Part shown: positions 1 to 64,000 of the stretch, piece after piece
How positions within the stretch are numbered: position 1 is the first letter of the stretch
Layout of the letters: the number at the start of each line of letters is the position of its first letter
Assembly (NCBI GenBank): GCA_963809535.1
Contig: CAWEJW010000003.1
Span: forward strand, 25,987-89,986
Origin: an uncultured Actinomycetes bacterium
GTDB taxonomy: Bacteria > Actinomycetota > Coriobacteriia > Anaerosomatales > CAVRZR01
Length of the DNA stretch: 64,000 nt
Reading direction: 5' to 3'
The notes under the pieces: model-generated
The model's database searches: none
Seen by the model: the letters and a program-made list of their open reading frames with translations, nothing else
What the model was told of the DNA's origin: nothing
Translations under genes and position numbers: made by a program

Positions 1-2
1 AG

Positions 3-320
3 ATCAAGAGCAAGGACCCGCAGAAGTTCGTGGACAACCTCGAGCCATACCTTCAGGACGGGTCGGTCCCAGAAGCCGACCCCGAGGGTGCGGATCCCAA
101 ACTGAAGATGCCGTCGTTCGGCAACACCTACGCCCTCACCCAGCAGCAGATCGCCGACGTCGAGGCGTACGTCCTGTCCCTCAACGGTGTGGAGCGCGCG
201 GTGATCACCAACCCCGGCATCGAGCCAGCTGTGTACGCCTACGGCACGTTCGTCGGATTCGCATTGGTCGCAGTACTTCTAGGGATCGCACTGGCGGGAC
301 GCCGATCGCGAGAGAGCTGA
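3..320 (+). CDS. C-terminal part of a membrane-anchored c-type cytochrome (5' end outside window)
   Basis: Frame open from window edge. MPSF...LTQQQIADVEAYV resembles the cytochrome c distal Met ligand and C-terminal helix, followed by a TM helix. No CxxCH in the visible part. Confidence 0.6.
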   Translation: MKSKDPQKFVDNLEPYLQDGSVPEADPEGADPKLKMPSFGNTYALTQQQIADVEAYVLSLNGVERAVITNPGIEPAVYAYGTFVGFALVAVLLGIALAGRRSRES

Positions 321-585
321 CGCGCGGCGGGCGCGTGTTGGCAGGCAATCGTGAGAGCGGCGGTGCCTGCGTCGGTTTCACGCTCCCGTTCGCCCTCGCC
401 TGATCGCGCGATTCGGGCCTAGGCGGCTGCCTCGTCGGGGGGTCCTCTCATTCGGGGCGCGCACACCCTCTGCTTTGGCGAACACCGCCTGCATATTCAG
501 ACGAGTTCGTTTGCAAGGTATACCCATGTGGGTATCGTATGCATCTCCAAGGAATACCCACAGGGGCACCGCCTGAAACGATGCC

Positions 586-616
586 AGTAGTGGCCCGGCC
601 AAGCCGGGCCACTACT
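586..616. terminator. Perfect 14-bp hairpin, probable terminator between convergent genes
   Basis: AGTAGTGGCCCGGC-CAA-GCCGGGCCACTACT. Confidence 0.7.
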
Positions 617-662
617 CATTCAAGTCGTGTCTGGACTATGTTCGGTCGCGGAGCCGTGCCTG

Positions 663-1709
663 CTACTCGTTTGGGACAACTACCGCGCGCCCTTGCAGCT
701 TGCCTTCCCGCAGCGCCTGGTACGCGTCGGCCGCCCTGTCCAGCGGGTAGTAGGTGTTGTGGCTCGTGATGTGGCCTCGCTCAGCGAGCGTGATCAACTC
801 TATGAGCTCGGGTAGCGTGCCCCAGTACGGTGACGCAATCGAGCACTCGTAGGGCAGCGCGAAGAAGTTGAACGGCAGCGTCCCCATCGCCAATCCGACG
901 ATGGTCACCCGGCCGGCCTTGTGCGCGACCTTGGCCGCAAGCGCCATGGTCGCATCGGCGCCTACGAAATCGATGACGGCCTCGGCTCCCTGCTGATTCG
1001 TGAGCTCCATGATCTTGGCGGGAGCGTCCTCGTTGGACAGCACCGCGACGTCGGCGCCTACTTCCTTCGCAAGCGCCAGTTTGTCCCCGGCAACGTCGAC
1101 CGCGATGATCTGCGAGCTCGTGAGGGCGCGAAGGATCTGCACACCCATATGTCCGAGCCCACCCACGCCGATCACGACGGCGGTGGCGCGGGCCGTTAGC
1201 TGAGGCAGCGACATCTTGATGGCGTGATACGGCGTCAGACCGGCATCCGTGATCGCGGCCGCCTCTTTCGGCGAGAGGGTGGGAAGTGGGACGAGGTGCC
1301 GGCTCGACTGGACGAGCATGTACTCGGCCATGCCGCCGTCGAGCCCGAGTCCTCCGCCACCCGCGCCACCGTTAGTGGTCGCAGCATTCTCGCAGTACGT
1401 CTCGATTCCCTGGCGACACGCGTAGCAGTGGCCGCAGCCCCAAGGCCCGTACACGGCAACAGGGTCACCCACCGAGAACCCCGTCACGCCAGGTCCGAGC
1501 TTCTCGACCCAGCCCGCATTCTCATGACCTAAGGTGAACGGCACGCTGTAGGGAAGCATCCCAGCCGGCCACTCCATCAGATGCAGGTCCGAGTGACAGG
1601 CGCCCGCGCCGCCGACCTTGATCAGCACTTCGCCCATGCCCGGCTCGGGAACGGGGACGTCACGGAGTTCCGGGGGCTGCTGCCACTCGACGAGTTGATA
1701 CGCTTTCAT
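663..1709 (-). CDS. Zn-dependent NAD(P) alcohol dehydrogenase (MDR family)
   Basis: CHSD, GHE, structural Zn site CGHCYAC...C, GVGGLG; AGGAGG RBS before ATG at 1709. Confidence 0.93.
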   Translation of the reverse strand: MKAYQLVEWQQPPELRDVPVPEPGMGEVLIKVGGAGACHSDLHLMEWPAGMLPYSVPFTLGHENAGWVEKLGPGVTGFSVGDPVAVYGPWGCGHCYACRQGIETYCENAATTNGGAGGGGLGLDGGMAEYMLVQSSRHLVPLPTLSPKEAAAITDAGLTPYHAIKMSLPQLTARATAVVIGVGGLGHMGVQILRALTSSQIIAVDVAGDKLALAKEVGADVAVLSNEDAPAKIMELTNQQGAEAVIDFVGADATMALAAKVAHKAGRVTIVGLAMGTLPFNFFALPYECSIASPYWGTLPELIELITLAERGHITSHNTYYPLDRAADAYQALREGKLQGRAVVVPNE

Positions 1710-2093
1710 AAGATCCTCCTTCAGGTTCGATGCCGGCGCTTGCGCTGAAGCCGCAAGTCGATACTGGCTATCTACCCTTGAGGAAGTCGGCCGAGCGGCC
1801 GGGACGTTTGATGAGAGGAACCGTGCCCCGGCCTCTCTTGGGCGACTTGGCTGCACGACCAGACCCGGAACACGAGACGCCGCCTAGGGCGACCCCTGGT
1901 CATTCCTGCCGTGGCTGACATGCCGGCGACCAGCCGGTTTCCTAGATTCCGCGAGTCCTTGTTCAAAGCCCCGGCGGGACCCATGTCAACGTGCAATGGG
2001 TATCCACCGAGAGGAACGTACTCACTGCATGCTGACCGCGCGGGATCTCGTGCCCGCAGCCAGCTCGTCTGGCCCGCATTTGCGGAGGGATGA

Positions 2094-2262
2094 ATGGCTG
2101 AAGACGTTGTCACGACGGTCGACCTGAAGAAGTACTTCCCGACCCGGAAGGGTGTCGTGAAGGCGATCGACGGCGTCAACCTGAGTGTCTCGGCAGGGCG
2201 CGTCTTCGGCTTCCTCGGCCCGAACGGTGCGGGCAAGACGACGACGCTGAGCATCCTCACAG
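2094..2262 (+). pseudogene. 5' fragment of an ABC transporter ATP-binding protein
   Basis: GGAGG RBS, then [29 protein letters not shown] (Walker A); similarity ends after about 56 aa with no signature motif or Walker B. Confidence 0.8.
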
Positions 2263-2414
2263 ATCCAGGAAGCTACTCCCGCTTCGCCGTAGGCCTAAGT
2301 CGCCCTCATCGTCGACATAGTCCCCGCTCGGCTGAATCACGCTCAAGCGCGCAGCGTCTGCAATGCCGGCATGGAGCGGCTGCTCGCTGGTAGCAGGTAG
2401 TTCTCGCACTACAA

Positions 2415-2444
2415 ACGGGCCGCGGCCGGTCGGCCGCGACCCGT
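2415..2444 (-). terminator. GC-rich hairpin downstream of the M28 peptidase
   Basis: ACGGGCCGCGGCCG-GT-CGGCCGCGACCCGT, followed by TTGT on the minus strand. Confidence 0.55.
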
Positions 2445-2455
2445 CGCTGTGACAG

Positions 2456-3439
2456 CTAGCGAACCGACGCTGGATTCAGGTGCGTCAAGAACTCGAAGAC
2501 GAGTGTCGTGTATGCCTTGAGGCGAACCATCGGGCGGCCCGGAAGGAGCTGTTCGATGATGCGTAGGTTGTCGTTCGGCGTGTGCCAGAACGAACCGTAC
2601 TCTGCAGTCTGCTCATATCCGTCCAAGTCGCCGATCTCCCAGTTGGTGGACTCGAACGCCGCGATCGGTATGCCGGCATCGTTGAAGGCCGTGTAGTCAC
2701 TGAAGCCGTCGGGCGTCAGCCCCGCCGGGTAAGCCGAATTCAGACCTGGCTGAATGCCGATCGGAAGCCTGTGCAACCTGATCAACCTGAGCATCGCGTC
2801 CCGTGCCCACGTCTTCTCGTTGAAGCCGGCGTGGATGTAGAGCTTGTCGCCGACGATGAGAGAGTCGAAGTTGAGCATGGCGATCGTGCGGGCCTTCTCG
2901 GCTTGGGTCATCCGGCTGACGTAGTACGCCGAGCCCCTGAGCCCCGCCTCTTCGGCGCCGAAACCGATGAACGTGATGTCGTACTCCTGCTTGTACTTCG
3001 CGATGCGCTGTGCGACTTCCACCATCACTGCGACGCCCGACGCATTGTCATCGGCGCCTTGACCTGCCGTCACCGCATCGTAGTGCGCGCCCACGATCAC
3101 CTGCGGAGTGGGAACGCCCTTGTGCTTCTTCCTCGCCAGTCGACGAGCGACAACGTTCTGCGAGTGGTAAGTCGTCCCATCCTCGGTGTAGGTGAACCGC
3201 TGGATCTCGACGGAGTATCCCGCGTTCTTGAACCAGGAGGCCACCTTTTTGGCAGCAGCCACTTCCCCAGGGGTTGCCGCCGCTCGTGGAGCAACGATCA
3301 GATTCTTGATGTAGGTGTATGCCGCGGCACCCATATGGTTGGGCATCAGCGGCCTGGCGGCGAAGGCCGTTGGCGCCATAAGTGCGACCAACAGCAATGC
3401 AGCTAGAAGTAGGCGAACCGACCTTTGCGTACGTTGCAT
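2456..3439 (-). CDS. Secreted M28 family aminopeptidase
   Basis: Signal peptide ending AFA; GAHYD, GADDNASG, AEEAGL, NFD, FSDY and WHT motifs. Confidence 0.9.
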   Translation of the reverse strand: MQRTQRSVRLLLAALLLVALMAPTAFAARPLMPNHMGAAAYTYIKNLIVAPRAAATPGEVAAAKKVASWFKNAGYSVEIQRFTYTEDGTTYHSQNVVARRLARKKHKGVPTPQVIVGAHYDAVTAGQGADDNASGVAVMVEVAQRIAKYKQEYDITFIGFGAEEAGLRGSAYYVSRMTQAEKARTIAMLNFDSLIVGDKLYIHAGFNEKTWARDAMLRLIRLHRLPIGIQPGLNSAYPAGLTPDGFSDYTAFNDAGIPIAAFESTNWEIGDLDGYEQTAEYGSFWHTPNDNLRIIEQLLPGRPMVRLKAYTTLVFEFLTHLNPASVR

Positions 3440-3638
3440 CTCAACACCCCCCGAGTCAGACGACGATGATGCCTCTTCTTCGACACCCGCTAGATGCATT
3501 CCCATAAGAAGGCGGCTTGTCTACATAGGCTGGCTCAAGTGCGCCGCCCGCCCGGTCTTGCGCTCGCATGCGTTAAGATGCGCCCAAGAGTGCCGGACGG
3601 GACGGCCGATAGGTGAGGACGGGGAAAGCGGGGCGGGC

Positions 3639-4214
3639 ATGAACGCTCTGGCGGCGCGCACGATCACCGCACTTCTCGTCGGGCTTCTGTTCTTCTCGGC
3701 GACGGGGTGCAGCAAGACGCCAGCTGCCAAGCCGACCCCAAAGGCCCCGGCGAGCGTCGAGGCGAGCGCTCCGTCACCCGGAGAAGCCGCATCCGCGACC
3801 GTCGAGGCCTCGGCGACGACCGGGACGACGACATCGAGCGGAACCGCCGCGGCGCCCAAGAAGTCCAAGCCCGCTCCGTCCGTGACGCTCGGGCCGACCG
3901 GCGCGCCGGTGTCGTGGGCGTACCTGAAGGACATGTACCTGAAGAACGGCGTGTGGTACGTCGTGGTCGACTACATCCAGGTCGTTGGACCCGAGGAAAC
4001 GCTCCACTTCGTCAACGACAACCCCCGACTGCGGACGTTCCCCCTGTCGAACAGCGCGAAGCTGCTGCTTCTGACTGGTTCCGGTGGTCCGGACTACAAG
4101 TCCGTGAGCGTGGCGCAGTTCAAGGTGTTCGAAGGCAAGTCGGGTGACGAAGTCGTCGAAGTGACGCCGAAGAGCGGCTACGCGACCCAGCTCAAGGAGT
4201 GGTGGGCGCCCTAG
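3639..4214 (+). CDS. Hypothetical lipoprotein with Pro/Ala/Ser/Thr-rich linker
   Basis: Hydrophobic signal with lipobox-like SATGC, low-complexity linker, globular C-terminus; typical codon bias. Confidence 0.7.
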   Translation: MNALAARTITALLVGLLFFSATGCSKTPAAKPTPKAPASVEASAPSPGEAASATVEASATTGTTTSSGTAAAPKKSKPAPSVTLGPTGAPVSWAYLKDMYLKNGVWYVVVDYIQVVGPEETLHFVNDNPRLRTFPLSNSAKLLLLTGSGGPDYKSVSVAQFKVFEGKSGDEVVEVTPKSGYATQLKEWWAP

Positions 4215-4717
4215 CCGGGACCCCGCTACACCCGCTCGCTCTCAAGGCGAGCCGCCTATCGACGGAAACCCACCGATGGGCGCTTTGGGTCTCGACTCAA
4301 GTTAGCCGCTTCCTCCAAGCGGGTACAGTCGTTTGTTCGGAAAGCTCGCGAGCGTGTCGTCGCCAGACGGCCCCCGGCAGGGCCCCCGCGACAGAGTGCA
4401 ACCTCGGCTCGAGTCCGATATCTAGCAGGTCTTGCGGCTCGAGGGGCACTCCCGCGCAGGCGACCGCAGGCGTTGCGGTTGTACGAAGCCGCAGACGCCA
4501 AAGGGTAAGGGATCAGGGTGAGTTGTGCCCTCGACAGCCGCGCGCGTGTGGCTGTCAACGTTCCGGTCCGGGTCTGGCCGTGTCTGGCACTCCCCGTCTT
4601 CTCGGGCACGCTCGCCGAGATGATGGTCGGAGGCCCCACATCTATCCTCCCGCTGTTCCAATCTGGGCTCAGTCACACGACCCGGTTCGCTCCCTCTTGG
4701 CAGGCTGACAGCCTCTC

Positions 4718-4798
4718 TCCCAGCGCCGGGATGTTCTCGCATTCGCTTCACCCAGGGAAGGGCTTCTATGCCGTACCGCGGGACGGCGCTAGAGGCCC
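4718..4798 (+). promoter_or_regulatory. Candidate ANTAR-binding dual-hexaloop RNA overlapping an alternative long hairpin
   Basis: TCCC-AGCGCC-GGGA (4718-4731) and CCC-AGGGAA-GGG (4751-4762), both loops with A1/G4; competing hairpin 4760-4798; lies upstream of the ami operon. Confidence 0.5.
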
Positions 4799-4865
4799 CC
4801 GGTCGCACATCGAGCGCGGAGTCCCCGACTGCGCACACCGCCAACCTACGGAGGGAGGTGAGCGG

Positions 4866-4931
4866 TTGGAGAGATCCGGCAGCTCGTCGAAGGTGCCTGG
4901 TCTCGTCGGCGCGATTCATCCGCATGAGTAG
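4866..4931 (+). CDS. Putative 21-aa leader peptide MERSGSSSKVPGLVGAIHPHE
   Basis: GGAGGTG 5 nt before TTG; ends 40 nt before amiS. Confidence 0.3.
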   Translation: MERSGSSSKVPGLVGAIHPHE

Positions 4932-4971
4932 CGGACGAGACTGAGAACCCCGCGAAGAAGGGAGCGGGCCA

Positions 4972-5475
4972 ATGCTCGGAATCGTGCTCTTGTACGTAGG
5001 AGCCGTGCTGTTCGTGAACGGATTCAGTTTGCTCGGGTTGGCGGACGCTAAGGGCGCGGCCGTCATGAACTTCCTTACTGGTTCCCTGGCCCTGTTGATC
5101 AACCTCATAATCATCGCGGTCAACGCCGTGGGCAAGGGAGACATCGCCCTGTACTACGCCGCAGGAACCGGCTTGCTCTTCGCGTTCACCTATTTGTACG
5201 TGGGTGCAGTCAACATGTTCGGTCTGGATGGCCGCGGTCTGGGATGGTACTGCCTATTCGTCGCCATCACCGCCGTACCGTCCGCCTTGCTCGCATTCGG
5301 TTCCGACAGCCGTTTCGGCTTCATCTGGTTCGGATGGGCATTCCTCTGGTTCGTCTACTTCCTGCTCTTGGCGCTCAAGCTGAACATCGCCAAGTTCGCC
5401 GGCTACGCCACGCTCGTAATAGCTGTCGTAACCGCGTGGATCCCCGGCTACCTGATACTCGCCGAGAGGTGGTAG
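4972..5475 (+). CDS. amiS: AmiS/UreI family amide/urea channel
   Basis: MLGIVLLYVGAVLFVNG, LLFAFTYLY, GLGWYCLFVA; about six TM helices; adjacent to amidase. Confidence 0.93.
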   Translation: MLGIVLLYVGAVLFVNGFSLLGLADAKGAAVMNFLTGSLALLINLIIIAVNAVGKGDIALYYAAGTGLLFAFTYLYVGAVNMFGLDGRGLGWYCLFVAITAVPSALLAFGSDSRFGFIWFGWAFLWFVYFLLLALKLNIAKFAGYATLVIAVVTAWIPGYLILAERW

Positions 5476-5609
5476 AAGCACGACCCCGGACAACGTCAAC
5501 GGTGGGGAGATGCTCGCGCGCTCTCCGCGAAAGGAGGTTGATGTAGGACGTCGTGAGACGGAACCGAACGTAATCACTTGTGCAATCGCGACACTAGGAG
5601 GTGTCAGCT

Positions 5610-6656
5610 TTGAGACACGGTGATATCAGCTCGAGCGACACGCATGTCGGCGTGGCGGTCGTCAACTATAAGATGCCGCGCATGCATACCAAGAAGGAGA
5701 TCCTCGACAACTGTCACGCGATCGCAGACTACATGACCGGCCTGAAGCTTGGTCTTCCGGGGATGGACCTGATCATCTTCCCCGAGTACAGCACGCACGG
5801 CATCCTGTACGACTTCAACGAGATGATGGAGCTCTCCGCCACCATCCCAGGTGAGGAGACCGAGATACTCACGCAGGCCTGCAAGAAGAACAAGGTCTGG
5901 GGCGTCTTCTCCCTCACTGGGGAGAAGCACGAGGAGCATCCCAACAAGGTCCCGTACAACACGCTCATTCTCGTCAACGACAAGGGCGAGATCGTCCAGA
6001 AGTACCGCAAGATCATGCCTTGGGTCCCGATCGAAGGTTGGTACCCGGGCAAGCAGACGTACGTGAGCACCGGTCCCAAGGGTCTCAAGGTCAGCCTGAT
6101 CATCTGCGATGACGGCAACTATCCTGAGATCTGGCGCGATTGCGCGATGCGCGGCGCGGAGCTCATCATCCGCTGCCAGGGCTACATGTATCCCTCGAAG
6201 GAACAGCAGCGGATCGTCGCGCAGGCATCGGCGTGGCAGAACACCGCCTACGTTGCCGTCGCGAACGCCACCGGTTTTGACGGCGTCTACTCCTACTTCG
6301 GTCACTCGGTCCTCGTCGGCTTCGACGGCCGGGTGCTCGGAGAGTGCGCCGAGGAGGAGATGGGCAACCAGTACGCGGAGCTGTCCATCCCAGAGATCAG
6401 GGACGCCCGGAAGAACTGGCAGTCCCAGAACCACCTGTTCAAGCTCTTGCACCGCGGCTACACGGGCAAGATCAACTCCAAAGAGGACCCGGCGGGCGTG
6501 GCCGACTGTCCCTACGAGTTCTACCGCACATGGGTAACGGACGCTCAGAAGGCACGCGAGAACGTGGAGGCATTCACACGGAAGACCGCAGGGACGGCCG
6601 AATGCCCGATCGAAGGTATCCCGAACGAAGGCCGCGAGAAGGCGGCGGCCCGCTAG
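5610..6656 (+). CDS. amiE: Aliphatic amidase (nitrilase superfamily)
   Basis: [21 protein letters not shown]-terminus; triad in [21 protein letters not shown]; AGGAGGT before TTG at 5610. Confidence 0.96.
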
Positions 6657-6667
6657 TACACGGCACA

Positions 6668-6708
6668 CATCTGCTAGGCCGGACCGCAGAGATCCGGCCT
6701 AGCAGATG
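6668..6708 (+). terminator. Perfect 16-bp hairpin between amiE and amiB (attenuator or mRNA stabiliser)
   Basis: CATCTGCTAGGCCGGA...TCCGGCCTAGCAGATG; no U-tract. Confidence 0.65.
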
Positions 6709-6746
6709 CCCCAGCCCTTCCACTATCTGGGACGGAGAGAATCTCG

Positions 6747-7811
6747 ATGTCCTACCTGTTCGACCATCGCGTCGTGATGGCACACCTGCGAGAACGCATC
6801 GTGGGTCAGGACGAGGCGCTCGAGCACATCGAATCGGCGCTCACTGTGGTTCAGGCCGGCATCTCGGAGAAGGACAAGCCGCTCTATGCGGCACTGTTCC
6901 TCGGACCCACCGGAGTGGGCAAGACTGAGACGGTACGGGCGCTGTCGGTCGCGCTGTGCGGGGACGTCGAGGCGACGTGTCGCGTGGACATGAACACGCT
7001 TGCCCAAGAGCACTACTCCGCCGCTCTCGTGGGCGCTCCTCCGGGATACGTCGGCAGCCGGGAAGAAAACACGCTGCTGGACAAGGACAAGATCGAGGGC
7101 TCGTTCTCCCACCCTGGACTCGTCCTCTTCGATGAGGTCGAGAAGGCGAGCGACGTCGTCGTCCAGACCGTCATGAACATCCTCGACGATGGCATCCTCC
7201 AACTTACCTCCGGCACGACGGCTATCAGCTTCCGCAATGCGATGGTCTTCATGACCAGCAACGTCGGTGCTCGGGAGATCCAGGACTATGCACACAACCG
7301 GCCGCGATTCCTCGTGCGCAAGCTCGCATACCTTCTGAATCCGACGCACTGGGGAGCGAACGATGCTGCGGTCCTCTCGTGGATCATCGACAAGCAGCTG
7401 CATCGTCGCTTCCGACCGGAGTTCCTCAACCGCATCGACGACGTCGTGGTGTTCAACTGGCTGAACAGGGAGGCACTTGCCGAGATACTGAACATCACGA
7501 TCTCGGACCTGAACATACGTCTCGCGCGGAAGAACGTCGCGGTCGAGCTGTCCCCCGAGGTGCGCAAGTTCATCCTGGATGTGGGATTCGATCGTCGATT
7601 CGGTGCACGATTCCTCAAGCGCGCGGTCCGCAGACACATCGAGAACCCCCTGGCCAGGCTACTGGTCGCCGAGCCCGGGACTTCAGAACGGCTCACATTC
7701 GTCGCCGTTCGTGACGCCCGGAGTACCAGACCGGGCGAGTCCGTTTCTTTCGAGGCAAAGACAGAAGAACACGTTCCGACCCGCGCGACCGAAGCAGTTG
7801 CCAGCCGCTAG
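6747..7811 (+). CDS. amiB: AmiB-type single-domain AAA+ ATPase (ClpA/B D2-like)
   Basis: IVGQDEA, GPTGVGKT, LVGAPPGYVG, DEVEKA, FRPEFLNRID, FGARFLKR; directly after amiE as in Pseudomonas amiEB. Confidence 0.85.
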   Translation: MSYLFDHRVVMAHLRERIVGQDEALEHIESALTVVQAGISEKDKPLYAALFLGPTGVGKTETVRALSVALCGDVEATCRVDMNTLAQEHYSAALVGAPPGYVGSREENTLLDKDKIEGSFSHPGLVLFDEVEKASDVVVQTVMNILDDGILQLTSGTTAISFRNAMVFMTSNVGAREIQDYAHNRPRFLVRKLAYLLNPTHWGANDAAVLSWIIDKQLHRRFRPEFLNRIDDVVVFNWLNREALAEILNITISDLNIRLARKNVAVELSPEVRKFILDVGFDRRFGARFLKRAVRRHIENPLARLLVAEPGTSERLTFVAVRDARSTRPGESVSFEAKTEEHVPTRATEAVASR

Positions 7812-7936
7812 CCGCGAATGTCGCAGCCGTTGCGCACCTTTGTGCCATCTGCCCCCGGCGCTGAGCCCGCTCAAGTCATCATTCGGCGTGACGATAAACC
7901 CAGCAGTGGAGTACACTCCCTCCAACCAAGGAGGGC

Positions 7937-8149
7937 ATGCGGGAGCGGCGGGGCGGAACGATGGACCGAAACGAACTCGATCCTGCGATCGACCTGTTGC
8001 TTGAGGAGCTGGGTGCACGCCTGGCAGCCGAAGAGCAGCGACAGGGCACGTCAGCGTGCTCGCCCGGAATCGGCCGGGTCCTCTGGTACGGTCGCTGGTG
8101 GAGGGAAGTTGCTCCGGGATCCTTCGTGCAAGAGGACTCTGACGGCTAG
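7937..8149 (+). CDS. Small hypothetical protein
   Basis: AAGGAGG close to ATG 7937; alternative ATG at 7961; no recognised motif. Confidence 0.4.
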   Translation: MRERRGGTMDRNELDPAIDLLLEELGARLAAEEQRQGTSACSPGIGRVLWYGRWWREVAPGSFVQEDSDG

Positions 8150-8286
8150 CGACGACTAGAGCAGCTCACCCGCGCACTGAGTCTTGCGGTCTATCCGCCG
8201 AGTGACAGCCCTCCAGCCGCTCGAACACCACGCAACTCCGGCTTGGGAAGCACGTAGCCGCCCGCTGTCGAGCTGGGCGCGAGCAG

Positions 8287-8391
8287 CTACCCCTCGAGGA
8301 TCCGCACCTCGCCCGTGTCGCCGTCGACCTCGATGAGCTGCCCGGTCGTGATGATCTGGGTCGCAGGCCCTACGTTGACCACCGCCGGGTG
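8287..8391 (-). pseudogene. 3' remnant of a PEP-utilising enzyme mobile domain
   Basis: PAVVNVGPATQIITTGQLIEVDGDTGEVRILEG* matches the end of the swivelling phospho-His domain; upstream part missing. Confidence 0.7.
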
Positions 8392-8557
8392 CGCTACCGC
8401 AGCGCGGGGTTCGGCGAAGCGGGACGAACCCACACGACGGCGGGGTAGCGAACGCGACTTGACGATGGCAGGGACCGCGCTGCGGTATCGTTGGCGGCAC
8501 AGCGCGGAGCAAGACCGGGAGGTGTTCCGTGCAAGCCCTCGGATACCGGGAGCCCAG

Positions 8558-9556
8558 ATGACCCCGGACACCGTCATCGCCACGCACGCGCTCACGAAGC
8601 GTTATCGCGACGTACTCGCCGTCGACCGCCTTGATCTCGACGTGCGGCGCGGCGAGGTGTACGGGTTCCTCGGCAGGAACGGCGCCGGGAAGACCACGAC
8701 GATCCGCATGGTGCTCGGGCTGATCCGCCCCACAGGTGGCGATGTCACGGTTCTCGGACGACGCGTCACGCCGGGTGAGACGGACGTGTTCGGGCGCGTG
8801 GGCTACCTCGTCGAGACCGCGACGGCCTACCCCAATCTCACCGTGCGCGAGAACCTCGACATCCAGCGGCGGCTCACAGGCGCGCTCCGCGAGGCAGTCC
8901 CGGACACGATCGAGCGGCTGCGCCTGGGCGCCTACGCCGACAAGCGCGCGGGACAGCTCTCGCTCGGCAACAAACAGCGGCTTTCGCTCGCCCGCGCGCT
9001 CCTGCACGCGCCCGATGTGCTCGTGCTCGACGAGCCGGCCAACACGCTAGACCCGGCGGGCATCGTCGAGATCCGCGAACTGCTCCGCACCCTTGCCGCC
9101 GAGCGCGGCGTTACGGTCTTCATGTCGAGCCATATCCTCGCCGAGGTCGCGCACCTGGCAGACCGCATCGGCATCGTGCACGAGGGCCGTCTGCTCGAAG
9201 AGCTCGATCGGGAGGAGCTCGCCGAGAAGGCACGCGCGTTCATTGAGATCGGTGTGGGCGCGCCCGGGGCCGCTCCCGAGAGCGCGGCCGAACGCGCGGA
9301 GACCGTCATGCGCGAGGCGGGCTTCGCGCGCATCGAGCGCACCGCGGACGCGCCGGGCACACTGCGCGTCTTCGACGCCGCGGACCGAGCGCCCGAGCTC
9401 GCAAGGCTGCTCGTGGGCTCCGGCCTCGAGCTCACTGCGCTCGCACCCACTTCTGAGGACCTGGAGAGCTACTTCCTGCGACTCACGGGCGGCGTTCCGG
9501 CGGACGTCCCGGCCGTTCGCGGCGCGGCGCCGGTATCCCCCGGAGACGACTCCTGA
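8558..9556 (+). CDS. ABC exporter ATP-binding protein (bacitracin/lantibiotic-immunity-like)
   Basis: GRNGAGKT, LSLGNKQRL signature, LDEP, SSH. Confidence 0.92.
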   Translation: MTPDTVIATHALTKRYRDVLAVDRLDLDVRRGEVYGFLGRNGAGKTTTIRMVLGLIRPTGGDVTVLGRRVTPGETDVFGRVGYLVETATAYPNLTVRENLDIQRRLTGALREAVPDTIERLRLGAYADKRAGQLSLGNKQRLSLARALLHAPDVLVLDEPANTLDPAGIVEIRELLRTLAAERGVTVFMSSHILAEVAHLADRIGIVHEGRLLEELDREELAEKARAFIEIGVGAPGAAPESAAERAETVMREAGFARIERTADAPGTLRVFDAADRAPELARLLVGSGLELTALAPTSEDLESYFLRLTGGVPADVPAVRGAAPVSPGDDS

Positions 9557-10338
9557 TGTTCGCGCAGGTTCTGGCTACCGAATTCGCGAAGCTGCGCCGC
9601 AGCAAGGTGACGTGGGGTACCCTCGCCACGCTCTCGATGGCGCCGCTCGTCATCGCCCTCTTCATGTGGATCGTCCGCGAGCCGGGCCGCGCGGCACAGC
9701 TCGGACTGCTCGGCACGAAGGCGAACCTTTCGGGGCTCGAGGCGACGTGGCCCTCGTACGTCTACATGCTCACGCTGGTCGTCGGCATGGGCGGCATGCT
9801 GATGATGCCGTTCATCGTCGCCTTCGTCTTCGGCCGAGAGTACGCCGAAGGCACCGCAAAGAACCTGCTCGCTCTTCCAATCGGCCGACATTGGTTCGTG
9901 CTGGCGAAGTTCATCGTCGCGGCGGTGTGGTGGTTCGTTCTCGTGGTGGTGGTCCTCGCCGAGGCGCTAGTGGTCGGCTTGCTTCTGGGGTTGCCCGGGC
10001 TATCGGCAGGGCTCGCAACGAGCGCCGCGCGTGACGTGCTGCTCGCGGCCGGGATCGCGTACCTGCTCGTGCCGGTCGTCGCGTGGATCACGACCCTGGG
10101 CCGTGGGTACATGCCCCCGCTTGCATTCGCGCTGGTCATGCTTGCCCTCGGCAACGTCTTCGGCAAGACGGGCTGGGCGGTGTGGTTCCCCTGGTCGATC
10201 GTCCCGCTCATCATCGGCACGGTGGGAAAGCCCGTGACCGGGCTTCCGCCGGGCAGCTACGTCGTGGTGGCGCTGACCTTCCTCGCCGGAATCGTCGCGA
10301 CCGTCGCGCAGGTTCGCTACGCCGACAACACGCAGTAG
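9556..10338 (+). CDS. ABC-2 type permease
   Basis: EFAKLRR N-terminus, FGREYAEGT, about six TM helices; TGATG coupling to the ATPase. Confidence 0.9.
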   Translation: MFAQVLATEFAKLRRSKVTWGTLATLSMAPLVIALFMWIVREPGRAAQLGLLGTKANLSGLEATWPSYVYMLTLVVGMGGMLMMPFIVAFVFGREYAEGTAKNLLALPIGRHWFVLAKFIVAAVWWFVLVVVVLAEALVVGLLLGLPGLSAGLATSAARDVLLAAGIAYLLVPVVAWITTLGRGYMPPLAFALVMLALGNVFGKTGWAVWFPWSIVPLIIGTVGKPVTGLPPGSYVVVALTFLAGIVATVAQVRYADNTQ

Positions 10339-10420
10339 CCGTTGGAAGTCGGACTGCGTGCCGTGCTTCCGCTTTCTCCCGCGGATCTAGCCCGGTTTCG
10401 CTGCTGCGGCGCCTTCGGCT

Positions 10421-12304
10421 CTATTCGACGCGCCTGAAGGCGAGGATGGCCAGATCGTCGCGCAAGTCGGTCTCGCTGAACGAGAGGACGTCGGCGACCA
10501 CTCCGTCGACGACCTCGCGCGGCGATGCGCGCTTCGTGGACGACAGCAGCGCGAGAAGCCTGGCCTCTCCATACTGGGCACCGTCGCGCCGCGCCTCGGT
10601 CACCCCGTCGGTGTAGAGGAACAACACCTCATTGGGGTTGATGCTGGTTTCCGACTGCCCGAAAGACACGTCATCGAACGCGCCCAGGAGCGTGCCGGTG
10701 GCCGGCAGTTGGGCCACGGGAGCTCCCGATCGGATCACCGCGGCCGCCGTATGCCCAGCGTTCGAGTAGACGAATCGCCCGTCCCTGCAGTCGAGGATGC
10801 CGAGAAAGACGGTCACGAACCAGTCGGGCGGAGTCGCCCTGTACACGAGCATGTTCGTGAGCGTGAGTATCTGGGCGGGCGTCTTCTCGCTCTCGTTGGC
10901 GTGCGCACGGATCGTGTTCTTGACCAAGGACGTCAGAACGGCGGCATCAAGACCCTTGCCGGCAACGTCCCCGATGACGACGCCGATGCGGTCGTGGCTC
11001 AGCTCGAACAGGTCGTAGAAGTCGCCGCCGACTCGCGTCGCTTCCGTCGCCGAATGATACGCGTGCGCGAACTCGATACCGCCCACCTTGTCGGGCAGCG
11101 AAAGCAGCGCCTCCTGGAGACGGTCGGCTATGCGGTGCTCCGTCTCGTAGAGTCGGGCGTTCTCGAGTGCGAGGGACAGTGTCGCCGCCGCGCTCTGCAA
11201 GAAGTCGAGCTGCTGCTCCGTGAACGGTCTTGGTACCCCGAAGCGGTCCGCCAACAAGACGCCGAAGACCTGGCCGCGCGTGATCAGCGGCACCGCCATC
11301 AGCGACGTGATCCCGAACTTCTGCATGATCGGAGGATTGACTCTCCCGTCGTGCGCCACGTCGTTCACGATCACCGGCTGACGCGTCTCGAGCACCGTCA
11401 TCGAGAGAGGCACTTCGGCGTCGGGCAACCGGACAACCTGCAATTCTTGCGGGAACCCGTGTGAATACGCGAACTCCCAGTAGTCTCCTCGATGGACCTG
11501 CACGACAGCCGCGTCGACATCCAACGCCTCAGCGATCTCGACGACGACTCGGTTCATGATCTCGTCGACGTCGAGCGTGGAGTGCACGCTGTCGTTGATC
11601 CGATTGAGCGCCTCGGCGAAGCTCACTTGCTTGGTGCGCTCCTCGTACAAGCGCTCCAAGGTGGCGGTCCTTTCCTTGACGCGCTCCTCGAGCTCATCGC
11701 GTGATTGTCGCAACGCTTCTACTGCCTGCGCGCGCTGTCGCGCGATCTCCGCGGCCTCGAGGGCAAATGAGAAGTCATCTGCGAGACATTCGAGGAGTCG
11801 GACTTCCTCGTTGTCGAAGTAGTTCGGCTCGCCTGCGTACAGGGTGATGACCCCGATCGTCCTTCCCTCGGCCTGCAAGGGGAAAGAAGCCGACGATCTG
11901 AATCCACGCTTCAGCTGCTCATCGCGCCAAGGACGCATGATCGGGTTGTTCTCGGTGTCGTTGTTTATGAAGGGCTTGCCTTCTCTCAACGCGACACCGG
12001 TCGGCCCGCGTCCTTCCGGCACGTCTTCCCTCAGCGAGATTCTCACCGTTTCCAGGTAGCCGTCATCGCGACCGTACTTGGCGACCCATCGTATGAGCTG
12101 TGTGTCCGGCTCGACGAAACCGATCCAGGCCAGGATGAAGTGCCCGTCATCAACGGCGATACGGCAGGCTGCCTCGTACAGCTCCTGCGGCTCGTGAACG
12201 CGGACGATCGCCTCGTTGACCTTGCTGAGCACGGCGTAGAGCCGGTTCACTCGACCGATCTCGTCGAGTCCTGGGACATCCTTGGAGATGCGCTTGGGCT
12301 GCAT
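10421..12304 (-). CDS. GAF-GAF-PP2C (SpoIIE/RsbU-type) phosphatase
   Basis: Two GAF domains and a coiled coil; VGGDFYD, IGDVAGKG, NAGH, YTDGVTE, DDLA. Confidence 0.92.
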   Translation of the reverse strand: MQPKRISKDVPGLDEIGRVNRLYAVLSKVNEAIVRVHEPQELYEAACRIAVDDGHFILAWIGFVEPDTQLIRWVAKYGRDDGYLETVRISLREDVPEGRGPTGVALREGKPFINNDTENNPIMRPWRDEQLKRGFRSSASFPLQAEGRTIGVITLYAGEPNYFDNEEVRLLECLADDFSFALEAAEIARQRAQAVEALRQSRDELEERVKERTATLERLYEERTKQVSFAEALNRINDSVHSTLDVDEIMNRVVVEIAEALDVDAAVVQVHRGDYWEFAYSHGFPQELQVVRLPDAEVPLSMTVLETRQPVIVNDVAHDGRVNPPIMQKFGITSLMAVPLITRGQVFGVLLADRFGVPRPFTEQQLDFLQSAAATLSLALENARLYETEHRIADRLQEALLSLPDKVGGIEFAHAYHSATEATRVGGDFYDLFELSHDRIGVVIGDVAGKGLDAAVLTSLVKNTIRAHANESEKTPAQILTLTNMLVYRATPPDWFVTVFLGILDCRDGRFVYSNAGHTAAAVIRSGAPVAQLPATGTLLGAFDDVSFGQSETSINPNEVLFLYTDGVTEARRDGAQYGEARLLALLSSTKRASPREVVDGVVADVLSFSETDLRDDLAILAFRRVE

Positions 12305-12508
12305 TCGCGTCCCTATTCCACCGCGGAGACGTGTGCATAGCGTAGAGCATTGGAGGAAGTTGCCATGCTCGGACGCCCTCACCCACCATGGCCGAGATCC
12401 CAGATCCCACGCGTCGGCCCTCACACGCTCGTCGTGCCCGGCCGGGCCGTAGGGTGGGCTGCGGTATCGTTGGAGCGCACTGCCTGAGCAAGCTGAGAGG
12501 TATCGCGC

Positions 12509-13204
12509 ATGGAGGCACCGCTCGTGCCCACGACCGTCACTCGCATCATGCTCGGCTCCGGCGTGTTCAGCGTGAATGCGTACCTCATCAGGACGGCCCT
12601 CGGTTTCGTGCTCGTCGACACCGGCACGCGGAGTCAGCAGGCCGCGCTCGTGAAGCGGCTCGCCGAAGAGGGATGCACGCCCGGTTCGCTCACACTAATC
12701 TTCATCACCCACGGCGACGTCGATCACATCGGCAACGCGGCCTACCTGCGGCGGATGTTCGAAGCGCCGATCGCAATGCACGAGCGCGACGCGAGAATGG
12801 CGAGTGACGGCGACGTGTTCGCAGGTCGCCGGAGTCCCGGTTGGGTCGCCCGGATCCTCATCCCATTGATCGCTCGCCTGCCCAAGAAGAATCGCTTCGA
12901 AGCCGACGTACTCGTCAACGAAGGGTCAGATCTCTCCGAATACGGCCTGCCCGGGGCGCGGATCCTGTCGCTTGGCGGGCACTCGGCAGGATCGATCGCC
13001 CTGCTCCTCGATGACGGCAGCCTCTTCTGCGGCGACGTGCTCCAGAACCGCGGGGTGCCGAAGCTCGGGTCGATCATGGACGACGCACCGACCGCGCGGG
13101 CAAGCGTCGACCGGCTGAAGACGCTGAACGTGGGGACGGTCTACCCCGGGCACGGGACACCATTTCAGATGGCTGACCTGGTGACAGCCGGCGATTCGCG
13201 CTAG
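12509..13204 (+). CDS. Metallo-beta-lactamase fold hydrolase
   Basis: THGDVDHIG, GHSAG, CGD, YPGHG. Confidence 0.9.
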   Translation: MEAPLVPTTVTRIMLGSGVFSVNAYLIRTALGFVLVDTGTRSQQAALVKRLAEEGCTPGSLTLIFITHGDVDHIGNAAYLRRMFEAPIAMHERDARMASDGDVFAGRRSPGWVARILIPLIARLPKKNRFEADVLVNEGSDLSEYGLPGARILSLGGHSAGSIALLLDDGSLFCGDVLQNRGVPKLGSIMDDAPTARASVDRLKTLNVGTVYPGHGTPFQMADLVTAGDSR

Positions 13205-13300
13205 CGGGGTCCAACCAGTCGCGAGTTCGCCTCGCAACGACGAGACCTCTCCTCTTCGGAAGCTCCGGGCACCCGCCCAGAAGTCAAGTGACACGACCCC

Positions 13301-13347
13301 TTGACAAGTTCCAACGCCGTAGGATAATCTATCCCACGATGTATGAT
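13301..13347 (+). promoter_or_regulatory. Sigma70-type promoter with tandem TetR-like operators
   Basis: TTGACA 13301-13306; -10 candidates GATAAT or TAATCT; two similar imperfect palindromes TCCAACGCCGTAGGA and TCCCACGATGTATGA. Confidence 0.6.
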
Positions 13348-13371
13348 AACTCGATGTCAAGGGAGGCCCCT

Positions 13372-14166
13372 ATGGCCCCGCGCAAGCGCAACCAGCCGCA
13401 ACTCACGCGCGAGCAGATCGTCTCGGCGACGATGAAGCTCATCGACGAGCGCGGCCTCGAAGGCCATTCGATGCGCCAGCTCGGCACCGAGCTCGGCGTG
13501 GACCCGAGCACCGTCTACTACTACGTGCCGAGCAAGAACGACCTCTACAACCTCATCGTCGACGAGATCATGAGCGGCATCGACCTCTCCGCCGACGACC
13601 CGTCCGCACCGGTCGAGGACCGCCTGGTCGCCGCGGCCCACGAGTACCTGCGAGCCCTTCTCGTCCATCCCCGGGCTATGCCCCTCGCGGCGACCCGGTC
13701 GCTTCGCACCCCGCAGCAGATCGCCGGTGTCGAATCCCTCGTCGGCATGTTCTACGACGCGGGTCTCACCCCCACTGAGACTCTCGCCGCGATCGACGTC
13801 TTCGGCATGGCGGTCCTCGGCATGGCGAACGCGTACGCCGCGCAGCTCACGCAGTCCGAATACCACCAGCAAGACGAGACGTTGGGCGAGCTTCCCCCCG
13901 AGCGGTTCCCCAACGTGATGCGCCTGCTCGCCGAGGGTGGATACGCCGGCTTCGGGGTCGAATTCGACCGCGGGATGCGCGCGCTCGTGCGCGGACTCCT
14001 GTCGATGCACGCCGACGGCGCCCTGATTACCCCTATCGACCCCCTCGTCACCTACGCAGAGTCGGAGTTCTCGACGCCGGACGACGACTTCGCGTCGGGC
14101 ACCCCGGCCGCAACCACGTCGGTCGAGTCCTCCAGAAGAGATGATCTGCCATGCTCACGTCGCTGA
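13372..14166 (+). CDS. TetR family regulator with TetR_C domain
   Basis: LTREQIV..SMRQLGTELGVDPSTVYYYVPSK HTH; GGGAGG RBS. Confidence 0.92.
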   Translation: MAPRKRNQPQLTREQIVSATMKLIDERGLEGHSMRQLGTELGVDPSTVYYYVPSKNDLYNLIVDEIMSGIDLSADDPSAPVEDRLVAAAHEYLRALLVHPRAMPLAATRSLRTPQQIAGVESLVGMFYDAGLTPTETLAAIDVFGMAVLGMANAYAAQLTQSEYHQQDETLGELPPERFPNVMRLLAEGGYAGFGVEFDRGMRALVRGLLSMHADGALITPIDPLVTYAESEFSTPDDDFASGTPAATTSVESSRRDDLPCSRR

Positions 14167-15473
14167 AGAACCGCGACTACCGGCTGCTGTGGATCGGGCA
14201 GTCGATCAGCCACCTCGGTGACCAGTTCCACCTCGTCGCGTTGCCGTGGCTCGTGCTCGCCGTGACCCACGACCCCGTGCAGCTCGGCCTCGTGCTCGCC
14301 GCGGCGGGCATCCCCCGCGCCGTGCTCATGCTCTTCGGCGGCGCCATCGCCGACCGTTTCTCGCCGCGCATCATCATGCTCGTCTCCGACGTGCTGCGCT
14401 TCGTCATCACCGCCGCGTTGGTCGCGGCCATCCTTAGCGGCAACATCCAGGTCTGGATGATCTACGCCCTCGCTATAGCGTTCGGCATCGTGTCGGGCTT
14501 CTTCCTCCCCGCCGCCGAGGCCGCAATCCCCCGTCTGCTGCCGAGCGCCCAGCTCGAGGGCGGCAACTCGCTCATGATGATCGCCACGAACGTCGCACAG
14601 TTCGTCGGGCCCGCGCTCGCGGGCACGATCGTCGCGCTCATGAGCGGTGCGGCCAGTGCGACAGCCGCGGGCATGAAGGGCATTGCCGCCGCCTTCGCAG
14701 TGGACGCCATGACGTTCCTCGTCTCGGCGGTGAGCCTCGCGCTCATGCATCCGCTCCCCGGCCTCGGCAGCGACAAACACCCGCTCCACGATATCGCCGA
14801 GGGCCTGCGCTTCGTGAAGGCCGAACGCATGATCGCGTGGCTCGTCGCGTTCATCGCTCTCGGCAACCTGTTCGCCACGGGTACCGTCTTCGTAGGCGTG
14901 CCCGTGCTCGCCTCGGAGCGCCTGCCCCAGGGCGCCGCGGCGTTCGGACTCATCGTCTCGGCGTACGCGCTGGGCAACCTCTTCGGCATGATCGGCGCGG
15001 GCTCGCTCCCCCGACCGTCGAGCAAGACCTTCGGCCTCATCGCCACGGTCATGTTCTTCGCGTTCGGCGCCGTCTACGCCTCGTTCGCGATCGTCGCTTC
15101 AACGTGGCTCGCGATGGCGCTCATGGCCTTCGCCGGCGTCGGCAACGGCTATGTGGCCATCGTCGTGATCTCCTCGGTCCAGCGTCTGACTCCCGAAAAG
15201 CTCCTCGGCCGCGTGATGTCCCTCATCATGCTCGCGATGGTCGGCCTCGCACCGATCTCGCAAGCCCTCTCAGGCGCACTCGTGAAAGTCTCGCTGCCCA
15301 CGCTGTTCATCGTCGCCGGTGCGGGGATGGCACTCACCGGCGTGCTCGCGTTCACGCAGCGGGATCTGTGGCGGTTCCCGAGCCTCGAAGAGGACGAGAG
15401 TGGAGCCGACGCCGCCGCTCGCGTCGCGCGGCTCGCGACCGCACCAGCGGCCGACGGGCCGAACGCGGCGTAA
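14151..15473 (+). CDS. MFS efflux transporter (DHA3-like)
   Basis: RDYRLLWIGQSISHLGD, GGAIADRF, LLGRVMS; about 12 TM helices. Confidence 0.92.
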   Translation: MLTSLKNRDYRLLWIGQSISHLGDQFHLVALPWLVLAVTHDPVQLGLVLAAAGIPRAVLMLFGGAIADRFSPRIIMLVSDVLRFVITAALVAAILSGNIQVWMIYALAIAFGIVSGFFLPAAEAAIPRLLPSAQLEGGNSLMMIATNVAQFVGPALAGTIVALMSGAASATAAGMKGIAAAFAVDAMTFLVSAVSLALMHPLPGLGSDKHPLHDIAEGLRFVKAERMIAWLVAFIALGNLFATGTVFVGVPVLASERLPQGAAAFGLIVSAYALGNLFGMIGAGSLPRPSSKTFGLIATVMFFAFGAVYASFAIVASTWLAMALMAFAGVGNGYVAIVVISSVQRLTPEKLLGRVMSLIMLAMVGLAPISQALSGALVKVSLPTLFIVAGAGMALTGVLAFTQRDLWRFPSLEEDESGADAAARVARLATAPAADGPNAA

Positions 15474-15483
15474 GTTCCGGACC

Positions 15484-16263
15484 CTACACGCCCTGGGTCT
15501 CGAGCCATTCTGCGACGAAGTCCGCGACCTGTTCCCAGCCGTCCTCGACAATGGTCATGTGGTCTCGGCCATCGAATTCTCGAAAGTCCGTGACCGAGCC
15601 GGGGTCGCGATACTTCTCGGCGTTGGTCTTGTTGAGATCAGGCGGGATGATGTGGTCGCGGGAGCCCGCGATCAACAGCAACGGAGCGTGCGGGGCGTCA
15701 AAGTCGACGTGCGCGACGCGGGTGAGCGACTGCTCGGGGACCAGGCGCGACTCCGGGACGGCGTAGCGGTCGTAGAACGAGCGTTGTTGTGGCTCGGGAA
15801 GCGCGTTGGCGAATGCGTAGGCGAAGTCCTCGAACGAGATCATGCGCGGGTCGTGCTTGTCGTGGAACGGCGTGATCATCGGCCAGTTGGACTTGAGGAA
15901 CGACCAGTCCGCGGTGAACACGCCCTGCGGGGGCGCAGAGTCGATCGCGACCCCCGCGGCCCCCTGCCCTTGTGCCAGCAGGAGCTGCACCACGAGTCCT
16001 CCCATCGAGTGCCCGATGAGCACGGGTGGCTCCGGCATCTCCGCGATGAGCGCCGAATGGGACTCGAGCACCTCGACCAGACCGAGGTTCCCCAGCGCCG
16101 GGTCCGGATGCCTGGCCCGTAGCTCCTCGACGGATGCGGTGCGTCGTGGCCACTCGGGTGCCCACACATCGCGGACCAGACCCTGGAAACGTACCAGCCA
16201 GTGCTCCCAGCACAATGACGTCATGAACATGCCGTGGATGAAGACGATGGGTCTGCGGCTCAT
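15484..16263 (-). CDS. Alpha/beta hydrolase
   Basis: FIHG, GHSMGG nucleophile elbow, Asp and His in C-terminal part. Confidence 0.9.
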   Translation of the reverse strand: MSRRPIVFIHGMFMTSLCWEHWLVRFQGLVRDVWAPEWPRRTASVEELRARHPDPALGNLGLVEVLESHSALIAEMPEPPVLIGHSMGGLVVQLLLAQGQGAAGVAIDSAPPQGVFTADWSFLKSNWPMITPFHDKHDPRMISFEDFAYAFANALPEPQQRSFYDRYAVPESRLVPEQSLTRVAHVDFDAPHAPLLLIAGSRDHIIPPDLNKTNAEKYRDPGSVTDFREFDGRDHMTIVEDGWEQVADFVAEWLETQGV

Positions 16264-16393
16264 GGGCCGGCTCCTCGCGCGTGGCTGACGATAGGTGTAT
16301 CTTCCCCGCCGACCCGGCAACAACCCCTACGTTCTTTCGGGCCCTTTGAGGATCGCTCACTCGACCGGTCGCAGCGGCCGTGCGTGTTGGCTC

Positions 16394-17047
16394 CTATCGA
16401 TGCACGAACTTGTAGCAGTGGTTCCAGGTGCCGGTCACGCGACCGTACTGCACCCACGCGAGCGTCATGGCCTCGATCATCGCAGCAACGTGGATCGGAC
16501 CCAGGTCGCAGGGCTCCCAGCCCACATCCCTGAGCAGCTCGGCCACCTCGGCTTTGGCCTCCGCGTCGTTGCCGCAGATGGGCATGATAGGCGGGGCGCA
16601 GGGCACATCGGGATCGATCATGCTGTTCACGCCGGTCGTATTGAAGGCTTTCACGACCCGTGCGCCGGGGTTCGTGCGCTGGATGTGAAGGGCGGCCGAG
16701 TCGTCGACGCCCCAGGAAAGAGTCATGTGGTCGTCGTCGACCGTTGTGATCGCGTTGGTGACGTCCACGACAAGCTTCCCCGCCAATGCACCCCTGCCCA
16801 CGAGCGCAGAGACCGTCTCGACAGCGGTTCCAGGGACGCAGAAGAACACCCAGTCGGCCCACTCGACGGCCTCGGGATAGGTGCCCGCCGAGGCCATAGG
16901 GCCTGTGTTCGCAACCCACTCCTTGACGCGATCGCTCGAAGGGTCGCGCGAGCCGAGCATGACGTGATGCCCGTGCTTCACCAGGCCGGCACCTAGGGTT
17001 CGCCCGACCTTGCCACTGCCGAGCATGGCCATTTTCTGAGGTTCCAT
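16394..17047 (-). CDS. F420-dependent NADP oxidoreductase family protein
   Basis: GSGKVG, GSR, DVTN, VVKAFNT, DLG. Confidence 0.88.
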   Translation of the reverse strand: MEPQKMAMLGSGKVGRTLGAGLVKHGHHVMLGSRDPSSDRVKEWVANTGPMASAGTYPEAVEWADWVFFCVPGTAVETVSALVGRGALAGKLVVDVTNAITTVDDDHMTLSWGVDDSAALHIQRTNPGARVVKAFNTTGVNSMIDPDVPCAPPIMPICGNDAEAKAEVAELLRDVGWEPCDLGPIHVAAMIEAMTLAWVQYGRVTGTWNHCYKFVHR

Positions 17048-17212
17048 CTCAGCTCCTCCGTCTTAGTTCGCCGCTGTGACAGCCGAATCCCGCGGATTGG
17101 AGTGGCGTCAGTAGATTCGTACCCGGTGTGGCAGAGCGAGCTGCGTCGCGCCAAGTGCCGTCGGCGAGCTGGCCCGTTCCGTGGCGGCCCGCCCCTCCGC
17201 CGAGCCGCTAGG

Positions 17213-17935
17213 CTAGAACAGCACGACCACGAGGTTCATGGCCGCGTGCAGAAGCATCGGCGGATAGACGCTGTCCGTCTCGGCGCGGGCGTACCCGTAC
17301 ATCACTCCCCAGACTATCGCCGAGAGCGTCTGCACCGCGACAAATGCGACGGGAACGCCGGCGAGCGCATTGGCGGCATGCAGCATGCCGAAGGCGATCC
17401 CGCTGAGCCACACCGTCAGGTGGGTGGCCGTGCGCTCAGGATGTACTCGCTCGAAGAGCGCGAGCAGCACCGAGAACACCACGCCGCGCCAGAGCGTCTC
17501 CTCCACCACCGGCACGATGATGGTCTCGGTGAAGATCCACTGGTTGCCGCTGTACGGCGTGCCGCCCCCGGTCAACCAGAGGTACCCAGCAACCACACCG
17601 CAGTTGACGGCGAGCATGACGAGCAGCAGAGGGATCCGCTCTCGCGTGCGCCCCATGTGAAAGCCGAAGAACCGCGGGCGCCAGACCACGAGCGGGAGCG
17701 CGAGCAAGATCACGTGGCCGCGTGAGACGAGACCCCAGAGCGTGGCCAGCGCCGCGGACGAACCCACCGCCGGGAATCGGTCGGTCAGGAACGCCAGATA
17801 GGACTGATCCGCTACGACGAACGCAGCACAGAACGCAACGAGTCCGAAGACGACGAGCGTTGTCACGCGCGCGCGGGTCGCGGCGCTCTTGTCCGCGGAG
17901 AGCGGCTTGAGGCTAGGCTGGTGCGACGAACTCAC
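17213..17935 (-). CDS. CPBP (CAAX/Abi) intramembrane metalloprotease
   Basis: EETLWRG, FGMLH, HAAMN; start uncertain. Confidence 0.85.
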   Translation of the reverse strand: MSSSHQPSLKPLSADKSAATRARVTTLVVFGLVAFCAAFVVADQSYLAFLTDRFPAVGSSAALATLWGLVSRGHVILLALPLVVWRPRFFGFHMGRTRERIPLLLVMLAVNCGVVAGYLWLTGGGTPYSGNQWIFTETIIVPVVEETLWRGVVFSVLLALFERVHPERTATHLTVWLSGIAFGMLHAANALAGVPVAFVAVQTLSAIVWGVMYGYARAETDSVYPPMLLHAAMNLVVVLF

Positions 17936-19424
17936 GCCCGTCCGCCGCGCACAGATTCTGGATCGCCCAGCGTCCCGTGAGGACGCCGGAAGGCAACCCG
18001 CCGCCCGGCCAGACCCACTGACCAGCCATCCAGAAACGGTCGAGCCCAGGCAGCTTTCTTGGCATGCCGGCCATGCCCGTGAGCTTCGTGTTCTTCGGCG
18101 ACAGCAGCCATCCTTCGAACGAGGCGCGCCAGTTGCCGGTGTAGCGGACGTAGGTCGTAGGGGTAGCCACGTCGACGACTTCCACGGCGTCGTGCACACC
18201 GGGGTACGCACGCTCGACGATGTCGATCACCTGCCTGGCCACCGCGTCCTTCTCGGCGAGATACGCCTCACGACTCGTGTCCCCCAGCTTCTGCCAGTGC
18301 TCGAGGTCGCCTTCGAGAATGCACGTCACGGATGACTTGCCGGTCGGCGCCATCGATGGGTCGAATGAGTAGTGATGGGTCCACGCCGAGGAGACCTGTC
18401 TCCCCGCAATCTCGACGGGATCGTCGAGGAGCGTCACTACGGACCACGGCTCGTTCGACATGTCTCGGTTGACGCCGAGCGACACTTGGACGATCGCCGG
18501 GAACAGCTCGAGGTTGTCGTACAAGTCGCGGATGCGGTCGTCGACGTAGCGGCCCTCCAGCATGTCGAAGATGGTGGCGTGCCCGTCGGCAGCCGATATG
18601 ACGACCTCGGCCCGCTGCTCGGTCCCGTCAGAGAGCCGCACTCCCACGGCGCGGTCATCCTCCACCAGGATCCGCTTCACGCGTGACCGATATCGGATCT
18701 CGCCGCCAAGATCCAGGAGGCGCCGCTCGAGTCTGCGGGCGAACAGGGCCGATCCTCCCATGACCCAGTTCGCGTCCCCCACGTCGAACCAACCGAGCGT
18801 GGACAGAAGCGCCATCGAACTGATTCGAGGCTCGTTCACGGCGTTCGCGACCGCCCGGCGCAGGAAGGGATCCGAGAAGCCGTCGGCAAGATCCTGCACC
18901 GTGAGCATCTGGTAGCGCCGCATCTTGCGGAGCGCGGAGCCGGAAGTCACCAGCATCTTCAGGCCGTCCCACGCTCTCATCATATCGGGCGGCGTCGTCG
19001 GCACCATCGACCCCACGCCCGCCATGAGGTGCGATCCCTTCACCAGCCCTCGAATCGCCTTCGCATCTGATGGCCAGCTTGCGAGCATCTCGGACTCGAC
19101 CCGGCTCAGGTCGGACCAGAGCACGAGTTCGTTTCCCACCTCATCGCGAACCGAGTTCAGGCGGTCCCGCGCGACGAGTTCCAGCCCCTCGGTGGCGCCG
19201 ACCTCCTCCCAGAGAGGGTAGAAGCCGCGCCCCGGCTTTCCACCGACGAACCAGTGGATGCACCCGTCGAAGCAGTACCCCTGGCGCTCCCAGGATGTGC
19301 ACAGTCCGCCAGGGATCGTGTGCATCTCGAGAACGCTCGTCTCGTAACCGTTGGCAGCGGCATAGATGCCCGTAGCGAGACCCGCGATGCCCCCGCCGAT
19401 GACAATGACCGATCCCCTGGCCAC
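17913..19424 (-). CDS. Phytoene desaturase family FAD-dependent oxidoreductase
   Basis: GGGIAGL, PGGLC, FDGCIHW, ATP..Y.RYTGN, AGQW..PGGGLP. Confidence 0.88.
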   Translation of the reverse strand: MARGSVIVIGGGIAGLATGIYAAANGYETSVLEMHTIPGGLCTSWERQGYCFDGCIHWFVGGKPGRGFYPLWEEVGATEGLELVARDRLNSVRDEVGNELVLWSDLSRVESEMLASWPSDAKAIRGLVKGSHLMAGVGSMVPTTPPDMMRAWDGLKMLVTSGSALRKMRRYQMLTVQDLADGFSDPFLRRAVANAVNEPRISSMALLSTLGWFDVGDANWVMGGSALFARRLERRLLDLGGEIRYRSRVKRILVEDDRAVGVRLSDGTEQRAEVVISAADGHATIFDMLEGRYVDDRIRDLYDNLELFPAIVQVSLGVNRDMSNEPWSVVTLLDDPVEIAGRQVSSAWTHHYSFDPSMAPTGKSSVTCILEGDLEHWQKLGDTSREAYLAEKDAVARQVIDIVERAYPGVHDAVEVVDVATPTTYVRYTGNWRASFEGWLLSPKNTKLTGMAGMPRKLPGLDRFWMAGQWVWPGGGLPSGVLTGRWAIQNLCAADGREFVAPA

Positions 19425-19582
19425 GGCTGCCTCCTAACAAGAATCGCCCAGTACTGCAAGAAACTGACACGTCGCAATGCTACACCCACGTCGGAGGGGC
19501 CTGCAGCACCGTGGCAACCTGGACTACAGTGCGATTTGTGACGGGGACGAGCGATGAAGACAGAACCCTTGGACACGCCCTG

Positions 19583-20023
19583 ATGCGTCTGCTCAGATAC
19601 GTGTGGGCGCTGCCGAACACTCTGATTGGCCTTGCCCTCACGCCCTTCGTTCTCATGACGGGCGGCCACATTCAGGTCGTTGACGGCGTTCTCGAGGTCT
19701 ACGAGGGACTCGCGTCGTTTCTGCTGCACCACTGCGTACCCCTGCGGGGAGGCGCGTTGGCTATCACCCTTGGCCATGTGGTTCTCGGGCGGGACCCCAT
19801 CACGCTCCTCCAAACGCGAGCGCACGAACGGGAGCACGTCCGCCAGTACGAGCTCTGGGGACCGGCGTTCATCCCCGCGTATCTGGTGGCAGGCCTGTAT
19901 GCGCTCGTGGCTCGACGAGGTGCCTATTCGGGTAACTACTTCGAGGGCGAGGCAGTGACGCGCATCGCCGAGGCGGAGGGAGGACGGGTCTGCTCTGGAC
20001 GATGTAGGGGGATTCGTCGGTAA
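19583..20023 (+). CDS. Hypothetical membrane-associated HExxH protein
   Basis: WALPNTLIG, AITLGHVV, HEREHVRQYE, NYFE. Confidence 0.75.
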   Translation: MRLLRYVWALPNTLIGLALTPFVLMTGGHIQVVDGVLEVYEGLASFLLHHCVPLRGGALAITLGHVVLGRDPITLLQTRAHEREHVRQYELWGPAFIPAYLVAGLYALVARRGAYSGNYFEGEAVTRIAEAEGGRVCSGRCRGIRR

Positions 20024-20138
20024 GCTGTTCGGGGAATAGCGGGTCCGTGTCGGATCCCATAGGCATCTGAGATCCTGGTCATGGCACGGTGCGGGGCTTG
20101 GCGGTTCTGGAGTGGGAATCCTAGAGGGGAGAGAGTCC

Positions 20139-20924
20139 ATGCGAGGCCGACATCTGGGCGTACGATCACGCCTGTTCTTCGTAGGAGTATTGGCTTTCGC
20201 CATTGCAGCAGGCGCAGCCAGCTGGGCGTTCGCCGCTGCCTCGGCAAGCCACCCCGACTACCAGGGGACATACGCGGGCATCGCGACGACCAACTCCGGC
20301 AAGAAGGTTCCGTTCACCCTGTTCCTGCGTCAGCGCGGGACCCAAATGCAGATCACGATCCGGGCAGAGGGTCACACCGTCAGCGTCACAGCCCCTGAGC
20401 AGTGGCCGTTGCCGAACACCGTCCAGGTCGATGTCACCCTGCCGAGGATCCTCAGGGCTATCGCGACCGGTTCGGGTACGGCGACGTTCGCCAATAACGG
20501 GAAGCTCTGGGAGGCCATCGGCGAGGGCACGGGAACCGTCCTGATCACCCACTCCGGGCACATCACCGGCGAAGCTCAAATGGTCACACGCGGGTTCGAC
20601 CAGACAAAGGCCGACGCGTGGTTCGCGGCCAACGCGGACAAACTCAAGCCGAACGCCACCACGGGGGCGTCGAGCAACCCGATCAAAGCGCCCGCCGTCG
20701 AGAAGGCGGTCAGGATCCTGGCGCCGACGGCGGCGCAGCCACCGGTGCCCGACGCGCAGAAGCTCGCGACCCTGGCGCTCATAGGGCTGTTCATCGCAGT
20801 CATCATCCTGAGCAGTGTGATCTTCGGCTGGAATCAACCTCCGACCCAGGAGCTCAAGAATCAGATCACGAAGTCTGTGGATGCCGTTGTCGGGTATTCG
20901 CCCTCGGAAGGTGGTGCATCGTGA
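20139..20924 (+). CDS. Hypothetical exported protein with C-terminal TM anchor
   Basis: Signal peptide, beta-rich domain, Pro/Ala linker, TM helix. Confidence 0.7.
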   Translation: MRGRHLGVRSRLFFVGVLAFAIAAGAASWAFAAASASHPDYQGTYAGIATTNSGKKVPFTLFLRQRGTQMQITIRAEGHTVSVTAPEQWPLPNTVQVDVTLPRILRAIATGSGTATFANNGKLWEAIGEGTGTVLITHSGHITGEAQMVTRGFDQTKADAWFAANADKLKPNATTGASSNPIKAPAVEKAVRILAPTAAQPPVPDAQKLATLALIGLFIAVIILSSVIFGWNQPPTQELKNQITKSVDAVVGYSPSEGGAS

Positions 20925-21394
20925 TGCCGTCCACGGTGACCTACCTGTTGTGGATCGAGGTGGCGCTCGTCGCCATCGTCGCCGTGCTCGCGCTCGTTTG
21001 GGCGCTACGCGGCGCCAAGTTGCGGCGGGTCAAACCGGGAAGCCAGATCATCGTCGGACTGCTGCCATTCGTGGCGGTTTGGGGCGTCCTCGCGGTGACC
21101 GGGCTGGCGCTGAATCCAATCTTCGCCGTCATAGCCGTAGTCGTCGGTGCTGGGATCGGGTTCCTGGTTGCTCGCCGCGCTCCATTGGTGCCGTACGCAG
21201 GCCGCACGGTGGTGAAGCCTTCGGCCGTCTCCGGATGGGTCTCGGCGGTAGCTTGGGTCCTCGTCGGAGCGTCGGTTGCGTTCCTAGGCCCGAACAGTGT
21301 CTCAGCCGCCTTGCTGATCGCGCTGCTCGGTGCGGCGATGTCGTTCGCCGAGACCATGACGCATGCAATCCGAGGTAGGGGCGTGACCGCGTAG
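20924..21394 (+). CDS. Hypothetical integral membrane protein
   Basis: About five hydrophobic helices; GTGATG coupling to the upstream gene. Confidence 0.7.
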   Translation: MPSTVTYLLWIEVALVAIVAVLALVWALRGAKLRRVKPGSQIIVGLLPFVAVWGVLAVTGLALNPIFAVIAVVVGAGIGFLVARRAPLVPYAGRTVVKPSAVSGWVSAVAWVLVGASVAFLGPNSVSAALLIALLGAAMSFAETMTHAIRGRGVTA

Positions 21395-21410
21395 ACGGCC
21401 CCCAGATCCC

Positions 21411-22721
21411 TCACAGCCGCTCGAACACCACGCCTACCCGTGCCAGGAACGCGCGCGGGTCGAAGGCTGCGTCGAGTTCCTCGGCTGGCACGCCGGCGGC
21501 TGTGAAGTCGGAGTCGGCCTCGAGCGCCTCCCGCAGCGTCGGCCCCGGACGCGCCTGCTGGATGTCGTCCCAGACCTGCGTGGACGCGCGCTGCACGATC
21601 GAGTAGGCGTCGTCCCGGAGCATGCCCGTGCCCACGAGCGCGAGCAGCACGCGCGAGGAGTAGATGAGCCCGCGCGTCTTCTCGAGGTTCGCTAGCATGT
21701 TCTTCGGATAGACGACGAGGCCGTCCAGGATCCAGGCGAGCTTGTCGAGGAGGTAGTCGGTGGCGATGAAGCTGTCGGCGAGCACGACGCGCTCCGCCGA
21801 CGAGTGGGAGATGTCGCGCTCGTGCCAGAGGGCCACGTTGTCGAAGCCCACCTGCGCATTGGCCTTCACGACGCGCGCGAGTCCGCAGACGCGCTCGGCG
21901 GCGATCGGGTTGCGCTTGTGCGGCATCGCTGACGAGCCCTTCTGACCCTTCGCGAACGGCTCCTCTGCCTCGAGCGTGTCGGTCTTCTGGAGCGCTCGGA
22001 TCTCGGTGGCGATCCATTCGGCGGTGGCGGCGACCGTCGCGAGCACCGCTAGGACATGTGCGTGCCGGTCGCGCGCGATGACCTGCTGTGACGCGGGATC
22101 CGGCTGAAGCCCCAACTTCTCGCATACGTACTGCTCGACGAAGGGGTCGACGTTGGAATACGAGCCCACCGCCCCGCTGATCGCGCCCCACGCACATGAG
22201 AACTCGCGCGTCGCCGTGAGGCGCCCTTCGGCTCGCGCGAACGCCTGCGCCCAGACCGCCCACTTCATGCCGAACGTCATCGGCTCGGCGTGGACGCCGT
22301 GCGTGCGGCCCACGCAGAGCGTGTCCTTGAATTCGAACGCGCGGCGTCTGCAAATCGCCACGAGTCGCCGCACTTCCCCGATGATGATGTCCTGCGCCTG
22401 CGTCATCTGGTAGCAGAGCGCCGTATCGCCCAGGTCGCTCGACGTCATGCCGAAGTGGACCCACTTGCTCGGCTCGCCGATGTGCTCGGCCATGTCCGTG
22501 AGGAATGCGATGACGTCGTGGTTGGTCTCGCGCTCGATCTCCTCGATGCGCGCGACGTCGAAAGCAGCTCGCTCGCGGATCTGGACAGCCGCGTCGCGTG
22601 GGATGACGCCGAGCTCGGCCTGCGCCTCGCACGCCAGGATCTCAATCTCCTTCCATATCTCGAACTTGTTCTGGAGCGACCAGATGCGGCCCATCTCGGG
22701 ACGCGTATAGCGGTCGATCAT
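21411..22721 (-). CDS. purB: Adenylosuccinate lyase
   Basis: MIDRYTRPEM, HDVIAF, GRTHGVHAEP, GSSAMPHKRNP, ERDISHSS. Confidence 0.97.
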   Translation of the reverse strand: MIDRYTRPEMGRIWSLQNKFEIWKEIEILACEAQAELGVIPRDAAVQIRERAAFDVARIEEIERETNHDVIAFLTDMAEHIGEPSKWVHFGMTSSDLGDTALCYQMTQAQDIIIGEVRRLVAICRRRAFEFKDTLCVGRTHGVHAEPMTFGMKWAVWAQAFARAEGRLTATREFSCAWGAISGAVGSYSNVDPFVEQYVCEKLGLQPDPASQQVIARDRHAHVLAVLATVAATAEWIATEIRALQKTDTLEAEEPFAKGQKGSSAMPHKRNPIAAERVCGLARVVKANAQVGFDNVALWHERDISHSSAERVVLADSFIATDYLLDKLAWILDGLVVYPKNMLANLEKTRGLIYSSRVLLALVGTGMLRDDAYSIVQRASTQVWDDIQQARPGPTLREALEADSDFTAAGVPAEELDAAFDPRAFLARVGVVFERL

Positions 22722-22871
22722 GAGGTCCCCCTGGCGCGACGGCGGGTCATGCGTGCGCCAACGCGCAGGCGCGAGGCGCACGGCCATTATCGCAGAGGCG
22801 CGGATGCCCGGAATCGACACCCCTCCCCTCGACGCCGCAAGGAGGAAGCAAAGCGCTGCCCGCGTGCGACA

Positions 22872-22958
22872 CTAGAGCGCGTCGATCGCCTGCATCTCCT
22901 CGGCGGTGAGCTCGAAGTCGAACACGTCCGCGTTCTCGCTCAACCATGCCTCGTGCAC
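22872..22958 (-). pseudogene. 3' remnant of an aldo/keto reductase, diverged copy of 23821-23913
   Basis: Translates VHEAWLSENADVFDFELTAEEMQAIDAL*; the intact gene ends VHEGRLHENASVYDFELSADEMQTIDALEG*. Confidence 0.8.
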
Positions 22959-23034
22959 ACCGCGGGGCTCGGGCTCGATGAGGCACGCCTGGCGGGAATA
23001 CACAACACACGAGGTGTCCTCGAGAGGAGCCGCC

Positions 23035-23802
23035 ATGCGCACACCGGTCAGCGTACTCGATGACGTTCACGGTCTGTATCCACGCCTCGCCGACGGCGAC
23101 ATGGGCGCAGTGGGTATCTTCGGCGACAAGGCCACGATCGACTCGCCGCTCGGCGGCAAGCAGCAGCCGGCCGAGTTCGTTTCGGAGACGCGCGCCTGGC
23201 TCGGGCGACATGCCGCGCACGCCGTCCAAGTCCACGACGTGATCACGCCCGGGCGGGTCATTCACGAACTCCTCGTCTACCTCACGATCGACGGCGAGGA
23301 GCGCGAGCTGCCGGTCATGCTCGTCGCCGACGTCGAGGACGACTCTATCCGCGACCTGCGTGTGTACCACAGCACATGGCCGCTCACCGGTTCACATATT
23401 GTGCGGCCACCGCTCATGCAGTACGACCTCGCCCAACGGCCCGCAGAGCCGGTCGGCACCTACCACGAGGCGCTCGGCAAGGGTGACGCTGACATGGCAG
23501 ACTCGGTGTTCGAGGCCGACGGATGCGTGCGCGAACCCGCTGGCGGGAAATGGGTGTACTGCGGGCCGGCGCGAACAGAGTGGTACCGCGGCATCCTGCG
23601 ACTGGGGCCGATCGGCCTGCACCTCGGCACGATCACCGACGACGGCGCGACGGTCGTGTACGAGTACATGGCCGACGTGTGGGGTGGGCCGATGACTCCC
23701 CAGGCTGGGGCAGCCGCCTACCAGCGCGGCGCCAGCGGCTTGCTCGTTGCCGCCAGGATCTACGACGATGTCCAGCCGCCGGCGGCGCTCGGCGACGTGT
23801 AG
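23035..23802 (+). CDS. Tandem SnoaL/NTF2-like protein
   Basis: AGGAG RBS; two NTF2-like repeats ending LRVYH and ARIYDD. Confidence 0.7.
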   Translation: MRTPVSVLDDVHGLYPRLADGDMGAVGIFGDKATIDSPLGGKQQPAEFVSETRAWLGRHAAHAVQVHDVITPGRVIHELLVYLTIDGEERELPVMLVADVEDDSIRDLRVYHSTWPLTGSHIVRPPLMQYDLAQRPAEPVGTYHEALGKGDADMADSVFEADGCVREPAGGKWVYCGPARTEWYRGILRLGPIGLHLGTITDDGATVVYEYMADVWGGPMTPQAGAAAYQRGASGLLVAARIYDDVQPPAALGDV

Positions 23803-23820
23803 CGTCGGAGGCCGCGGCGC

Positions 23821-24645
23821 CTATCCCTCGAGCGCGTCGATCGTCTGCATCTCATCGGCGCTGAGCTCGAAGTCGTAGACGCTCGCGTTCTCGTGCAACC
23901 GCCCCTCGTGCACGGTCTTGGGAATCGCCACGATGCCCTTCTGCAGAATCCACCGCAGCGAGACCTGCGCGGGCGATTTGGAGTGGCGTCGCCCGATCTC
24001 CGCAAGCACGCGTACGTCGCCTACGTAGCCGCGCATGACAGGCGCCCAGGCCTCGAGGGTGATCCCGCGCTCGCGGCAATAGGCCTGGATGTCGCGTCTT
24101 TGCACGGTCGGGTTCAGTTGCAGCTGGTTCACAGCCGGCGGCATCGTGGCCGTGGACAGGAGCTGCTCCAGGTCGGTCGTCTCGAAGTTGCTCACGCCGA
24201 TCGACCGGGCGAGTCCGGCTTGCCGCAACTCCTCCATTGCGCGCCACGTCTCATTGGTCAGACGCGCGTTCGGCCAGTGGATCAGATACAAGTCCACGTA
24301 GTCGAGGCCGAGTCGCCTCAGGCTACCCTGCAACCCACGGGGCGCCGAATGGTAGCCCTGGTCCGGCCCCTCTAGCTTCGTCGTGACGAAGATCTCATCG
24401 CGAGGCACGCGACCCTGGGCGATGGCCTCGCCGACGGCCTCCTCGTTGAAGTAGTTCGCCGACGTGTCGATGAGGCGATAGCCGAGCTCGAACGCAGCGA
24501 GGATCGTCCGGGTGAGTTCTCGCCCATGCGCTCGAGACGTGCCCAAGCCAAGGCGCGGCATCATCACGCCAGGGGCGAGCTCGATTCTGTCGGCGATCGA
24601 GTGCAGCCGGATGTCGCCCGTCGCGGCGACGGACTCATCCATCAC
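23821..24645 (-). CDS. Aldo/keto reductase
   Basis: GLGT, IDTSANY, FVTTK, DLYLIHWP, IGVSNF, IPKT. Confidence 0.95.
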   Translation of the reverse strand: MMDESVAATGDIRLHSIADRIELAPGVMMPRLGLGTSRAHGRELTRTILAAFELGYRLIDTSANYFNEEAVGEAIAQGRVPRDEIFVTTKLEGPDQGYHSAPRGLQGSLRRLGLDYVDLYLIHWPNARLTNETWRAMEELRQAGLARSIGVSNFETTDLEQLLSTATMPPAVNQLQLNPTVQRRDIQAYCRERGITLEAWAPVMRGYVGDVRVLAEIGRRHSKSPAQVSLRWILQKGIVAIPKTVHEGRLHENASVYDFELSADEMQTIDALEG

Positions 24646-24647
24646 GA

Positions 24648-24881
24648 TCAGCAGCTGTCGGCCTGCCGAAGCACCCAGCCTTCGTCATCGTCGATGCGTC
24701 CGGACGTGTCTTCGGGCGAGTCGGTCGGGACATCCCGATCGTCCATCGCGTCCCCCACTTGCTCGGCGCGGATCGAGTCCGCGACGGCATCCAGGTTCTG
24801 CGCCACGTAGTCGGCGACCTTGCTCGCGGTCGCCTCATCCACGCCGAGTTGTTCGGAGAGTTGCTTCGCTAGTTCGCGCAT
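24648..24881 (-). CDS. Small acidic protein, paralog of 25016-25219
   Basis: MRELAKQLSEQLGVDEATASKV; GGAAGGGG RBS. Confidence 0.7.
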   Translation of the reverse strand: MRELAKQLSEQLGVDEATASKVADYVAQNLDAVADSIRAEQVGDAMDDRDVPTDSPEDTSGRIDDDEGWVLRQADSC

Positions 24882-25015
24882 CGCAGCCCCTTCCTGAAGT
24901 GGCGGTGTCTGCCACTCTATCTGCCCACTTGGGAGTCGAACGGCACAACGGCCTTCAGAGAGCGAGAGCGCTCAGCGGGGAAAACCCGCGGACGGCTACC
25001 GATGGGCGTACGGTT

Positions 25016-25219
25016 TCAGTCCTTCTTGAAGAGCCCGCCGAGTTTGTCCTTCACGTCTTCGAACGCGTCACCGACCGTATCCTTGGCCGTATCGAACTTC
25101 TCGTGCCCGAGCCATTTCGCGATGTCGTCCCAGTTCTTGGTGACCCAATCCACGACCTTGGTCGCCGTGGCTTCATCGATACCCACGCCTGCCGAAAGCT
25201 GCTTCACGAACTCGTCCAT
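25016..25219 (-). CDS. Small acidic protein
   Basis: MDEFVKQLSAGVGIDEATATKV...KDKLGGLFKKD; AAAGGA RBS. Confidence 0.75.
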   Translation of the reverse strand: MDEFVKQLSAGVGIDEATATKVVDWVTKNWDDIAKWLGHEKFDTAKDTVGDAFEDVKDKLGGLFKKD

Positions 25220-25431
25220 GGTGCGTCCTTTCTGGAGTCGGGCGACGTCTGAGAGTCCGCTCGTTCTGGCTTCCCAATCGCTCCCCCGCTGCCGAATCCC
25301 GGCCACATATCCATCTACCCGACCTGGTGGTGTTGTTCACTGCCGCTGGTAGCGGGAAGGAACCTTCTCGGAAGCGTTTCACGCGCGATATCGATCGAAG
25401 GATGGCGTTGCTGTAGATCTAGTGGGAGCTG

Positions 25432-25863
25432 GTGACGGTGTCCGGAATCTTGCGTGTTGCGCTGATCGTCCTCGTGGTTGCGGGGGTCGCTGCGCTCGCC
25501 GCCTTCTTTCTGCTGGGAGGAAACTCGGCCCTCGACGGAACGAATTGGCGGCTCGAGGCGTGGTCGGTGAGCGCGACCGATCCCACAGCTTTCACGATCA
25601 CCGCGACGTTCGCTGACGGCCAAATCTCAGGCACGTCGGCGGTCAACAGCTACGGCGGACCGTACAAGGCGAGTCGCACCGGCATCTTCTCGTCGGGACC
25701 GATGAACTCTACGGCAATGGCCGGCCCGCCAGATGCGATGCGTGCGGAGCAGACGTTCTTCGCCCTGCTCGACCAGGTGAAACGCTACTCTCGCCTGGAG
25801 GATGAGCTCACACTTATGGACGCCAATCGCAACCCGCTGCTCATCTTCAGGAAGACCCAATGA
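25432..25863 (+). CDS. META domain (HslJ-like) membrane-anchored protein
   Basis: N-terminal TM; LDGTNWRL, ISG...VNSYGG.Y, STAMA, L.L..LLIF. Confidence 0.85.
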   Translation: MTVSGILRVALIVLVVAGVAALAAFFLLGGNSALDGTNWRLEAWSVSATDPTAFTITATFADGQISGTSAVNSYGGPYKASRTGIFSSGPMNSTAMAGPPDAMRAEQTFFALLDQVKRYSRLEDELTLMDANRNPLLIFRKTQ

Positions 25864-26189
25864 GCGCCCCTCGGCAACTCGCGCCGCGGCAGGCCGCTGT
25901 CGACGAAGTCGTCGCCGGATGGCCAGCCGTCAAGGTGAAGCAGGTCTTCGGGCATCGTGGCTATGTGCGCGGCGGCAAGATGTTCGCCTTCCTGGTTGAG
26001 GAGGGCGTCTCGGCGAGGACCTTCTCCGCCGAGGAGTCCGCCTCACTGTACGCCCGCAGTGGTGTCGTGCCGTTCGTCTACCGGCCGGGGATGGAGATGG
26101 CAGCCTGGCCGGTGCTGCCGCTGCGCAGCGATGCCGAACTCGACGATGCCCTGTCGGCCGTGCGCCGCGCGTACGAAGCGGCGGGCTAG
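25860..26189 (+). CDS. TfoX N-terminal-like protein
   Basis: VFGHRGY..GGKMFAF, PF.Y, W..L; ATGA overlap. Confidence 0.65.
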   Translation: MSAPRQLAPRQAAVDEVVAGWPAVKVKQVFGHRGYVRGGKMFAFLVEEGVSARTFSAEESASLYARSGVVPFVYRPGMEMAAWPVLPLRSDAELDDALSAVRRAYEAAG

Positions 26190-26291
26190 AGGAGCGGCGA
26201 GAGATGGAACCAACGTGGACGGCTGCAAGCTTCGCTCCCTGGTGCCACACGTCAAGCACGGGCGGTCACACGCGGGTTGCAGCGGTGCCCG

Positions 26292-26825
26292 CTAGGTAAC
26301 CTCGTCAGCAAGCAGATCCATGAGAAGGGCATCGCGCCACTTCCCGTCTGCGCCCAGCTCGTATTGCCGCATCACGCCGATCGGCTTGAATCCAACCTTC
26401 TTGTAGGCCACGATCGCCCGCGCATTCGCGGCGGCGGGGTCGATCGTTATGCGGTGGTGTCCCCGCACGTCGAAGAGATGGCGGGCGAGTGTCCTCAAGG
26501 CGTCCGTCCCGTATCCCTGCCCGAGGTGAGACGCGTCTAGCGTGAGGTCGATCGAAGCGTACTTGTAGTAGGGATCGGGCTCCTCCGTGTACATGATGAG
26601 CCCAATCAGTACGTCGTTGAGCTCGATGGCGAAGGGCGTGACGTTCTCATCGCCGAATAGCTCCCCGAGCAATCGAGCCTCGTCATAGCCCCACCACCAC
26701 TCGCTAACGCCGGGCTCGCCGACGATCTCTACGAGGCGAGGTCCATCTTCCGCAACGAGCGGACGAAGCGTGACGCGCTCCCCTCGCAGTCTGGCGAGGG
26801 GAGCCGAGTCGGGTTGCGGGGTCAC
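26292..26825 (-). CDS. GNAT N-acetyltransferase (RimJ/RimL or AAC(6')-like)
   Basis: VTLRP, GQGYGT, IDP..NARAI..YKKVGF. Confidence 0.85.
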   Translation of the reverse strand: MTPQPDSAPLARLRGERVTLRPLVAEDGPRLVEIVGEPGVSEWWWGYDEARLLGELFGDENVTPFAIELNDVLIGLIMYTEEPDPYYKYASIDLTLDASHLGQGYGTDALRTLARHLFDVRGHHRITIDPAAANARAIVAYKKVGFKPIGVMRQYELGADGKWRDALLMDLLADEVT

Positions 26826-26836
26826 GGCCGCGCTCG

Positions 26837-28360
26837 CTACTTGACCTTCATGAACGTGCCGAGGATCCCGCGTGCGAGCTGTCGGCCCATCTGGCTGCCC
26901 ACGGCCCGTACCACGCTCTTGCTCATCGCCTCGAACATGCCCTCGCGCGTGCGGCCAGACGTCGCTGGTTTGGCGCCACCGGTCGAGGACGGCCGCGGAG
27001 TCGGCACCGTCTGCGCCTCAGCCGCTGCGGCGGCCGTTGCAGCTGCGGCCGCCTCTGCTGCCGCGGCGATTGCCGCTTCCGCCCGGGCCTTCAGGACCTC
27101 CTCGGCGGATTCGCGGTCGATGACCTGCTCGTAGTGCCCGGCTACGAGCGAGCCCGCGATGATCTGCTGCCGTTGCTCGGTTGTGATCGCGCCGATGTGG
27201 CCGTGCGGCGGCACCACGAACGCGCGTTGCACCATAGACGGGCTGCCGTCGGCCTCCAACAGCGACATGAGCGCCTCGCCGACCGCCAGGTCGGTCACGG
27301 CTGACTCCACGTCGACCTCCGGATTGGGTCGAAACGTCTCGGCCATGGCCTTTACGGCCTTCTGCTCCCGGGGCGTGAACGCGCGCAGCGCATGCTGCAC
27401 CTTGTTGCCGAGTTGCGCGAGCACCGTGTCCGGAATGTCGATCGGGTTCTGAGTCACGAAGTACACGCCCACACCCTTGCTCCTGATGAGCCGAACCACT
27501 TGCTCGATCTTGGTGAGCAGCGCCTGCGGTGTGTCGGTGAAGAGCAGGTGTGCCTCGTCAAAGAAGAAGACGAGCTTCGGTTTGGGCAGGTCGCCGACCT
27601 CGGGCAACCGCTCGAAGAGCTCGGAGAGGAGCCACAGCAACAGTGTCGAGTAGACCTGTGGCGACGTCATGAGCTTGTCGGCTGCGAGTATGTTCACGTA
27701 GCCGCGCCCGTTCGTGTCCGTCTGCATGAAGTCGAACAGGTCGAGAGCCGGTTCTCCGAAGAGCCGCGCGCCACCCTGCTCCTCGAGAGTCAACAACCCG
27801 CGCTGGATTGCTCCAACGGAGGCTGCCGACACGTTCCCGTACGTGGTTCCGATGTCGCTCGCGTTGTCGGCGACGTACTTGAGGATTGCGCGCAGGTCGT
27901 CCAGGTCGAGAAGGAGCAGGCCGTTGTCGTCGGCCACGCGGAAGGCGACGGTGAGCACCGCTTCCTGGATATCGTTCAGGCTCAGCATGCGCGCCAGCAG
28001 CAACGGGCCGATCTCGGACGCGGTTGTGCGAACGGGATGGCCCTGCTCGCCGAAGACGTCCCAGAACATCACGGGTGAGCCGGAGAACTCCCACGGCGCA
28101 AGACCGAGGGAGGCGATGCGCTCGTCTACTTTGGCGTTGCCACCACCCGGCTGCGAGATGCCGGACAGGTCGCCCTTGATGTCAGCGGCAAAGACGGGCA
28201 CGCCGATGCGGGAGAAGGACTCTGCCAGGACCTGCAGCGACACGGTCTTGCCCGTGCCAGTCGCTCCGGCTACCAGCCCATGACGGTTGGCCATGTTCGG
28301 CAGCACGTACATGTCGGCGGTGCCCTTGGCGATGAGCAGACCCTCGGCGGCGTCCGGCAT
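26837..28360 (-). CDS. HerA-like ATPase (DUF853/YjgR family)
   Basis: [48 protein letters not shown]. Confidence 0.93.
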
Positions 28361-28415
28361 GTCGCCCCCCTTTCAGTCGCGTGTCAGCCGCACGGAGCGG
28401 CCTGGATGGGTACCG

Positions 28416-28874
28416 CTAGGAGGCGGCGGGGGTAGCCTTCGTGAGTTCACTCGTGCAATCAGGGCATCGAGTGGCGGCCTCGGGAATCGGCATCTTGCAG
28501 TACGGACAGTCCTTCATCGCCAGCGGCGCTTCGGGCCTTCGAATCCTGTTGATGCCCTTTACCATCAGGAAGATCACGAACGCAATAATGACGAAGCTGA
28601 CGATCGCGTTCACCAGTACGCCGTAGGTCAACACGCTTGCACCTGCGTCCGTCGCTGCCTTGAGCGTCTCGTACGGTGCAGGTGGGGTGCCCTCCTTCAG
28701 CACGATGAACATGTTCGAGAAGTCGATACCCCCGAGGAGCAACCCCACGAGAGGCATGATGATCCCGTTGACGAGCGAGGTCACGATGGCGCCGAACGCG
28801 GCACCGATGACCACACCGATCGCCAGGTCTATCGCGCTGCCCTTGGCGATGAACTCCTTGAAGTCCTGGAGCAT
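28416..28874 (-). CDS. mscL: Large-conductance mechanosensitive channel with C-terminal Zn ribbon
   Basis: FKEFIAKG..IDLAIGVVIGAAF; CPYC...CPDC tail. Confidence 0.95.
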   Translation of the reverse strand: MLQDFKEFIAKGSAIDLAIGVVIGAAFGAIVTSLVNGIIMPLVGLLLGGIDFSNMFIVLKEGTPPAPYETLKAATDAGASVLTYGVLVNAIVSFVIIAFVIFLMVKGINRIRRPEAPLAMKDCPYCKMPIPEAATRCPDCTSELTKATPAAS

Positions 28875-29191
28875 GGCTCTCCCTTTCCACTCGCTCGGAT
28901 CCCCCGGGGCTTCCCCGGCCGAAACTCGCGGCCCTCACCTAGTGGATACCCCAATGCGGTCGACGTGGCGAGCGGGGGGCGCACGTCCCGACCACGCCGC
29001 GCCCGCAGGAAGGCACCCTCGCGCCCCTGGGGCCGCGTCCCTCAGCAGACTGGCGTCCTTCGCAGCGTCATCCGAGTAGAAGTGCAGCGCATCCACCGCT
29101 GACGCGAGCGCGAGGTGACTATCAACTCCACTCACCGGGCAAGAACACAAGTGACAGTCTCGTCCGCTCAGAGAAGAAGGGGTTGACACGC

Positions 29192-29989
29192 ATGTCACAC
29201 TGGGGTCCGTTTTCGCTGCATGACAAGAGCGCCGTCGTAACCGGTGGTGCAATGGGGATCGGTCTCGGCATCGTGAAGCGGCTGTCCGAGGCAGGAGCCA
29301 ACGTGCTCATCGCAGATCTCGATTTCGATTGCGCAATGACCGAGGCCAAGGCTCTCGAAGCTGGCGGCGCCAAGGCCGCGTGCCTGAAGCTCGACGTCAC
29401 CGCGTCAGATGCGGGAGACCAGATCGTCGCCGCGATGATGGAGAACTTCGGGGGGGTCGACATTCTCTGCAACAACGCCGGGATCTACCCCCAGGTCCCG
29501 ATGCTCAACATGGAGCCGGCGGTGTTCGACAAGGTCTACCAGATCAACCTGAAGGCGCTGGCGTTCATCTCCAAGGCGGTCGGCAACAAGATGGTGGAGC
29601 AGGGCCGCGGCGGCAAGATCATCAACACCGCGTCGATCGACGGGATCCACCCGTCCATGGTCGGTCTAGCCGCGTATGACGCCTCCAAGGGCGGCGTAGT
29701 CATGTTCACCAAGAACTTCGCACTCGAGATGGGCAAGTACGGCGTGACCGTGAACGCGATCGCGCCGGGCGGCATCAACACTCCTGGCACCGCGGCCCCG
29801 CTCGCGGGCAGCGGCATGACACAAGAGCAGATGGACGCGATGATGGACGCATTCAAGGCGAGGATCCCGATGGGTCGAATGGGCGAGCCAGATGACATCG
29901 GCAAGGTTGCGGCGTTCCTCGCGTCGTCTGCGGCGGATTACATGACCGGCGAGATCGTGGTGGTGGACGGCGGCATGCTTCTGAGCTGA
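29192..29989 (+). CDS. SDR family oxidoreductase
   Basis: TGGAMGIG, NNAG, YDASK, NAIAPG, DGG. Confidence 0.93.
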   Translation: MSHWGPFSLHDKSAVVTGGAMGIGLGIVKRLSEAGANVLIADLDFDCAMTEAKALEAGGAKAACLKLDVTASDAGDQIVAAMMENFGGVDILCNNAGIYPQVPMLNMEPAVFDKVYQINLKALAFISKAVGNKMVEQGRGGKIINTASIDGIHPSMVGLAAYDASKGGVVMFTKNFALEMGKYGVTVNAIAPGGINTPGTAAPLAGSGMTQEQMDAMMDAFKARIPMGRMGEPDDIGKVAAFLASSAADYMTGEIVVVDGGMLLS

Positions 29990-29994
29990 CGCCC

Positions 29995-30831
29995 CTATCG
30001 CAGCCTACGACGCCTGCCACGTCGCGGATCAACGATCAGCGGCACGTCTCCACTGCGGATGGCACCCTCATAGAGATCATCGCCGAAACGCTCGAAACTC
30101 GGCACTGTCACCCTGCTCCCGACCCTGCTGGCGATGCGCTCCAGCAGCTGGATCTGCGTTACCTCGGCATCCGTGCCTAGCATGATGATGTTGCGCGTGT
30201 TGTCGCGTGGGTCCTTCGCGGAGCCGATGGGAAACACCCACGCGCCTCCCCAGACGTTCGCGGCGGTGCGGTAGAGGCTGCGAAAGGGCTTGCTCCGCGG
30301 CCCGTAGACAGCGCCGATGAAGTTGTAGGCGATGACTCCAGCCGGCGCGAGACAGTCGCGGCACTCCCTCATGAACTCGTCTGTGGTGAGCGGACGGGGC
30401 ACGCGATCATCGTCGAAGGCGTCGACAATGATGATGTCGTAGGTCTCGGCGCAGCGGTCGACGAACTCGCGGCCGTCCCCGACGAACACGCGGATGCGCT
30501 CGTCCTCGGGCAAGGCGAAGAAGGTGCTGGCGACCTCGACGACCGTGGGATCGATCTCGACGGCGTCCACGTGCATGTCGGGGTAGTCGCGCCACATGCG
30601 CTTGACCACAGAAGCGCCGCCCAGCCCGATGACGAGCGCCCTGGTTGCCGTTGGCGTGATCGCCATCGTCAGGTGCAGGTACGCGACGTACTCGATGTCG
30701 GTCTCGAACGGGTCGTCGAGCCGCATCGACGATTGACGATTGCGCTCGAACGTCAGGCGGCGGATTCCGTCGTCGTCGGCCACGCGAACGCGGTGATAGG
30801 GAGAATCGCACTCGTACATCAGGGCTTTCAC
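29995..30831 (-). CDS. Spermidine synthase-like SAM-dependent protein
   Basis: IGLGG, VEID, DG, YDIIIVDAF; start approximate. Confidence 0.8.
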   Translation of the reverse strand: MKALMYECDSPYHRVRVADDDGIRRLTFERNRQSSMRLDDPFETDIEYVAYLHLTMAITPTATRALVIGLGGASVVKRMWRDYPDMHVDAVEIDPTVVEVASTFFALPEDERIRVFVGDGREFVDRCAETYDIIIVDAFDDDRVPRPLTTDEFMRECRDCLAPAGVIAYNFIGAVYGPRSKPFRSLYRTAANVWGGAWVFPIGSAKDPRDNTRNIIMLGTDAEVTQIQLLERIASRVGSRVTVPSFERFGDDLYEGAIRSGDVPLIVDPRRGRRRRLR

Positions 30832-30916
30832 TCTACACGTCGCACTCGACAACCCGCGTGGCCACGCCGCGCAAGGGTATATGCAGCATGGTCAGGGCGA
30901 ATGATTGGAGAAGAAC

Positions 30917-31312
30917 ATGGCTTCCGCACGAATGGCAACGCAACTTGTGTGCTCGCTTCCCACGAGAGTCGGCCTCCTCGCCGACATTGCCGAGACTCTG
31001 CGTCAGGCGAACCTGAATGTGATCGCCATCTCGGCTTATGAGCGCGACGGCAACGCCAAGTTCCTCCTGGTTACGAGCGACAACGCGGAGGCGTCCGATG
31101 CGCTCGGTCGCTTCAACGCCGATGTTCGCGAGAAGAGCGTCGTGCTCGTGGACATGCCCAACAAGGCGGGCGCGCTGGAGGAGATCGCAAAGAAGATCGC
31201 CGAGGCTGGCATCAACATCGAGTACTCGTACGGCACCGCCGGAGCAGCCGACAAGGCAACTGTCGTGTTCAAGACTGCCGACGACGCCAAGGTCGCGAGC
31301 CTGGTCGGCTAG
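30917..31312 (+). CDS. Tandem ACT domain protein
   Basis: RVGLLADI..NV and NKAGAL..I..AGINIEYSY repeats. Confidence 0.85.
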   Translation: MASARMATQLVCSLPTRVGLLADIAETLRQANLNVIAISAYERDGNAKFLLVTSDNAEASDALGRFNADVREKSVVLVDMPNKAGALEEIAKKIAEAGINIEYSYGTAGAADKATVVFKTADDAKVASLVG

Positions 31313-31354
31313 TCGCAGCCAGGCCCTCCGCCGCACATATGATCGGAGCGAACG

Positions 31355-31645
31355 ATGAGCGCCCTGCAGCGCCCGCGATACCCCGTGCCACCCGACGTCG
31401 AGCGGGCGCTCGCCGAGCGAGGGCTCATGGGCGCCTATCTGTCGCGTCCGGACTACCAGCGGAACGACTATGTCGGCTGGATCGCACGTGCGAAACGGGA
31501 GGACACGCGCTGCAAGCGCCTGGAGCAGATGCTCGACGAGTTGCAGACCGGTGATGCGTACATGGGCATGGCGTACCGCGCTCGACGTCGCGGCGGGGAG
31601 TTCGAGCCGGCCGCGCGTAGCCGACCGGATGGGTCCGGCTCGTGA
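31355..31645 (+). CDS. YdeI/OmpD-associated family protein (short form)
   Basis: RPDYQRNDYVGWI..AKR..TR..RL.QMLDEL...YM.M. Confidence 0.8.
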   Translation: MSALQRPRYPVPPDVERALAERGLMGAYLSRPDYQRNDYVGWIARAKREDTRCKRLEQMLDELQTGDAYMGMAYRARRRGGEFEPAARSRPDGSGS

Positions 31646-32220
31646 CCCGACCGGTTCGCGACCTCCCTCGGCTGGAGCCTGCGACGCGCGCGGAATGGAG
31701 CGCCTGGCTCGAGGCGAACTACGATTCAGCGCCCGGGGTCCTGCTCGCGATCGGCAAGAAAGGGAGGACCCGTACCTCGCTCACCTACGAAGAGGCCGTC
31801 GAGGAGGCGGTGCGGTTCAACTGGATCGACAGCACCGCGCATCCGCTGGACGAGGACCGCTACAGTCAGCTCTTCACGCCTCGCAAGCCGGGGAGCACGT
31901 GGTCACGCTCGAACAAGGAACGCGTCGCGCGGCTCGAGACGCAGGGACTCCTCCTGCCAAAGACCGTCGCAGCGATCGAGGCCGCCAAGGCCGACGGGTC
32001 GTGGAGCCAGCTGGACGACGTCGAAAACCTTGTCGTTCCCGATGATCTGGCCGCGGCACTTGCCGCTGAACCCGGTGCGTCCGGCAACTTCGAGCGATTC
32101 AGCGCGTCGCAGAGGAAGCTGGCTCTGTACTGGATCGGCACCGCGAAGCGGCCAGAGACTCGGGCCAGACGCATTGAAGCCGCGGTTCGAGCGGCTGCCG
32201 AGAACAAGATGCTCTTCTGA
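31642..32220 (+). CDS. YdeI/OmpD-associated family protein
   Basis: W.AWL, EAV.EA..F.WIDS, FTPRK..S.WS..NK, AKRPETR..RI. Confidence 0.88.
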   Translation: MTRPVRDLPRLEPATRAEWSAWLEANYDSAPGVLLAIGKKGRTRTSLTYEEAVEEAVRFNWIDSTAHPLDEDRYSQLFTPRKPGSTWSRSNKERVARLETQGLLLPKTVAAIEAAKADGSWSQLDDVENLVVPDDLAAALAAEPGASGNFERFSASQRKLALYWIGTAKRPETRARRIEAAVRAAAENKMLF

Positions 32221-32275
32221 TGGCCGACGGACGCTGAACCGCGGGCCGCGCGTCGTGTCGGGTAGATTCAACTCG

Positions 32276-32791
32276 ATGGCTAGCATGGACTTCGACATCT
32301 TCCAAAGCGACACGCCCAGGGACTTCGCACAGGTCCGGAGGCTCTTCCTCGAGTATGCCGAGGCCCTCGGTTGGGACCTCGCATCCGGAGGCCGGTTCGC
32401 GGATGAAATCGAGAACCTGCCCGGCCCCTACGCTCAACCCGCGGGCGCGCTCCTGCTCGCCTGCGTCGACGACGAACCCGCAGGTGTGCTCGGACTGCAG
32501 CCCATACCCTCCGACGTACGCATCCAGGACATCGGCGCCGAAGGATTCGGCGAGCTCAAGCGTCTGTTCGTGCGCCCTCGCTACCGGCGTCACGGTATCG
32601 GACACGCACTCATGAAGTGCTCGGAGATCGCCGCCAGAGAGCGGGGCTACGAATCGCTCGTCCTTACCACGTCCGCCGAGATGATGCCCCTTGCGCAGAG
32701 GCTGTACGACGAACTTGGCTACTGCCCGATGGAGCCATATCGCACGGACATGAATTGGCCTGGGGTGCGCTGGCTTGGGCTCAACCTCTAG
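32276..32791 (+). CDS. GNAT N-acetyltransferase
   Basis: LF.EY, LPGPY, ELKRLFV, R.HGIG, LY..LGY. Confidence 0.87.
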   Translation: MASMDFDIFQSDTPRDFAQVRRLFLEYAEALGWDLASGGRFADEIENLPGPYAQPAGALLLACVDDEPAGVLGLQPIPSDVRIQDIGAEGFGELKRLFVRPRYRRHGIGHALMKCSEIAARERGYESLVLTTSAEMMPLAQRLYDELGYCPMEPYRTDMNWPGVRWLGLNL

Positions 32792-32842
32792 ACACGTCGA
32801 TGCCTCGGCTCGCCGGGGGCGACGGTCGGCCGGACCGAGCGC

Positions 32843-33232
32843 CTAGAGCTCCTGCGCGATCTCGATCTCGGTGCCATCCGGATCGTCCAAGAAGACGAGC
32901 CTGTAGCGCTCGATGACATCGCGGGCCACGACGTCGTCCGCCAGCAGGCCCGCCCGCTTGAGCTCAGCAACGACGCTGTCGATATCGTTGGTCGCCAGCG
33001 CAAAGTGCCGGAACCCGATGCGCTTCGCATCGTTTCCGCCGACAACCCCTGGCGTCCGCGCGTACCAGAACAGCTCAAGGCGGAACTCACCCAGCCGCAT
33101 GAACGTGATCGAACGCGACGCGTCCTGCATCGGAAGGGACGACTCGACCTCGAAACCGAGTGCGCTGTAGAACGCGATCGATCGGTCGAGATCGCTGACG
33201 ACAAGCCCGACGTGGTGCGCTGTCAGATCCAT
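32843..33232 (-). CDS. VOC/glyoxalase family protein
   Basis: HHVGLVVSDL, LELF, HFAL, DPDG..IE. Confidence 0.9.
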   Translation of the reverse strand: MDLTAHHVGLVVSDLDRSIAFYSALGFEVESSLPMQDASRSITFMRLGEFRLELFWYARTPGVVGGNDAKRIGFRHFALATNDIDSVVAELKRAGLLADDVVARDVIERYRLVFLDDPDGTEIEIAQEL

Positions 33233-33264
33233 CTTCGACCTCCGGTCCACTCGCGGACGATTGG

Positions 33265-33660
33265 CTACTTCTTGCGCGGAATCGAGAGAAGCACGGTGCC
33301 GAGCGCGATGCCGCCTATCACGCCGACGCGCACCGGCACGCTCCAGTCGGCCTGCCACACCCAGAGCGCAGCCATGTATGGCAGCAGAACCAGCCACAGG
33401 ACGACCTGGGCGACTACCGGCAGTTCGCGGACCGATTGCCACACCGAGTCCAGTCCGCCCGGGACGTAGAGCGCGATATAGCCGAAGACCAGCCAGCCAA
33501 CAACGACAGCGGCAAGCCAGAGCAGACCTCCCCAGGACCGCCTCCCCTTCGCCGCACGTCCGGCCGTCATTGTCGAGGTCTCGGCACCCTGTGCCACTCG
33601 ATTGCCCGCAGGCGAATCGCGTGGCGGAGAAGGACCGGGTGCCTCGTCGATTTCGGACAC
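33265..33660 (-). CDS. Small membrane protein
   Basis: GGAGGG before GTG at 33660 (alternative ATG 33570); three hydrophobic segments. Confidence 0.6.
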   Translation of the reverse strand: MSEIDEAPGPSPPRDSPAGNRVAQGAETSTMTAGRAAKGRRSWGGLLWLAAVVVGWLVFGYIALYVPGGLDSVWQSVRELPVVAQVVLWLVLLPYMAALWVWQADWSVPVRVGVIGGIALGTVLLSIPRKK

Positions 33661-33932
33661 TCGTCTCACCCTCCGTCGCTTGTCGGCCCGCCCGCCGTGT
33701 GGAGCCAGCCTACTGGTCGTTCGCAGGCCGTTCCCTTTCTCATCCCCAAACAGCTGTCTTGCGCTGCTCGGCGCAATGAGTCGACTCCGGCCAGTGTACG
33801 GCGGCTCGGTGATGCGTGGTGACGACCTCGAAACTGGGTATCTGCACCAGCAGCAGAAGTATGGAGGGAGACGTGCCGGCCGAGTGGCAGCGAGAATCAC
33901 GGCCACTCTGGGATCGAGCCGAGGAGGGCGCC

Positions 33933-34295
33933 ATGATCGAGGAATGGGTCCAAGCCTACTTGAAAGCGTGGACATCTGATGCGCCCGAGGACGTGGCCGC
34001 GCTCTTCACCGAAGATGCGCGGTACTTCACAGAGCCGTACGCCGAGCCATGGGAGGGCCGCGACGAAATCGTGCGCGAGTGGATCGCGCGTGGCGATTCC
34101 GGCAACGATTGGTCGTTCGAGCACGACATCATCGCCGAGTGCGGCGACACGGGAGTGGTTCGCGGTGTCACCCACTACGAACCGGAGTCGCCCGACGAGC
34201 CCGCCGGCGCAACCTATCACAATATCTGGATAGTCCGACTGAAGCCGGACGGCCGCGCCTACGAGTTCACCGAATGGTGGATGAAGGCGAAGTAG
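33933..34295 (+). CDS. SnoaL/NTF2-like protein
   Basis: Y..AW, LFTEDA.Y, GR..I...W, EFTEWW; GAGGAGG RBS. Confidence 0.87.
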   Translation: MIEEWVQAYLKAWTSDAPEDVAALFTEDARYFTEPYAEPWEGRDEIVREWIARGDSGNDWSFEHDIIAECGDTGVVRGVTHYEPESPDEPAGATYHNIWIVRLKPDGRAYEFTEWWMKAK

Positions 34296-34339
34296 GCCAG
34301 GCTGGAAGCGCCCGCATCGGAGCGATAGGGAGGTTCGCC

Positions 34340-35488
34340 ATGGCGCGAAGACTTCACTACATCGACTGGCTTCGAGTGCTGGCAGTCATGCTGCTGTTCC
34401 CCTTCCACACATCCCGCGTGTTCAACTTCGGCGAGGACTTCTACGTCAAGGGCACGCACCTGTCGGTAGCGCTCAGCTACGTGCTCGGCTTCATCTCCAC
34501 ATGGCACATGCAGCTGCTGTTCCTGCTGGCCGGCGCGTCGGCCTACTTCTCTCTGCGCCGAAGAACTGGCGGCCAGTTCGAGCGCGAGCGCGTCCAGCGG
34601 CTGCTCGTTCCGTTCGTCTTCGGCATCCTTGTGCTCATCCCGCCCCAGACGTGGATCGGTGGGCAGTTCAACTCGGGGTACACGGGATCGTTCATCCAGT
34701 ACCTTACGAGCGGCGACTTCCTGGCGTTCAACATCAAGGAGGGTGGCGACTACTACGGCGGCTTCGGCATTGGGCACCTGTGGTTCATTGGGTTCCTGCT
34801 CTTGATCTCGCTCATCGTGCTGCCACTACTGGTGTGGGGCAGGACCGAACGCGGGGCGGCGGCAATTGGGCGCTTCGCCCGTTTCTTGGCGAAGCCGTGG
34901 GGTTGGCTCGTCGTCGCGTTCGTCATCCTGATCGGTGAGAGCATGCCTGAGATCGCCGGCAAGAACCTGATCTACTACCTCGTGTTCTTCGTCCTCGGGT
35001 ACATCGTCATGGCCGACGACGCGTTCACAGAATCCGCCGAACGGTATCGATGGTTCGCGCTGATCGTCGGGATGTTGGGATGCGCAGTCTGGGTCGCGAC
35101 AGGACCCTTCCGCGACTCGCTGCCCGATCCCTCGTTCGCGCTCTTCGGGATCGTCATGGCAGGCATGCTCTCCGCTTGGCTCGCGATCATCGGGCTTCTC
35201 GGCACGGGCAAGCACTATCTCGACCAGCCCTCGTCCGCCCTGTCGTACCTCGCCGAGTCGTCCTACCCCGTCTACATCCTCCATCAGACCGTGATCGTGG
35301 TGGCCGCCTTCTACCTGGTGCGCATGCAAGGCCCGTTGGCCCTCGAGTGGACAGCCGTCTTCATCGTCGCGGTGCTGGCCACATTCGCGCTCTACGAGCT
35401 CGTGCGCCGCGTCCCTGTGCTGCGCACGCTGTTCGGGATGCGCCCGCGTCCGGCGAGGGTTTCGGCGCAGCCCGAGCCCGCGGAGTGA
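34340..35488 (+). CDS. Acyltransferase-3 family membrane protein (OpgC/MdoC-like)
   Basis: RLHYIDWLR, MQLLF..AG, R..RLL.P, HLWF, SY..YILH. Confidence 0.9.
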   Translation: MARRLHYIDWLRVLAVMLLFPFHTSRVFNFGEDFYVKGTHLSVALSYVLGFISTWHMQLLFLLAGASAYFSLRRRTGGQFERERVQRLLVPFVFGILVLIPPQTWIGGQFNSGYTGSFIQYLTSGDFLAFNIKEGGDYYGGFGIGHLWFIGFLLLISLIVLPLLVWGRTERGAAAIGRFARFLAKPWGWLVVAFVILIGESMPEIAGKNLIYYLVFFVLGYIVMADDAFTESAERYRWFALIVGMLGCAVWVATGPFRDSLPDPSFALFGIVMAGMLSAWLAIIGLLGTGKHYLDQPSSALSYLAESSYPVYILHQTVIVVAAFYLVRMQGPLALEWTAVFIVAVLATFALYELVRRVPVLRTLFGMRPRPARVSAQPEPAE

Positions 35489-35489
35489 A

Positions 35490-35987
35490 TCAGCCGGAAC
35501 TGGGCGGCTGAGCCAGAAGCGCTTGGACGAGCCTGCCGAGGAACACGGCTTGTGCCGGCAGGATCTTCTCGCGCGCCTCGCCCACGCCGAACCACTCGGC
35601 TCGATCAACCTCGGGGAAGCGTTGCAGGCGGCCAGAGTGTGGCGGCCACTCCATCTCGAACTCGTTGCTGACGAGCCTCGTGGGATCGAACGCGCCTTGG
35701 ACACCGAATGAGTGGACGATCTTGCCCTTCCGCTGTTCGATCCAGCCCAAGTCGACCGGCTCGCGGTCCGGCACGTCGGCGCCGGTCTCCTCCGAGAACT
35801 CACGACGCGCGGCGGCGAGGGCATCCTCCTCGGCGGGGTCGTACTCGCCCTTCGGGATCGACCACACGCCTTCGTCCTTGCCCGAGTAGAAGGGCCCGCC
35901 CGGATGCGCGAGCAGCACCTCGATGCCCGCAGCGTCGGCGCGAGCGGCTCGTCGGTATAGAAGGATGCCGGCGCTGTGAACCGTCAC
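35490..35987 (-). CDS. NUDIX hydrolase
   Basis: HPGGP, WSIPKG, AARREFSEETG, EWPP.SG, FPEVDR. Confidence 0.9.
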   Translation of the reverse strand: MTVHSAGILLYRRAARADAAGIEVLLAHPGGPFYSGKDEGVWSIPKGEYDPAEEDALAAARREFSEETGADVPDREPVDLGWIEQRKGKIVHSFGVQGAFDPTRLVSNEFEMEWPPHSGRLQRFPEVDRAEWFGVGEAREKILPAQAVFLGRLVQALLAQPPSSG

Positions 35988-36129
35988 GGGGTCTCTCCCA
36001 AGGCCTCGAGGTGGGCGGGTGGCGGGCTCGACACGCCCGAAGTGATTCTCCCCCACGGGTTGCGATTCTTCCTACTCGGCCACGCCCCACACGAGCGAAC
36101 GGGGTATATCCCCCGCGGAGGTGGTTGCC

Positions 36130-36603
36130 ATGATCAAAGCGTCAGTCAAGGAAACCGAGCCCATGACCGTCGGGTTCCTGTCGATGCGCGGGCCGTACGC
36201 GCAGATTCCGCAAGCCATGGGTCAGCTGTACGGTTTCATCGGAGCCAGCGGATTCGTGCCCGCGGGAATGCCGCACGCGGTCTACTTCACCGCGCCGGAC
36301 GCAGGACCGGAATCGGAGGCCCTGTGGGAGCTCTGGGCACCGATCGCAGGCGACGCGCCCGACGCCGGTCCTGACGAGAGCGGCCTCGGCGTGAAGCACG
36401 TGCCGGCGCAGCTAGTCGTATCAACCATGCACAAGGGTCCGTACGAGAACATCGAGCCTACCTATCGTGAGCTTGACGAGTGGATCGCTTCCGAAGGCTA
36501 CGAGATGAGCGGCCCGCCGATGGAGATCTACTACTCGGATCCAAACGAGGTGCCTCCCGAGGAGTACCTCACAGAGATCCGGTTTCCGGTCGCGAAGCCC
36601 TGA
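36130..36603 (+). CDS. GyrI-like small-molecule-binding protein
   Basis: GPY..I, HKGPY, EIY..DP, TEI.FPV. Confidence 0.88.
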   Translation: MIKASVKETEPMTVGFLSMRGPYAQIPQAMGQLYGFIGASGFVPAGMPHAVYFTAPDAGPESEALWELWAPIAGDAPDAGPDESGLGVKHVPAQLVVSTMHKGPYENIEPTYRELDEWIASEGYEMSGPPMEIYYSDPNEVPPEEYLTEIRFPVAKP

Positions 36604-36621
36604 GCCGGCGAGGCGGTTCTG

Positions 36622-37665
36622 GTGAACGTTACCACCGAGGTACCAAGGACCACGCTCGACTGGCTTCTCGCCGAGGACAACCCGGCGGTCGCGGTGCTGA
36701 CCCGTCGCACGCTGCTTGGCGAGCCCGACTCCGCCGAGATTCAAGCGCTGTGGCGGCGACGCAATGAGTACGCCCCCGTGGCCGCGATCCTCGAGGCTGC
36801 GAACGAAGACGGTTCGTTTGCACCGCCGGAACGTGACTACAGCAAGTACGGCGGCGGTCTGTGGCAGATCCACTTCCTCGGCGAGCTTCATGCCGACGAA
36901 TCCGACGAGCGGCTCGCGCGCGCCATCGACTACGCCTTCTCCCGCCAGCTGCCCGACGGCTCCTGGAGCTGCAACGGGCGACCGGTCGCTGCGATCCCCT
37001 GCCTCACGGCGAACGTCGGCCGCGCACTCGCGCGCATGGGACACGCGCGCGACGAGCGAGTGATCGCGTCGCTCGCGCAGATCGCGCGCCTGTACACAGA
37101 GACCGGGGTACTGGGCTGCCGGGAGCTCGCGCCGCTCTATCTCAACGGCTACTGCCACATGCTCGCTCCGAAGGTGCTGCTTTTCTTGGCCGAGGTACCC
37201 CGAGACGCATGGCCGGAAGGCGCAGTGGAGTTGCGCGGGGCCGCCGTCGGAGCGTTTCGCGACCAGCAGGTCTTCAGGTACGTCCCTCAAGGCGCTCAGG
37301 AGTTTGCCGACTACATCTGGCACGTGCCTAAGGCCGAACGCCGAGAGGCTCGGGAGCGCTACATCGCGGAGCACTCGCCGCTCGAGTTCCGCGAGAAGCC
37401 GGGCTGGCTCAAGTTCGGCTTCCCGCTCTCGTACAACTCGGACGCACTCGAGGCACTCGCCGCACTGGCAGCAGTCGGCGAACCCCATCGCCCGGAGTAC
37501 GATCTCGCCATGGGCGCGGTGCGCGATGCCGCCGACGCTCAGTGGCGCTGGAAGCTGCGCACCAGCTTCAACGGCAAGATGCTGGCCGACGTCGAAACCA
37601 AGGGTGAGCCGAGTAAGTGGCTCACGTTGAGGGCGCTGCAGGTACTCGATCACTTTGCAGCCTGA
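36622..37665 (+). CDS. Hypothetical alpha/alpha-barrel (prenyltransferase-like) protein
   Basis: WLL..NP, QLPDGSW, PCLTAN, FGFP..Y..D.LE, SKW.TL.AL. Confidence 0.7.
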   Translation: MNVTTEVPRTTLDWLLAEDNPAVAVLTRRTLLGEPDSAEIQALWRRRNEYAPVAAILEAANEDGSFAPPERDYSKYGGGLWQIHFLGELHADESDERLARAIDYAFSRQLPDGSWSCNGRPVAAIPCLTANVGRALARMGHARDERVIASLAQIARLYTETGVLGCRELAPLYLNGYCHMLAPKVLLFLAEVPRDAWPEGAVELRGAAVGAFRDQQVFRYVPQGAQEFADYIWHVPKAERREARERYIAEHSPLEFREKPGWLKFGFPLSYNSDALEALAALAAVGEPHRPEYDLAMGAVRDAADAQWRWKLRTSFNGKMLADVETKGEPSKWLTLRALQVLDHFAA

Positions 37666-37743
37666 CCGGGCATCCGACCAGAGAGCCGCAAACGGGAGAC
37701 GGAATCGCCGCAAGAACCCTGGCAGACGCGTCGAGGGAGTCGC

Positions 37744-38511
37744 GTGCTCAACCCCGACTGGTACGAGGCGATAGACCGGCGCATCTCGCGGCGTCGCTAC
37801 ACTGATGAGCCTGTCGCCCCCGACCTCGCCCGACAGCTCGACGAGTTCTGCAGGGGATTCCGCCCGTTCCCCGCGGCACGCGCCGTCTTCGTGGAGAAGA
37901 CTCCGGACGGCCTCTTCACTGGTCTTGTCGGCAGCTACGGCAGCGTCGTCGGAGCGAGATCGGCGGCGCTGTTCGCCGGCACGCAAGGATCCGAGATGGA
38001 CGTCGGCTACGTTGGCGAGGCGTTCATCCTCGAGGCCACGCGGCTGGGACTGGACACGTGCTGGCTGGCTGGCGCGTTTAGCAGGAAGCGGGCAGCTTCT
38101 CTGCACGAACTCTCGCCCGGAGAGCGCGTGCCTGCCATCGCGGCAGTGGGAATCGCGGAGGAGAAGCAGTCGTTCAGCGAGAGGTCAACCCGCTCGTTCG
38201 TAGGCGCTTCGAAGCGCCTGCCGCTCGCGGAGATCGCGCCCGGGGCGTCACCCGGCGCTTGGCCGGACTGGGCATTCGCTGCTGTCGATGCCGCCAACAA
38301 GGCGCCATCGGGGGGCAACAAGCAGCCGTGGCGGTTCCGTCTCGAGGACGGCGCGCTCGTGCTTTCGTGTGCCGAGCACCCGTACCCGACGGCGAAGCTG
38401 GACCTCGGCATAGCGATGATCCACGTCGAGCTCGGTGCCGAACACGCTGGCGTCGAGGGGTCATGGGAGAAGCTCGACGGGACCGACGTCGCGCAGTACG
38501 TGCCCCGGTAG
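37744..38511 (+). CDS. Nitroreductase family protein (two-domain)
   Basis: R.SRR.Y, GLDTCW, APSGGNKQPW, DLGIAM.H. Confidence 0.88.
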   Translation: MLNPDWYEAIDRRISRRRYTDEPVAPDLARQLDEFCRGFRPFPAARAVFVEKTPDGLFTGLVGSYGSVVGARSAALFAGTQGSEMDVGYVGEAFILEATRLGLDTCWLAGAFSRKRAASLHELSPGERVPAIAAVGIAEEKQSFSERSTRSFVGASKRLPLAEIAPGASPGAWPDWAFAAVDAANKAPSGGNKQPWRFRLEDGALVLSCAEHPYPTAKLDLGIAMIHVELGAEHAGVEGSWEKLDGTDVAQYVPR

Positions 38512-38563
38512 CCCCCGATGGGCGTCCCACGACCGCGCGGCGATGCCCGCGCGGAATGCACCG

Positions 38564-39247
38564 TCACACGTTGTCGTGGAACTCGGCCCTGATGTGCGCC
38601 CCATCGCAGAAGGGTTTGTTGCCGGACTCCCCGCATCGACACAGGGTGACCCGGTTGCGCACCTCATAGGCGGCATCGTCGGCGCCTTCGATGAGGATCC
38701 CGCCGCGTGCGAAGAGCGGGCCGCTCACGCCCATCGCAGGATCTTCAACGAGTCCAACGGATCGCTCGAACACGAATTCCAGCGTCTCGTCGCTGCCGCT
38801 CTTGCACACCGAGTATCGTCCCGACGGGCAGAGCATGGCTTCCTCTTCGACGAGCGCCCGAATCTCGGGGTCGTCACACTTCTCCACGAGGTTCCACAGC
38901 CCGCCCGCTCGATCGCAGAATCGCGCCTCGGCACAGAGCTTCCTGGCGTCGCGCACCGTGATGCCGGGTCCGTCGATCGACACGGACTGCTCGAGTAGCG
39001 ACTCGTGCCCGGCCGTCTCCGCGCCGTCGAATCCGATCTTCGTGTGACTGCCGTCGCAGAACGGCTTCTCTGCCGAGTGTCCACAGCGACAGAGCTGGTA
39101 CCGCTCGTCCACGTCGAGGCGCTCGATCTCGCGCCACGCAACCGACTCGCCCTGCTCGTTCGTCACGATCTCAAGGCGCAGCAGCGGGACGCCCCCCGAG
39201 ACCAAGTACGGGCCGTCTTCCGTGATCGCTATCCGCATCTTGGCCAT
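38564..39247 (-). CDS. CDGSH iron-sulfur protein (two CDGSH motifs flanking a divergent ferredoxin-like region)
   Basis: LCRCG.S..KPFCDGSH and LCRCG.S.NKPFCDGAH; central C....FC and CPSG. Confidence 0.92.
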   Translation of the reverse strand: MAKMRIAITEDGPYLVSGGVPLLRLEIVTNEQGESVAWREIERLDVDERYQLCRCGHSAEKPFCDGSHTKIGFDGAETAGHESLLEQSVSIDGPGITVRDARKLCAEARFCDRAGGLWNLVEKCDDPEIRALVEEEAMLCPSGRYSVCKSGSDETLEFVFERSVGLVEDPAMGVSGPLFARGGILIEGADDAAYEVRNRVTLCRCGESGNKPFCDGAHIRAEFHDNV

Positions 39248-39374
39248 GGAAGGCTCCTGACTTGAGGGCTCATGACTTCGACCGAGCATTCGGCCGCAGC
39301 GTGTACGTGGGATTCCCCTTGGATGATGCCCGCCGACTGCCGGGTGCAATCGCCGACGTCGGCGCAACGCTCAC

Positions 39375-39421
39375 TTGACATTGCGATAGTCTCTGAATAT
39401 TCTGATTCTACTGAACTTCAG
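39375..39421 (+). promoter_or_regulatory. Sigma70 promoter overlapped by 9-bp-periodic CTGA boxes
   Basis: TTGACA(39375)-17 nt-TATTCT(39398); CTGA at 39393, 39402, 39411 and inverted TCAG at 39418. Confidence 0.75.
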
Positions 39422-39468
39422 AAGAAGCGGCGAGCTGCAGCGCCGCATGTACCACTCGGAGGGACCCA

Positions 39469-39777
39469 ATGATCGATCAAGACACCTATGCAACGTGCGC
39501 GACGAGTCCCGGTGAGTCCGCGCCCGACGCACAGGCGACCGCGTCCGACACGGCCGAGTGCTGCGCGCTCGAGGCCGTCGTGAGCGTCGACGAACGCGGA
39601 CAGCTCGTCCTGCCGAAGGACCTTCGGGTACGCGCGGGCATCAGTGCGGGCGACCGGCTCGCCGTTGTCTCGTACCGGGATGACGCGGGCTCGATCTGTT
39701 GCATCACACTCGTCAAGGCCGGAGCCGTTGCGGGCGCAGTGCGCTCGGTCATCGGCCCTGCGCTCGGCATCGACTAA
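39469..39777 (+). CDS. AbrB/MazE/SpoVT-fold protein resembling HgcAB-associated HgcC
   Basis: CC..EAVVSVDERGQLVLPKDLR..AGI.AGD.LAVV....CCI.L.KA. Confidence 0.8.
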   Translation: MIDQDTYATCATSPGESAPDAQATASDTAECCALEAVVSVDERGQLVLPKDLRVRAGISAGDRLAVVSYRDDAGSICCITLVKAGAVAGAVRSVIGPALGID

Positions 39778-39792
39778 CGAAAGGACCACGTC

Positions 39793-40620
39793 ATGACCAC
39801 ACACGATCCTGACACCATCAAGGAAGCGGTGCGCGACCGCTACGCGGGCCACGCGCGCACAAAGACCTCGTGCTGCTCGTCATCAAGCAGCTGCGGCTCG
39901 GGCTCATCAGCGCTGCTAGTCCCCGGCTACAACGCGGAAGACCTCAGCCAACTCCCGGCCGACGCTGACTTGGGTCTAGGCTGCGGCAACCCGCTGGCGC
40001 TCGAGTCCGTGCGAGAGGGCGAAGTCGTAGTCGACCTCGGCGCAGGCGGCGGCATCGACTGCTTCCTTGCCGCTCGTCGAGTCGGCCCGACAGGGCGCGT
40101 CATCGGCGTCGACATGACGCCGGAGATGGTGCTGCTCGCACAGCGGAACGCAAAGACGACAGGCGTGGAGAACGTCGAATTCCGACTCGGCGAGATCGAA
40201 GATCTGCCGGTGGAGGACGACGTCGCCGACCTGATCATCTCCAACTGTGTCCTCAACCTCGTGCCCGACAAGCGCCGCGCCTTTGCCGAAGCATTCCGGG
40301 TGCTCAAACCCGGCGGCCGCATCTCGGTATCGGACATCGTCACGACCGGGCCGCTGCCCGAGGCCGCGCGCGCGTCCGTTGGAGCGTACGTCGCCTGTCT
40401 CGGGGGAGCACTTCCCCTCGAGGACTACCTTGCAGCGGCGCGCGCGGCAGGGTTCGGCGACGTCCACGTCGCCAGCGAGACCGCGTATGCGACGACCGAC
40501 GACGAAGCTGAGGAACTGCTCGGCGCATTCGCCGACAGCGATGGCATCCCGCGGGATGAAGCTGTGCGAGCTGCTCAGCTGTTCCGAAGCGTCACCGTAC
40601 AGGGCGTGAAGCCCGTGTAG
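39793..40620 (+). CDS. arsM: Arsenite methyltransferase
   Basis: V..RY, SCC, LGLGCGNP, DLGAGGG.D, GVDMT, ISNCVLNL, C.GGA. Confidence 0.9.
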   Translation: MTTHDPDTIKEAVRDRYAGHARTKTSCCSSSSSCGSGSSALLVPGYNAEDLSQLPADADLGLGCGNPLALESVREGEVVVDLGAGGGIDCFLAARRVGPTGRVIGVDMTPEMVLLAQRNAKTTGVENVEFRLGEIEDLPVEDDVADLIISNCVLNLVPDKRRAFAEAFRVLKPGGRISVSDIVTTGPLPEAARASVGAYVACLGGALPLEDYLAAARAAGFGDVHVASETAYATTDDEAEELLGAFADSDGIPRDEAVRAAQLFRSVTVQGVKPV

Positions 40621-40655
40621 GAACGGCTTCGGCGGTCCTCCTACACGAAAGCCAC

Positions 40656-40679
40656 AGGGCGCGGGGCTACCCGCGCCCT
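40656..40679. terminator. Hairpin between convergent arsM and typA
   Basis: AGGGCGCGGG-GCTA-CCCGCGCCCT. Confidence 0.6.
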
Positions 40680-40683
40680 TGCC

Positions 40684-42492
<1,809 letters not shown>

Positions 42493-42641
42493 TGGTTCTC
42501 CGAGGGTTGGCGGCTGGGAGCTGTGCCGCTCACGGGCGAATCGGGGCGCAGCGAAGCCGGGGTCTTCGGCGAGCGGGCTACGTAGACTAGCACGGACCGC
42601 GCCGAGACGCTGCGTCGGGGGTTCCCCCGAGGCGCCGCGGG

Positions 42642-43178
42642 CTATTCCCGCCACATCTCCTCGTGCATGAGCGCTTCGGCAACGCGCACGACGCCGGCGG
42701 CGTCTCCGAGTGCGCCGGGCGTCAGCTCCACAACCATCCACGCCTCGGAAGGCTCGACCGGATAGGGCGGCATGATCCCAAGTGGCTCGGCTGGTTCGAA
42801 CCCGAAACGGGGGTAGTAGCTGGGATGTCCGAGCACGAGCGCGATGCCAAAACCGAGTTCGGCCGCGTGCGCCAGACCCGCGCGCACGAGGGTGCGTCCG
42901 ATGCCGCGACCCTGCCAGTCGGGAGCAACGGCAAGCGGGGCGAGGAGAACCGCATCGATCTCGCCCGCACGAGCGCGAGTGAAGAGAACGTGGCCTACGA
43001 TCGAGTCGGCGCGTTCGGCGACGAGCGAGAGTCCGGGGACGTACGCCTCGCCTGCAACGAGAGCCTCCACAAGCTCCGCTTCGACGTACCCGTCGAAGGC
43101 TGCGCGCTCGACAGCGACAACGCCATCCGCATCATCCGCGGTCGCTACCCGAACACCCATGTCAGCGCTCGTGCTCAC
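42642..43178 (-). CDS. GNAT N-acetyltransferase (YhbS-like)
   Basis: SLVA, VGH..F, LAPLAV, QGRGIG, LGHP.YYPRFGF. Confidence 0.9.
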   Translation of the reverse strand: MSTSADMGVRVATADDADGVVAVERAAFDGYVEAELVEALVAGEAYVPGLSLVAERADSIVGHVLFTRARAGEIDAVLLAPLAVAPDWQGRGIGRTLVRAGLAHAAELGFGIALVLGHPSYYPRFGFEPAEPLGIMPPYPVEPSEAWMVVELTPGALGDAAGVVRVAEALMHEEMWRE

Positions 43179-43273
43179 GACCAGAGTGTAGCCCCGAGGG
43201 TTTCTGCTTCAGCGACTCTGCGACTACCAGACGGAATCGCAGGGTCTTGGCTAGCGCCTCCGGACTGACCTCG

Positions 43274-44566
43274 CTACTTCGCGCGGATCGCGAAGGTCCC
43301 GTCGGCATTGAGTTCGACCGGCGTGGCGAAATCCTCAACCGACAGCCGTCTCACGAGCGCGAGTGAGGTGCGACTCGAGTCGACCTTCGGCACGCCAGGG
43401 TCGGTGATGCGCAGCGAAGTCCACTTGCCCCCAAGCACCCGCCCGTCGGCAGCGACCCTCACGGTGAGGAGTCCCGAAAGCGCGAGGTTGCCGCTGCGGC
43501 CGAAGTTCTTCCACCCCGCGAAGTTGCCGAGGGAGTAGGCGATGAGCCGTCCGCGATACTGCTCCATCCCGCGAACGACGTGCGGTCCGGAACCGAGGAC
43601 CACGTCGGCTCCCGCGTCGATCACGGCGTGGGAGAATGCGCGCGAATCACCGCGAAACTCACCGTATGCGGTCTCACCGCCTGTGGGCGTGTGCGTCTTG
43701 TCCGCACCTTCCGCACCCGCGTGCATGAGCACAACGACTACGTCGGCGACCTTGTCCGCCTCTCGAACGAGCGCTCGTGCGTTGGAGAGGTCTCCGATAG
43801 CCGGACTCAACGAATACGGCGAGAAGCCGAGGAACGCAACCTTGACGCCGTTGACCTTCTTGACGAGGGTCCGGCCCTTCAGCCCCGTGAAGGCAATCCC
43901 GTTCTTGGTGAGTGCGCCTCGCGTCGCCTGCAGGCCGGCCGTGAAGTAGTCGTTCGAATGGTTGTTCGCGAGGTTCACGACGTCGACGCCGGCCCACGCG
44001 AGCGAGGCCGCGTTCGCCGGAGGGGCCTGGAAGGCGAAGCACGCCGAGGAGTCACGCCCGTCGCACTTGGACGGACCACCGTTGCCGAACGTACCCTCCA
44101 GGTTCGCGACCATGATGTCCGGCGCGGTCATGTACTTCCGCGCGTATTCGAAGAGCGCACGACCCCCATTCGGCGGGTTCCCATACTTGGAGCCCGGTGT
44201 GGTGTCTCCGATCCACCCGATCTCGATCTCGGAGGTAGCGGGGGCCGGCGCTGAGGCAGTCCCGGGCTTGCTCGCAGACCCGGGAGCCGTTGCCGGTACT
44301 GCTGTCGAAGAAGCCGCAGCCGCTGTGCCAGTGGCGGCCGGTTCCTGGGAGCTGCGGCGACCGCGTGTCGCGCCGACGTCCAACCGCCCGGACAGGGCGC
44401 CTGCGACGCCGACGATGGCGATGGCTGCGGCGACGACGGTGAGGCCGATGAGGGCTATGCGGCGTCGGCGACGCCTCTGGCGCGCGAGCGAGCTCCTCGC
44501 TCCCTGGCGCTCAAGGAGCCCAGCGTAGGAGTCGCGTCCTCCCTGCTTATGAGGTGACTTGGCCAT
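43274..44566 (-). CDS. CapA family (PGA_cap) membrane-anchored metallophosphoesterase-like protein
   Basis: TM and linker; GD, NLEG, LANNH, H.G.E, G.GPHV, YSLGNF. Confidence 0.9.
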   Translation of the reverse strand: MAKSPHKQGGRDSYAGLLERQGARSSLARQRRRRRRIALIGLTVVAAAIAIVGVAGALSGRLDVGATRGRRSSQEPAATGTAAAASSTAVPATAPGSASKPGTASAPAPATSEIEIGWIGDTTPGSKYGNPPNGGRALFEYARKYMTAPDIMVANLEGTFGNGGPSKCDGRDSSACFAFQAPPANAASLAWAGVDVVNLANNHSNDYFTAGLQATRGALTKNGIAFTGLKGRTLVKKVNGVKVAFLGFSPYSLSPAIGDLSNARALVREADKVADVVVVLMHAGAEGADKTHTPTGGETAYGEFRGDSRAFSHAVIDAGADVVLGSGPHVVRGMEQYRGRLIAYSLGNFAGWKNFGRSGNLALSGLLTVRVAADGRVLGGKWTSLRITDPGVPKVDSSRTSLALVRRLSVEDFATPVELNADGTFAIRAK

Positions 44567-44747
44567 GTTTCCCTTGCGCCACTCTAGCCGCTCGCGCCCG
44601 AGCCTTCCACTCGCCCTTCCGTCCTCGTCGCTGATAGACTCGAGCATGGCACTCCCTTGCGGATCGCGTGCACACAGTCGACGCCCAGCCCCCGTTCCAC
44701 TTCTGCCAGCCGAGGCAGGATCGCAGCTCGAGGTTAGTTACGAGACG

Positions 44748-45755
44748 ATGAAACCCCGGACGCGAAAGGGGCTCAAGATAGCCGGCATCATCGCAGGCAG
44801 TCTTGTTGCGGTCGTTCTTCTGGCGACGCTCATTCTTCTGCACCGACTGAACAGAGTCGCGTTGCCCTCCAATCCGCGGGCCGCAGCGACCTACGAGGAG
44901 GCAGTAGGGCGCATCGCCGAACTGAAGGCTCGCGACGGCGACGACATCTTCAGGCCGACCATCTTCCTCGACCAGGGAGGCCGGGTAGAGACCGCTGTGG
45001 TGCTCTTTCACGGGTTTACCAACAACCCCGAGCAGTTCGAACGGATCGGTCGGGACTACTATGCGGCCGGCTACAACGTGCTCATTCCCCGCTTGCCCGA
45101 GCACGGACAGAGAGACCTCATGACTCGCGACCTGTCCAAGATCACCTCCGCGAGGCTGGCCGACGCGATGAACGAGGCGGTCGATATCGCAGCGGGACTG
45201 GGGGAGAAGGTCGAAGCGGTTGGTCTGTCTGGCGGCGGCACACTGGCTGCTCTCGCTGCGCGCGATCGCGAGGAGGTCTCCAAGGCGGTCATCATCTCCC
45301 CGCTCTTCGGGGTCGACTTCTTGCCCAACTCCGTCGTGCGACTCGCCGTCGCTTGGAGCCACGTGCTGCCGGACGTGTACGTGTGGTGGGACCCGGGACT
45401 CAAGGAGAAGCATCTGCCGCCCGATGCGTACCCGCGCTACTCGCTCAAGTCCGTCGGAGCCTTCTTCGAAGTCGCCTTCGACGTCACGAGCGGGAATCCC
45501 AAGCGACGTGGCAAGCTCGACCGCGTCGTCTTGATCACCAACGCTGCCGACCGCACGATCGACGAGGCTCGAGCCAGACGCGCTGTCTCCCAAGCACTCG
45601 AGCCTCTCGCGGCCGACTACGAGGCATTCGAGTTCCCTCGTCACGCAGGCCATGCTCACGACCTCATCGACTCGAGCGGGCTGAACGCAGAGAACATCGA
45701 TGCCATCTACGGCAAGGTGTATCCGTACCTCGGTCTTCCGCCGCGCGAGAACTAG
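44748..45755 (+). CDS. Membrane-anchored alpha/beta hydrolase
   Basis: N-terminal TM; FHGF, P.HG, GLSGGG, D and H. Confidence 0.85.
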   Translation: MKPRTRKGLKIAGIIAGSLVAVVLLATLILLHRLNRVALPSNPRAAATYEEAVGRIAELKARDGDDIFRPTIFLDQGGRVETAVVLFHGFTNNPEQFERIGRDYYAAGYNVLIPRLPEHGQRDLMTRDLSKITSARLADAMNEAVDIAAGLGEKVEAVGLSGGGTLAALAARDREEVSKAVIISPLFGVDFLPNSVVRLAVAWSHVLPDVYVWWDPGLKEKHLPPDAYPRYSLKSVGAFFEVAFDVTSGNPKRRGKLDRVVLITNAADRTIDEARARRAVSQALEPLAADYEAFEFPRHAGHAHDLIDSSGLNAENIDAIYGKVYPYLGLPPREN

Positions 45756-45917
45756 AACGCGCCACAACCGGCGAAAGACGAGACGGCAGCCGTCGTGCCG
45801 GGGTAGCGACAAGCGGCGAAACGAGGCACTCTTCAGAGGGTAAGCGCTGAGCGTCCCTTGGCCGCTCTTCTGCTCGAAGCCGGCTGAGCCCGCCGCCACG
45901 GAGAAAGGCCGCGTGAC

Positions 45918-47168
45918 GTGGACAAACGCTTCATCGTGGAGACCGTCACTGCCCAGACGCAGTTGGAGGAGGCGGCTCCCGCCCTGCTGCAGGCGAAGGC
46001 GGAACCGCTGTTCGCGCTTGAAGCGGCGGCGGCCGGCGGCGCGGACATGGACGCCGTCCACGACATGCGGGTCGCTTCGCGGCGTCTCCGGGAGGCGATG
46101 CGCCTGCTCGCCCCCGTCTATCCGAGCAGCCGGTTCAAGGCGTGGTACCGACGTGTCCGACGGATCACCCGAGCCCTCGGTCCCGTCCGTGACTCTGACG
46201 TCTTCATCGACTACTTCTCGAGGCTTCCCGGCGAGCTGAGCGAAGAAGGCCGACGATGCGTCGTGTTCATGATCGGCTACCGGATGGGACAGCGCGAACA
46301 CGAGCTCGAAGTCCTCAATCGCGAGCTCGCGAAGCTCGATCTCGCCGACTCTCGCCAGACCTTCTCAGTGATGGCGAGATCCGTCGGCGGTTCAGCTGAC
46401 GCGAAGCGACCGCTCGCCGACTTTGCCCATGCCGCCATTGCGGAGCGCGCCGCGCAGGTCTTCGGCGCACAGCCGTTGGCCCTGGAGCAGGAGAACGTCC
46501 TCGATCAGCACGCACTGAGGATCCACTACAAGAGGCTGCGATACGCGGCCGAAGCATTTGCATCGTGCTACGGGGAGGATTTCGACGAGCTCCACGAGAC
46601 GCTGACGGCCTTCCAGGACGCCCTGGGCGATCTGCATGACGTGCACGTCTTCATGGGCATGGTCGTCTCGCCCGACCGCGTCGAGGCCGCGAGGCGCGCG
46701 GGTGTGAGCACGGACGGCATCGACGAGTTGGAGCGGGTACTCGCAGGCCGCGCGCAAGAGCAGTTCGAGCGATTCGCCCGGCTGGCCGGTAGGCACCCCG
46801 CCGAGCGCCTTCTGCCGATGCTGCTTCTGCCTCTTTCCAGACCGCAACCTGCCGCAGCGGACGTCGAGCCGGAAGTCCTCGAGCCGGAAGCGGCAACCGC
46901 TGAGGATCCGATGGCTCGGAACCTCGCAGGCGACGCAGACGTCCAGCCCCCCGCCGGCGAGGCGACAGGTGCGGACGCCGAAGGGCCTTCGCCTCTGCCC
47001 GAGAGTCCGGTTGCTGAGGACATCATGGGCCCGACCTCGGTGAAGGAGCTGTTGGCCGATCCGATCCCGCCGGCGTTTCCGGCGTCGGCTGAAGAGCTGG
47101 CCACCACGGCTCGAAGGGCCGCTGGCGCCCGACGGACGCGCGGGTCGGGAGACGCGGAGACTCAGTAG
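45918..47168 (+). CDS. CHAD domain protein with acidic disordered tail
   Basis: VHDMRVASRRLR, LG.VRD.DV, HALRI..KRLRY, QD.LGDLHD. Confidence 0.92.
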   Translation: MDKRFIVETVTAQTQLEEAAPALLQAKAEPLFALEAAAAGGADMDAVHDMRVASRRLREAMRLLAPVYPSSRFKAWYRRVRRITRALGPVRDSDVFIDYFSRLPGELSEEGRRCVVFMIGYRMGQREHELEVLNRELAKLDLADSRQTFSVMARSVGGSADAKRPLADFAHAAIAERAAQVFGAQPLALEQENVLDQHALRIHYKRLRYAAEAFASCYGEDFDELHETLTAFQDALGDLHDVHVFMGMVVSPDRVEAARRAGVSTDGIDELERVLAGRAQEQFERFARLAGRHPAERLLPMLLLPLSRPQPAAADVEPEVLEPEAATAEDPMARNLAGDADVQPPAGEATGADAEGPSPLPESPVAEDIMGPTSVKELLADPIPPAFPASAEELATTARRAAGARRTRGSGDAETQ

Positions 47169-47199
47169 ACCGAGCGCACGCCGGAGGCTCGGGGTAATG

Positions 47200-47634
47200 T
47201 CAGATGGCCTTGTGGCGGCCCAACAGCCGGTCAAATGCCGAGAGGGCTTTGAGCTGCTCGATCCGCTCACGCTGAGTCTCGAGCTCCGCCTGGAGCTTCT
47301 CTGACCGGCTCTGCTCGGTCTCGAGCGCCTTTTGCTGCTCCTGGGCGATCGCTCGTGCCCAGGCCACCTGGACGAGCAGATCCGAACGATCGGACTCAAG
47401 CTGCGTGATGCGGGCGAGGGCTGTGCGCTCGTCGAGGCCGGCTGGCGATCCCACGAACCCCTGGAGGGTCCGGACATCGGCCTCCGACAGCATGAACGTG
47501 CCGTTGCGTTTGTTGCCGACGCGCTCCGGGCTGATGATGCCTGCCTTGATCTGTCGGCGAATCCACTTCGGCGTCACGCCGATGATCTCGGCGGCCTGTT
47601 TGAGGGTTGTGCCCTGCTTGACCAGTCTCTTCAC
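47200..47634 (-). CDS. HTH (excisionase/MerR-like) plus coiled-coil protein
   Basis: TLKQAAEIIGVTPKWIRRQIKAG; heptad-rich C-terminus. Confidence 0.78.
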   Translation of the reverse strand: MKRLVKQGTTLKQAAEIIGVTPKWIRRQIKAGIISPERVGNKRNGTFMLSEADVRTLQGFVGSPAGLDERTALARITQLESDRSDLLVQVAWARAIAQEQQKALETEQSRSEKLQAELETQRERIEQLKALSAFDRLLGRHKAI

Positions 47635-47754
47635 CCTCTTGCCTCTGAGCCGTGAGCCGGTTGTACCCGCAGCCGAGTGTAGCGCATGGTAGCGTGGACT
47701 GAGGCGTGGAGGCCGGGGGGTTGCAGGCGCTCCGCATGTGCAGGAAGGGACGCA

Positions 47755-48246
47755 ATGGCGTCAGAGGGCGTTGAGATCGAACGGAAGTTCCTCGTGGCGG
47801 ACGACCCGCCTGGCTTGAGGAGCTCCCCATCGTCCCAACTTCGCCAGGGGTACCTGGCGGTCGGCTCGGACGCTGAAGTCAGGCTTCGTGACGACGGGCA
47901 TGCCCAGACACTCACCGTGAAGTCGGGATCGGGTCTTGAGCGCGGAGAAGTCGAAGTGGAGCTTTCGGCCGAGCAGTTCGAGGCGCTCTGGCCGGCCACG
48001 GTCGGCAAGCGGCTTGTGAAACATCGCTTCGAGCTGCCCGCGGGCAAGTGGATCCACCAATTGGATGTCTATACAGGGCCACTCGAAGGACTCAAGGTCG
48101 TTGAGGTCGAGTTCCCTTCGGCTGCCGACGCGACGGCCTTCGAGCCTCCAGGTTGGTTCGGCCGAGAGATCACGAACGACACGCGGTATAGGAACGCATC
48201 GCTGGCGCTCCATGGCCCGCCAGAGAAGGGAGAGGCTGCCGGGTGA
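47755..48246 (+). CDS. CYTH domain protein
   Basis: EIERKF, QGYL, RLR, K.R, EVEF, W.G.EIT. Confidence 0.92.
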   Translation: MASEGVEIERKFLVADDPPGLRSSPSSQLRQGYLAVGSDAEVRLRDDGHAQTLTVKSGSGLERGEVEVELSAEQFEALWPATVGKRLVKHRFELPAGKWIHQLDVYTGPLEGLKVVEVEFPSAADATAFEPPGWFGREITNDTRYRNASLALHGPPEKGEAAG

Positions 48247-49187
48247 GGATCGCGGCCATCGATATCGGAACGAACTCCATCCACTGCACCATCTTCGAGG
48301 TGCTCGTCGGCGGGCGGCGCAAGGTCCTGGACGACGAGAGGGCCTACACCCGACTCGGGCGTGGTACGCCTGAGACTGGGCGTCTTTCTGACTCGGCGAT
48401 GCAGGACTCCATCGTGGCTCTCAGCCGGATGCTGCAGTTCGCCGAGACCTACGAGGTCTCCCGCGTGCGTGCGGTCGCGACGGCAGCCGTCCGCGAGGCG
48501 TCCAACGGCAAGGAGTTCGTCGCCAGGATCGGCGAGGAGCTCGGCCTGGACGTCGAAGTCGTCTCCGAAGAAGAGGAGGGCCGGCTCGTCTTTCTGAGCG
48601 CCGCTGACAGCTTCGGGATCGAAGGTCGCTGGGCAGTCGTCGATATCGGCGGTGGGTCGGTCGAGATCGTGCACGCCCTGAACAGGCAGATCGAGTTCGT
48701 CACGTCACTCCGTCTGGGCGCGGTGTACCTTTCCGAGCAGTTTCACCACCTGGACCCGATGCCGAGCGAGGACTACGAGCAGCTCGTCGCGCACGTCCGG
48801 CACTCCATCGCCGATGCGCTCGGCAACGAGCGCCAGCCGGTATTCCGACTCGTGGGTTCGGGAGGAACAGTGAGTTCCGTCGGCGGGCTCATCGCCGCCG
48901 AGCGCGAACCGGCAGTGTCGAGCCTCCACGGCTTCGAGTTCACAAGGGCAGACCTCACCCACATACTGGCGTCGCTACAGGGCACGACCGCGGCGGAGCG
49001 CGCCGCGCTGAAAGGGATGCCCGAGAACCGAGTCGATATCATCATCGAAGGTGCCGTCGTGCTCGAGGAATCGATGCGTGCACTTGGTGCGAATGGGGTG
49101 ATCGTGAACCTGCGCGGCATCCGCGAGGGCATGGTCATCGACGCGATGCGGCGCGAGCGAAGTGCCCGGACCAGTCCAGCTAGGTGA
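48243..49187 (+). CDS. ppx: Ppx/GppA phosphatase (no HD domain)
   Basis: AIDIGTNS, ATAAVREA.N, EEG, DIGGGS.E, GIREG. Confidence 0.9.
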   Translation: MRIAAIDIGTNSIHCTIFEVLVGGRRKVLDDERAYTRLGRGTPETGRLSDSAMQDSIVALSRMLQFAETYEVSRVRAVATAAVREASNGKEFVARIGEELGLDVEVVSEEEEGRLVFLSAADSFGIEGRWAVVDIGGGSVEIVHALNRQIEFVTSLRLGAVYLSEQFHHLDPMPSEDYEQLVAHVRHSIADALGNERQPVFRLVGSGGTVSSVGGLIAAEREPAVSSLHGFEFTRADLTHILASLQGTTAAERAALKGMPENRVDIIIEGAVVLEESMRALGANGVIVNLRGIREGMVIDAMRRERSARTSPAR

Positions 49188-49269
49188 CCCGTCACAAAGC
49201 GTTCACCACATCGGGCGTCTTTTGCCTCAGAATCGACGTAGTGGTGCCCGGCTACCGTAGGGACATCGG

Positions 49270-51432
49270 GTGAGCAAGCGAGCAGTTGAAGAGCGCGGAA
49301 GCGACGCCGAGATCCTCCAGGACGAGCGCACCGATGAGGTCGACCTCGACGACCCCGCGCTGTACCTGAACCGCGAGTTCGAACTCCTGAGTTTCCAGGA
49401 GCGGGTGTTGGAGGAAGCAGCCGATCCCACCAATCCACTTCTCGAGCGAGTCCGTTTCCTGGCAATCCTCGGCTCGAACCTGGCCGAGTTCTACATGGTG
49501 CGCCTCGCTGGGCTCAGGCAGATGGTGGAAGCGCACGTATCCGAGATATCTCTCGACGGGCTGACCGCCAAAGAGCAGCTCGACACCGCCCGTGAGCGAG
49601 CTTCCGATCTGATGAAGCGCAGCAGGGTGGCGTACGCGGAACTGCACGCGGAGCTTTCCGCGGCGGGCATCTACCTGCTCGACTATGACCAACTGGACGC
49701 ATCCCAGAAGGCCGCAGCCGACCAGTACTACGACGAGTACGTGTTCCCGGTGCTGACTCCGCTCGCGTTCGATCCCGGCAGGCCCTTCCCGCATATCTCG
49801 AATCTGAGCCTCAACCTCGCGGTTCTCGTTCGGAGCGCCGAGGGCGAGGAGCACTTCGCGCGAGTCAAGGTCCCAACGGCCATGTCGCGGCTCGTGGACG
49901 TCGGCCTGCCCGAACGTCGAACTGCCCGCGAGGGAGTGAGCCGCAAGCGTGAGCACCATTTCGTCTGGCTGGAGCAGCTCATCGCCGCGCATCTCGGTTC
50001 TCTCTTCCTCGGCATGGAAGTGGTCGAGGCACATCCATTCAGGGTCACGCGAGACGCCGAAGTCGCGATCCAGGAGCTAGAAGCTGACGACCTGCTGCTC
50101 ACGATCGAGCAGGGGGTGCGAAAGCGCCGATTCGGCGACGTGGTGCGCGTCTCCGTCACGCCGAACACGCCGGAATCCGTGCTGCAGATACTCGTGCGCA
50201 ACCTCGAGGTGGATCCGGCCGATCTGGTGGAGCTCACGCCGCCCTTGGGAGCGTCCGGCTTGATCGAACTCTACGAAGTCGACAGGCCCGATCTGAAGTA
50301 CAAGCCGTTCACGCCTGCAGTCTCTCAGGATCTCTCTGCGAAGGACCCTGATGTCCTGTTCAAAGCGGTGCGCAAGGGCGACTACCTGCTGCATCGGCCG
50401 TTCGACTCGTTCGAACCGGTTGTTCGGCTCATCCAACTCGCCGCCCGTGACCCGAAGGTCCTCGCGATCAAGATGACGCTCTACCGAGTCGGCCGCGAAT
50501 CGCCCATCGTCGCCGCGCTGCTCGACGCCGCCCAAGAGGGCAAGGAAGTGACCGCGCTCGTCGAGCTCAAGGCCCGGTTCGACGAGGAGAGCAACATCGA
50601 CTGGGCGCGTGCACTCGAGGCGGAGGGGGTCCACGTCGTCTACGGACTCGTTGGCCTCAAGACTCACTGCAAGGTCACGCTCGTGGTCCGTCGAGAGAAA
50701 CGAATGATCCGGCGATACGTGCACGTGGGGACGGGCAACTACAACACGTCGACGGCTGTCCAATACACGGATCTTGACCTGCTCACCAGCGACGAGAGGA
50801 TCGTCGAGGACGCGGCGCAGCTCTTCAACGCGCTGACGGGGTATGCGGCGTCACAGCACTACGACACGTTCGCCGTTTCGCCACAGGGCATCCGTGAGAG
50901 ACTCGAGTCCTTGATCGAGCGCGAGAAGGCGCTTGGCGCCGCCGGACGACCCGCGCACATCATCCTGAAGACGAACGCGCTGACGGACGGGCGGATGATC
51001 AGATCGCTCTATGAGGCTTCCCGGGCGGGCGTCCGGATCGACTTGATAGTCAGGGGCATTTGCTGTCTCCGTCCTGGCCTTCCCGGGGTGAGCGAGAACA
51101 TCCGCGTGCGCAGCATCCTAGGGCGATTCCTCGAGCACACGAGGATCTACTACTTCGGCAACGACGGGGAGCCTGAGTGCCTCATCGGCAGCGCGGATCT
51201 GATGGGCCGCAACTTGGACCGTCGGATCGAGGTCTTGACGCCGGTATTCGACACGGACCTCGTGACGCGCCTCCGTGCTGCCCTCGACACCTACCTGGTA
51301 GACAACGTCAAGGCACGCGAGATGCATTCGGACGGCAGCTACGTCCGAGCGCGACCTGCGGGTGAAGATGGGCTCGTCGACGCACAGGCGCTGCTCATGG
51401 AGATGAGTGGCACGGCAGCGCTAGCGAAGTAG
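49270..51432 (+). CDS. ppk1: Polyphosphate kinase 1
   Basis: NRE..L.F..RVL, EF..VR.AGL, PFP.ISN, ELKARFDE, KTH.K, TGNYN, GRFLEH, SADLM.RNLDRR. Confidence 0.96.
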   Translation: MSKRAVEERGSDAEILQDERTDEVDLDDPALYLNREFELLSFQERVLEEAADPTNPLLERVRFLAILGSNLAEFYMVRLAGLRQMVEAHVSEISLDGLTAKEQLDTARERASDLMKRSRVAYAELHAELSAAGIYLLDYDQLDASQKAAADQYYDEYVFPVLTPLAFDPGRPFPHISNLSLNLAVLVRSAEGEEHFARVKVPTAMSRLVDVGLPERRTAREGVSRKREHHFVWLEQLIAAHLGSLFLGMEVVEAHPFRVTRDAEVAIQELEADDLLLTIEQGVRKRRFGDVVRVSVTPNTPESVLQILVRNLEVDPADLVELTPPLGASGLIELYEVDRPDLKYKPFTPAVSQDLSAKDPDVLFKAVRKGDYLLHRPFDSFEPVVRLIQLAARDPKVLAIKMTLYRVGRESPIVAALLDAAQEGKEVTALVELKARFDEESNIDWARALEAEGVHVVYGLVGLKTHCKVTLVVRREKRMIRRYVHVGTGNYNTSTAVQYTDLDLLTSDERIVEDAAQLFNALTGYAASQHYDTFAVSPQGIRERLESLIEREKALGAAGRPAHIILKTNALTDGRMIRSLYEASRAGVRIDLIVRGICCLRPGLPGVSENIRVRSILGRFLEHTRIYYFGNDGEPECLIGSADLMGRNLDRRIEVLTPVFDTDLVTRLRAALDTYLVDNVKAREMHSDGSYVRARPAGEDGLVDAQALLMEMSGTAALAK

Positions 51433-51900
51433 CGAGGGCGGCACGAGCCATCGAAGCTCCCCGCTCAGCGGTGTCCCCGAGAACAGGTCGATTCTGACCA
51501 GGCCTGCCTTCTTCAACACGAACGTTCCGCCGCCCACCAATTCGGAGACCACGCTGCTCATAGACGGCTCGTGGCCCACGAGCAACACTGAATCCAGCGT
51601 CCGATGCGGCTCGAGCATGTCTGCGAGCGAATCGAGAGTGAACGCCGCCGGCTCGAGGCCGTGCTCCTCAAGGAGCGGCACCTCTTCACCGAGCACGTCT
51701 CGAAGTATCGTGGCAGTCCGCAAGGCGCGCTCGTAGGGGCTCGTCAGAATCACTCCGACGCCGAGCTCGAGCGCCTTGATCCTCCTAGACACCGAGCGGA
51801 CCACCAACTCGCCCGACTCCGAGAGCGGACGTTGGTCGTCCGCTGCATCCCACTCGCTGCGTGAGAGTGCCGGTCCGTGGCGATAGAAATAGAGTCTCAC
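51421..51900 (-). CDS. sixA: SixA-type phosphohistidine phosphatase
   Basis: RHG, RPL, TSP..RA..TA, VGHEP. Confidence 0.88.
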   Translation of the reverse strand: MRLYFYRHGPALSRSEWDAADDQRPLSESGELVVRSVSRRIKALELGVGVILTSPYERALRTATILRDVLGEEVPLLEEHGLEPAAFTLDSLADMLEPHRTLDSVLLVGHEPSMSSVVSELVGGGTFVLKKAGLVRIDLFSGTPLSGELRWLVPPSLLR

Positions 51901-51933
51901 GCTACATCCCATCTCATCGACGCGGCCGCTGGC

Positions 51934-52089
51934 TCACCGTGCTTGGTAGCTCCCACACGCCTTGTCACTCTTCGAGCGCTTCTTCTCGTGATGGCGACAG
52001 AAGCCGCCCTTCTTGTCGGGGTCGAAGTTCTTGCAGCCGCCGCACACGTGCGCCGCGCTCTTCTTCGACTTTGCGGCCTTCTTGCCCAC
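51934..52089 (-). CDS. 51-aa Lys/Cys-rich microprotein
   Basis: AGGAG RBS before GTG; MGKKAAKSKKSAAHVCGGCKNFDPDKKGGFCRHHEKKRSKSDKACGSYQAR; fills the ppk2-sixA gap on the same strand. Confidence 0.7.
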   Translation of the reverse strand: MGKKAAKSKKSAAHVCGGCKNFDPDKKGGFCRHHEKKRSKSDKACGSYQAR

Positions 52090-52111
52090 AAACGGCTCCT
52101 GTGACTCGGAA

Positions 52112-52951
52112 TCAGTAGACCTCGGGAACGTGGGTCTGAGAATCGATCGGGGGCCGTACGTAGCCCCTCTTCGATTTCGACCGCGGGGGCAGCTCGAAGC
52201 AAGGGGGCAGCACGTCCTCATAGGGGATCTGGCTCAGGAGGTGGTGGATGCAGTTCAGGCGGGCGCGCTTCTTGACGTCGCCCTCGACGACCCACCACGG
52301 GGAGTCCTTGGTGTCCGTGTACTTGAACATCTCGTCCTTGGCTCTCGAGAACTCCTCCCAGCGCTTCCTCCCTTCGAGATCCGTCTCGGAGAACTTCCAG
52401 CGCTTCAGAGGGTTGTCGATCCGTTCTTGGAAGCGCATGTCCTGCTCTTCGTCCGAGATGGACAACCAGTACTTGATCAAGATGACCCCCGACCGGATGA
52501 GCATCCGCTCGAACTCCGGACAGTCCCGAAAGAACTCCTGCACCTGCTCTTCGGTACACCAGCCCATGACCCGCTCGACTCCGGGACGGTTGTACCAGGA
52601 GCGGTCGAAGAGCACGATCTCGCCTGATGCTGGGAGATGTGGCACGTAGCGCTGGAAGTACCACTCCGTCGTTTCACGTTCGGTGGGAACGGGCAGGGCA
52701 GCGACGCGGCAGACGCGCGGATTGAGCGCCTCGGTGATCCGCTTGATCACGCCGCCCTTGCCGGCAGCGTCACGGCCCTCGAAGATCACGACTACGCGCA
52801 GTCCCTCGTGCTTGACCCACTCCTGGAGCTTCACGAGTTCGATCTGAAGCTTCAGAAGCTCTTCTTCGTAGACGAAGCGGTCGAGCTTCCGGGGCTTGTC
52901 TTCCGCCGACTCTCTGTGACTGCTCTTCTTCGACCCAGCGGACTTGCCCAT
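52112..52951 (-). CDS. ppk2: Polyphosphate kinase 2
   Basis: FEGRDAAGKGG, WYFQRY, FDRSWYNR, KRWK.S, KKRARLN. Confidence 0.95.
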   Translation of the reverse strand: MGKSAGSKKSSHRESAEDKPRKLDRFVYEEELLKLQIELVKLQEWVKHEGLRVVVIFEGRDAAGKGGVIKRITEALNPRVCRVAALPVPTERETTEWYFQRYVPHLPASGEIVLFDRSWYNRPGVERVMGWCTEEQVQEFFRDCPEFERMLIRSGVILIKYWLSISDEEQDMRFQERIDNPLKRWKFSETDLEGRKRWEEFSRAKDEMFKYTDTKDSPWWVVEGDVKKRARLNCIHHLLSQIPYEDVLPPCFELPPRSKSKRGYVRPPIDSQTHVPEVY

Positions 52952-53243
52952 CCTCGCCCTCCCAATACCGCGCTTCCAGGCGCGCGGCCTGCACACTCGA
53001 TTGCTGTGTTGATCTGATCGGTGGGCCGAACGCCCTGCCTGGACGCGAGACGCGAGCCCTCGACGAACGTGACCATCCTACAGGAGGCGGAACCCACGCG
53101 TGTGAACAGGAGATACCTGCTCAAGCCTGTCCGAGTCGGGTACCAACTCCTTCGAAGGACCGTCAGGTGGAAGGACATCTTCTGAGCCGGTCCGTCCCCG
53201 TGGGCATCGTCACTGACTTCAGGGCAAGCCGGAAAGGAGCGTC

Positions 53244-54714
53244 ATGAGCGCGACACGAGAGAGCGCGGTCGCCGCACCCAGAGTAACCGCACAGACGCCG
53301 AGGCGATCGGCCTTGCAGGCCATCCCTCATCTCACGCCAGAAGAGCATGCAGCTCGAGGCAAGGCGGCCCGCGTCGAGGTGCCTCGACGGAGTCACGCCA
53401 TCTGGAATCCTCCGGAGAACAGACCCAATCCCGTCGACATGCTCGAATCGCAGGCGAAGATGCGGGTCCCGGAGTTGGTTCCAATCCGCTACGGGCGCAT
53501 GCTCGTGTCCCCGTTCGCTTTCTACCGCGGAGCCGCCTACATCATGGCATCGGATCTGGCCACGACGCCCCGGTCCGGTCTGACAGTCCAGCTCTGCGGC
53601 GATGCACACCTGTCCAACTTCGGAGGGTTCGCCTCTCCCGAGAGGCGCCTCGTCTTCGACATCAACGATTTCGACGAGACGCTTCCCGGGCCGTGGGAAT
53701 GGGACGTCAAGCGGCTTGCCGCGAGCTTCGAGGTCGCTGGGCGATACCGGGGGTTCTCGAAAGCGGATCGCCAGACCGCCATCCGGAATTCGGTTCAGGC
53801 TTACCGTGATTCGCTGCGCAGGTTCGCGAGCAATGCGGAACTTGGACGTGTGGTACGCACACATCGACGTGGAATCGCTGCTTCCCGGGATCGAGCGCAC
53901 GCTGGGAGCCAAGCAAGCCAAGACACTCGAAGCGAATCTCGCGAAGGGCCGGGCCAAGGACAGCATGAAGGCGTTCGCCAAGTTGACTCACTTGGTCGAC
54001 GGTCAGCCGCGGATCCTGAGCGATCCGCCACTCGTCGTGCCCATCGCAGAGCTCCTTCCTGAAACGGAGGCTGCAGACTTCGAGAAGGCAATCCGCAAGC
54101 TGCTTCGGGTCTACCGGGCAAGCCTGCAGAACGATCGGCGGGTCCTCGTCGAGGGCTACAAGTTCGCCGACATGGCTCGCAAGGTAGTCGGGGTCGGCAG
54201 CGTCGGCACTCGCGCTTGGATCCTCCTCATGCTCGGCCGAGACGATCAAGATCCCTTGTTCCTGCAGATCAAGGAGGCAGGCCCGTCCGTCCTCGAGGAG
54301 TTCCTCGGCGCCACCGCGTTCAAGAACGGAGGCCAGCGGGTCGTCGAGGGTCAGCGACTGATGCAGGCATCGAGCGACATCTTCCTGGGTTGGCTTCGCA
54401 CCACCGGCATCGACGGCGTGCAGCGCGACTTCTACCTGCGGCAGCTGTGGGACTGGAAGACCACCGTCGACATGGAGACTATCCGTCCCGTCGGCCTCGC
54501 GGAGTACGCCAAGCTCTGCGGCGCGACCCTCGCTCGTGCGCACGCACGTTCCGGCGACCGCATCGCGATCGCCGCCTACCTCGGTTCTGGCAGCGCGTTC
54601 GACGAAGCAGTCGCGGAGTTCGCCTTCGCCTACGCCGAGCAGAACCTGGTTGACTACGAGATGTTCAAAGCCGCTGTCGAAAGCGGAAGGCTCCAAGCCG
54701 AGACGGGTCTGTGA
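53244..54714 (+). pseudogene. DUF2252 family protein interrupted by an apparent 1-nt insertion near 53829
   Basis: 5' frame has RYGRM..SPF.FYRG, GDAHLSNFG, DINDFDE; 3' frame has KVVGVGSVG, LQIKEA, RQL.DWK, LARAHARSG. Confidence 0.85.
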
Positions 54715-54818
54715 CCGAGCGCCAGGCCTGCTACGCGGCCCCGAATGCGCCGCGACCCCGCGGCGGGCAGCCTCGGGGTCGCGTGCGACAGCGGTGGTGA
54801 GACGCTTGGGCGTCCCAG

Positions 54819-55178
54819 CTACACCGCGGGGGGCGGGGTTGGCGCTACTGGCTGGGGCGCGGCGAGTAGGGCCGTCGGCGGCATCGGCGCAGGCGGCGTC
54901 GCGGGCGTGGCCGCTCGGCTGCGCGCGGCGTGCCACACCACGAACAAGTAGACGACCGCCGAGATGTGGACGAAGAGGATGAGCACGATCCACAGGACCT
55001 TCTCATTCGCACTCTTCGAGGGATAGTCCTCCTGCTTGCGCACGATGGCGTCGATGAGCATCCACAACCAGAACAGTGGGAGCGCCACCGCAAAGAGGAT
55101 CCAGAACGATGCCTTCAATGCCAATGCGATTCCGACGACTCCCGTTGCGATCAGTCCGAGAACCACGAGCGCTTCCAT
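54819..55178 (-). CDS. PLDc N-terminal-like small membrane protein
   Basis: FWLWMLIDA..R, K.LW...I; Pro-rich tail. Confidence 0.75.
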   Translation of the reverse strand: MEALVVLGLIATGVVGIALALKASFWILFAVALPLFWLWMLIDAIVRKQEDYPSKSANEKVLWIVLILFVHISAVVYLFVVWHAARSRAATPATPPAPMPPTALLAAPQPVAPTPPPAV

Positions 55179-55211
55179 CTTCCCTGCTCCTCTCTGAAGA
55201 GACTCGGGCAG

Positions 55212-55988
55212 CTACGGCACGGTCTCGAGCGTTACCTCGCCGATCCCGCGCTGGACCGAGATCTCGATGGTGGATGTGGTCTCGCCGTATGCCCGATTGA
55301 CGAATGCGCCATCCTGGGTCGCGAACCCGTCGTCGGCTGTGAATGCACCGATGCCGCCTCGCTGGACTACGCGCACTCCGACTGCCCCAGGCAGCCGCAG
55401 AGTCAACTGTCCGACTCCTGCTTGAATCTGTGCACTGACGTCGTGGTTCCATTCGCCCGAGAAGTCGAGCGTCGAGTCGCCAGCACCCATACTCATCGTC
55501 AGCGTGCGCAGATCCAGTCCCCCGAAGGACAGATCGCTCGTGCCGGCGCCCAGCTCAACATCCAGGGTGAGGGGCACGTCCTTGGCGAGACGCACCGTCC
55601 AGCTGTTCTTCCCGCTGCCGAGCATGCTCGGCTGGAACTCGGGTTGCTCAACGATCAGGCGCCCGATCGGGACCCCCGTGCCTGCAACCTCATAGGACAC
55701 CATGGGCTTCAGGGAAGCCGGACGGTATTCGAACGTGGCGTCCAGAGCGTCGGCTCCGCCCGCCTCGAGGGCGAGCTCGCCCGCGCCCATGCGAACGATG
55801 GCATCAAGCTCCTTCGCAACACCGAGAGGAACTGTCGGCTCGTACGACCGCGTCGGGCCAGTCGACTCGTCATCACCGAGGTGGATCTGCTGGTTCGCCG
55901 GCAGCTCCTGCCGGTAACACCCCGCGAGCCCCACCGCCGCCACAGAGAGAACGACTGCGAGAGCGACCAGAACGATGCGCTTCATCAC
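55212..55988 (-). CDS. Toast-rack/DUF2154-like lipoprotein
   Basis: Lipobox LAGC; repeated GAG/G.G beta-solenoid turns. Confidence 0.8.
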   Translation of the reverse strand: MMKRIVLVALAVVLSVAAVGLAGCYRQELPANQQIHLGDDESTGPTRSYEPTVPLGVAKELDAIVRMGAGELALEAGGADALDATFEYRPASLKPMVSYEVAGTGVPIGRLIVEQPEFQPSMLGSGKNSWTVRLAKDVPLTLDVELGAGTSDLSFGGLDLRTLTMSMGAGDSTLDFSGEWNHDVSAQIQAGVGQLTLRLPGAVGVRVVQRGGIGAFTADDGFATQDGAFVNRAYGETTSTIEISVQRGIGEVTLETVP

Positions 55989-56872
55989 GCACCCCTTTCA
56001 ACGTTGCCCACGAGCATCACCTTCGCGTACTGCGCGTGGAGGTACCCGATACCCTTTGCCATCCACAGCGTCAGGAAGAAGAGCAGTACGCCGCCGACCA
56101 TCACGAACGGCATCGCCCAGGGGTACAGGTAGTAGCCGTACTCGAAGCCGCGGGCGATCGGCGTGTTGAACAAGACCTGGACGACAGGTGCCACGAACAG
56201 GGCCACCGAGAGCGCGAGGCCCGTGACTGCAATCGTGAAGTAGACGATCCCAAGCACCAGCTGCAGGAGCATGTAGAGCATCGTGGTCCACGTGCGGTAG
56301 TCCGTGAACCACCACTTGAAACGCTCCCACATGTTCCCCGTCACCGAAGGCATGCGAGGTCGCCTGGGCATGCGCACGCCCAGCAACCCTTCGACGATGC
56401 GTCCCTCTGCAAGCGATATCGCCCGCGCTGTTGCAATGAAGAGCAACGCGAAGGGAATCCCAATGATGAGGATGAGCAGCCCGAACGTCATGGACAGGCC
56501 CGTCACCACGACCGTGAAGTACACGATGCCGGTCGCGAGCGAGAGCAGCATGTAGAAGAGCGCGCCCCACGCAGACGAGTCGCCGATGATACCGAAGAAG
56601 CGTCCGTACCATGTGGCCGCCTGCCGGCGTTTCGGCGGACGAAGCACGATGGCGGCCGTGGCCTCGGCGTCGCGATAGGCCGAGGCGATCTCCTCGGGAG
56701 TGCCGTAGGCATCGATCGCCGCGGCCACGCCTTCGGGCGTGCTGCCATGTTCGGCGATGGCGCTCCGCAAGAAGTCCTCGGCGTCGTAGAGCGCGTCCTG
56801 AACGAGTGCGGGATCCGATCCCGCGAGAGCATTCCTGAGTTCCGCGAGGTATCCCTCGACTGTACTAGCCAA
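55985..56872 (-). CDS. HAAS plus putative-sensor domain membrane protein
   Basis: YL.EL..AL...D, YGTPEEIA, LATGIVYFT repeats; follows PadR. Confidence 0.8.
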   Translation of the reverse strand: MASTVEGYLAELRNALAGSDPALVQDALYDAEDFLRSAIAEHGSTPEGVAAAIDAYGTPEEIASAYRDAEATAAIVLRPPKRRQAATWYGRFFGIIGDSSAWGALFYMLLSLATGIVYFTVVVTGLSMTFGLLILIIGIPFALLFIATARAISLAEGRIVEGLLGVRMPRRPRMPSVTGNMWERFKWWFTDYRTWTTMLYMLLQLVLGIVYFTIAVTGLALSVALFVAPVVQVLFNTPIARGFEYGYYLYPWAMPFVMVGGVLLFFLTLWMAKGIGYLHAQYAKVMLVGNVERGA

Positions 56873-57233
56873 CGTTCCCCTCCAATGTCGCATCGACGAA
56901 GTCGCGTGTCCGCAACCACGCCGCCCTCCAGTCACCGAGGACCGCCCGACCGCGATCGGTGATCGCGTAGTACTTGCGCGGTGGCCCCGTAACACTTGGC
57001 TCGACCTGACTTGCGAGAAGCCCGTTTTCCTCCATCGAACGGAGCACGGGATAGAGCGTGCCTTGCTTCACGGGCGCCACCTGCTGCCACGCTCCCTCGA
57101 TGCTCTTCGCGATCTGGTAGCCGTAGAGCGGCACCGTCGTGCGATCGAGGATGGCGAGCAACACGAGCGCGACCGTGCCGGCATTCAGTTCCTTCTGAAA
57201 CTTGCGAAGCATGGCTTCGTCAGCTGCGTCCAC
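56865..57233 (-). CDS. PadR family regulator
   Basis: YGYQI, GTLYPVL, PRKYYAIT..G. Confidence 0.93.
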   Translation of the reverse strand: MDAADEAMLRKFQKELNAGTVALVLLAILDRTTVPLYGYQIAKSIEGAWQQVAPVKQGTLYPVLRSMEENGLLASQVEPSVTGPPRKYYAITDRGRAVLGDWRAAWLRTRDFVDATLEGNVG

Positions 57234-57279
57234 GACCCACCTCCAACCGGTTTCCTGCCAGGTGCTACGTACCCACCAA

Positions 57280-57336
57280 TAGTATTAACTTCACACTAGC
57301 CGCGGCTCATACTACTACTAAGTTCCGACTAGTCAA
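57280..57336 (-). promoter_or_regulatory. PadR operon promoter with two repeated operator-like boxes
   Basis: Minus strand TTGACT-16 nt-TAGTAT; boxes CTAGTCGGAACTTAGTAGTA and CTAGTGTGAAGTTAATACTA, 33 bp apart. Confidence 0.6.
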
Positions 57337-57420
57337 GGAGAATTCCGAGATTTCTTCTTTGGCCGCGCAGAGCGGGTACAAACACAGCGCAAGATAATGC
57401 GCCGAGGGGAGGTGTCACGG

Positions 57421-57723
57421 ATGCAGGAGCACGCACCAATGCAGGAGGAAGAGGTCGGCGTCGTTACCCACTACTGGACGGAGTTGGGGGTCGCAGGAAT
57501 CCACCTGTCAGCTCCCCTCGACGCGGGAGATCACATCCACGTGGTTGGACACACGAGCGACTTCGAGCAGGCCGTCGGGTCAATGGAAGCGGACCATCAG
57601 CAGATTCTGCACGCGGGCGCGGGAGAGGATGTCGGCGTGAGGATGGCCGAACACGCGCGTGAGCACGACCACGTCTACAAGCTTGTCCCGTCGGACGTGG
57701 GAGGCCAGGGCACGGAGCTCTAA
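57421..57723 (+). CDS. Small EF-Tu domain II-like beta-barrel protein
   Basis: VG.VTHY...GVA, GD.IH..GHTSDF.Q.V.SM, VYK; GGAGGTG RBS. Confidence 0.8.
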   Translation: MQEHAPMQEEEVGVVTHYWTELGVAGIHLSAPLDAGDHIHVVGHTSDFEQAVGSMEADHQQILHAGAGEDVGVRMAEHAREHDHVYKLVPSDVGGQGTEL

Positions 57724-57755
57724 CGGCGTTCGACGGAGTGTCAGACACGATGCAC

Positions 57756-57791
57756 AAAGAGAGAGGACCGCTCGATTCGAGCGGCCCTCTC
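57756..57791 (-). terminator. Intrinsic terminator
   Basis: Minus strand GAGAGGGCCGCTCGA-A-TCGAGCGGTCCTCTC followed by TCTTT. Confidence 0.75.
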
Positions 57792-57876
57792 GTCCATCGC
57801 TGCGGGACAGCGACGATGATTCGTTCGCTTGGTGGCTTCGCTTCTGGGGCCATATGCGCCCCATAGCGCCGCCGTC

Positions 57877-57945
57877 CTAGGCGGTCTCTACCTCCGCGAT
57901 ATCGACGGTGGACAGGACCAGCGCAGCGATGTTTGTACTACTCAA
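57877..57945 (-). CDS. Putative 22-aa sORF MSSTNIAALVLSTVDIAEVETA
   Basis: TTG start directly after AGGAGGTGATCCAGC; flanked by a candidate -10 element and a terminator. Confidence 0.5.
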   Translation of the reverse strand: MSSTNIAALVLSTVDIAEVETA

Positions 57946-58080
57946 CGCTGGATCACCTCCTCGGTCGGCGGGTCGCCGGATCGCGCCCTCGGGTTGCACC
58001 CGTGGCGGTCAGCCTAGCAAGAGACGAGCCGACCAGCAAGGCTAAAGGCGACTCCTGAGGCGCAAGCACGCACGCGGGCG

Positions 58081-59097
58081 CTAGGCGGATTCGGTCACCA
58101 GGGCGCTGTCGCATTGGAGCTCGGTTGGCGCTTCCACGTCGATCCTGCCACGGACGCGTTCCCGGCCGCGCGGGCAACGGTTGCCCCACGCGTCGAGGAA
58201 CTCGCCCTCCTTGAGCACGACCACGACCTCGCAGTCGTTAGCGCAGCCGCCGCACTCGTGACCGCGCGTCACGAAGTCCAAGTCGCCCACTGAGAAGTCG
58301 AAGTACGATTCCTTGCCGCTCTCCATCGCGACGATGGCCACGCCGATCGCGCCCATCAGGTGGCCGTCGTCATCGACGGCCACGTCGAGCCCGGTGATCT
58401 CGCGGAACGAGCGCACCACGCCCACGTTCTTGCTCACCCCGCCCTGGAACACTGCTGGCGAGAGGATCTCCTTGCCCTTGCCCACGTTGTTCAGGTAGTT
58501 GATGACGATCGCGTTGCAGAGCCCGGCGACCAGGTCCTCGGTCGGATGACCCATCTGCGCCTTGTGGACGAGATCGGACTCGGCGAACACGGTGCAGCGG
58601 CCAGCGATCTTCGTCGGCTTGTTAGAGCGCATCGCATACTCGCCGAACTCCTCGACTGCAACACCGAGACGCCTCGCCTGCGACGAGAGGAACGACCCCG
58701 TGCCAGCCGCGCACAGCGTGTTCATCGCGTAATCGACCGGAACCCCATCGCGCACGATGATGACCTTGCTGTCCTGCCCGCCTATCTCGAAGATCGTACG
58801 TACGTCCGGGTAGCGTGACAGTGTCCCGACGGCGTGAGCCGTGATCTCGTTCTTCACCACGTTCGCGCCGAGCACGGCGCCGATGAGCTCGCGCGCCGAG
58901 CCGGTGGTCCCGACAGACATCACGTGGACGTCAGCACCTTCCAGCTGGCTCTCGAGCTCATGGAGGATCTGCTTGACCGCGCGCACCGGGTTGCCCTCGG
59001 TCCACAGGTAGCAGCGCGCAAGGACGTTGAGGTCGCCGTCGATCACGACAGCCTTGCTCGAGATCGAGCCGACGTCGACACCGAGGTATGCCTTCAT
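58081..59097 (-). CDS. 2-hydroxyacyl-CoA dehydratase activase (BadF/BcrA-type ATPase)
   Basis: GVDVGS, TGS.R, EITAH, IGGQDSK, CAAGTGSF, CTVFAES; C-terminal CGGCANDC. Confidence 0.93.
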   Translation of the reverse strand: MKAYLGVDVGSISSKAVVIDGDLNVLARCYLWTEGNPVRAVKQILHELESQLEGADVHVMSVGTTGSARELIGAVLGANVVKNEITAHAVGTLSRYPDVRTIFEIGGQDSKVIIVRDGVPVDYAMNTLCAAGTGSFLSSQARRLGVAVEEFGEYAMRSNKPTKIAGRCTVFAESDLVHKAQMGHPTEDLVAGLCNAIVINYLNNVGKGKEILSPAVFQGGVSKNVGVVRSFREITGLDVAVDDDGHLMGAIGVAIVAMESGKESYFDFSVGDLDFVTRGHECGGCANDCEVVVVLKEGEFLDAWGNRCPRGRERVRGRIDVEAPTELQCDSALVTESA

Positions 59098-60185
59098 GCG
59101 GACCGCCTGTTCCTCATCCGGAGCATGTCGCAGAATGCGTCGAGCCGTGTCTGGAGGCCTGTTTCGGAGGCCTGAGCGTCGTAGCTGATGAACAGGATCG
59201 GGAACGTATGCTCTCGCGAAAGCCGTTGCAGAGCGGCCATGGCATTCACCTCGGGCATACAGCCGAAGGGCTTCAAGTGCAGCACCCCGTCGAAGCCCTC
59301 TCGCATGAGCTTGTGCGTCATCGCGACACTCCCGGTTCCGTCCGCGCCAACGTGGTACTTGAGGTACGGATCCGCGAGCGCGAGCAACTCCTTCATGTGC
59401 GGTTCAGCTCGCTTACCGGAGTTCGCCACCATGTCGCTTACGGTGACGAACCGATGCACTTCGCAGCCGCGTCGCGCGAGTTCCTTCTCGACGAAGAAGT
59501 TGGAGAACGGCTCCATAAGCACGTAGATCTCGCCGACGATCCCGACGCGCAGGAGGTCGGGCGGGCGCTCGGTTGGGATGGCGCGCATCCGAGTCATGTA
59601 GGCGGATTCGACCGCGTCGACACTCGCGCAGTCCCGCGTCTGAGCGAGCTCGGCCATGAACTCGGCGAACGTGCGCTCGAACATCCCCTGTTCGACTTCG
59701 AAGCCACAGTTCTTGCGTGCGAAGTCCTCTATGCGGTCCAAGGCCTGCGTCTGACGCAGCGCGAGGCGGTAGGTACGCACGACCCGCGCCATTGACAGAC
59801 GCGGGTTCACCTTCTTCAGCTGTCGACGGTAGCCGCGTATGGAGAATCCGCTCAACAGCCGAAGCATCTCGAACTCGTAGCCCAGGTCGCGGAGGATCTG
59901 CTCCTGGACCTCGCCGTAGTAGCCGAAGCGGCATCCCCCGCCCGCCTGAATGAGCAGGTTGGCACCCTTGTCGAGGGCCTCGATGAAGTTGCCCAGGTTG
60001 TACTTGAACGGGATGCAGACGAACTCCGGGCTGTAGCGCGCGCCGAGCTCCAGCGTTCGCTTCGTCATCTTCGGCGGAACGAGGATCTCGCAGTCGAGCA
60101 TGCTGCCCAGGGTGCACATGGGGAGCGAATAGCTGCCCATGTGGGGGAAGCTTACGCACAGGTCTTTGCGCACCTCGCGAACCAT
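59094..60185 (-). CDS. 2-hydroxyacyl-CoA dehydratase-like subunit
   Basis: SPE..C.PFK..LG, GCRFGYY, GIVGEIY, PFGCMPE, TRL.AF. Confidence 0.85.
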   Translation of the reverse strand: MVREVRKDLCVSFPHMGSYSLPMCTLGSMLDCEILVPPKMTKRTLELGARYSPEFVCIPFKYNLGNFIEALDKGANLLIQAGGGCRFGYYGEVQEQILRDLGYEFEMLRLLSGFSIRGYRRQLKKVNPRLSMARVVRTYRLALRQTQALDRIEDFARKNCGFEVEQGMFERTFAEFMAELAQTRDCASVDAVESAYMTRMRAIPTERPPDLLRVGIVGEIYVLMEPFSNFFVEKELARRGCEVHRFVTVSDMVANSGKRAEPHMKELLALADPYLKYHVGADGTGSVAMTHKLMREGFDGVLHLKPFGCMPEVNAMAALQRLSREHTFPILFISYDAQASETGLQTRLDAFCDMLRMRNRRSA

Positions 60186-60192
60186 GGTCGTC

Positions 60193-61137
60193 CTATTCCG
60201 AGACCGACATCGACGCGCGCCGCGCGGTGTGGGAACGACGGAACTCGATGAGGTCGACGAAACTCTCGATGCGCGTGCGCAGGCCCGCTTCACCCTGAAG
60301 CTCGTCGAGCACGATCACGAGGATCGGCTTGTCCTTGATCCTGCGCACACAGAGCTCCGTCATGAGCGAGTCAGGCCCGCAGGGGAACGTCACGAGGAAC
60401 ACGATGCCGTCAACCTGATCGCGGTAGCGCTCGACCGCGCCCAATAGCTCCTTGTTGTAGGTCCAGGGGATGTCGATCGAGAGCCGCTTGGAAAGTCGAC
60501 GCGACAGGTCGCGATCGTGCATCTCCGCCGCGATCGGAATGACCCCGAGCTGCTCGAGCGTCCGGACGATAGGCAGGCCGAGGAGCTCGTCCTCGAGGTT
60601 GTAGCCATGACCGACAACCAGCACCTTCGTGCCGCCCAGCTCGAGCGCCGCCTCTTGTATGCGTGTGCGCTCCAGAAGGAAGCGGTTCTCTTCGCGCTTC
60701 GCGCGCTGGTACGCGAGCCATGCAGACACAGGCTTGCCGCGCAGGTCGCGACCGAGTCTGCAGAACTCCGAGCGCTCGGTGCGACCGGCGGTCACGTCGA
60801 CGTTGTATTCCAGAAGTTCGACGCCTTGGACGAGGTTGCGTACAACGTCGTACGCGCCGAGGAACTTTACGCACGCTGTCTCGCCCCGCTCCACCGAAAC
60901 GATCCTCGGAATCAGGATGAGGTCGGCGCGGTCCTTGAGCGTGTCCACGTGGCCGAGCAGGATCTTCAGCGGCAGGCAGGTCTCATCGACCGCGAGTCGG
61001 ATCCCCCGGTCGAGGATCGCTCGGTTGCTTGGCGGACTCTCCACGGTCTCCACGTCGAGGCTCTCGAAGAAGGACTTCCAGAGCACGCGGTAGCGATGAT
61101 AGAGGAGAGACCTCGGCAGTCCTATCGTGGGCCCCAC
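60193..61137 (-). CDS. Acyl-CoA dehydratase activase-related protein (DUF2229)
   Basis: IGLPR.L, ETCLP.K...GHV, C.KF.G, GH.YN..D, F.CGPDS, TRIESF. Confidence 0.87.
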   Translation of the reverse strand: MGPTIGLPRSLLYHRYRVLWKSFFESLDVETVESPPSNRAILDRGIRLAVDETCLPLKILLGHVDTLKDRADLILIPRIVSVERGETACVKFLGAYDVVRNLVQGVELLEYNVDVTAGRTERSEFCRLGRDLRGKPVSAWLAYQRAKREENRFLLERTRIQEAALELGGTKVLVVGHGYNLEDELLGLPIVRTLEQLGVIPIAAEMHDRDLSRRLSKRLSIDIPWTYNKELLGAVERYRDQVDGIVFLVTFPCGPDSLMTELCVRRIKDKPILVIVLDELQGEAGLRTRIESFVDLIEFRRSHTARRASMSVSE

Positions 61138-61493
61138 ACGACCTCCTGTGCCGCGCTGCGTCGCGGCGTTCCTGCAATCACACGACCCGCCGATGGATGC
61201 GGGCCAACGTTGGTTGGGTCCGAGCCTGGCTCGTATGCGGTTCCTTCCCGCACGCGGGCTCGCTCGCGTGCCGGGCTGGGTCGTTGCCTGCGCCAAAGCC
61301 CGTGCGAGCAGGCGCGCCCTCGCGAGAGGTGGTCGGTAGTATACCCGTTCTTGCCTAGCACGCGACTAAGGGAAGATGTGACAGCTCCCGCAGCGTGCGC
61401 AGTGGCGTGGCCGTTGCATATAATGGGCGTCACCTGCTCAGATGACCTGCGGCGTCGAACCGCCGCATTCGTCCACACGCACGGAGGACCGGC

Positions 61494-62702
61494 ATGGCGC
61501 ACGTTCGCTCCCTCTTCTTCCGCGGCCCACTCGCCGACGTCGAGAACAAGGCCATCACTGCCTACAAGCTCGGCAGGCCGAGCGACGTCATCTGGAACAT
61601 CACGAACCGCTGCAACTTGCTGTGCGACCACTGCTACATGGCAGCCGATGGCCACGTCCGCCCGAACGAGCTCACGGATGAAGAGACCATCGCCCTGGTG
61701 AACCAGATGGGCGAGAGGAAGCTGCCGGCCTTGTTCCTGTCCGGCGGCGAGCCGATGATCCGCAACAACTTCTGGGAGATCCTCGAGCTCGCCCGCTCGT
61801 ACGGGATTCGAGTCACCGTCTCGACCAACTGCACGAAGATGGACCGTGAGGCTGCCAAGCGCCTCAAGGCGAACGGCATCGATTGGATCGCGACCTCGCT
61901 CTACGGTCCGGACGAGTTCCACGACGCAATGGTGCGCGTGCCGGGTACCCGGCAGAAGGTCGTCGAAGCCATCAAGATCTTGCGTGAGGAAGGTGTCGGA
62001 GTCGCCATCAAGACCGCGATCAGCAAGGACACCTGGCCGTACGTCTACGACCTCATCCAGGAAGCACGAGACCTCGACTGCGGCCTCATCTACTTCTGCG
62101 ATCTCATCACGTCCGGACGCAGCGAGGGTGAGGACGACGGCCGTATCTCGCCGGAGCAATGGCGCGAGCTCGCCGACTACATCATCGACGACCTCATCGC
62201 CGGCCAGGAGAGCGGCGTCAAGAGCCTGGAGTGGGACATCGGCGCGATGCCCTCGTTCATCCCCTACGTCGCCGAGAAGCTCATCGAGCGCGGCATCGAC
62301 GTCTCCAACGGCCTAGAGCGCCTCAAGATCGTCTCGGCGTGTCCCGTGGGCAAGGGACACATGAACATTAACTCGGAGGGCGGCATCATGCCGTGCCAGT
62401 TCGCGCAGGACTGGACCATCGGCACCGTCCGCGATATGACGCTGCAGGACGCGGTCGCCGAGCTCTACCAGCTCGACATCCAGGACGCCGAAGGGATGTG
62501 CGCTCCCGAGGCATGCGAGTACTCCCGCATCTGTCGCGGATGCCGTGCGAAAGCGTGGCAGCGCACCGGTGACGCCATGGAGGAGGACGTGACGTGCCTG
62601 CTCCACGCCGAGACGGACCGTTCAGCCCTCGTCGAGCGCATCGCTGAGGCTCCCGATTTCGCGCGCTCGGCGCCGTGCGCGGCGCCCGGCGCCTGTGGCT
62701 AG
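61494..62702 (+). CDS. Radical SAM/SPASM protein (NirJ/AhbC-like)
   Basis: WNITNRCNLLCDHC, SGGEP; SPASM cysteines CPVG..PC..C...C....CRGCR..C. Confidence 0.9.
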   Translation: MAHVRSLFFRGPLADVENKAITAYKLGRPSDVIWNITNRCNLLCDHCYMAADGHVRPNELTDEETIALVNQMGERKLPALFLSGGEPMIRNNFWEILELARSYGIRVTVSTNCTKMDREAAKRLKANGIDWIATSLYGPDEFHDAMVRVPGTRQKVVEAIKILREEGVGVAIKTAISKDTWPYVYDLIQEARDLDCGLIYFCDLITSGRSEGEDDGRISPEQWRELADYIIDDLIAGQESGVKSLEWDIGAMPSFIPYVAEKLIERGIDVSNGLERLKIVSACPVGKGHMNINSEGGIMPCQFAQDWTIGTVRDMTLQDAVAELYQLDIQDAEGMCAPEACEYSRICRGCRAKAWQRTGDAMEEDVTCLLHAETDRSALVERIAEAPDFARSAPCAAPGACG

Positions 62703-62709
62703 GAACAAC

Positions 62710-63249
62710 GTGCCCGCGTCCGGCGCGAAGCGAACATCGGAGCGCATTCAGTACTCGTTCGCTGCGAGCTCGTTCGGGGCCCTGTTGCTGGCCCAGAGCT
62801 CCGAGGGGCTGGCCTGGCTCTCATTTGTGGACTCGGAGGAGCAGGAACTCGCCGCGCTCGCCAAGCACTTCCCGCACGCAGACCTCGAGCCGGCGGCGCC
62901 TGAAGAGCCTTGGATCGCCGAGGGTGTGCGCGACGCCGAATCGCTCGGACCTGGGACGGATCTGACATCGCTCGACCTGCGAGGCACACCGTTCCAGCGT
63001 TCGGTGTGGGACGCCCTCCTCGCCATCCCCTTCGGCGAGACGAGAAGTTACGCCGACGTGGCTCGATCGGTCGGGCGGCCGACAGCCGTACGCGCCGTGG
63101 CACAGGCCTGTGGCGCGAATCCGGTCGCGATCATCGTTCCGTGCCACCGGGTCGTCGGCTCGGATGGATCCCTGACTGGATACGCATCGGGACTCGGGCG
63201 CAAAAGAGAGCTGCTCGACCGCGAGGGCTGCTCCAAGCCCAGGCACTAG
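62710..63249 (+). CDS. ogt: Methylated-DNA-protein-cysteine methyltransferase
   Basis: GTPFQ, IPFGET.SY, RAVA.AC..NP, PCHRV. Confidence 0.93.
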   Translation: MPASGAKRTSERIQYSFAASSFGALLLAQSSEGLAWLSFVDSEEQELAALAKHFPHADLEPAAPEEPWIAEGVRDAESLGPGTDLTSLDLRGTPFQRSVWDALLAIPFGETRSYADVARSVGRPTAVRAVAQACGANPVAIIVPCHRVVGSDGSLTGYASGLGRKRELLDREGCSKPRH

Positions 63250-63314
63250 GTGCGACTGTCATCGCCGCCCTTCGGGTAGGCACCTTCAGAGGACCCGGAA
63301 ACGGAGGAGGCAAC

Positions 63315-63887
63315 ATGAGCATCAAGGGCACGCGCACAGAACAGAACCTCTTGAAGGCATTCGCAGGCGAGAGCCAGGCCCGCAACCGCTACACGTACTC
63401 TGCAAGCAAGGCCAAGAGCGAGGGATTCGATCATATCTGCGGGTTGTTCCTCGAGACAGCAGACAACGAGAAGGAACACGCCAAGGTCTTCTTCGACTTC
63501 CTCGAAGGCGGTACGGCGGTCATCACCGCCGAGTACCCGGCGGGCAAGATCGGCACCACGGCGGAGAACCTTCTGGCCGCCGCAGAAGGCGAGCTTCTCG
63601 AGTGGGGCACCTTGTACCCCGACTTCGCGCGCATAGCCGAGGAGGAAGGGTTCCCCGACGTCGCGAAGGCGTTCAAGGAGATCGGCGACGTCGAGTCATA
63701 CCACGAGCGCCGCTACCGCAAGCTGCTCGAGAACGTGAACGGCTACAAGGTGTTCAAGCGGGACGGCGTGGTCCACTGGAAGTGCCGCAACTGCGGCTAC
63801 GTCTACGAGGGAGCCGAGGCGCCGGCCGTGTGTCCGGCCTGCAGTCACCCGCAGTCCTTCTACGAGCTCTGGGTCGAGAACTACTAG
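63315..63887 (+). CDS. rbr: Rubrerythrin
   Basis: AFAGESQARNRY, EKEH, E..H, C-terminal CRNC...CPAC; GGAGGAGG RBS. Confidence 0.96.
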   Translation: MSIKGTRTEQNLLKAFAGESQARNRYTYSASKAKSEGFDHICGLFLETADNEKEHAKVFFDFLEGGTAVITAEYPAGKIGTTAENLLAAAEGELLEWGTLYPDFARIAEEEGFPDVAKAFKEIGDVESYHERRYRKLLENVNGYKVFKRDGVVHWKCRNCGYVYEGAEAPAVCPACSHPQSFYELWVENY

Positions 63888-63893
63888 CGTGAT

Positions 63894-63927
63894 AGGTGAC
63901 CGTCGGCGGCATCGACGACGGTCACCT
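63894..63927 (+). terminator. Hairpin after rubrerythrin
   Basis: AGGTGACCGTCG...CGACGGTCACCT. Confidence 0.6.
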
Positions 63928-64000
63928 GCTCCCCCTGCGGTGCCAACTGCGCCTGCCACGCACGCCGCTCAGGCGCCTGGTGCCCCCTCTGCGTGCGACT

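Follow-up and report, generated by a model that had tools for sequence, protein, structure and literature searches.

The window, which is the whole 64,000-nt stretch of DNA that was analysed, lies on contig C3 of the host genome (G000; 2.33 Mb, 97.9% complete) and contains hgcC, a small cysteine-rich gene, followed by arsM after a gap of only 15 nt (39777 to 39793 in the ORF listing), as the initial annotation had described (Table 1). The two genes are flanked by a divergent CDGSH iron-sulfur gene upstream and a convergent typA downstream, and the closest named homologues belong to Coriobacteriia-type Actinomycetota. The CDGSH protein (window 38567–39244, minus strand) matched zf-CDGSH twice and Fer4_19, and its homologue was also found near hgcC-arsM in two other loci (L012 and L014) and was absent from distant loci. 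Elsewhere in the window (45918–51432), a cluster resembling the polyphosphate genes CHAD, CYTH, Ppx and Ppk1 was noticed by eye in the translations. The window was said to carry no arsR, acr3 or hgcAB, and indeed none of the ArsR-type, acr3 or hgcA-like matches of the genome was located on contig C3. The genome-wide check for hgcAB and arsR gave a mixed result. No hgcA was found over the cut-off, the sole match reaching 51 bits over positions 33–155 of 325, and arsR-acr3 was present on contig C1 at 109.7–111.6 kb, while a search of this 97.9% complete genome for both types of arsC gave neither. The C1 region (109700–112000; L005) contains two divergent ArsR-type genes, acr3, a TCGA-N6-TCGA palindrome and a small thioredoxin-like gene that was recognised by eye. 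Overall, what the initial annotation had observed was confirmed, and its interpretation was supported in part.

Table 1. Features of the hgcC-arsM locus, with positions in the window.
Feature	Position	Strand	Remarks
-35 hexamer TTGACA	39375..39380	+	promoter scan; 57 of 81 related loci have TTGAC within 45 nt upstream of the array
-10 hexamer TATTCT	39398..39403	+	promoter scan; overlapped by box 2
predicted HgcC operator	39390..39424	.	palindromic WWTCWGAWW units at 39392 (TCTGA), 39401 (TCTGA), 39410 (ACTGA) and 39418 (TCAGA)
GC-rich hairpin in presumed 5' leader	39427..39446	+	terminator-like on minus strand
hgcC	39469..39777	+	102-aa AbrB/SpoVT swapped-hairpin protein; Cys10, Cys31, Cys32, Cys77, Cys78; NF040962, TIGR01439
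arsM	39793..40620	+	275 aa, arsenite S-adenosylmethionine methyltransferase; PRK11873 and ArsM-aligned Cys

The product of the downstream gene belongs to the ArsM family (PRK11873, 322.5 bits against a cut-off of 263), and its C34, C64, C152 and C202 align with cysteines of the solved ArsM structures 5evj and 4kw7, which we take to be catalytic; it is predicted to be an As(III)-methylating enzyme. The upstream product had been called an HgcC-like AbrB protein. The AbrB fold stood, and the protein was found to be HgcC proper rather than merely like it (NCBIfam NF040962, 97.7 bits, cut-off 70), the only one over the cut-off in a profile search of the genome. Its AbrB domain was recognised by TIGR01439 (32.8 bits, cut-off 28.3), PF04014 fell just below threshold (24.0 against 24.7), and no ArsR or HTH_5 (winged-helix) match was obtained in profile searches. 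The adjacency to hgcAB from which HgcC takes its name is not seen at this locus, in a genome with no hgcA over the cut-off, and, judging by the gene neighbourhoods, the name suits no more than a part of the family. Automatic labels make the protein an antitoxin, PrlF or MazE; the gene directly downstream in the window is arsM and not a cognate toxin. In an Atlas search with the homologue P0013, every cluster returned was either hypothetical or named HgcC.

The structure model of HgcC (mean pLDDT 75) gave SpoVT (2w1t; E 0.036, probability 1.00), AbrB (1yfb), Sso7c4-type proteins and MazE as the top Foldseek rows, with no match at E 0.001 or better. When residues 28–102 were modelled for self-association, the score was 0.71 and that of the best of three controls 0.01; among proteins of solved structure, pairs attained this mark in 20 of 30 cases and single chains in 1 of 23, the run being made on four copies, unlike the calibration, with only the two-chain interface reported. 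The runs shared at least 72% of contacts at pLDDT of at least 71 and predicted a strand-swapped dimer, the score of which may come from likeness since AbrB dimers have already been solved. In the modelled contacts, residues 34–35 meet 66–68 of the partner and 79–81 meet 79–81, and C32 falls where the strand next to the partner's C77-C78 hairpin begins. Because C32 and the partner's C77-C78 share one edge of the barrel but lie two strands apart, a three-Cys site in the dimer would be possible at most.

Cys-Cys pairs had been noted on both sides of the DNA-binding fold. The C-terminal pair was found to be conserved, C77-C78 being kept in 115 of 119 proteins (the other four keep one Cys) and in 80/80, 76/76, 47/48 and 78/80 copies of the best-locus, methanogen-class, bacterial-phylum and metagenome samples described below, but the N-terminal pair is not family-wide. 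Although C32 was kept in 114/119, 78/80 (one unparsed), 68/76, 46/48 and 70/80, the corresponding figures for C31 were 95/119, 73/80, 2/76, 35/48 and 58/80. Thus, the conserved thiols of HgcC are C32, C77 and C78 in these alignments and C31 is variable. Most copies have an extra Cys in the N-terminal tail, which is unstructured in the model. Within a sample the cysteine pattern was the same whatever the partner gene, and no Cys-Cys pair was seen by eye in the other AbrB-type proteins of the host order that were inspected. The residues invariant in 37 homologues were D41, R43, G44, Q45, P49, K50, R53, G57, G61 and C78, the first seven of which fall in the AbrB-type DNA-binding part.

The near-consensus promoter reported upstream of hgcC was recovered, with a 17-nt spacer and 10 of 12 matches to the consensus, and it was the one promoter-like site in 38800–41200, where 0.2 were expected from shuffles. 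The stability of the leader hairpin was no better than that of shuffles (z 0.21). The promoter was also said to carry CTGA boxes at exact 9-bp intervals and an inverted copy. The first three boxes do follow each other at exact 9-bp steps, and the fourth comes 8 bp on and is thus out of register by 1; the inverted copy exists but is an ordinary further unit, because the TCWGA unit is itself palindromic. The generality of this arrangement was examined in 81 promoters, comprising the 80 best species-genome loci and the window, which yielded 217 units with consensus WWTCWGAWW, 119 with a CTG and 98 with a CAG core. At least two in-register (9-bp) units were present in 76 of the 81 hgcC promoters, as compared to 57 of 1600 sequences shuffled by dinucleotide and 6 of 78 control stretches taken upstream, and at least three in 54/81, against 0/1600 and 1/78, respectively. 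The spacings between perfect boxes peaked at 9, 18, 27 and 36. Among loci with enough upstream DNA, two or more units were also found in 62 of 75 methanogen-class, 39 of 47 bacterial-phylum and 61 of 73 metagenome loci. The search for the CTGA-periodic motif before HgcC homologues with and without hgcAB was therefore positive, the same array standing before arsM and before hgcA. As the array is alike across both partner genes and in bacteria and archaea, it tracks neither the host sigma factor nor the downstream gene. In the 57 loci with a nearby TTGAC, the box centres lie about 19–20, 28–31, 38–39 and 47–48 nt past the start of the -35 hexamer, and the clusters span the spacer, the -10 and the presumed start, so that a protein bound there would be expected to block the polymerase. 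In archaeal loci the last box was seen by eye a few bases before a TATA-like box, a placement that may also be compatible with activation.

The specificity of the array for hgcC was checked with a scoring matrix built without the window locus. The window site ranked best in the 2.33-Mb genome, whether three units (28.5 bits, next 13.1) or two units (24.5 bits, next 18.2) were scored, and the hgcC promoter was the top-scoring site in 79 of the 81 loci. A two-unit array was found before none of 24 other AbrB-type genes of the host order, and none of the 30 hgcA loci fetched from 42 matches in this order had an array (best three-unit score 4.5). Likewise, no second three-unit array was present in the host genome, and 15 genomes in which hgcA lies apart from an hgcC close to arsM had neither hgcC nor the array within about 1.5 kb before the distant hgcA (best three-unit score 7.3, control 22.5). 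A wider regulon was also sought by scanning 50 genomes for a -35 combined with two boxes, a pattern that proved noisy: nine stretches were fetched, seven as pattern matches and two for other reasons, and two of the pattern matches were further hgcC copies and the others unconvincing. With no second array in the host genome, none before the distant hgcA and nothing convincing from the pattern scan, the HgcC regulon appears local, with two exceptions. One is an array before an arsM gene that stands apart from hgcC, 1.5 kb past hgcC-sigZ (L085:6662), and the other a decayed second hgcC-arsM cassette with an intact array that faces a divergent arsR (L076:8544; L162). Separately, a two-unit array of 18.6 bits (three-unit score 7.8) was noticed behind a TTGACA in G068 (L158:188), the downstream operon being heterodisulfide-reductase-like by eye; it may be a distal target or a chance occurrence.

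The genes that follow hgcC were compared in several samples. The first comprised the best 80 of 555 confirmed species-genome loci, a sample biased by its ranking on likeness to the window HgcC, and here the next recognised gene was arsM in 56, hgcA in 21, sigZ in two and none in one; arsM was directly adjacent in 45 of the 56, further on in nine and unmeasurable in two. Two even samples, which have a few genomes in common with the first, were taken from a methanogen class and a bacterial phylum. In the methanogen class, 77 of 151 genomes contain hgcC in 81 copies, five of which were dropped as the anchor motif failed, and the next gene in the remaining 76 was hgcA in 41, arsM in 27 and another gene or a contig end in eight. 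In the bacterial phylum, 48 of 301 genomes contain 50 copies, two of which were dropped; of the 48 left, 33 are followed by arsM, though one of these reaches only 85 bits and is unlikely to be ArsM, 13 by hgcA and two by something else. When the two even samples were pooled, HgcC stood before arsM in 60 of 124 loci and before hgcA in 54. A distant homologue retrieved 80 metagenome loci, some of them near-duplicates, in which arsM came next in 71, hgcA in six and a contig end in three. Thus, arsM is the commonest partner of hgcC outside the methanogens and hgcA the commoner one within them, and one or the other was next in 77/80, 68/76, 46/48 and 77/80 loci. The search for hgcA in 48 of the 56 arsM-type genomes gave 34 without a match, the assemblies being incomplete; of the eight left out, five have hgcAB in the same locus and three were unsearched. 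The proposed link to methyltransferase genes independent of mercury methylation is borne out, as far as gene content indicates, by hgcC-arsM in a host genome without an hgcA match and in these 34 of 48 genomes.

Rarer neighbourhoods were also seen. HgcC with a full array precedes an MddA-like methanethiol S-methyltransferase gene in L272 (1781–2512; 130 bits against a cut-off of 270) and in L285, where the gene is similar by eye, and a UbiE-like methyltransferase gene whose product has an ArsM-like N-terminus by eye in L160 (639–1448). A SigZ-type ECF sigma gene, often together with a gene for a small Cys-rich protein, lies beside hgcC-arsM or hgcC-hgcAB in 13 of the 81 loci (including L018, L039, L040, L045, L046, L049, L050, L051, L054, L064 and L085). 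In a tree of 186 HgcC cores, 13 partner changes were needed, of which only two are forced by starred branches, the tree being made by a quick method from 84 columns with 105 of 183 inner branches open; with so few forced changes, neither a donor nor a sequence of partner switches is put forward.

The regulators of arsM were then compared within the host order, in which 19 of 61 genomes have arsM over the cut-off. In seven of the 19, hgcC is directly upstream of arsM, and the array is present in six of these (18.4–38.2 bits). The seventh (G015; L136/L095) has hgcC-arsM without a recognisable array and an HgcC that, at 85.9 bits, scores below all others of the order; its operator may have decayed or changed. 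The other 12 have arsM without hgcC, all with a divergent ArsR and none with an array (at most 2.2 bits); ArsR is divergent from arsM itself in 11, and in G011 it precedes hgcA, hgcB and arsM. An exact TCGA-N6-TCGA palindrome was found in nine of the 11 ArsR-arsM promoters and at the arsR-acr3 locus of the window's own genome, and from this position it is the putative ArsR site. As that genome carries acr3 and two ArsR-type genes, control by a distal ArsR needed testing, and the palindrome was absent from 39245–39470, the hgcC promoter, even with a looser pattern. The suggestion that ArsR has been replaced at this arsM was thus upheld, with no sign of distal ArsR control in the form of an ArsR-type palindrome at the promoter. 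The pairing of hgcC with the array or of ArsR with the palindrome indicates that the regulator and its site change together at the same gene; as only three families account for the seven hgcC genomes, this represents few independent events. In the same order, hgcA is present in 41 of 61 genomes, and upstream of hgcA in 30 loci ArsR or ars genes were found in 15 and hgcC in none. The hgcA arrangements include arsR-acr3-hgcAB (L302, G002), hgcAB-arsM divergent from ArsR (L159/L323, G011) and others (L300–L322).

With the genes, the boxes over the spacer, -10 and presumed start, the strict pairing of the array with hgcC and the conservation of C32, C77 and C78 established by sequence, the following mechanism was proposed. 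HgcC would head a two-gene unit with arsM, and its dimers would occupy the 9-bp-spaced TCWGA boxes over their own promoter and repress it. That HgcC binds these boxes, with a two-fold dimer on each palindrome, and thereby blocks RNA polymerase is very probable, as a palindromic unit would fit a two-fold dimer and a 9-bp array would fit dimers side by side, given the fold. As(III) or methylarsenite would then be bound by C77-C78 together with C32 of the partner or with a Cys of the flexible tail, and this would loosen the array and allow ArsM to be produced. The regulator-operator cassette is portable, as it also stands before hgcAB in other anaerobic bacteria and archaea, where it would place mercury methylation under the same signal. 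Arsenic is favoured as the signal because HgcC occupies the position of ArsR at arsM, because arsM is the commonest partner outside the methanogens and because hgcAB of strain ND132 is arsenic-responsive under an ArsR-like protein (10.1101/2022.10.17.512643). The As(III) sites of AfArsR and CgArsR are also reported to consist of a vicinal Cys pair joined by a third Cys, two Cys being enough for MAs(III) (PMC11868830). Some findings speak against this reading: C32 is missing in 8/76, 2/48 and 10/80 copies of the methanogen-class, bacterial-phylum and metagenome samples, the acr3 efflux gene of the host genome stands beside ArsR and is not led by HgcC, methanogens favour as partner hgcA, whose product acts on Hg, a few hgcC copies lead other methyltransferase genes (MddA-like, UbiE-like), and G015 has hgcC-arsM without a recognisable array. 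Taken together, the reading of HgcC as an autorepressor on the array that is released by As(III) or methylarsenite at its cysteines is given a probability of roughly 0.55. The wider proposal, that HgcC is an As(III) sensor on the AbrB fold and, with the TCWGA array, a portable bacterial and archaeal substitute for ArsR at arsM and hgcAB, is put forward more tentatively, at slightly less than even odds.

The same repressor and operator could answer to another thiophilic ion such as Hg(II), Sb(III), Zn or Cd, or HgcC could be a broad sensor. The loci where hgcA follows (41/76 in the methanogen class and 13/48 in the bacterial phylum) would suit this, as would the reports that tri-cysteine sites bind Hg(II) too (PMC11212059) and that four-Cys sites are suggested to favour Zn, Cd or Pb (10.1101/2022.10.17.512643); however, arsM is the next recognised gene in 56/80, 33/48 and 71/80 loci, hgcC occupies the place of ArsR in the kin, the host genome has no hgcA over the cut-off and the cysteine pattern is the same for both partners within a sample, so that we consider this unlikely. 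Slightly less likely again is a redox, sulfide or persulfide switch or a structural metal at the cysteines of the same repressor, with thiol or methyl-donor status as the signal. Nearly all partners are arsM or hgcA, and the replacement of ArsR in the kin suits arsenic better, although the rare methanethiol S-methyltransferase-like (L272, and L285 by eye) and UbiE-like partners would agree with such a signal. The thioredoxin-like genes that are frequent neighbours could be counted for it too, but thioredoxin-like, ArsP-like and DGC neighbours are ars-operon genes in ND132 (10.1101/2022.10.17.512643). In its favour, the hgcAB regulator of ND132 is reported to answer also to SAH (10.1101/2022.10.17.512643), and arsM of Paraclostridium EML to go up with substrate limitation as well as with arsenite (PMC11653729).

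An orphan antitoxin-type autorepressor that only damps its own unit, with structural cysteines and nothing sensed, would agree with the automatic PrlF or MazE labels and with the toxin-antitoxin reading of Zhang et al. (PMC10349881). It appears improbable, as PF04014 stays below its cut-off, arsM or hgcA follows in nearly every locus of all four samples (77/80, 68/76, 46/48 and 77/80), and the Cys-Cys pair is kept across bacteria and archaea and is by eye absent from the other AbrB-type proteins of the order that were inspected. Control of the promoter by a distal ArsR or another host factor, with HgcC acting elsewhere, for example in delivering As or Hg to the methyltransferase, is very improbable: vicinal-Cys chaperones such as ArsD exist and two ArsR-type genes stand beside acr3 in the host genome, but the TCGA-N6-TCGA palindrome is absent from the promoter (39245–39470), the TCWGA array is essentially confined to hgcC and most of the invariant HgcC residues lie in the AbrB-type DNA-binding part.

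The release of an HgcC autorepressor by arsenic, if true, would mean that mercury methylation is arsenic-switched in roughly one in four genomes sampled from a methanogen class, that hgcAB is an arsenic-response gene pair under two unrelated regulators and that the AbrB swapped-hairpin fold, a scaffold without known metalloid sensing, can serve as an As(III) sensor. The control and purpose of hgcAB are an open question and the regulation of arsM in anaerobes is poorly known, and these genes govern the formation of methylmercury and methylarsenic in sediments and rice paddies. HgcC is also common, occurring in 77 of 151 methanogen-class and 48 of 301 bacterial-phylum genomes. The window locus is a clean case, with arsM in the absence of hgcAB and relatives that use ArsR at the same gene, and with a defined 35-bp operator, one small protein and three candidate cysteines the inducer lends itself to direct testing.

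The HgcC family has been catalogued already. Zhang et al. (2023) found hgcA preceded by a prlF/mazE/abrB gene, which they interpreted as related to toxin-antitoxin systems, in 14 contigs and in 8 of the 31 methylators in culture (PMC10349881), and McDaniel et al. (2020) found a putative regulator before hgcAB in 112 genomes (PMC7438021), which is probably HgcC. In the literature as searched, through titles, the beginnings of abstracts and few subscription papers, the family is in print only as a putative hgcAB regulator, and neither the HgcC operator nor the arsM majority nor the interchange with ArsR was found; a metal-sensing AbrB, SpoVT or MazE member was not found either. No literature on HgcC with arsM was found, and the supplements of Zhang et al. 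and McDaniel et al., which lay outside the search, may show arsM neighbours. HgcC would be a thiol-based metalloid repressor on a different fold. The window HgcC shares with NF040962 and the gene of Zhang et al. the profile, the fold labels and the position at the head of a methyltransferase unit, and differs in preceding arsM in a genome with no hgcA match; in what the two accounts set out, no operator, cysteine pattern, arsM link or experiment is described (PMC10349881, PMC7438021). With AbrB, SpoVT, Sso7c4 and MazE, HgcC shares TIGR01439 and the fold match and may share the strand-swapped dimer, while it has an extended Cys-Cys hairpin and a C-terminal helix and no toxin partner was recognised. 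In function HgcC may resemble the ArsR/SmtB As(III) repressors (R773 ArsR, AfArsR, CgArsR, ArArsR and ArsR2 of P. mercurii ND132), as it likewise heads arsM or hgcAB, is likely an autorepressor too and has a third Cys in addition to a vicinal pair. However, HgcC is not a member of that family, having a swapped hairpin in place of a winged helix, and its predicted operator is a 9-bp TCWGA array, whereas that of ArsR in the host order would be TCGA-N6-TCGA.

Follow-up and report, generated by a model that had tools for sequence, protein, structure and literature searches.

A putative stand-alone gene for a small structured mRNA with an over-long Shine-Dalgarno sequence in an order of uncultured Coriobacteriia

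The closest known things to the RNA described here are rreB of the Bradyrhizobiaceae and rreR of the Rhodobacterales (Rfam CC2171), two small mRNAs with an extended Shine-Dalgarno (SD) sequence (Hahn et al., RNA Biol 14:1353; PMC5711450). In the sections of that study on which we draw, small mRNAs of the rre type are described only from Alphaproteobacteria, and the search criterion was an uninterrupted complementarity of at least 16 nt to the 16S 3′ end upstream of a small ORF (sORF). In the rre RNAs the complement takes in the first base of the start codon; this codon is GTG, or ATG in Azospirillum. The same sections present these RNAs as 30S-bound and weakly translated, with a function that is not known. 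For rreB, which has 17 nt of complementarity and co-sediments with the 30S subunit, a 5′ AAAG extension is reported to be crucial for ribosome localisation, and the weak translation is ascribed to the extended SD together with the GTG start (PMC5711450). Replacement of this GUG by UAG lengthened the half-life of the RNA from 10 to 37 min, and 20-fold overexpression had no effect on growth, ribosomes being judged far more numerous than the RNA (PMC5711450). This lack of a growth effect makes a simple titration of ribosomes doubtful even for rreB.

We report a locus of similar design in another phylum. The window analysed is a stretch of 64,000 nt from an uncultured bacterium of the class Coriobacteriia (contig CAWEJW010000003.1), and its minus strand carries, from 58039 to 57756, what reads as a stand-alone gene for a putative RNA of about 245 nt. 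Our preferred reading, held with some reserve, is that the locus probably encodes, as a gene of its own, a structured small mRNA of the “rre” kind, a ribosome-docking mini-mRNA.

Layout, distribution and expression of the locus

In the direction of transcription, the parts come in the order of a promoter-like site, two 5′ hairpins, the 15-mer AGGAGGTGATCCAGC, a TTG-initiated sORF, a long-range helix and an intrinsic terminator. The features are as follows (window coordinates; pairing values are those among relatives):

58034..58039, minus: candidate −35-like hexamer TTGCTG, with a 17-nt spacer to the −10
58028..58032, minus: TCGGC motif, about 10 nt upstream of the −10, kept in most relatives
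58011..58019, minus: extended −10-like TGcTAGGCT (TGCTAGGCT), T[CT]GCTA... being kept in most relatives
57990..58002, minus: P1, 5′ hairpin CGGGU-GCA-ACCCG, 91% paired
57970..57988, minus: P2, bulged hairpin GGGCGC / GCG(a)CCC (strands 57988-57983 and 57976-57970), 98.5% paired
57947..57961, minus: hyper-extended SD (hyper-SD) AGGAGGTGATCCAGC, able to pair with 15 nt at the 3′ end of the 16S rRNA encoded in this genome
57877..57945, minus: sORF of 22 codons (MSSTNIAALVLSTVDIAEVETA), TTG start at 57945-57943, TAG stop at 57879-57877
57922..57931, minus: 5′ strand of helix HA, CAUCGCUGCG, in sORF codons 5-8, 98.9% paired with 57795-57804
57880..57895, minus: P5, a second GGAGG (57895-57891) with CCGCC (57884-57880), just before the stop codon, 93% paired
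57865..57876, minus: 5′ strand of helix HB, GACGGCGGCG(cu), directly after the stop codon, 92.9% paired
57846..57862, minus: P6, variable hairpin GGGGC...GCCCC, replaced by a hairpin of other sequence at the same place in relatives
57832..57993, strand not given by the contigs: stretch with high metatranscriptome contig depth
57805..57817, minus: 3′ strand of HB, (au)CGUCGCUGUCC
57795..57804, minus: 3′ strand of HA, CGCAGCGAUG, pairing with codons 5-8
57795-57802 with part of the HB 3′ strand, minus: H3, local hairpin and alternative pairing of CGUCGCUG with CAGCGAUG (57802-57795)
57756..57791, minus: intrinsic terminator with a 14-bp stem, a 3-nt loop and UCUUUGUG (stem site 57791-57761, then TCTTTGTG)

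The −10, the hairpin CGGGT-GCA-ACCCG (58002-57990), the 15-mer, the TTG ORF, the hairpins at 57862-57846 and 57818-57795 and the terminator had all been picked out in an initial annotation of the letters alone, and every one of them is in place. A further hairpin proposed there, GGCG-ACC-CGCC, does exist in the window, but it is not kept in relatives, where GGGCGC pairs with GCGaCCC instead. A scan for consensus promoters listed none at the minus-strand site 58039-58011, an omission due to the −10 TAGGCT, which fits just three of the six positions. At the other end, the terminator is shared, tail-to-tail, with a convergent 108-codon ORF of the plus strand (57397-57723).

As a unit, and mostly with one copy per genome, the element is kept by roughly two thirds of the genomes in a single order of uncultured Coriobacteriia. 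A blastn match was obtained in 20 of 41 relatives. With a covariance model built without the SD (R1), 93 of the 146 genomes examined from this order gave a match (67 of the 98 of high quality; 48 of 76 genera), whereas the 83 genomes sampled from the other families of the class gave none. Standard annotation misses this gene, and the SD-less model recovers the family cleanly.

Metatranscriptome contigs from soil (four runs from three studies, X16 and X17 belonging to one study) cover only 57832-58004 of the element, at word depths of 10 to 420; these contigs give no strand, no mapped start and no reliable level. Over the element the depth was 130-420 in X16, 140-156 in X17 and 10-14 in X18, against 1-6 in the neighbouring activase region. 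The RNA contigs of X16 and X17 cover the element alone. In X15, the contig of a relative begins 13 nt 5′ of the equivalent of 57993, about 5 nt below the −10, and the one contig over the intergenic region (58008-58243) breaks off at 58008 without joining the element. Illumina adapter abuts 57992/57993 on one side and 57832/57836 on the other, and contigs with such ends hint at an RNA of about 160 nt, running from 57993 to 57832, in which the 3′ strands of HA and HB would be missing. No contig covered 57761-57831 at a likeness of at least 88%; contigs break at variants, so that the 3′ end cannot be judged from them. The unannotated transcript of about 250 nt that had been suggested is thus backed by a promoter-like site and a terminator, by order-wide conservation as a unit and by contigs on the element alone.

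The 16S complement, the reading frame and the RNA fold

The sequence AGGAGGTGATCCAGC (57961-57947) complements exactly the 3′ end of the 16S rRNA encoded in the same genome, ...GCGGCTGGATCACCTCCTTTCT (L001), in agreement with what had been claimed from the conserved 16S end. The Watson-Crick pairs number 15, and one further G.U pair is possible on the 5′ side. We take the target to be E. coli positions 1526-1540, in which case the last 4 nt would reach into helix 45. Among the literature matches listed for the 15-mer, all looked unrelated (reports of methods, of isolates or of newly announced genomes), and they are presumably the universal 16S reverse primer. Within the window, one site matches the 15-mer with up to two mismatches, against a mean of 0.15 in 100 shuffled windows, 14 of which held at least one. 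At the scale of the 2.33-Mb genome, with up to one mismatch, it occurs twice, here and in the rRNA gene. Across 5817 genomic GGAGG sites, the contiguous complement to the 16S tail never exceeds 10 nt, a length reached at 15 sites, save for the rRNA gene and this locus with its 15 nt. Relatives keep the 15-mer almost unchanged, and it constitutes the best-conserved block of the element. Five high-quality genomes of the order that lack the element have no substitute hyper-SD site outside the rRNA gene. The predicted energy of the SD:anti-SD duplex is −33.2 kcal/mol, compared with −10.3 for a plain GGAGG control. Access to the SD is not guaranteed, since the GGAGG core has a mean unpaired probability of only 0.31 (single-sequence folding, 41 copies).

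Behind this complement, at a distance of 1 nt in 36, 2 nt in 6 and 0 nt in 1 of the 43 distinct copies, comes the start codon of an sORF whose frame, start and stop are kept in all 43. The start is TTG in 27 copies, GTG in 10 and ATG in 6, so that 37 of 43 use TTG or GTG; the stop is TAG in 31, TGA in 9 and TAA in 3. Most copies have 22 codons (27), the remainder 13 (14 copies) or 21 (2 copies), the deletions of 3 and 27 nt being in-frame, and each of the other two reading frames is open in just 9 of the 43. These statistics of start, stop and frame, with the in-frame deletions, indicate at the sequence level that translation is under selection. The encoded peptide (consensus M[SR]SxxIAAL...E) is acidic and contains no Cys, Tyr or Trp; its only hydrophobic run spans 6-7 residues (IAALVL), and conservation is stronger in its N-terminal part, M[SR]SxxIAAL, than in its C-terminal half. 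The 13-codon form is MSSKCIAAEVSTS. Synonymous sites are frozen, as in ATC-GCT at codons 6-7, present in 26 of 26 sequences.

The RNA fold is conserved by compensation. Of the alignment cells, 94.9% are paired, compared with 38-59% when partners are slid, and 14 of 40 pairs have changed on both sides, values of which none was reached on any measure in 500 shuffles. Both-sided changes fall in two of four pairs of P1 (helix 1), five of 13 pairs of HB (helix 5) and six of the seven counted pairs of the terminator (helix 6); P2 (helix 2), among its counted pairs, and P5 (helix 4) show one-sided changes only, and an uncounted third pair of P2 switches from G-C to A-U in L006, L012 and L020. In the 13-codon form, P5 becomes GGAGGUG / CACCUC, an internal look-alike of the SD:anti-SD duplex. 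As synonymous sites are frozen and the helices covary, translation and RNA structure are both under selection.

At the 3′ end two pairings compete. HA belongs to the predicted minimum-energy fold, and enforcing H3 gives a fold 4.9 kcal/mol less stable. In L019 a double change from G-C to A-U keeps the HA pairing and replaces Ala by Thr, a non-synonymous exchange. H3 is 96.6% paired, yet almost invariant. Because both HA and H3 vary so little, the case for a two-state switch comes from this one compensatory change and the energetics.

Two other helices were considered and set aside. P3, in which CCAGC pairs with GCUGG around the start codon, is 99% paired and shows two CCAGU/ACUGG double changes; it cannot be essential, because the 13-codon form lacks its 3′ strand. 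A CCGCC/GGCGG hairpin, whose loop would hold the stop codon, reaches just 84.6% pairing, one of its pairs being lost in 9 of 26 sequences, and is weaker than P5.

What the RNA may do

Were the peptide the key product, it could be a precursor or partner of an AhbD/NirJ-like radical SAM/SPASM enzyme, the strong SD serving for high output. A gene for such a protein lies in the window at 61494-62702, 3.5 kb from the element, and a close relative is found within 1.5 kb, divergent or convergent, in 15 of 55 loci from several families; the retained frame, start and stop and the better kept N-terminal half would also resemble a leader-plus-core layout. Nevertheless, this gene is on the opposite strand in 15 of the 15 linked loci and is absent within 1.5 kb in the other 40, the protein is best matched in NCBIfam by haem-modifying NirJ/AhbD models, far below their cut-offs (169 bits vs 500-515), and its radical SAM domain, which starts at residue 35 with no N-terminal extension before it, leaves no space for a peptide-recognition domain. 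Radical SAM/SPASM peptide maturases typically target Cys, Tyr and Trp, none of which the peptide has, and in 14 of the 43 distinct copies it is only 13 codons long; co-orientation with the maturase, target residues and a recognition domain, all expected around a RiPP precursor, are each lacking here. Since the synonymous positions are frozen and the pairing-preserving change in L019 is non-synonymous, selection on the RNA looks at least as strong as on the peptide. In rreB, moreover, an over-long SD with a weak start is reported to lower translation, not to raise it (PMC5711450). We therefore regard the peptide as quite unlikely to be the main product. The initial annotation had also pointed to type I toxin mRNAs, where a 5′-3′ helix would silence a toxic peptide until 3′ processing. 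Over-long SDs do occur in some toxin mRNAs, and hok-type mRNAs have a long-range 5′-3′ helix that silences their small ORF for as long as the 3′ part is present; here, similarly, the early codons are masked by a long-range helix that could silence the small ORF, and the adapter-ended contigs suggest a species without the HA and HB 3′ strands. What separates the Coriobacteriia RNA from the hok type is the peptide, which neither by composition nor by length is a small hydrophobic membrane toxin (it is acidic, with IAALVL as sole hydrophobic run, and the 13-codon form of many species cannot span a membrane), and the conservation of the element, single-copy and order-wide like a core gene. A type I toxin mRNA would also come with an antisense RNA encoded in cis or in trans, and no antisense gene was noticed. 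A toxin is highly improbable.

The element might also be a cis-acting module, either the 3′ UTR and terminator of the activase operon or a leader-peptide attenuator of the downstream gene: in the window it directly follows the activase stop codon (58081) on the same strand, it includes a short ORF, alternative hairpins and a terminator, and in G003 a 3′ partial copy (L123) lies right after the stop of another ORF. An activase, however, is upstream in just three of the 55 family loci (L005 and L006, of the same genus, and L084, from a scan of public contigs), which likewise speaks against the tie once proposed between the peptide and the upstream dehydratase/activase operon. Furthermore, the downstream gene is convergent in the window, L007, L008 and L017 and varies elsewhere, neighbours differing between families with no consistent co-oriented downstream gene, so that the gene expected directly after the terminator of an attenuator is not found; the promoter-like region is conserved, and the contigs either cover the element only (X16, X17) or stop at 58008 (X15). 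A role in cis is accordingly very unlikely. That the locus is a decayed rRNA gene or a chance match, as its complementarity to the 16S 3′ end might have implied, is refuted: Rfam has no rRNA match in the window, at the gathering threshold or at E up to 10 (and no match of any family over the whole window at gathering), the identity ends after 15 nt with no other genome site above 10 nt, and the flanks belong to another kind of structured RNA, which 93 of the 146 genomes share. We find it unlikely, too, that the RNA is a non-coding riboregulator acting in trans, masking the anti-SD of 30S subunits or of pre-16S rRNA and favouring, for example, leaderless mRNAs, with an sORF that merely lets trapped ribosomes clear. 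The best-conserved block is indeed the complement of a universal target, the C-terminal half of the peptide is poorly kept, the contig depth is high, and rreB is located on 30S subunits (PMC5711450). But all 43 copies have a start codon, an open frame and a stop codon at one structural position, none of which a pure decoy needs; contigs do not allow the level to be quantified, and rreB itself is reported to be outnumbered by ribosomes and to leave growth unaffected when overexpressed (PMC5711450).

We return to the mini-mRNA that docks ribosomes. Two suggestions made for the locus at the outset, a microprotein mRNA and a 30S-binding RNA, are both compatible with the findings: frame, start and stop are kept, and rreB and rreR, which alone among RNAs of this design have been studied by experiment, are reported to be 30S-bound as well as weakly translated (PMC5711450). 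From what is reported for rreB and from the anatomy of the element, the hyper-SD would bind the 30S subunit far more tightly than the SD of an ordinary mRNA. Initiation and elongation may be slowed by the length of the duplex, by the weak start and by HA at position +14, and because of this proposed slowing the RNA would occupy ribosomes more than it gets translated. Translation of the sORF would have to open HA and HB, whose freed 3′ strands could refold into H3. Through this switch, the processing or decay of the RNA would probably depend on its occupancy by ribosomes.

A wider and more speculative idea, to which we give a fairly low probability, is that hyper-SD mini-mRNAs are a convergent device by which several phyla sense or adjust their supply of free 30S subunits (the members counted being those in print from Alphaproteobacteria, the present order of Coriobacteriia, the Actinomycetota family f42 and Bryobacterales). 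A docked 30S subunit would be held at the weak start in front of HA, only a ribosome that has completed initiation would unwind HA and HB, upon which the 3′ end would refold into H3, and the fate of the RNA, together with a disposable peptide, would report translational capacity. If it is as abundant as the metatranscriptomes hint, the RNA might also reserve or silence some subunits in starving, slow-growing anaerobes.

Relation to other RNAs with a long 16S complement

Hyper-SD mini-gene RNAs were also found in a family of Bryobacterales (L025, L038, L076, L077, L093, L100) and in family f42 (L138-L141). Like the Coriobacteriia RNA, both have AGGAGGTGATCCAG and, 1-5 nt behind it, an ATG or TTG that opens a conserved ORF, here 13-18 codons long, and those of f42 share with it an internal GAGGTG near the end of the ORF; they differ from it in their peptides and downstream folds. 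R1 found no match in f42, and a search of Rfam with the Bryobacterales family at E up to 0.1 returned nothing. In L138 and L139, a downstream GGATCACCTCC is a copy of the 16S tail.

The Rfam family RF01867 (“caulobacter sRNA CC2171”) has a consensus that starts with cGAAAGGAGGUGAUCCAGUG, the same order of parts, and, as here, a helix in which the first codons pair with the stretch immediately before the terminator. Against this model the window reaches 22.2 bits (E 0.011 in a 501-nt search) and L023 26.3, below the gathering score of 75, while loci of Acetobacteraceae found by pattern reach 67-74 bits. Homology was also sought in the other direction, with the SD-less R1, which gave the CC2171 members of Acetobacteraceae 8-20 bits, roughly the level of the terminator alone. 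Judging from the sequences, nothing beyond the SD and the terminator appears demonstrably common to the two.

The likeness to rreB and rreR is one of design. rreB and rreR are stand-alone small transcripts with a promoter and a terminator of their own, as the present RNA, with its promoter-like site and its terminator, would be too. In all of them a complement of nearly the whole single-stranded 16S tail is closely followed by a weak start; the sORF is kept within a clade and not between clades (22 or 13 codons here, 14 or 18 in rreB/rreR), RNA secondary structure is conserved, genomic context is not kept beyond close relatives, and processing products are found or, in our case, suggested by the contig ends. 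The complement in Coriobacteriia, with its 15 Watson-Crick pairs and one possible G.U, stays short of the 16 uninterrupted nucleotides required in the search for rre RNAs and mostly leaves a gap of 1-2 nt to the start codon, a codon that the rre complement overlaps by one base. A 5′ GAAAG extension (complement of UUUCU) is absent, and at the 3′ side the complement goes, in the numbering that we assume, 1 nt deeper into the helix-45 strand. Start codons are most often TTG, the RNA measures about 245 nt instead of 165, two hairpins precede the SD, and a long-range helix pairs codons 5-8 and the segment after the stop with the 3′ end.

The design of rre thus recurs order-wide, mostly in single copy and with what looks like high expression, in uncultured Coriobacteriia of soil and sediment, with a peptide unrelated to those of rre and a different, more elaborate fold. 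The family adds to the rre RNAs an independent collection of 43 distinct copies, with sORFs of two lengths and covariation in the long-range helix, and points to the complement, the weak start, the short frame and the masking of the early codons as the essential features. This suggests that a complement of the 16S tail joined to a tiny ORF is, in Coriobacteriia as in the Alphaproteobacteria of the rre RNAs, a recurrent answer to a general problem of ribosome biology and not the oddity of one lineage.

The 16S-tail complement and its gene

The element, a minus-strand small RNA gene at 58039-57756 with a predicted RNA of about 245 nt, lies between the stop codon of an activase gene and a convergent ORF in the minus-strand reading. 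Every feature listed in the initial annotation was recovered on this strand at its coordinates.

Features of the element and its flanks (window positions)
58081-59097, minus strand: BcrAD/BadFG-type activase gene, same strand as the element
58039-58034, minus strand: -35-like hexamer TTGCTG, 17-nt spacer to the -10-like box
58019-58011, minus strand: extended -10-like TGcTAGGCT
58002-57990, minus strand: hairpin P1, CGGGU-GCA-ACCCG
57988-57970, minus strand: hairpin P2
57961-57947, minus strand: 16S-tail complement (hyper-SD) AGGAGGTGATCCAGC
57945-57877, minus strand: small ORF (sORF), TTG start at 57945, one base after the 15-mer; 22 codons MSSTNIAALVLSTVDIAEVETA; TAG at 57879-57877
57931-57922 with 57804-57795, minus strand: helix HA, CAUCGCUGCG (codons 5-8) paired with CGCAGCGAUG, adjoining the terminator
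57895-57891 with 57884-57880, minus strand: helix P5, a second GGAGG with CCGCC, just ahead of the stop
Directly behind the stop, with 57815-57806, minus strand: helix HB, GACGGCGGCG paired with CGUCGCUGUC
Between sORF and terminator, minus strand: further hairpins
57791-57761, minus strand: terminator-like stem of 14 pairs, then UCUUUGUG
57397-57723, plus strand: 108-codon ORF, convergent on the element's terminator; no match in Pfam or NCBIfam

A TCGGC motif (58028-58032, minus strand), which the alignment shows to be kept across families, precedes the -10-like box by about 10 nt. Its closeness to that box excludes a -35 role, and the motif may belong to an unusual promoter or serve as a regulator site.

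The hyper-SD is, as had been proposed, an exact complement of the 16S 3' end, the 16S gene of the same genome (locus L001) ending in ...GCGGCTGGATCACCTCCTTTCT. A search of the 2.33-Mb genome, allowing at most one mismatch, returned two sites, the element and the rRNA gene, which leaves the element as the sole occurrence outside rRNA loci. When the contiguous complement to the 16S tail was scored at all 5817 GGAGG sites, lengths reached 10 nt (15 sites), followed by the element, at 15 nt, and the rRNA gene; the predicted duplex with the 16S tail amounts to -33.2 kcal/mol, versus -10.3 for a plain GGAGG control. The observation is real. A decayed rRNA gene, the origin that the initial annotation saw as a threat to its reading, was rejected as the source because neither Rfam nor comparison with the 16S gene showed rRNA-like sequence beside the 15-mer, and we give an rRNA remnant next to no probability.

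Conservation of the reading frame and the fold

The surrounding 351-nt region was matched by blastn in 20 of 41 related genomes, from many families of the order, at 71-85% identity, uncommonly high for intergenic DNA. A covariance model spanning the start codon to the terminator, from which the SD was deliberately omitted (R1), matches 93 of the 146 genomes of the order, 67 of the 98 with a completeness of at least 90% and 48 of its 76 genera, with a single match per genome in nearly every case. All of its matches in a class-wide sample (48 of 151 genomes) belong to the same order; the 83 genomes from the seven other families of that sample gave none. Five complete genomes of the order lacking an R1 match have no substitute site, their sole perfect GGAGGTGATCCAG lying in the rRNA gene. 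A prokaryote-wide scan, with one genome per species, for the 14-mer, a gap of 13-19 nt and ATCGCT returned 100 stretches, of which about half are members of this Coriobacteriia RNA family, titled uncultured Coriobacteriia, Anaerosomatales or “Actinobacteria bacterium”.

A 3' partial copy of the element (L123, G003:C1:67250-67800, about 260-430) extends from codon 6 to the terminator, HB and HA included, without SD or start, directly behind the stop of another ORF and 2.3 kb from the full copy of the same genome. Another genome (L124 and L125, G039:C1) has a 13-codon form twice in full, at a distance of 3 kb; one copy carries AGGAGGTGATTCAGC, a C-to-T change with which a G.U pair to 16S is still possible.

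Translation of the sORF is under selection, judging from 43 distinct copies extracted from the loci. Between the 15-mer and the start codon stand 1 nt in 36 copies, 2 nt in six and 0 nt in one; the start is TTG (27), GTG (10) or ATG (6). The stop (TAG 31, TGA 9, TAA 3) falls at one structural position, 0-4 nt ahead of the motif GACGGCG. Twenty-seven copies have 22 codons, 14 have 13 and two have 21, the length variants arising in the alignment through in-frame deletions of 3 and 27 nt, and each of the other two frames is open across the span in 9/43 copies.

Besides translation, the RNA structure itself is under selection. Pair counts and RNAalifold on 26 long-form sequences gave 94.9% paired cells, versus 38-59% with partners slid, and 14 of 40 pairs changed on both sides; none of 500 shuffles attained any of these measures. 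The supported helices are P1, P2, P5, HA, HB and the terminator, with compensatory changes in 6 of the 7 counted pairs of the terminator helix and 5 of the 13 of HB. HA is almost invariant; in one relative (L019) a G-to-A change in the ORF (Ala to Thr) has its counterpart in a C-to-U change of the 3' strand, so that the amino acid is sacrificed and the pairing retained. Codons 6-7 are ATC-GCT in 26/26 long-form sequences and codon 3 is almost always AGT; in genomes whose third codon positions are rich in G+C, GCT would be expected to drift. An alternative local hairpin, H3, pairs the 3' strand of HA with that of HB (96.6% paired). The minimum-energy fold of the window RNA includes HA (-124.5 kcal/mol), and enforcing H3 costs 4.9 kcal/mol. 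Because a ribosome reading the sORF would have to open HA and then, at the stop, HB, H3 would be the obvious refold, from which we infer a two-state RNA.

Neighbours, transcripts and competing explanations

A peptide tied to the dehydratase/activase operon, as suggested initially, finds no support in the neighbourhood: an activase lies upstream in just 3 of 55 family loci (L005 and L006, of the same genus, and L084), neighbours differ among the others, and the gene beyond the terminator is often convergent (the window, L007, L008, L017). The same observations speak against a leader or attenuator, and we consider a cis element of a neighbouring gene very improbable; the element would be a gene of its own.

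The recurring neighbour is an AhbD/NirJ-like radical SAM/SPASM gene (61494-62702, plus strand, in the window), whose protein has best NCBIfam matches far below all cut-offs. It lies within 1.5 kb of the element in 15 of 55 loci, on the opposite strand every time (among them L007, L008, L012, L015, L016, L017 and L019); a CDGSH iron-sulfur protein gene is nearby in seven loci and rubrerythrin in three. Where the radical SAM/SPASM gene is linked to the element, the vicinity often includes methylguanine methyltransferase, rubrerythrin or CDGSH genes. We read these linkages as an ancestral redox-gene neighbourhood held in common. The radical SAM/SPASM gene and the element may be functionally linked, and its recurrence favours an sORF peptide made for that enzyme, which we nevertheless hold to be unlikely.

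Sequencing runs of DNA from peat, permafrost, soil and sediment contain parts of the stretch. For RNA, the region 57400-58400 was compared with four metatranscriptome runs (three studies), as contigs only, so that these carry neither strand nor true level. RNA contigs cover 57832-58004 and little else, at a word depth (not a true level) of 130-420 in run X16, 140-156 in X17 and 10-14 in X18; contigs across the activase end have a depth of 1-6. Illumina adapter abuts 57992 and 57832/57836 in X16 and 57993 in X17, which points to an abundant RNA species about 160 nt long, with its 5' end within P1. A contig from a relative (run X15) extends 13 nt further 5', through P1, and starts at about the position expected from the -10-like box. 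These data hint at an abundant discrete RNA and at processing.

The element is probably a small mRNA that docks on ribosomes, is weakly translated and has a fold sensitive to translation. A purely trans-acting RNA binding 16S or the 30S subunit is a doubtful alternative, though a better one than the radical SAM partner peptide, while a type I toxin mRNA seems even less credible than a cis element.

Similar RNAs in other bacteria

Long SDs ahead of mini-genes recur elsewhere. In a Bryobacterales family (L025, L038, L076, L077, L093, L100) the same 14-mer (ATCACTGGCGGAAGGAGGTGATCCAG) is followed after 2-5 nt by ATG and a conserved 18-codon ORF, MNDSIAGSTSLDGEVAES; Rfam, searched with three of these loci (L025, L038, L100) up to an E of 0.1, gave no match. 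Upstream stands an ATCAC that is able to pair with GTGAT within this SD. In a sample of the window's own phylum, the 14-mer with a start codon occurs in 15 of 401 genomes, versus 0/401 for a reversed-pattern control. This sample yielded a second Actinomycetota family, f42 (L138-L141, in genomes G320, G294, G491 and G359), which R1 does not match: cacgcgagR-AGGAGGTGATCCAG, 1-2 nt, TTG and 13-14 codons (MHRPNWTREVTVP, MSSRSSWTREVPDR) with an internal GAGGTG. In L138 and L139 the downstream GGATCACCTCC is a copy of the 16S tail itself, which could mask the SD. The 14-mer also precedes a 42-codon Lys-rich ORF (MAEKKVSPKKPAAK..., L151, G458) and a 99-codon ferredoxin-like ORF (L146, G549); its occurrence within a long ORF in L143 and L144 seems to be a coincidence of the coding sequence.

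The best Rfam match, at a permissive threshold, is the Caulobacter sRNA CC2171 (RF01867; 22.2 bits, the gathering score being 75), whose consensus begins cGAAAGGAGGUGAUCCAGUG and for which, according to a preprint, no condition is known that affects it. The Acetobacteraceae loci of the pattern scan are CC2171 members (67-74 bits), Coriobacteriia RNAs reach 22-26 bits with its model, and R1 gives CC2171 members 8-20 bits, no more than wrong-strand terminators alone. Both RNAs present, in the same order, an SD, a start, a masked early ORF whose first codons pair with the segment ahead of the terminator, a CCNCC close to the stop that resembles an anti-SD, the motif GACGG and, adjoining the terminator, a 3' strand. 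This appears to be a likeness of layout, the scores not demonstrating common descent.

The closest known parallel is the rre small mRNAs, for which the literature searched yielded one paper (Hahn et al., PMC5711450). According to this paper, rreB of Bradyrhizobiaceae is a 165-nt mRNA in which 17 nt are complementary to the 16S 3' end and a 14-codon sORF starts with GTG; it co-sediments with 30S subunits, is translated weakly on account of its extended SD and GTG start, and increases its half-life from 10 to 37 min upon a GUG-to-UAG change; rreR is the Rhodobacterales counterpart (18 codons), analogues are reported from four alphaproteobacterial orders only, and the function “remains elusive” (PMC5711450). 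The element would then represent a known but unexplained kind of RNA, here in a phylum for which literature searches found no published example. In contrast to the 16-17 complementary nt of the rre definition, the Coriobacteriia RNA has 15, lacks the 5' extension that was important in rreB, and its complement stops 1-2 nt ahead of a start that is mostly TTG; we therefore file it as rre-like in its presumed working, outside the rre family.
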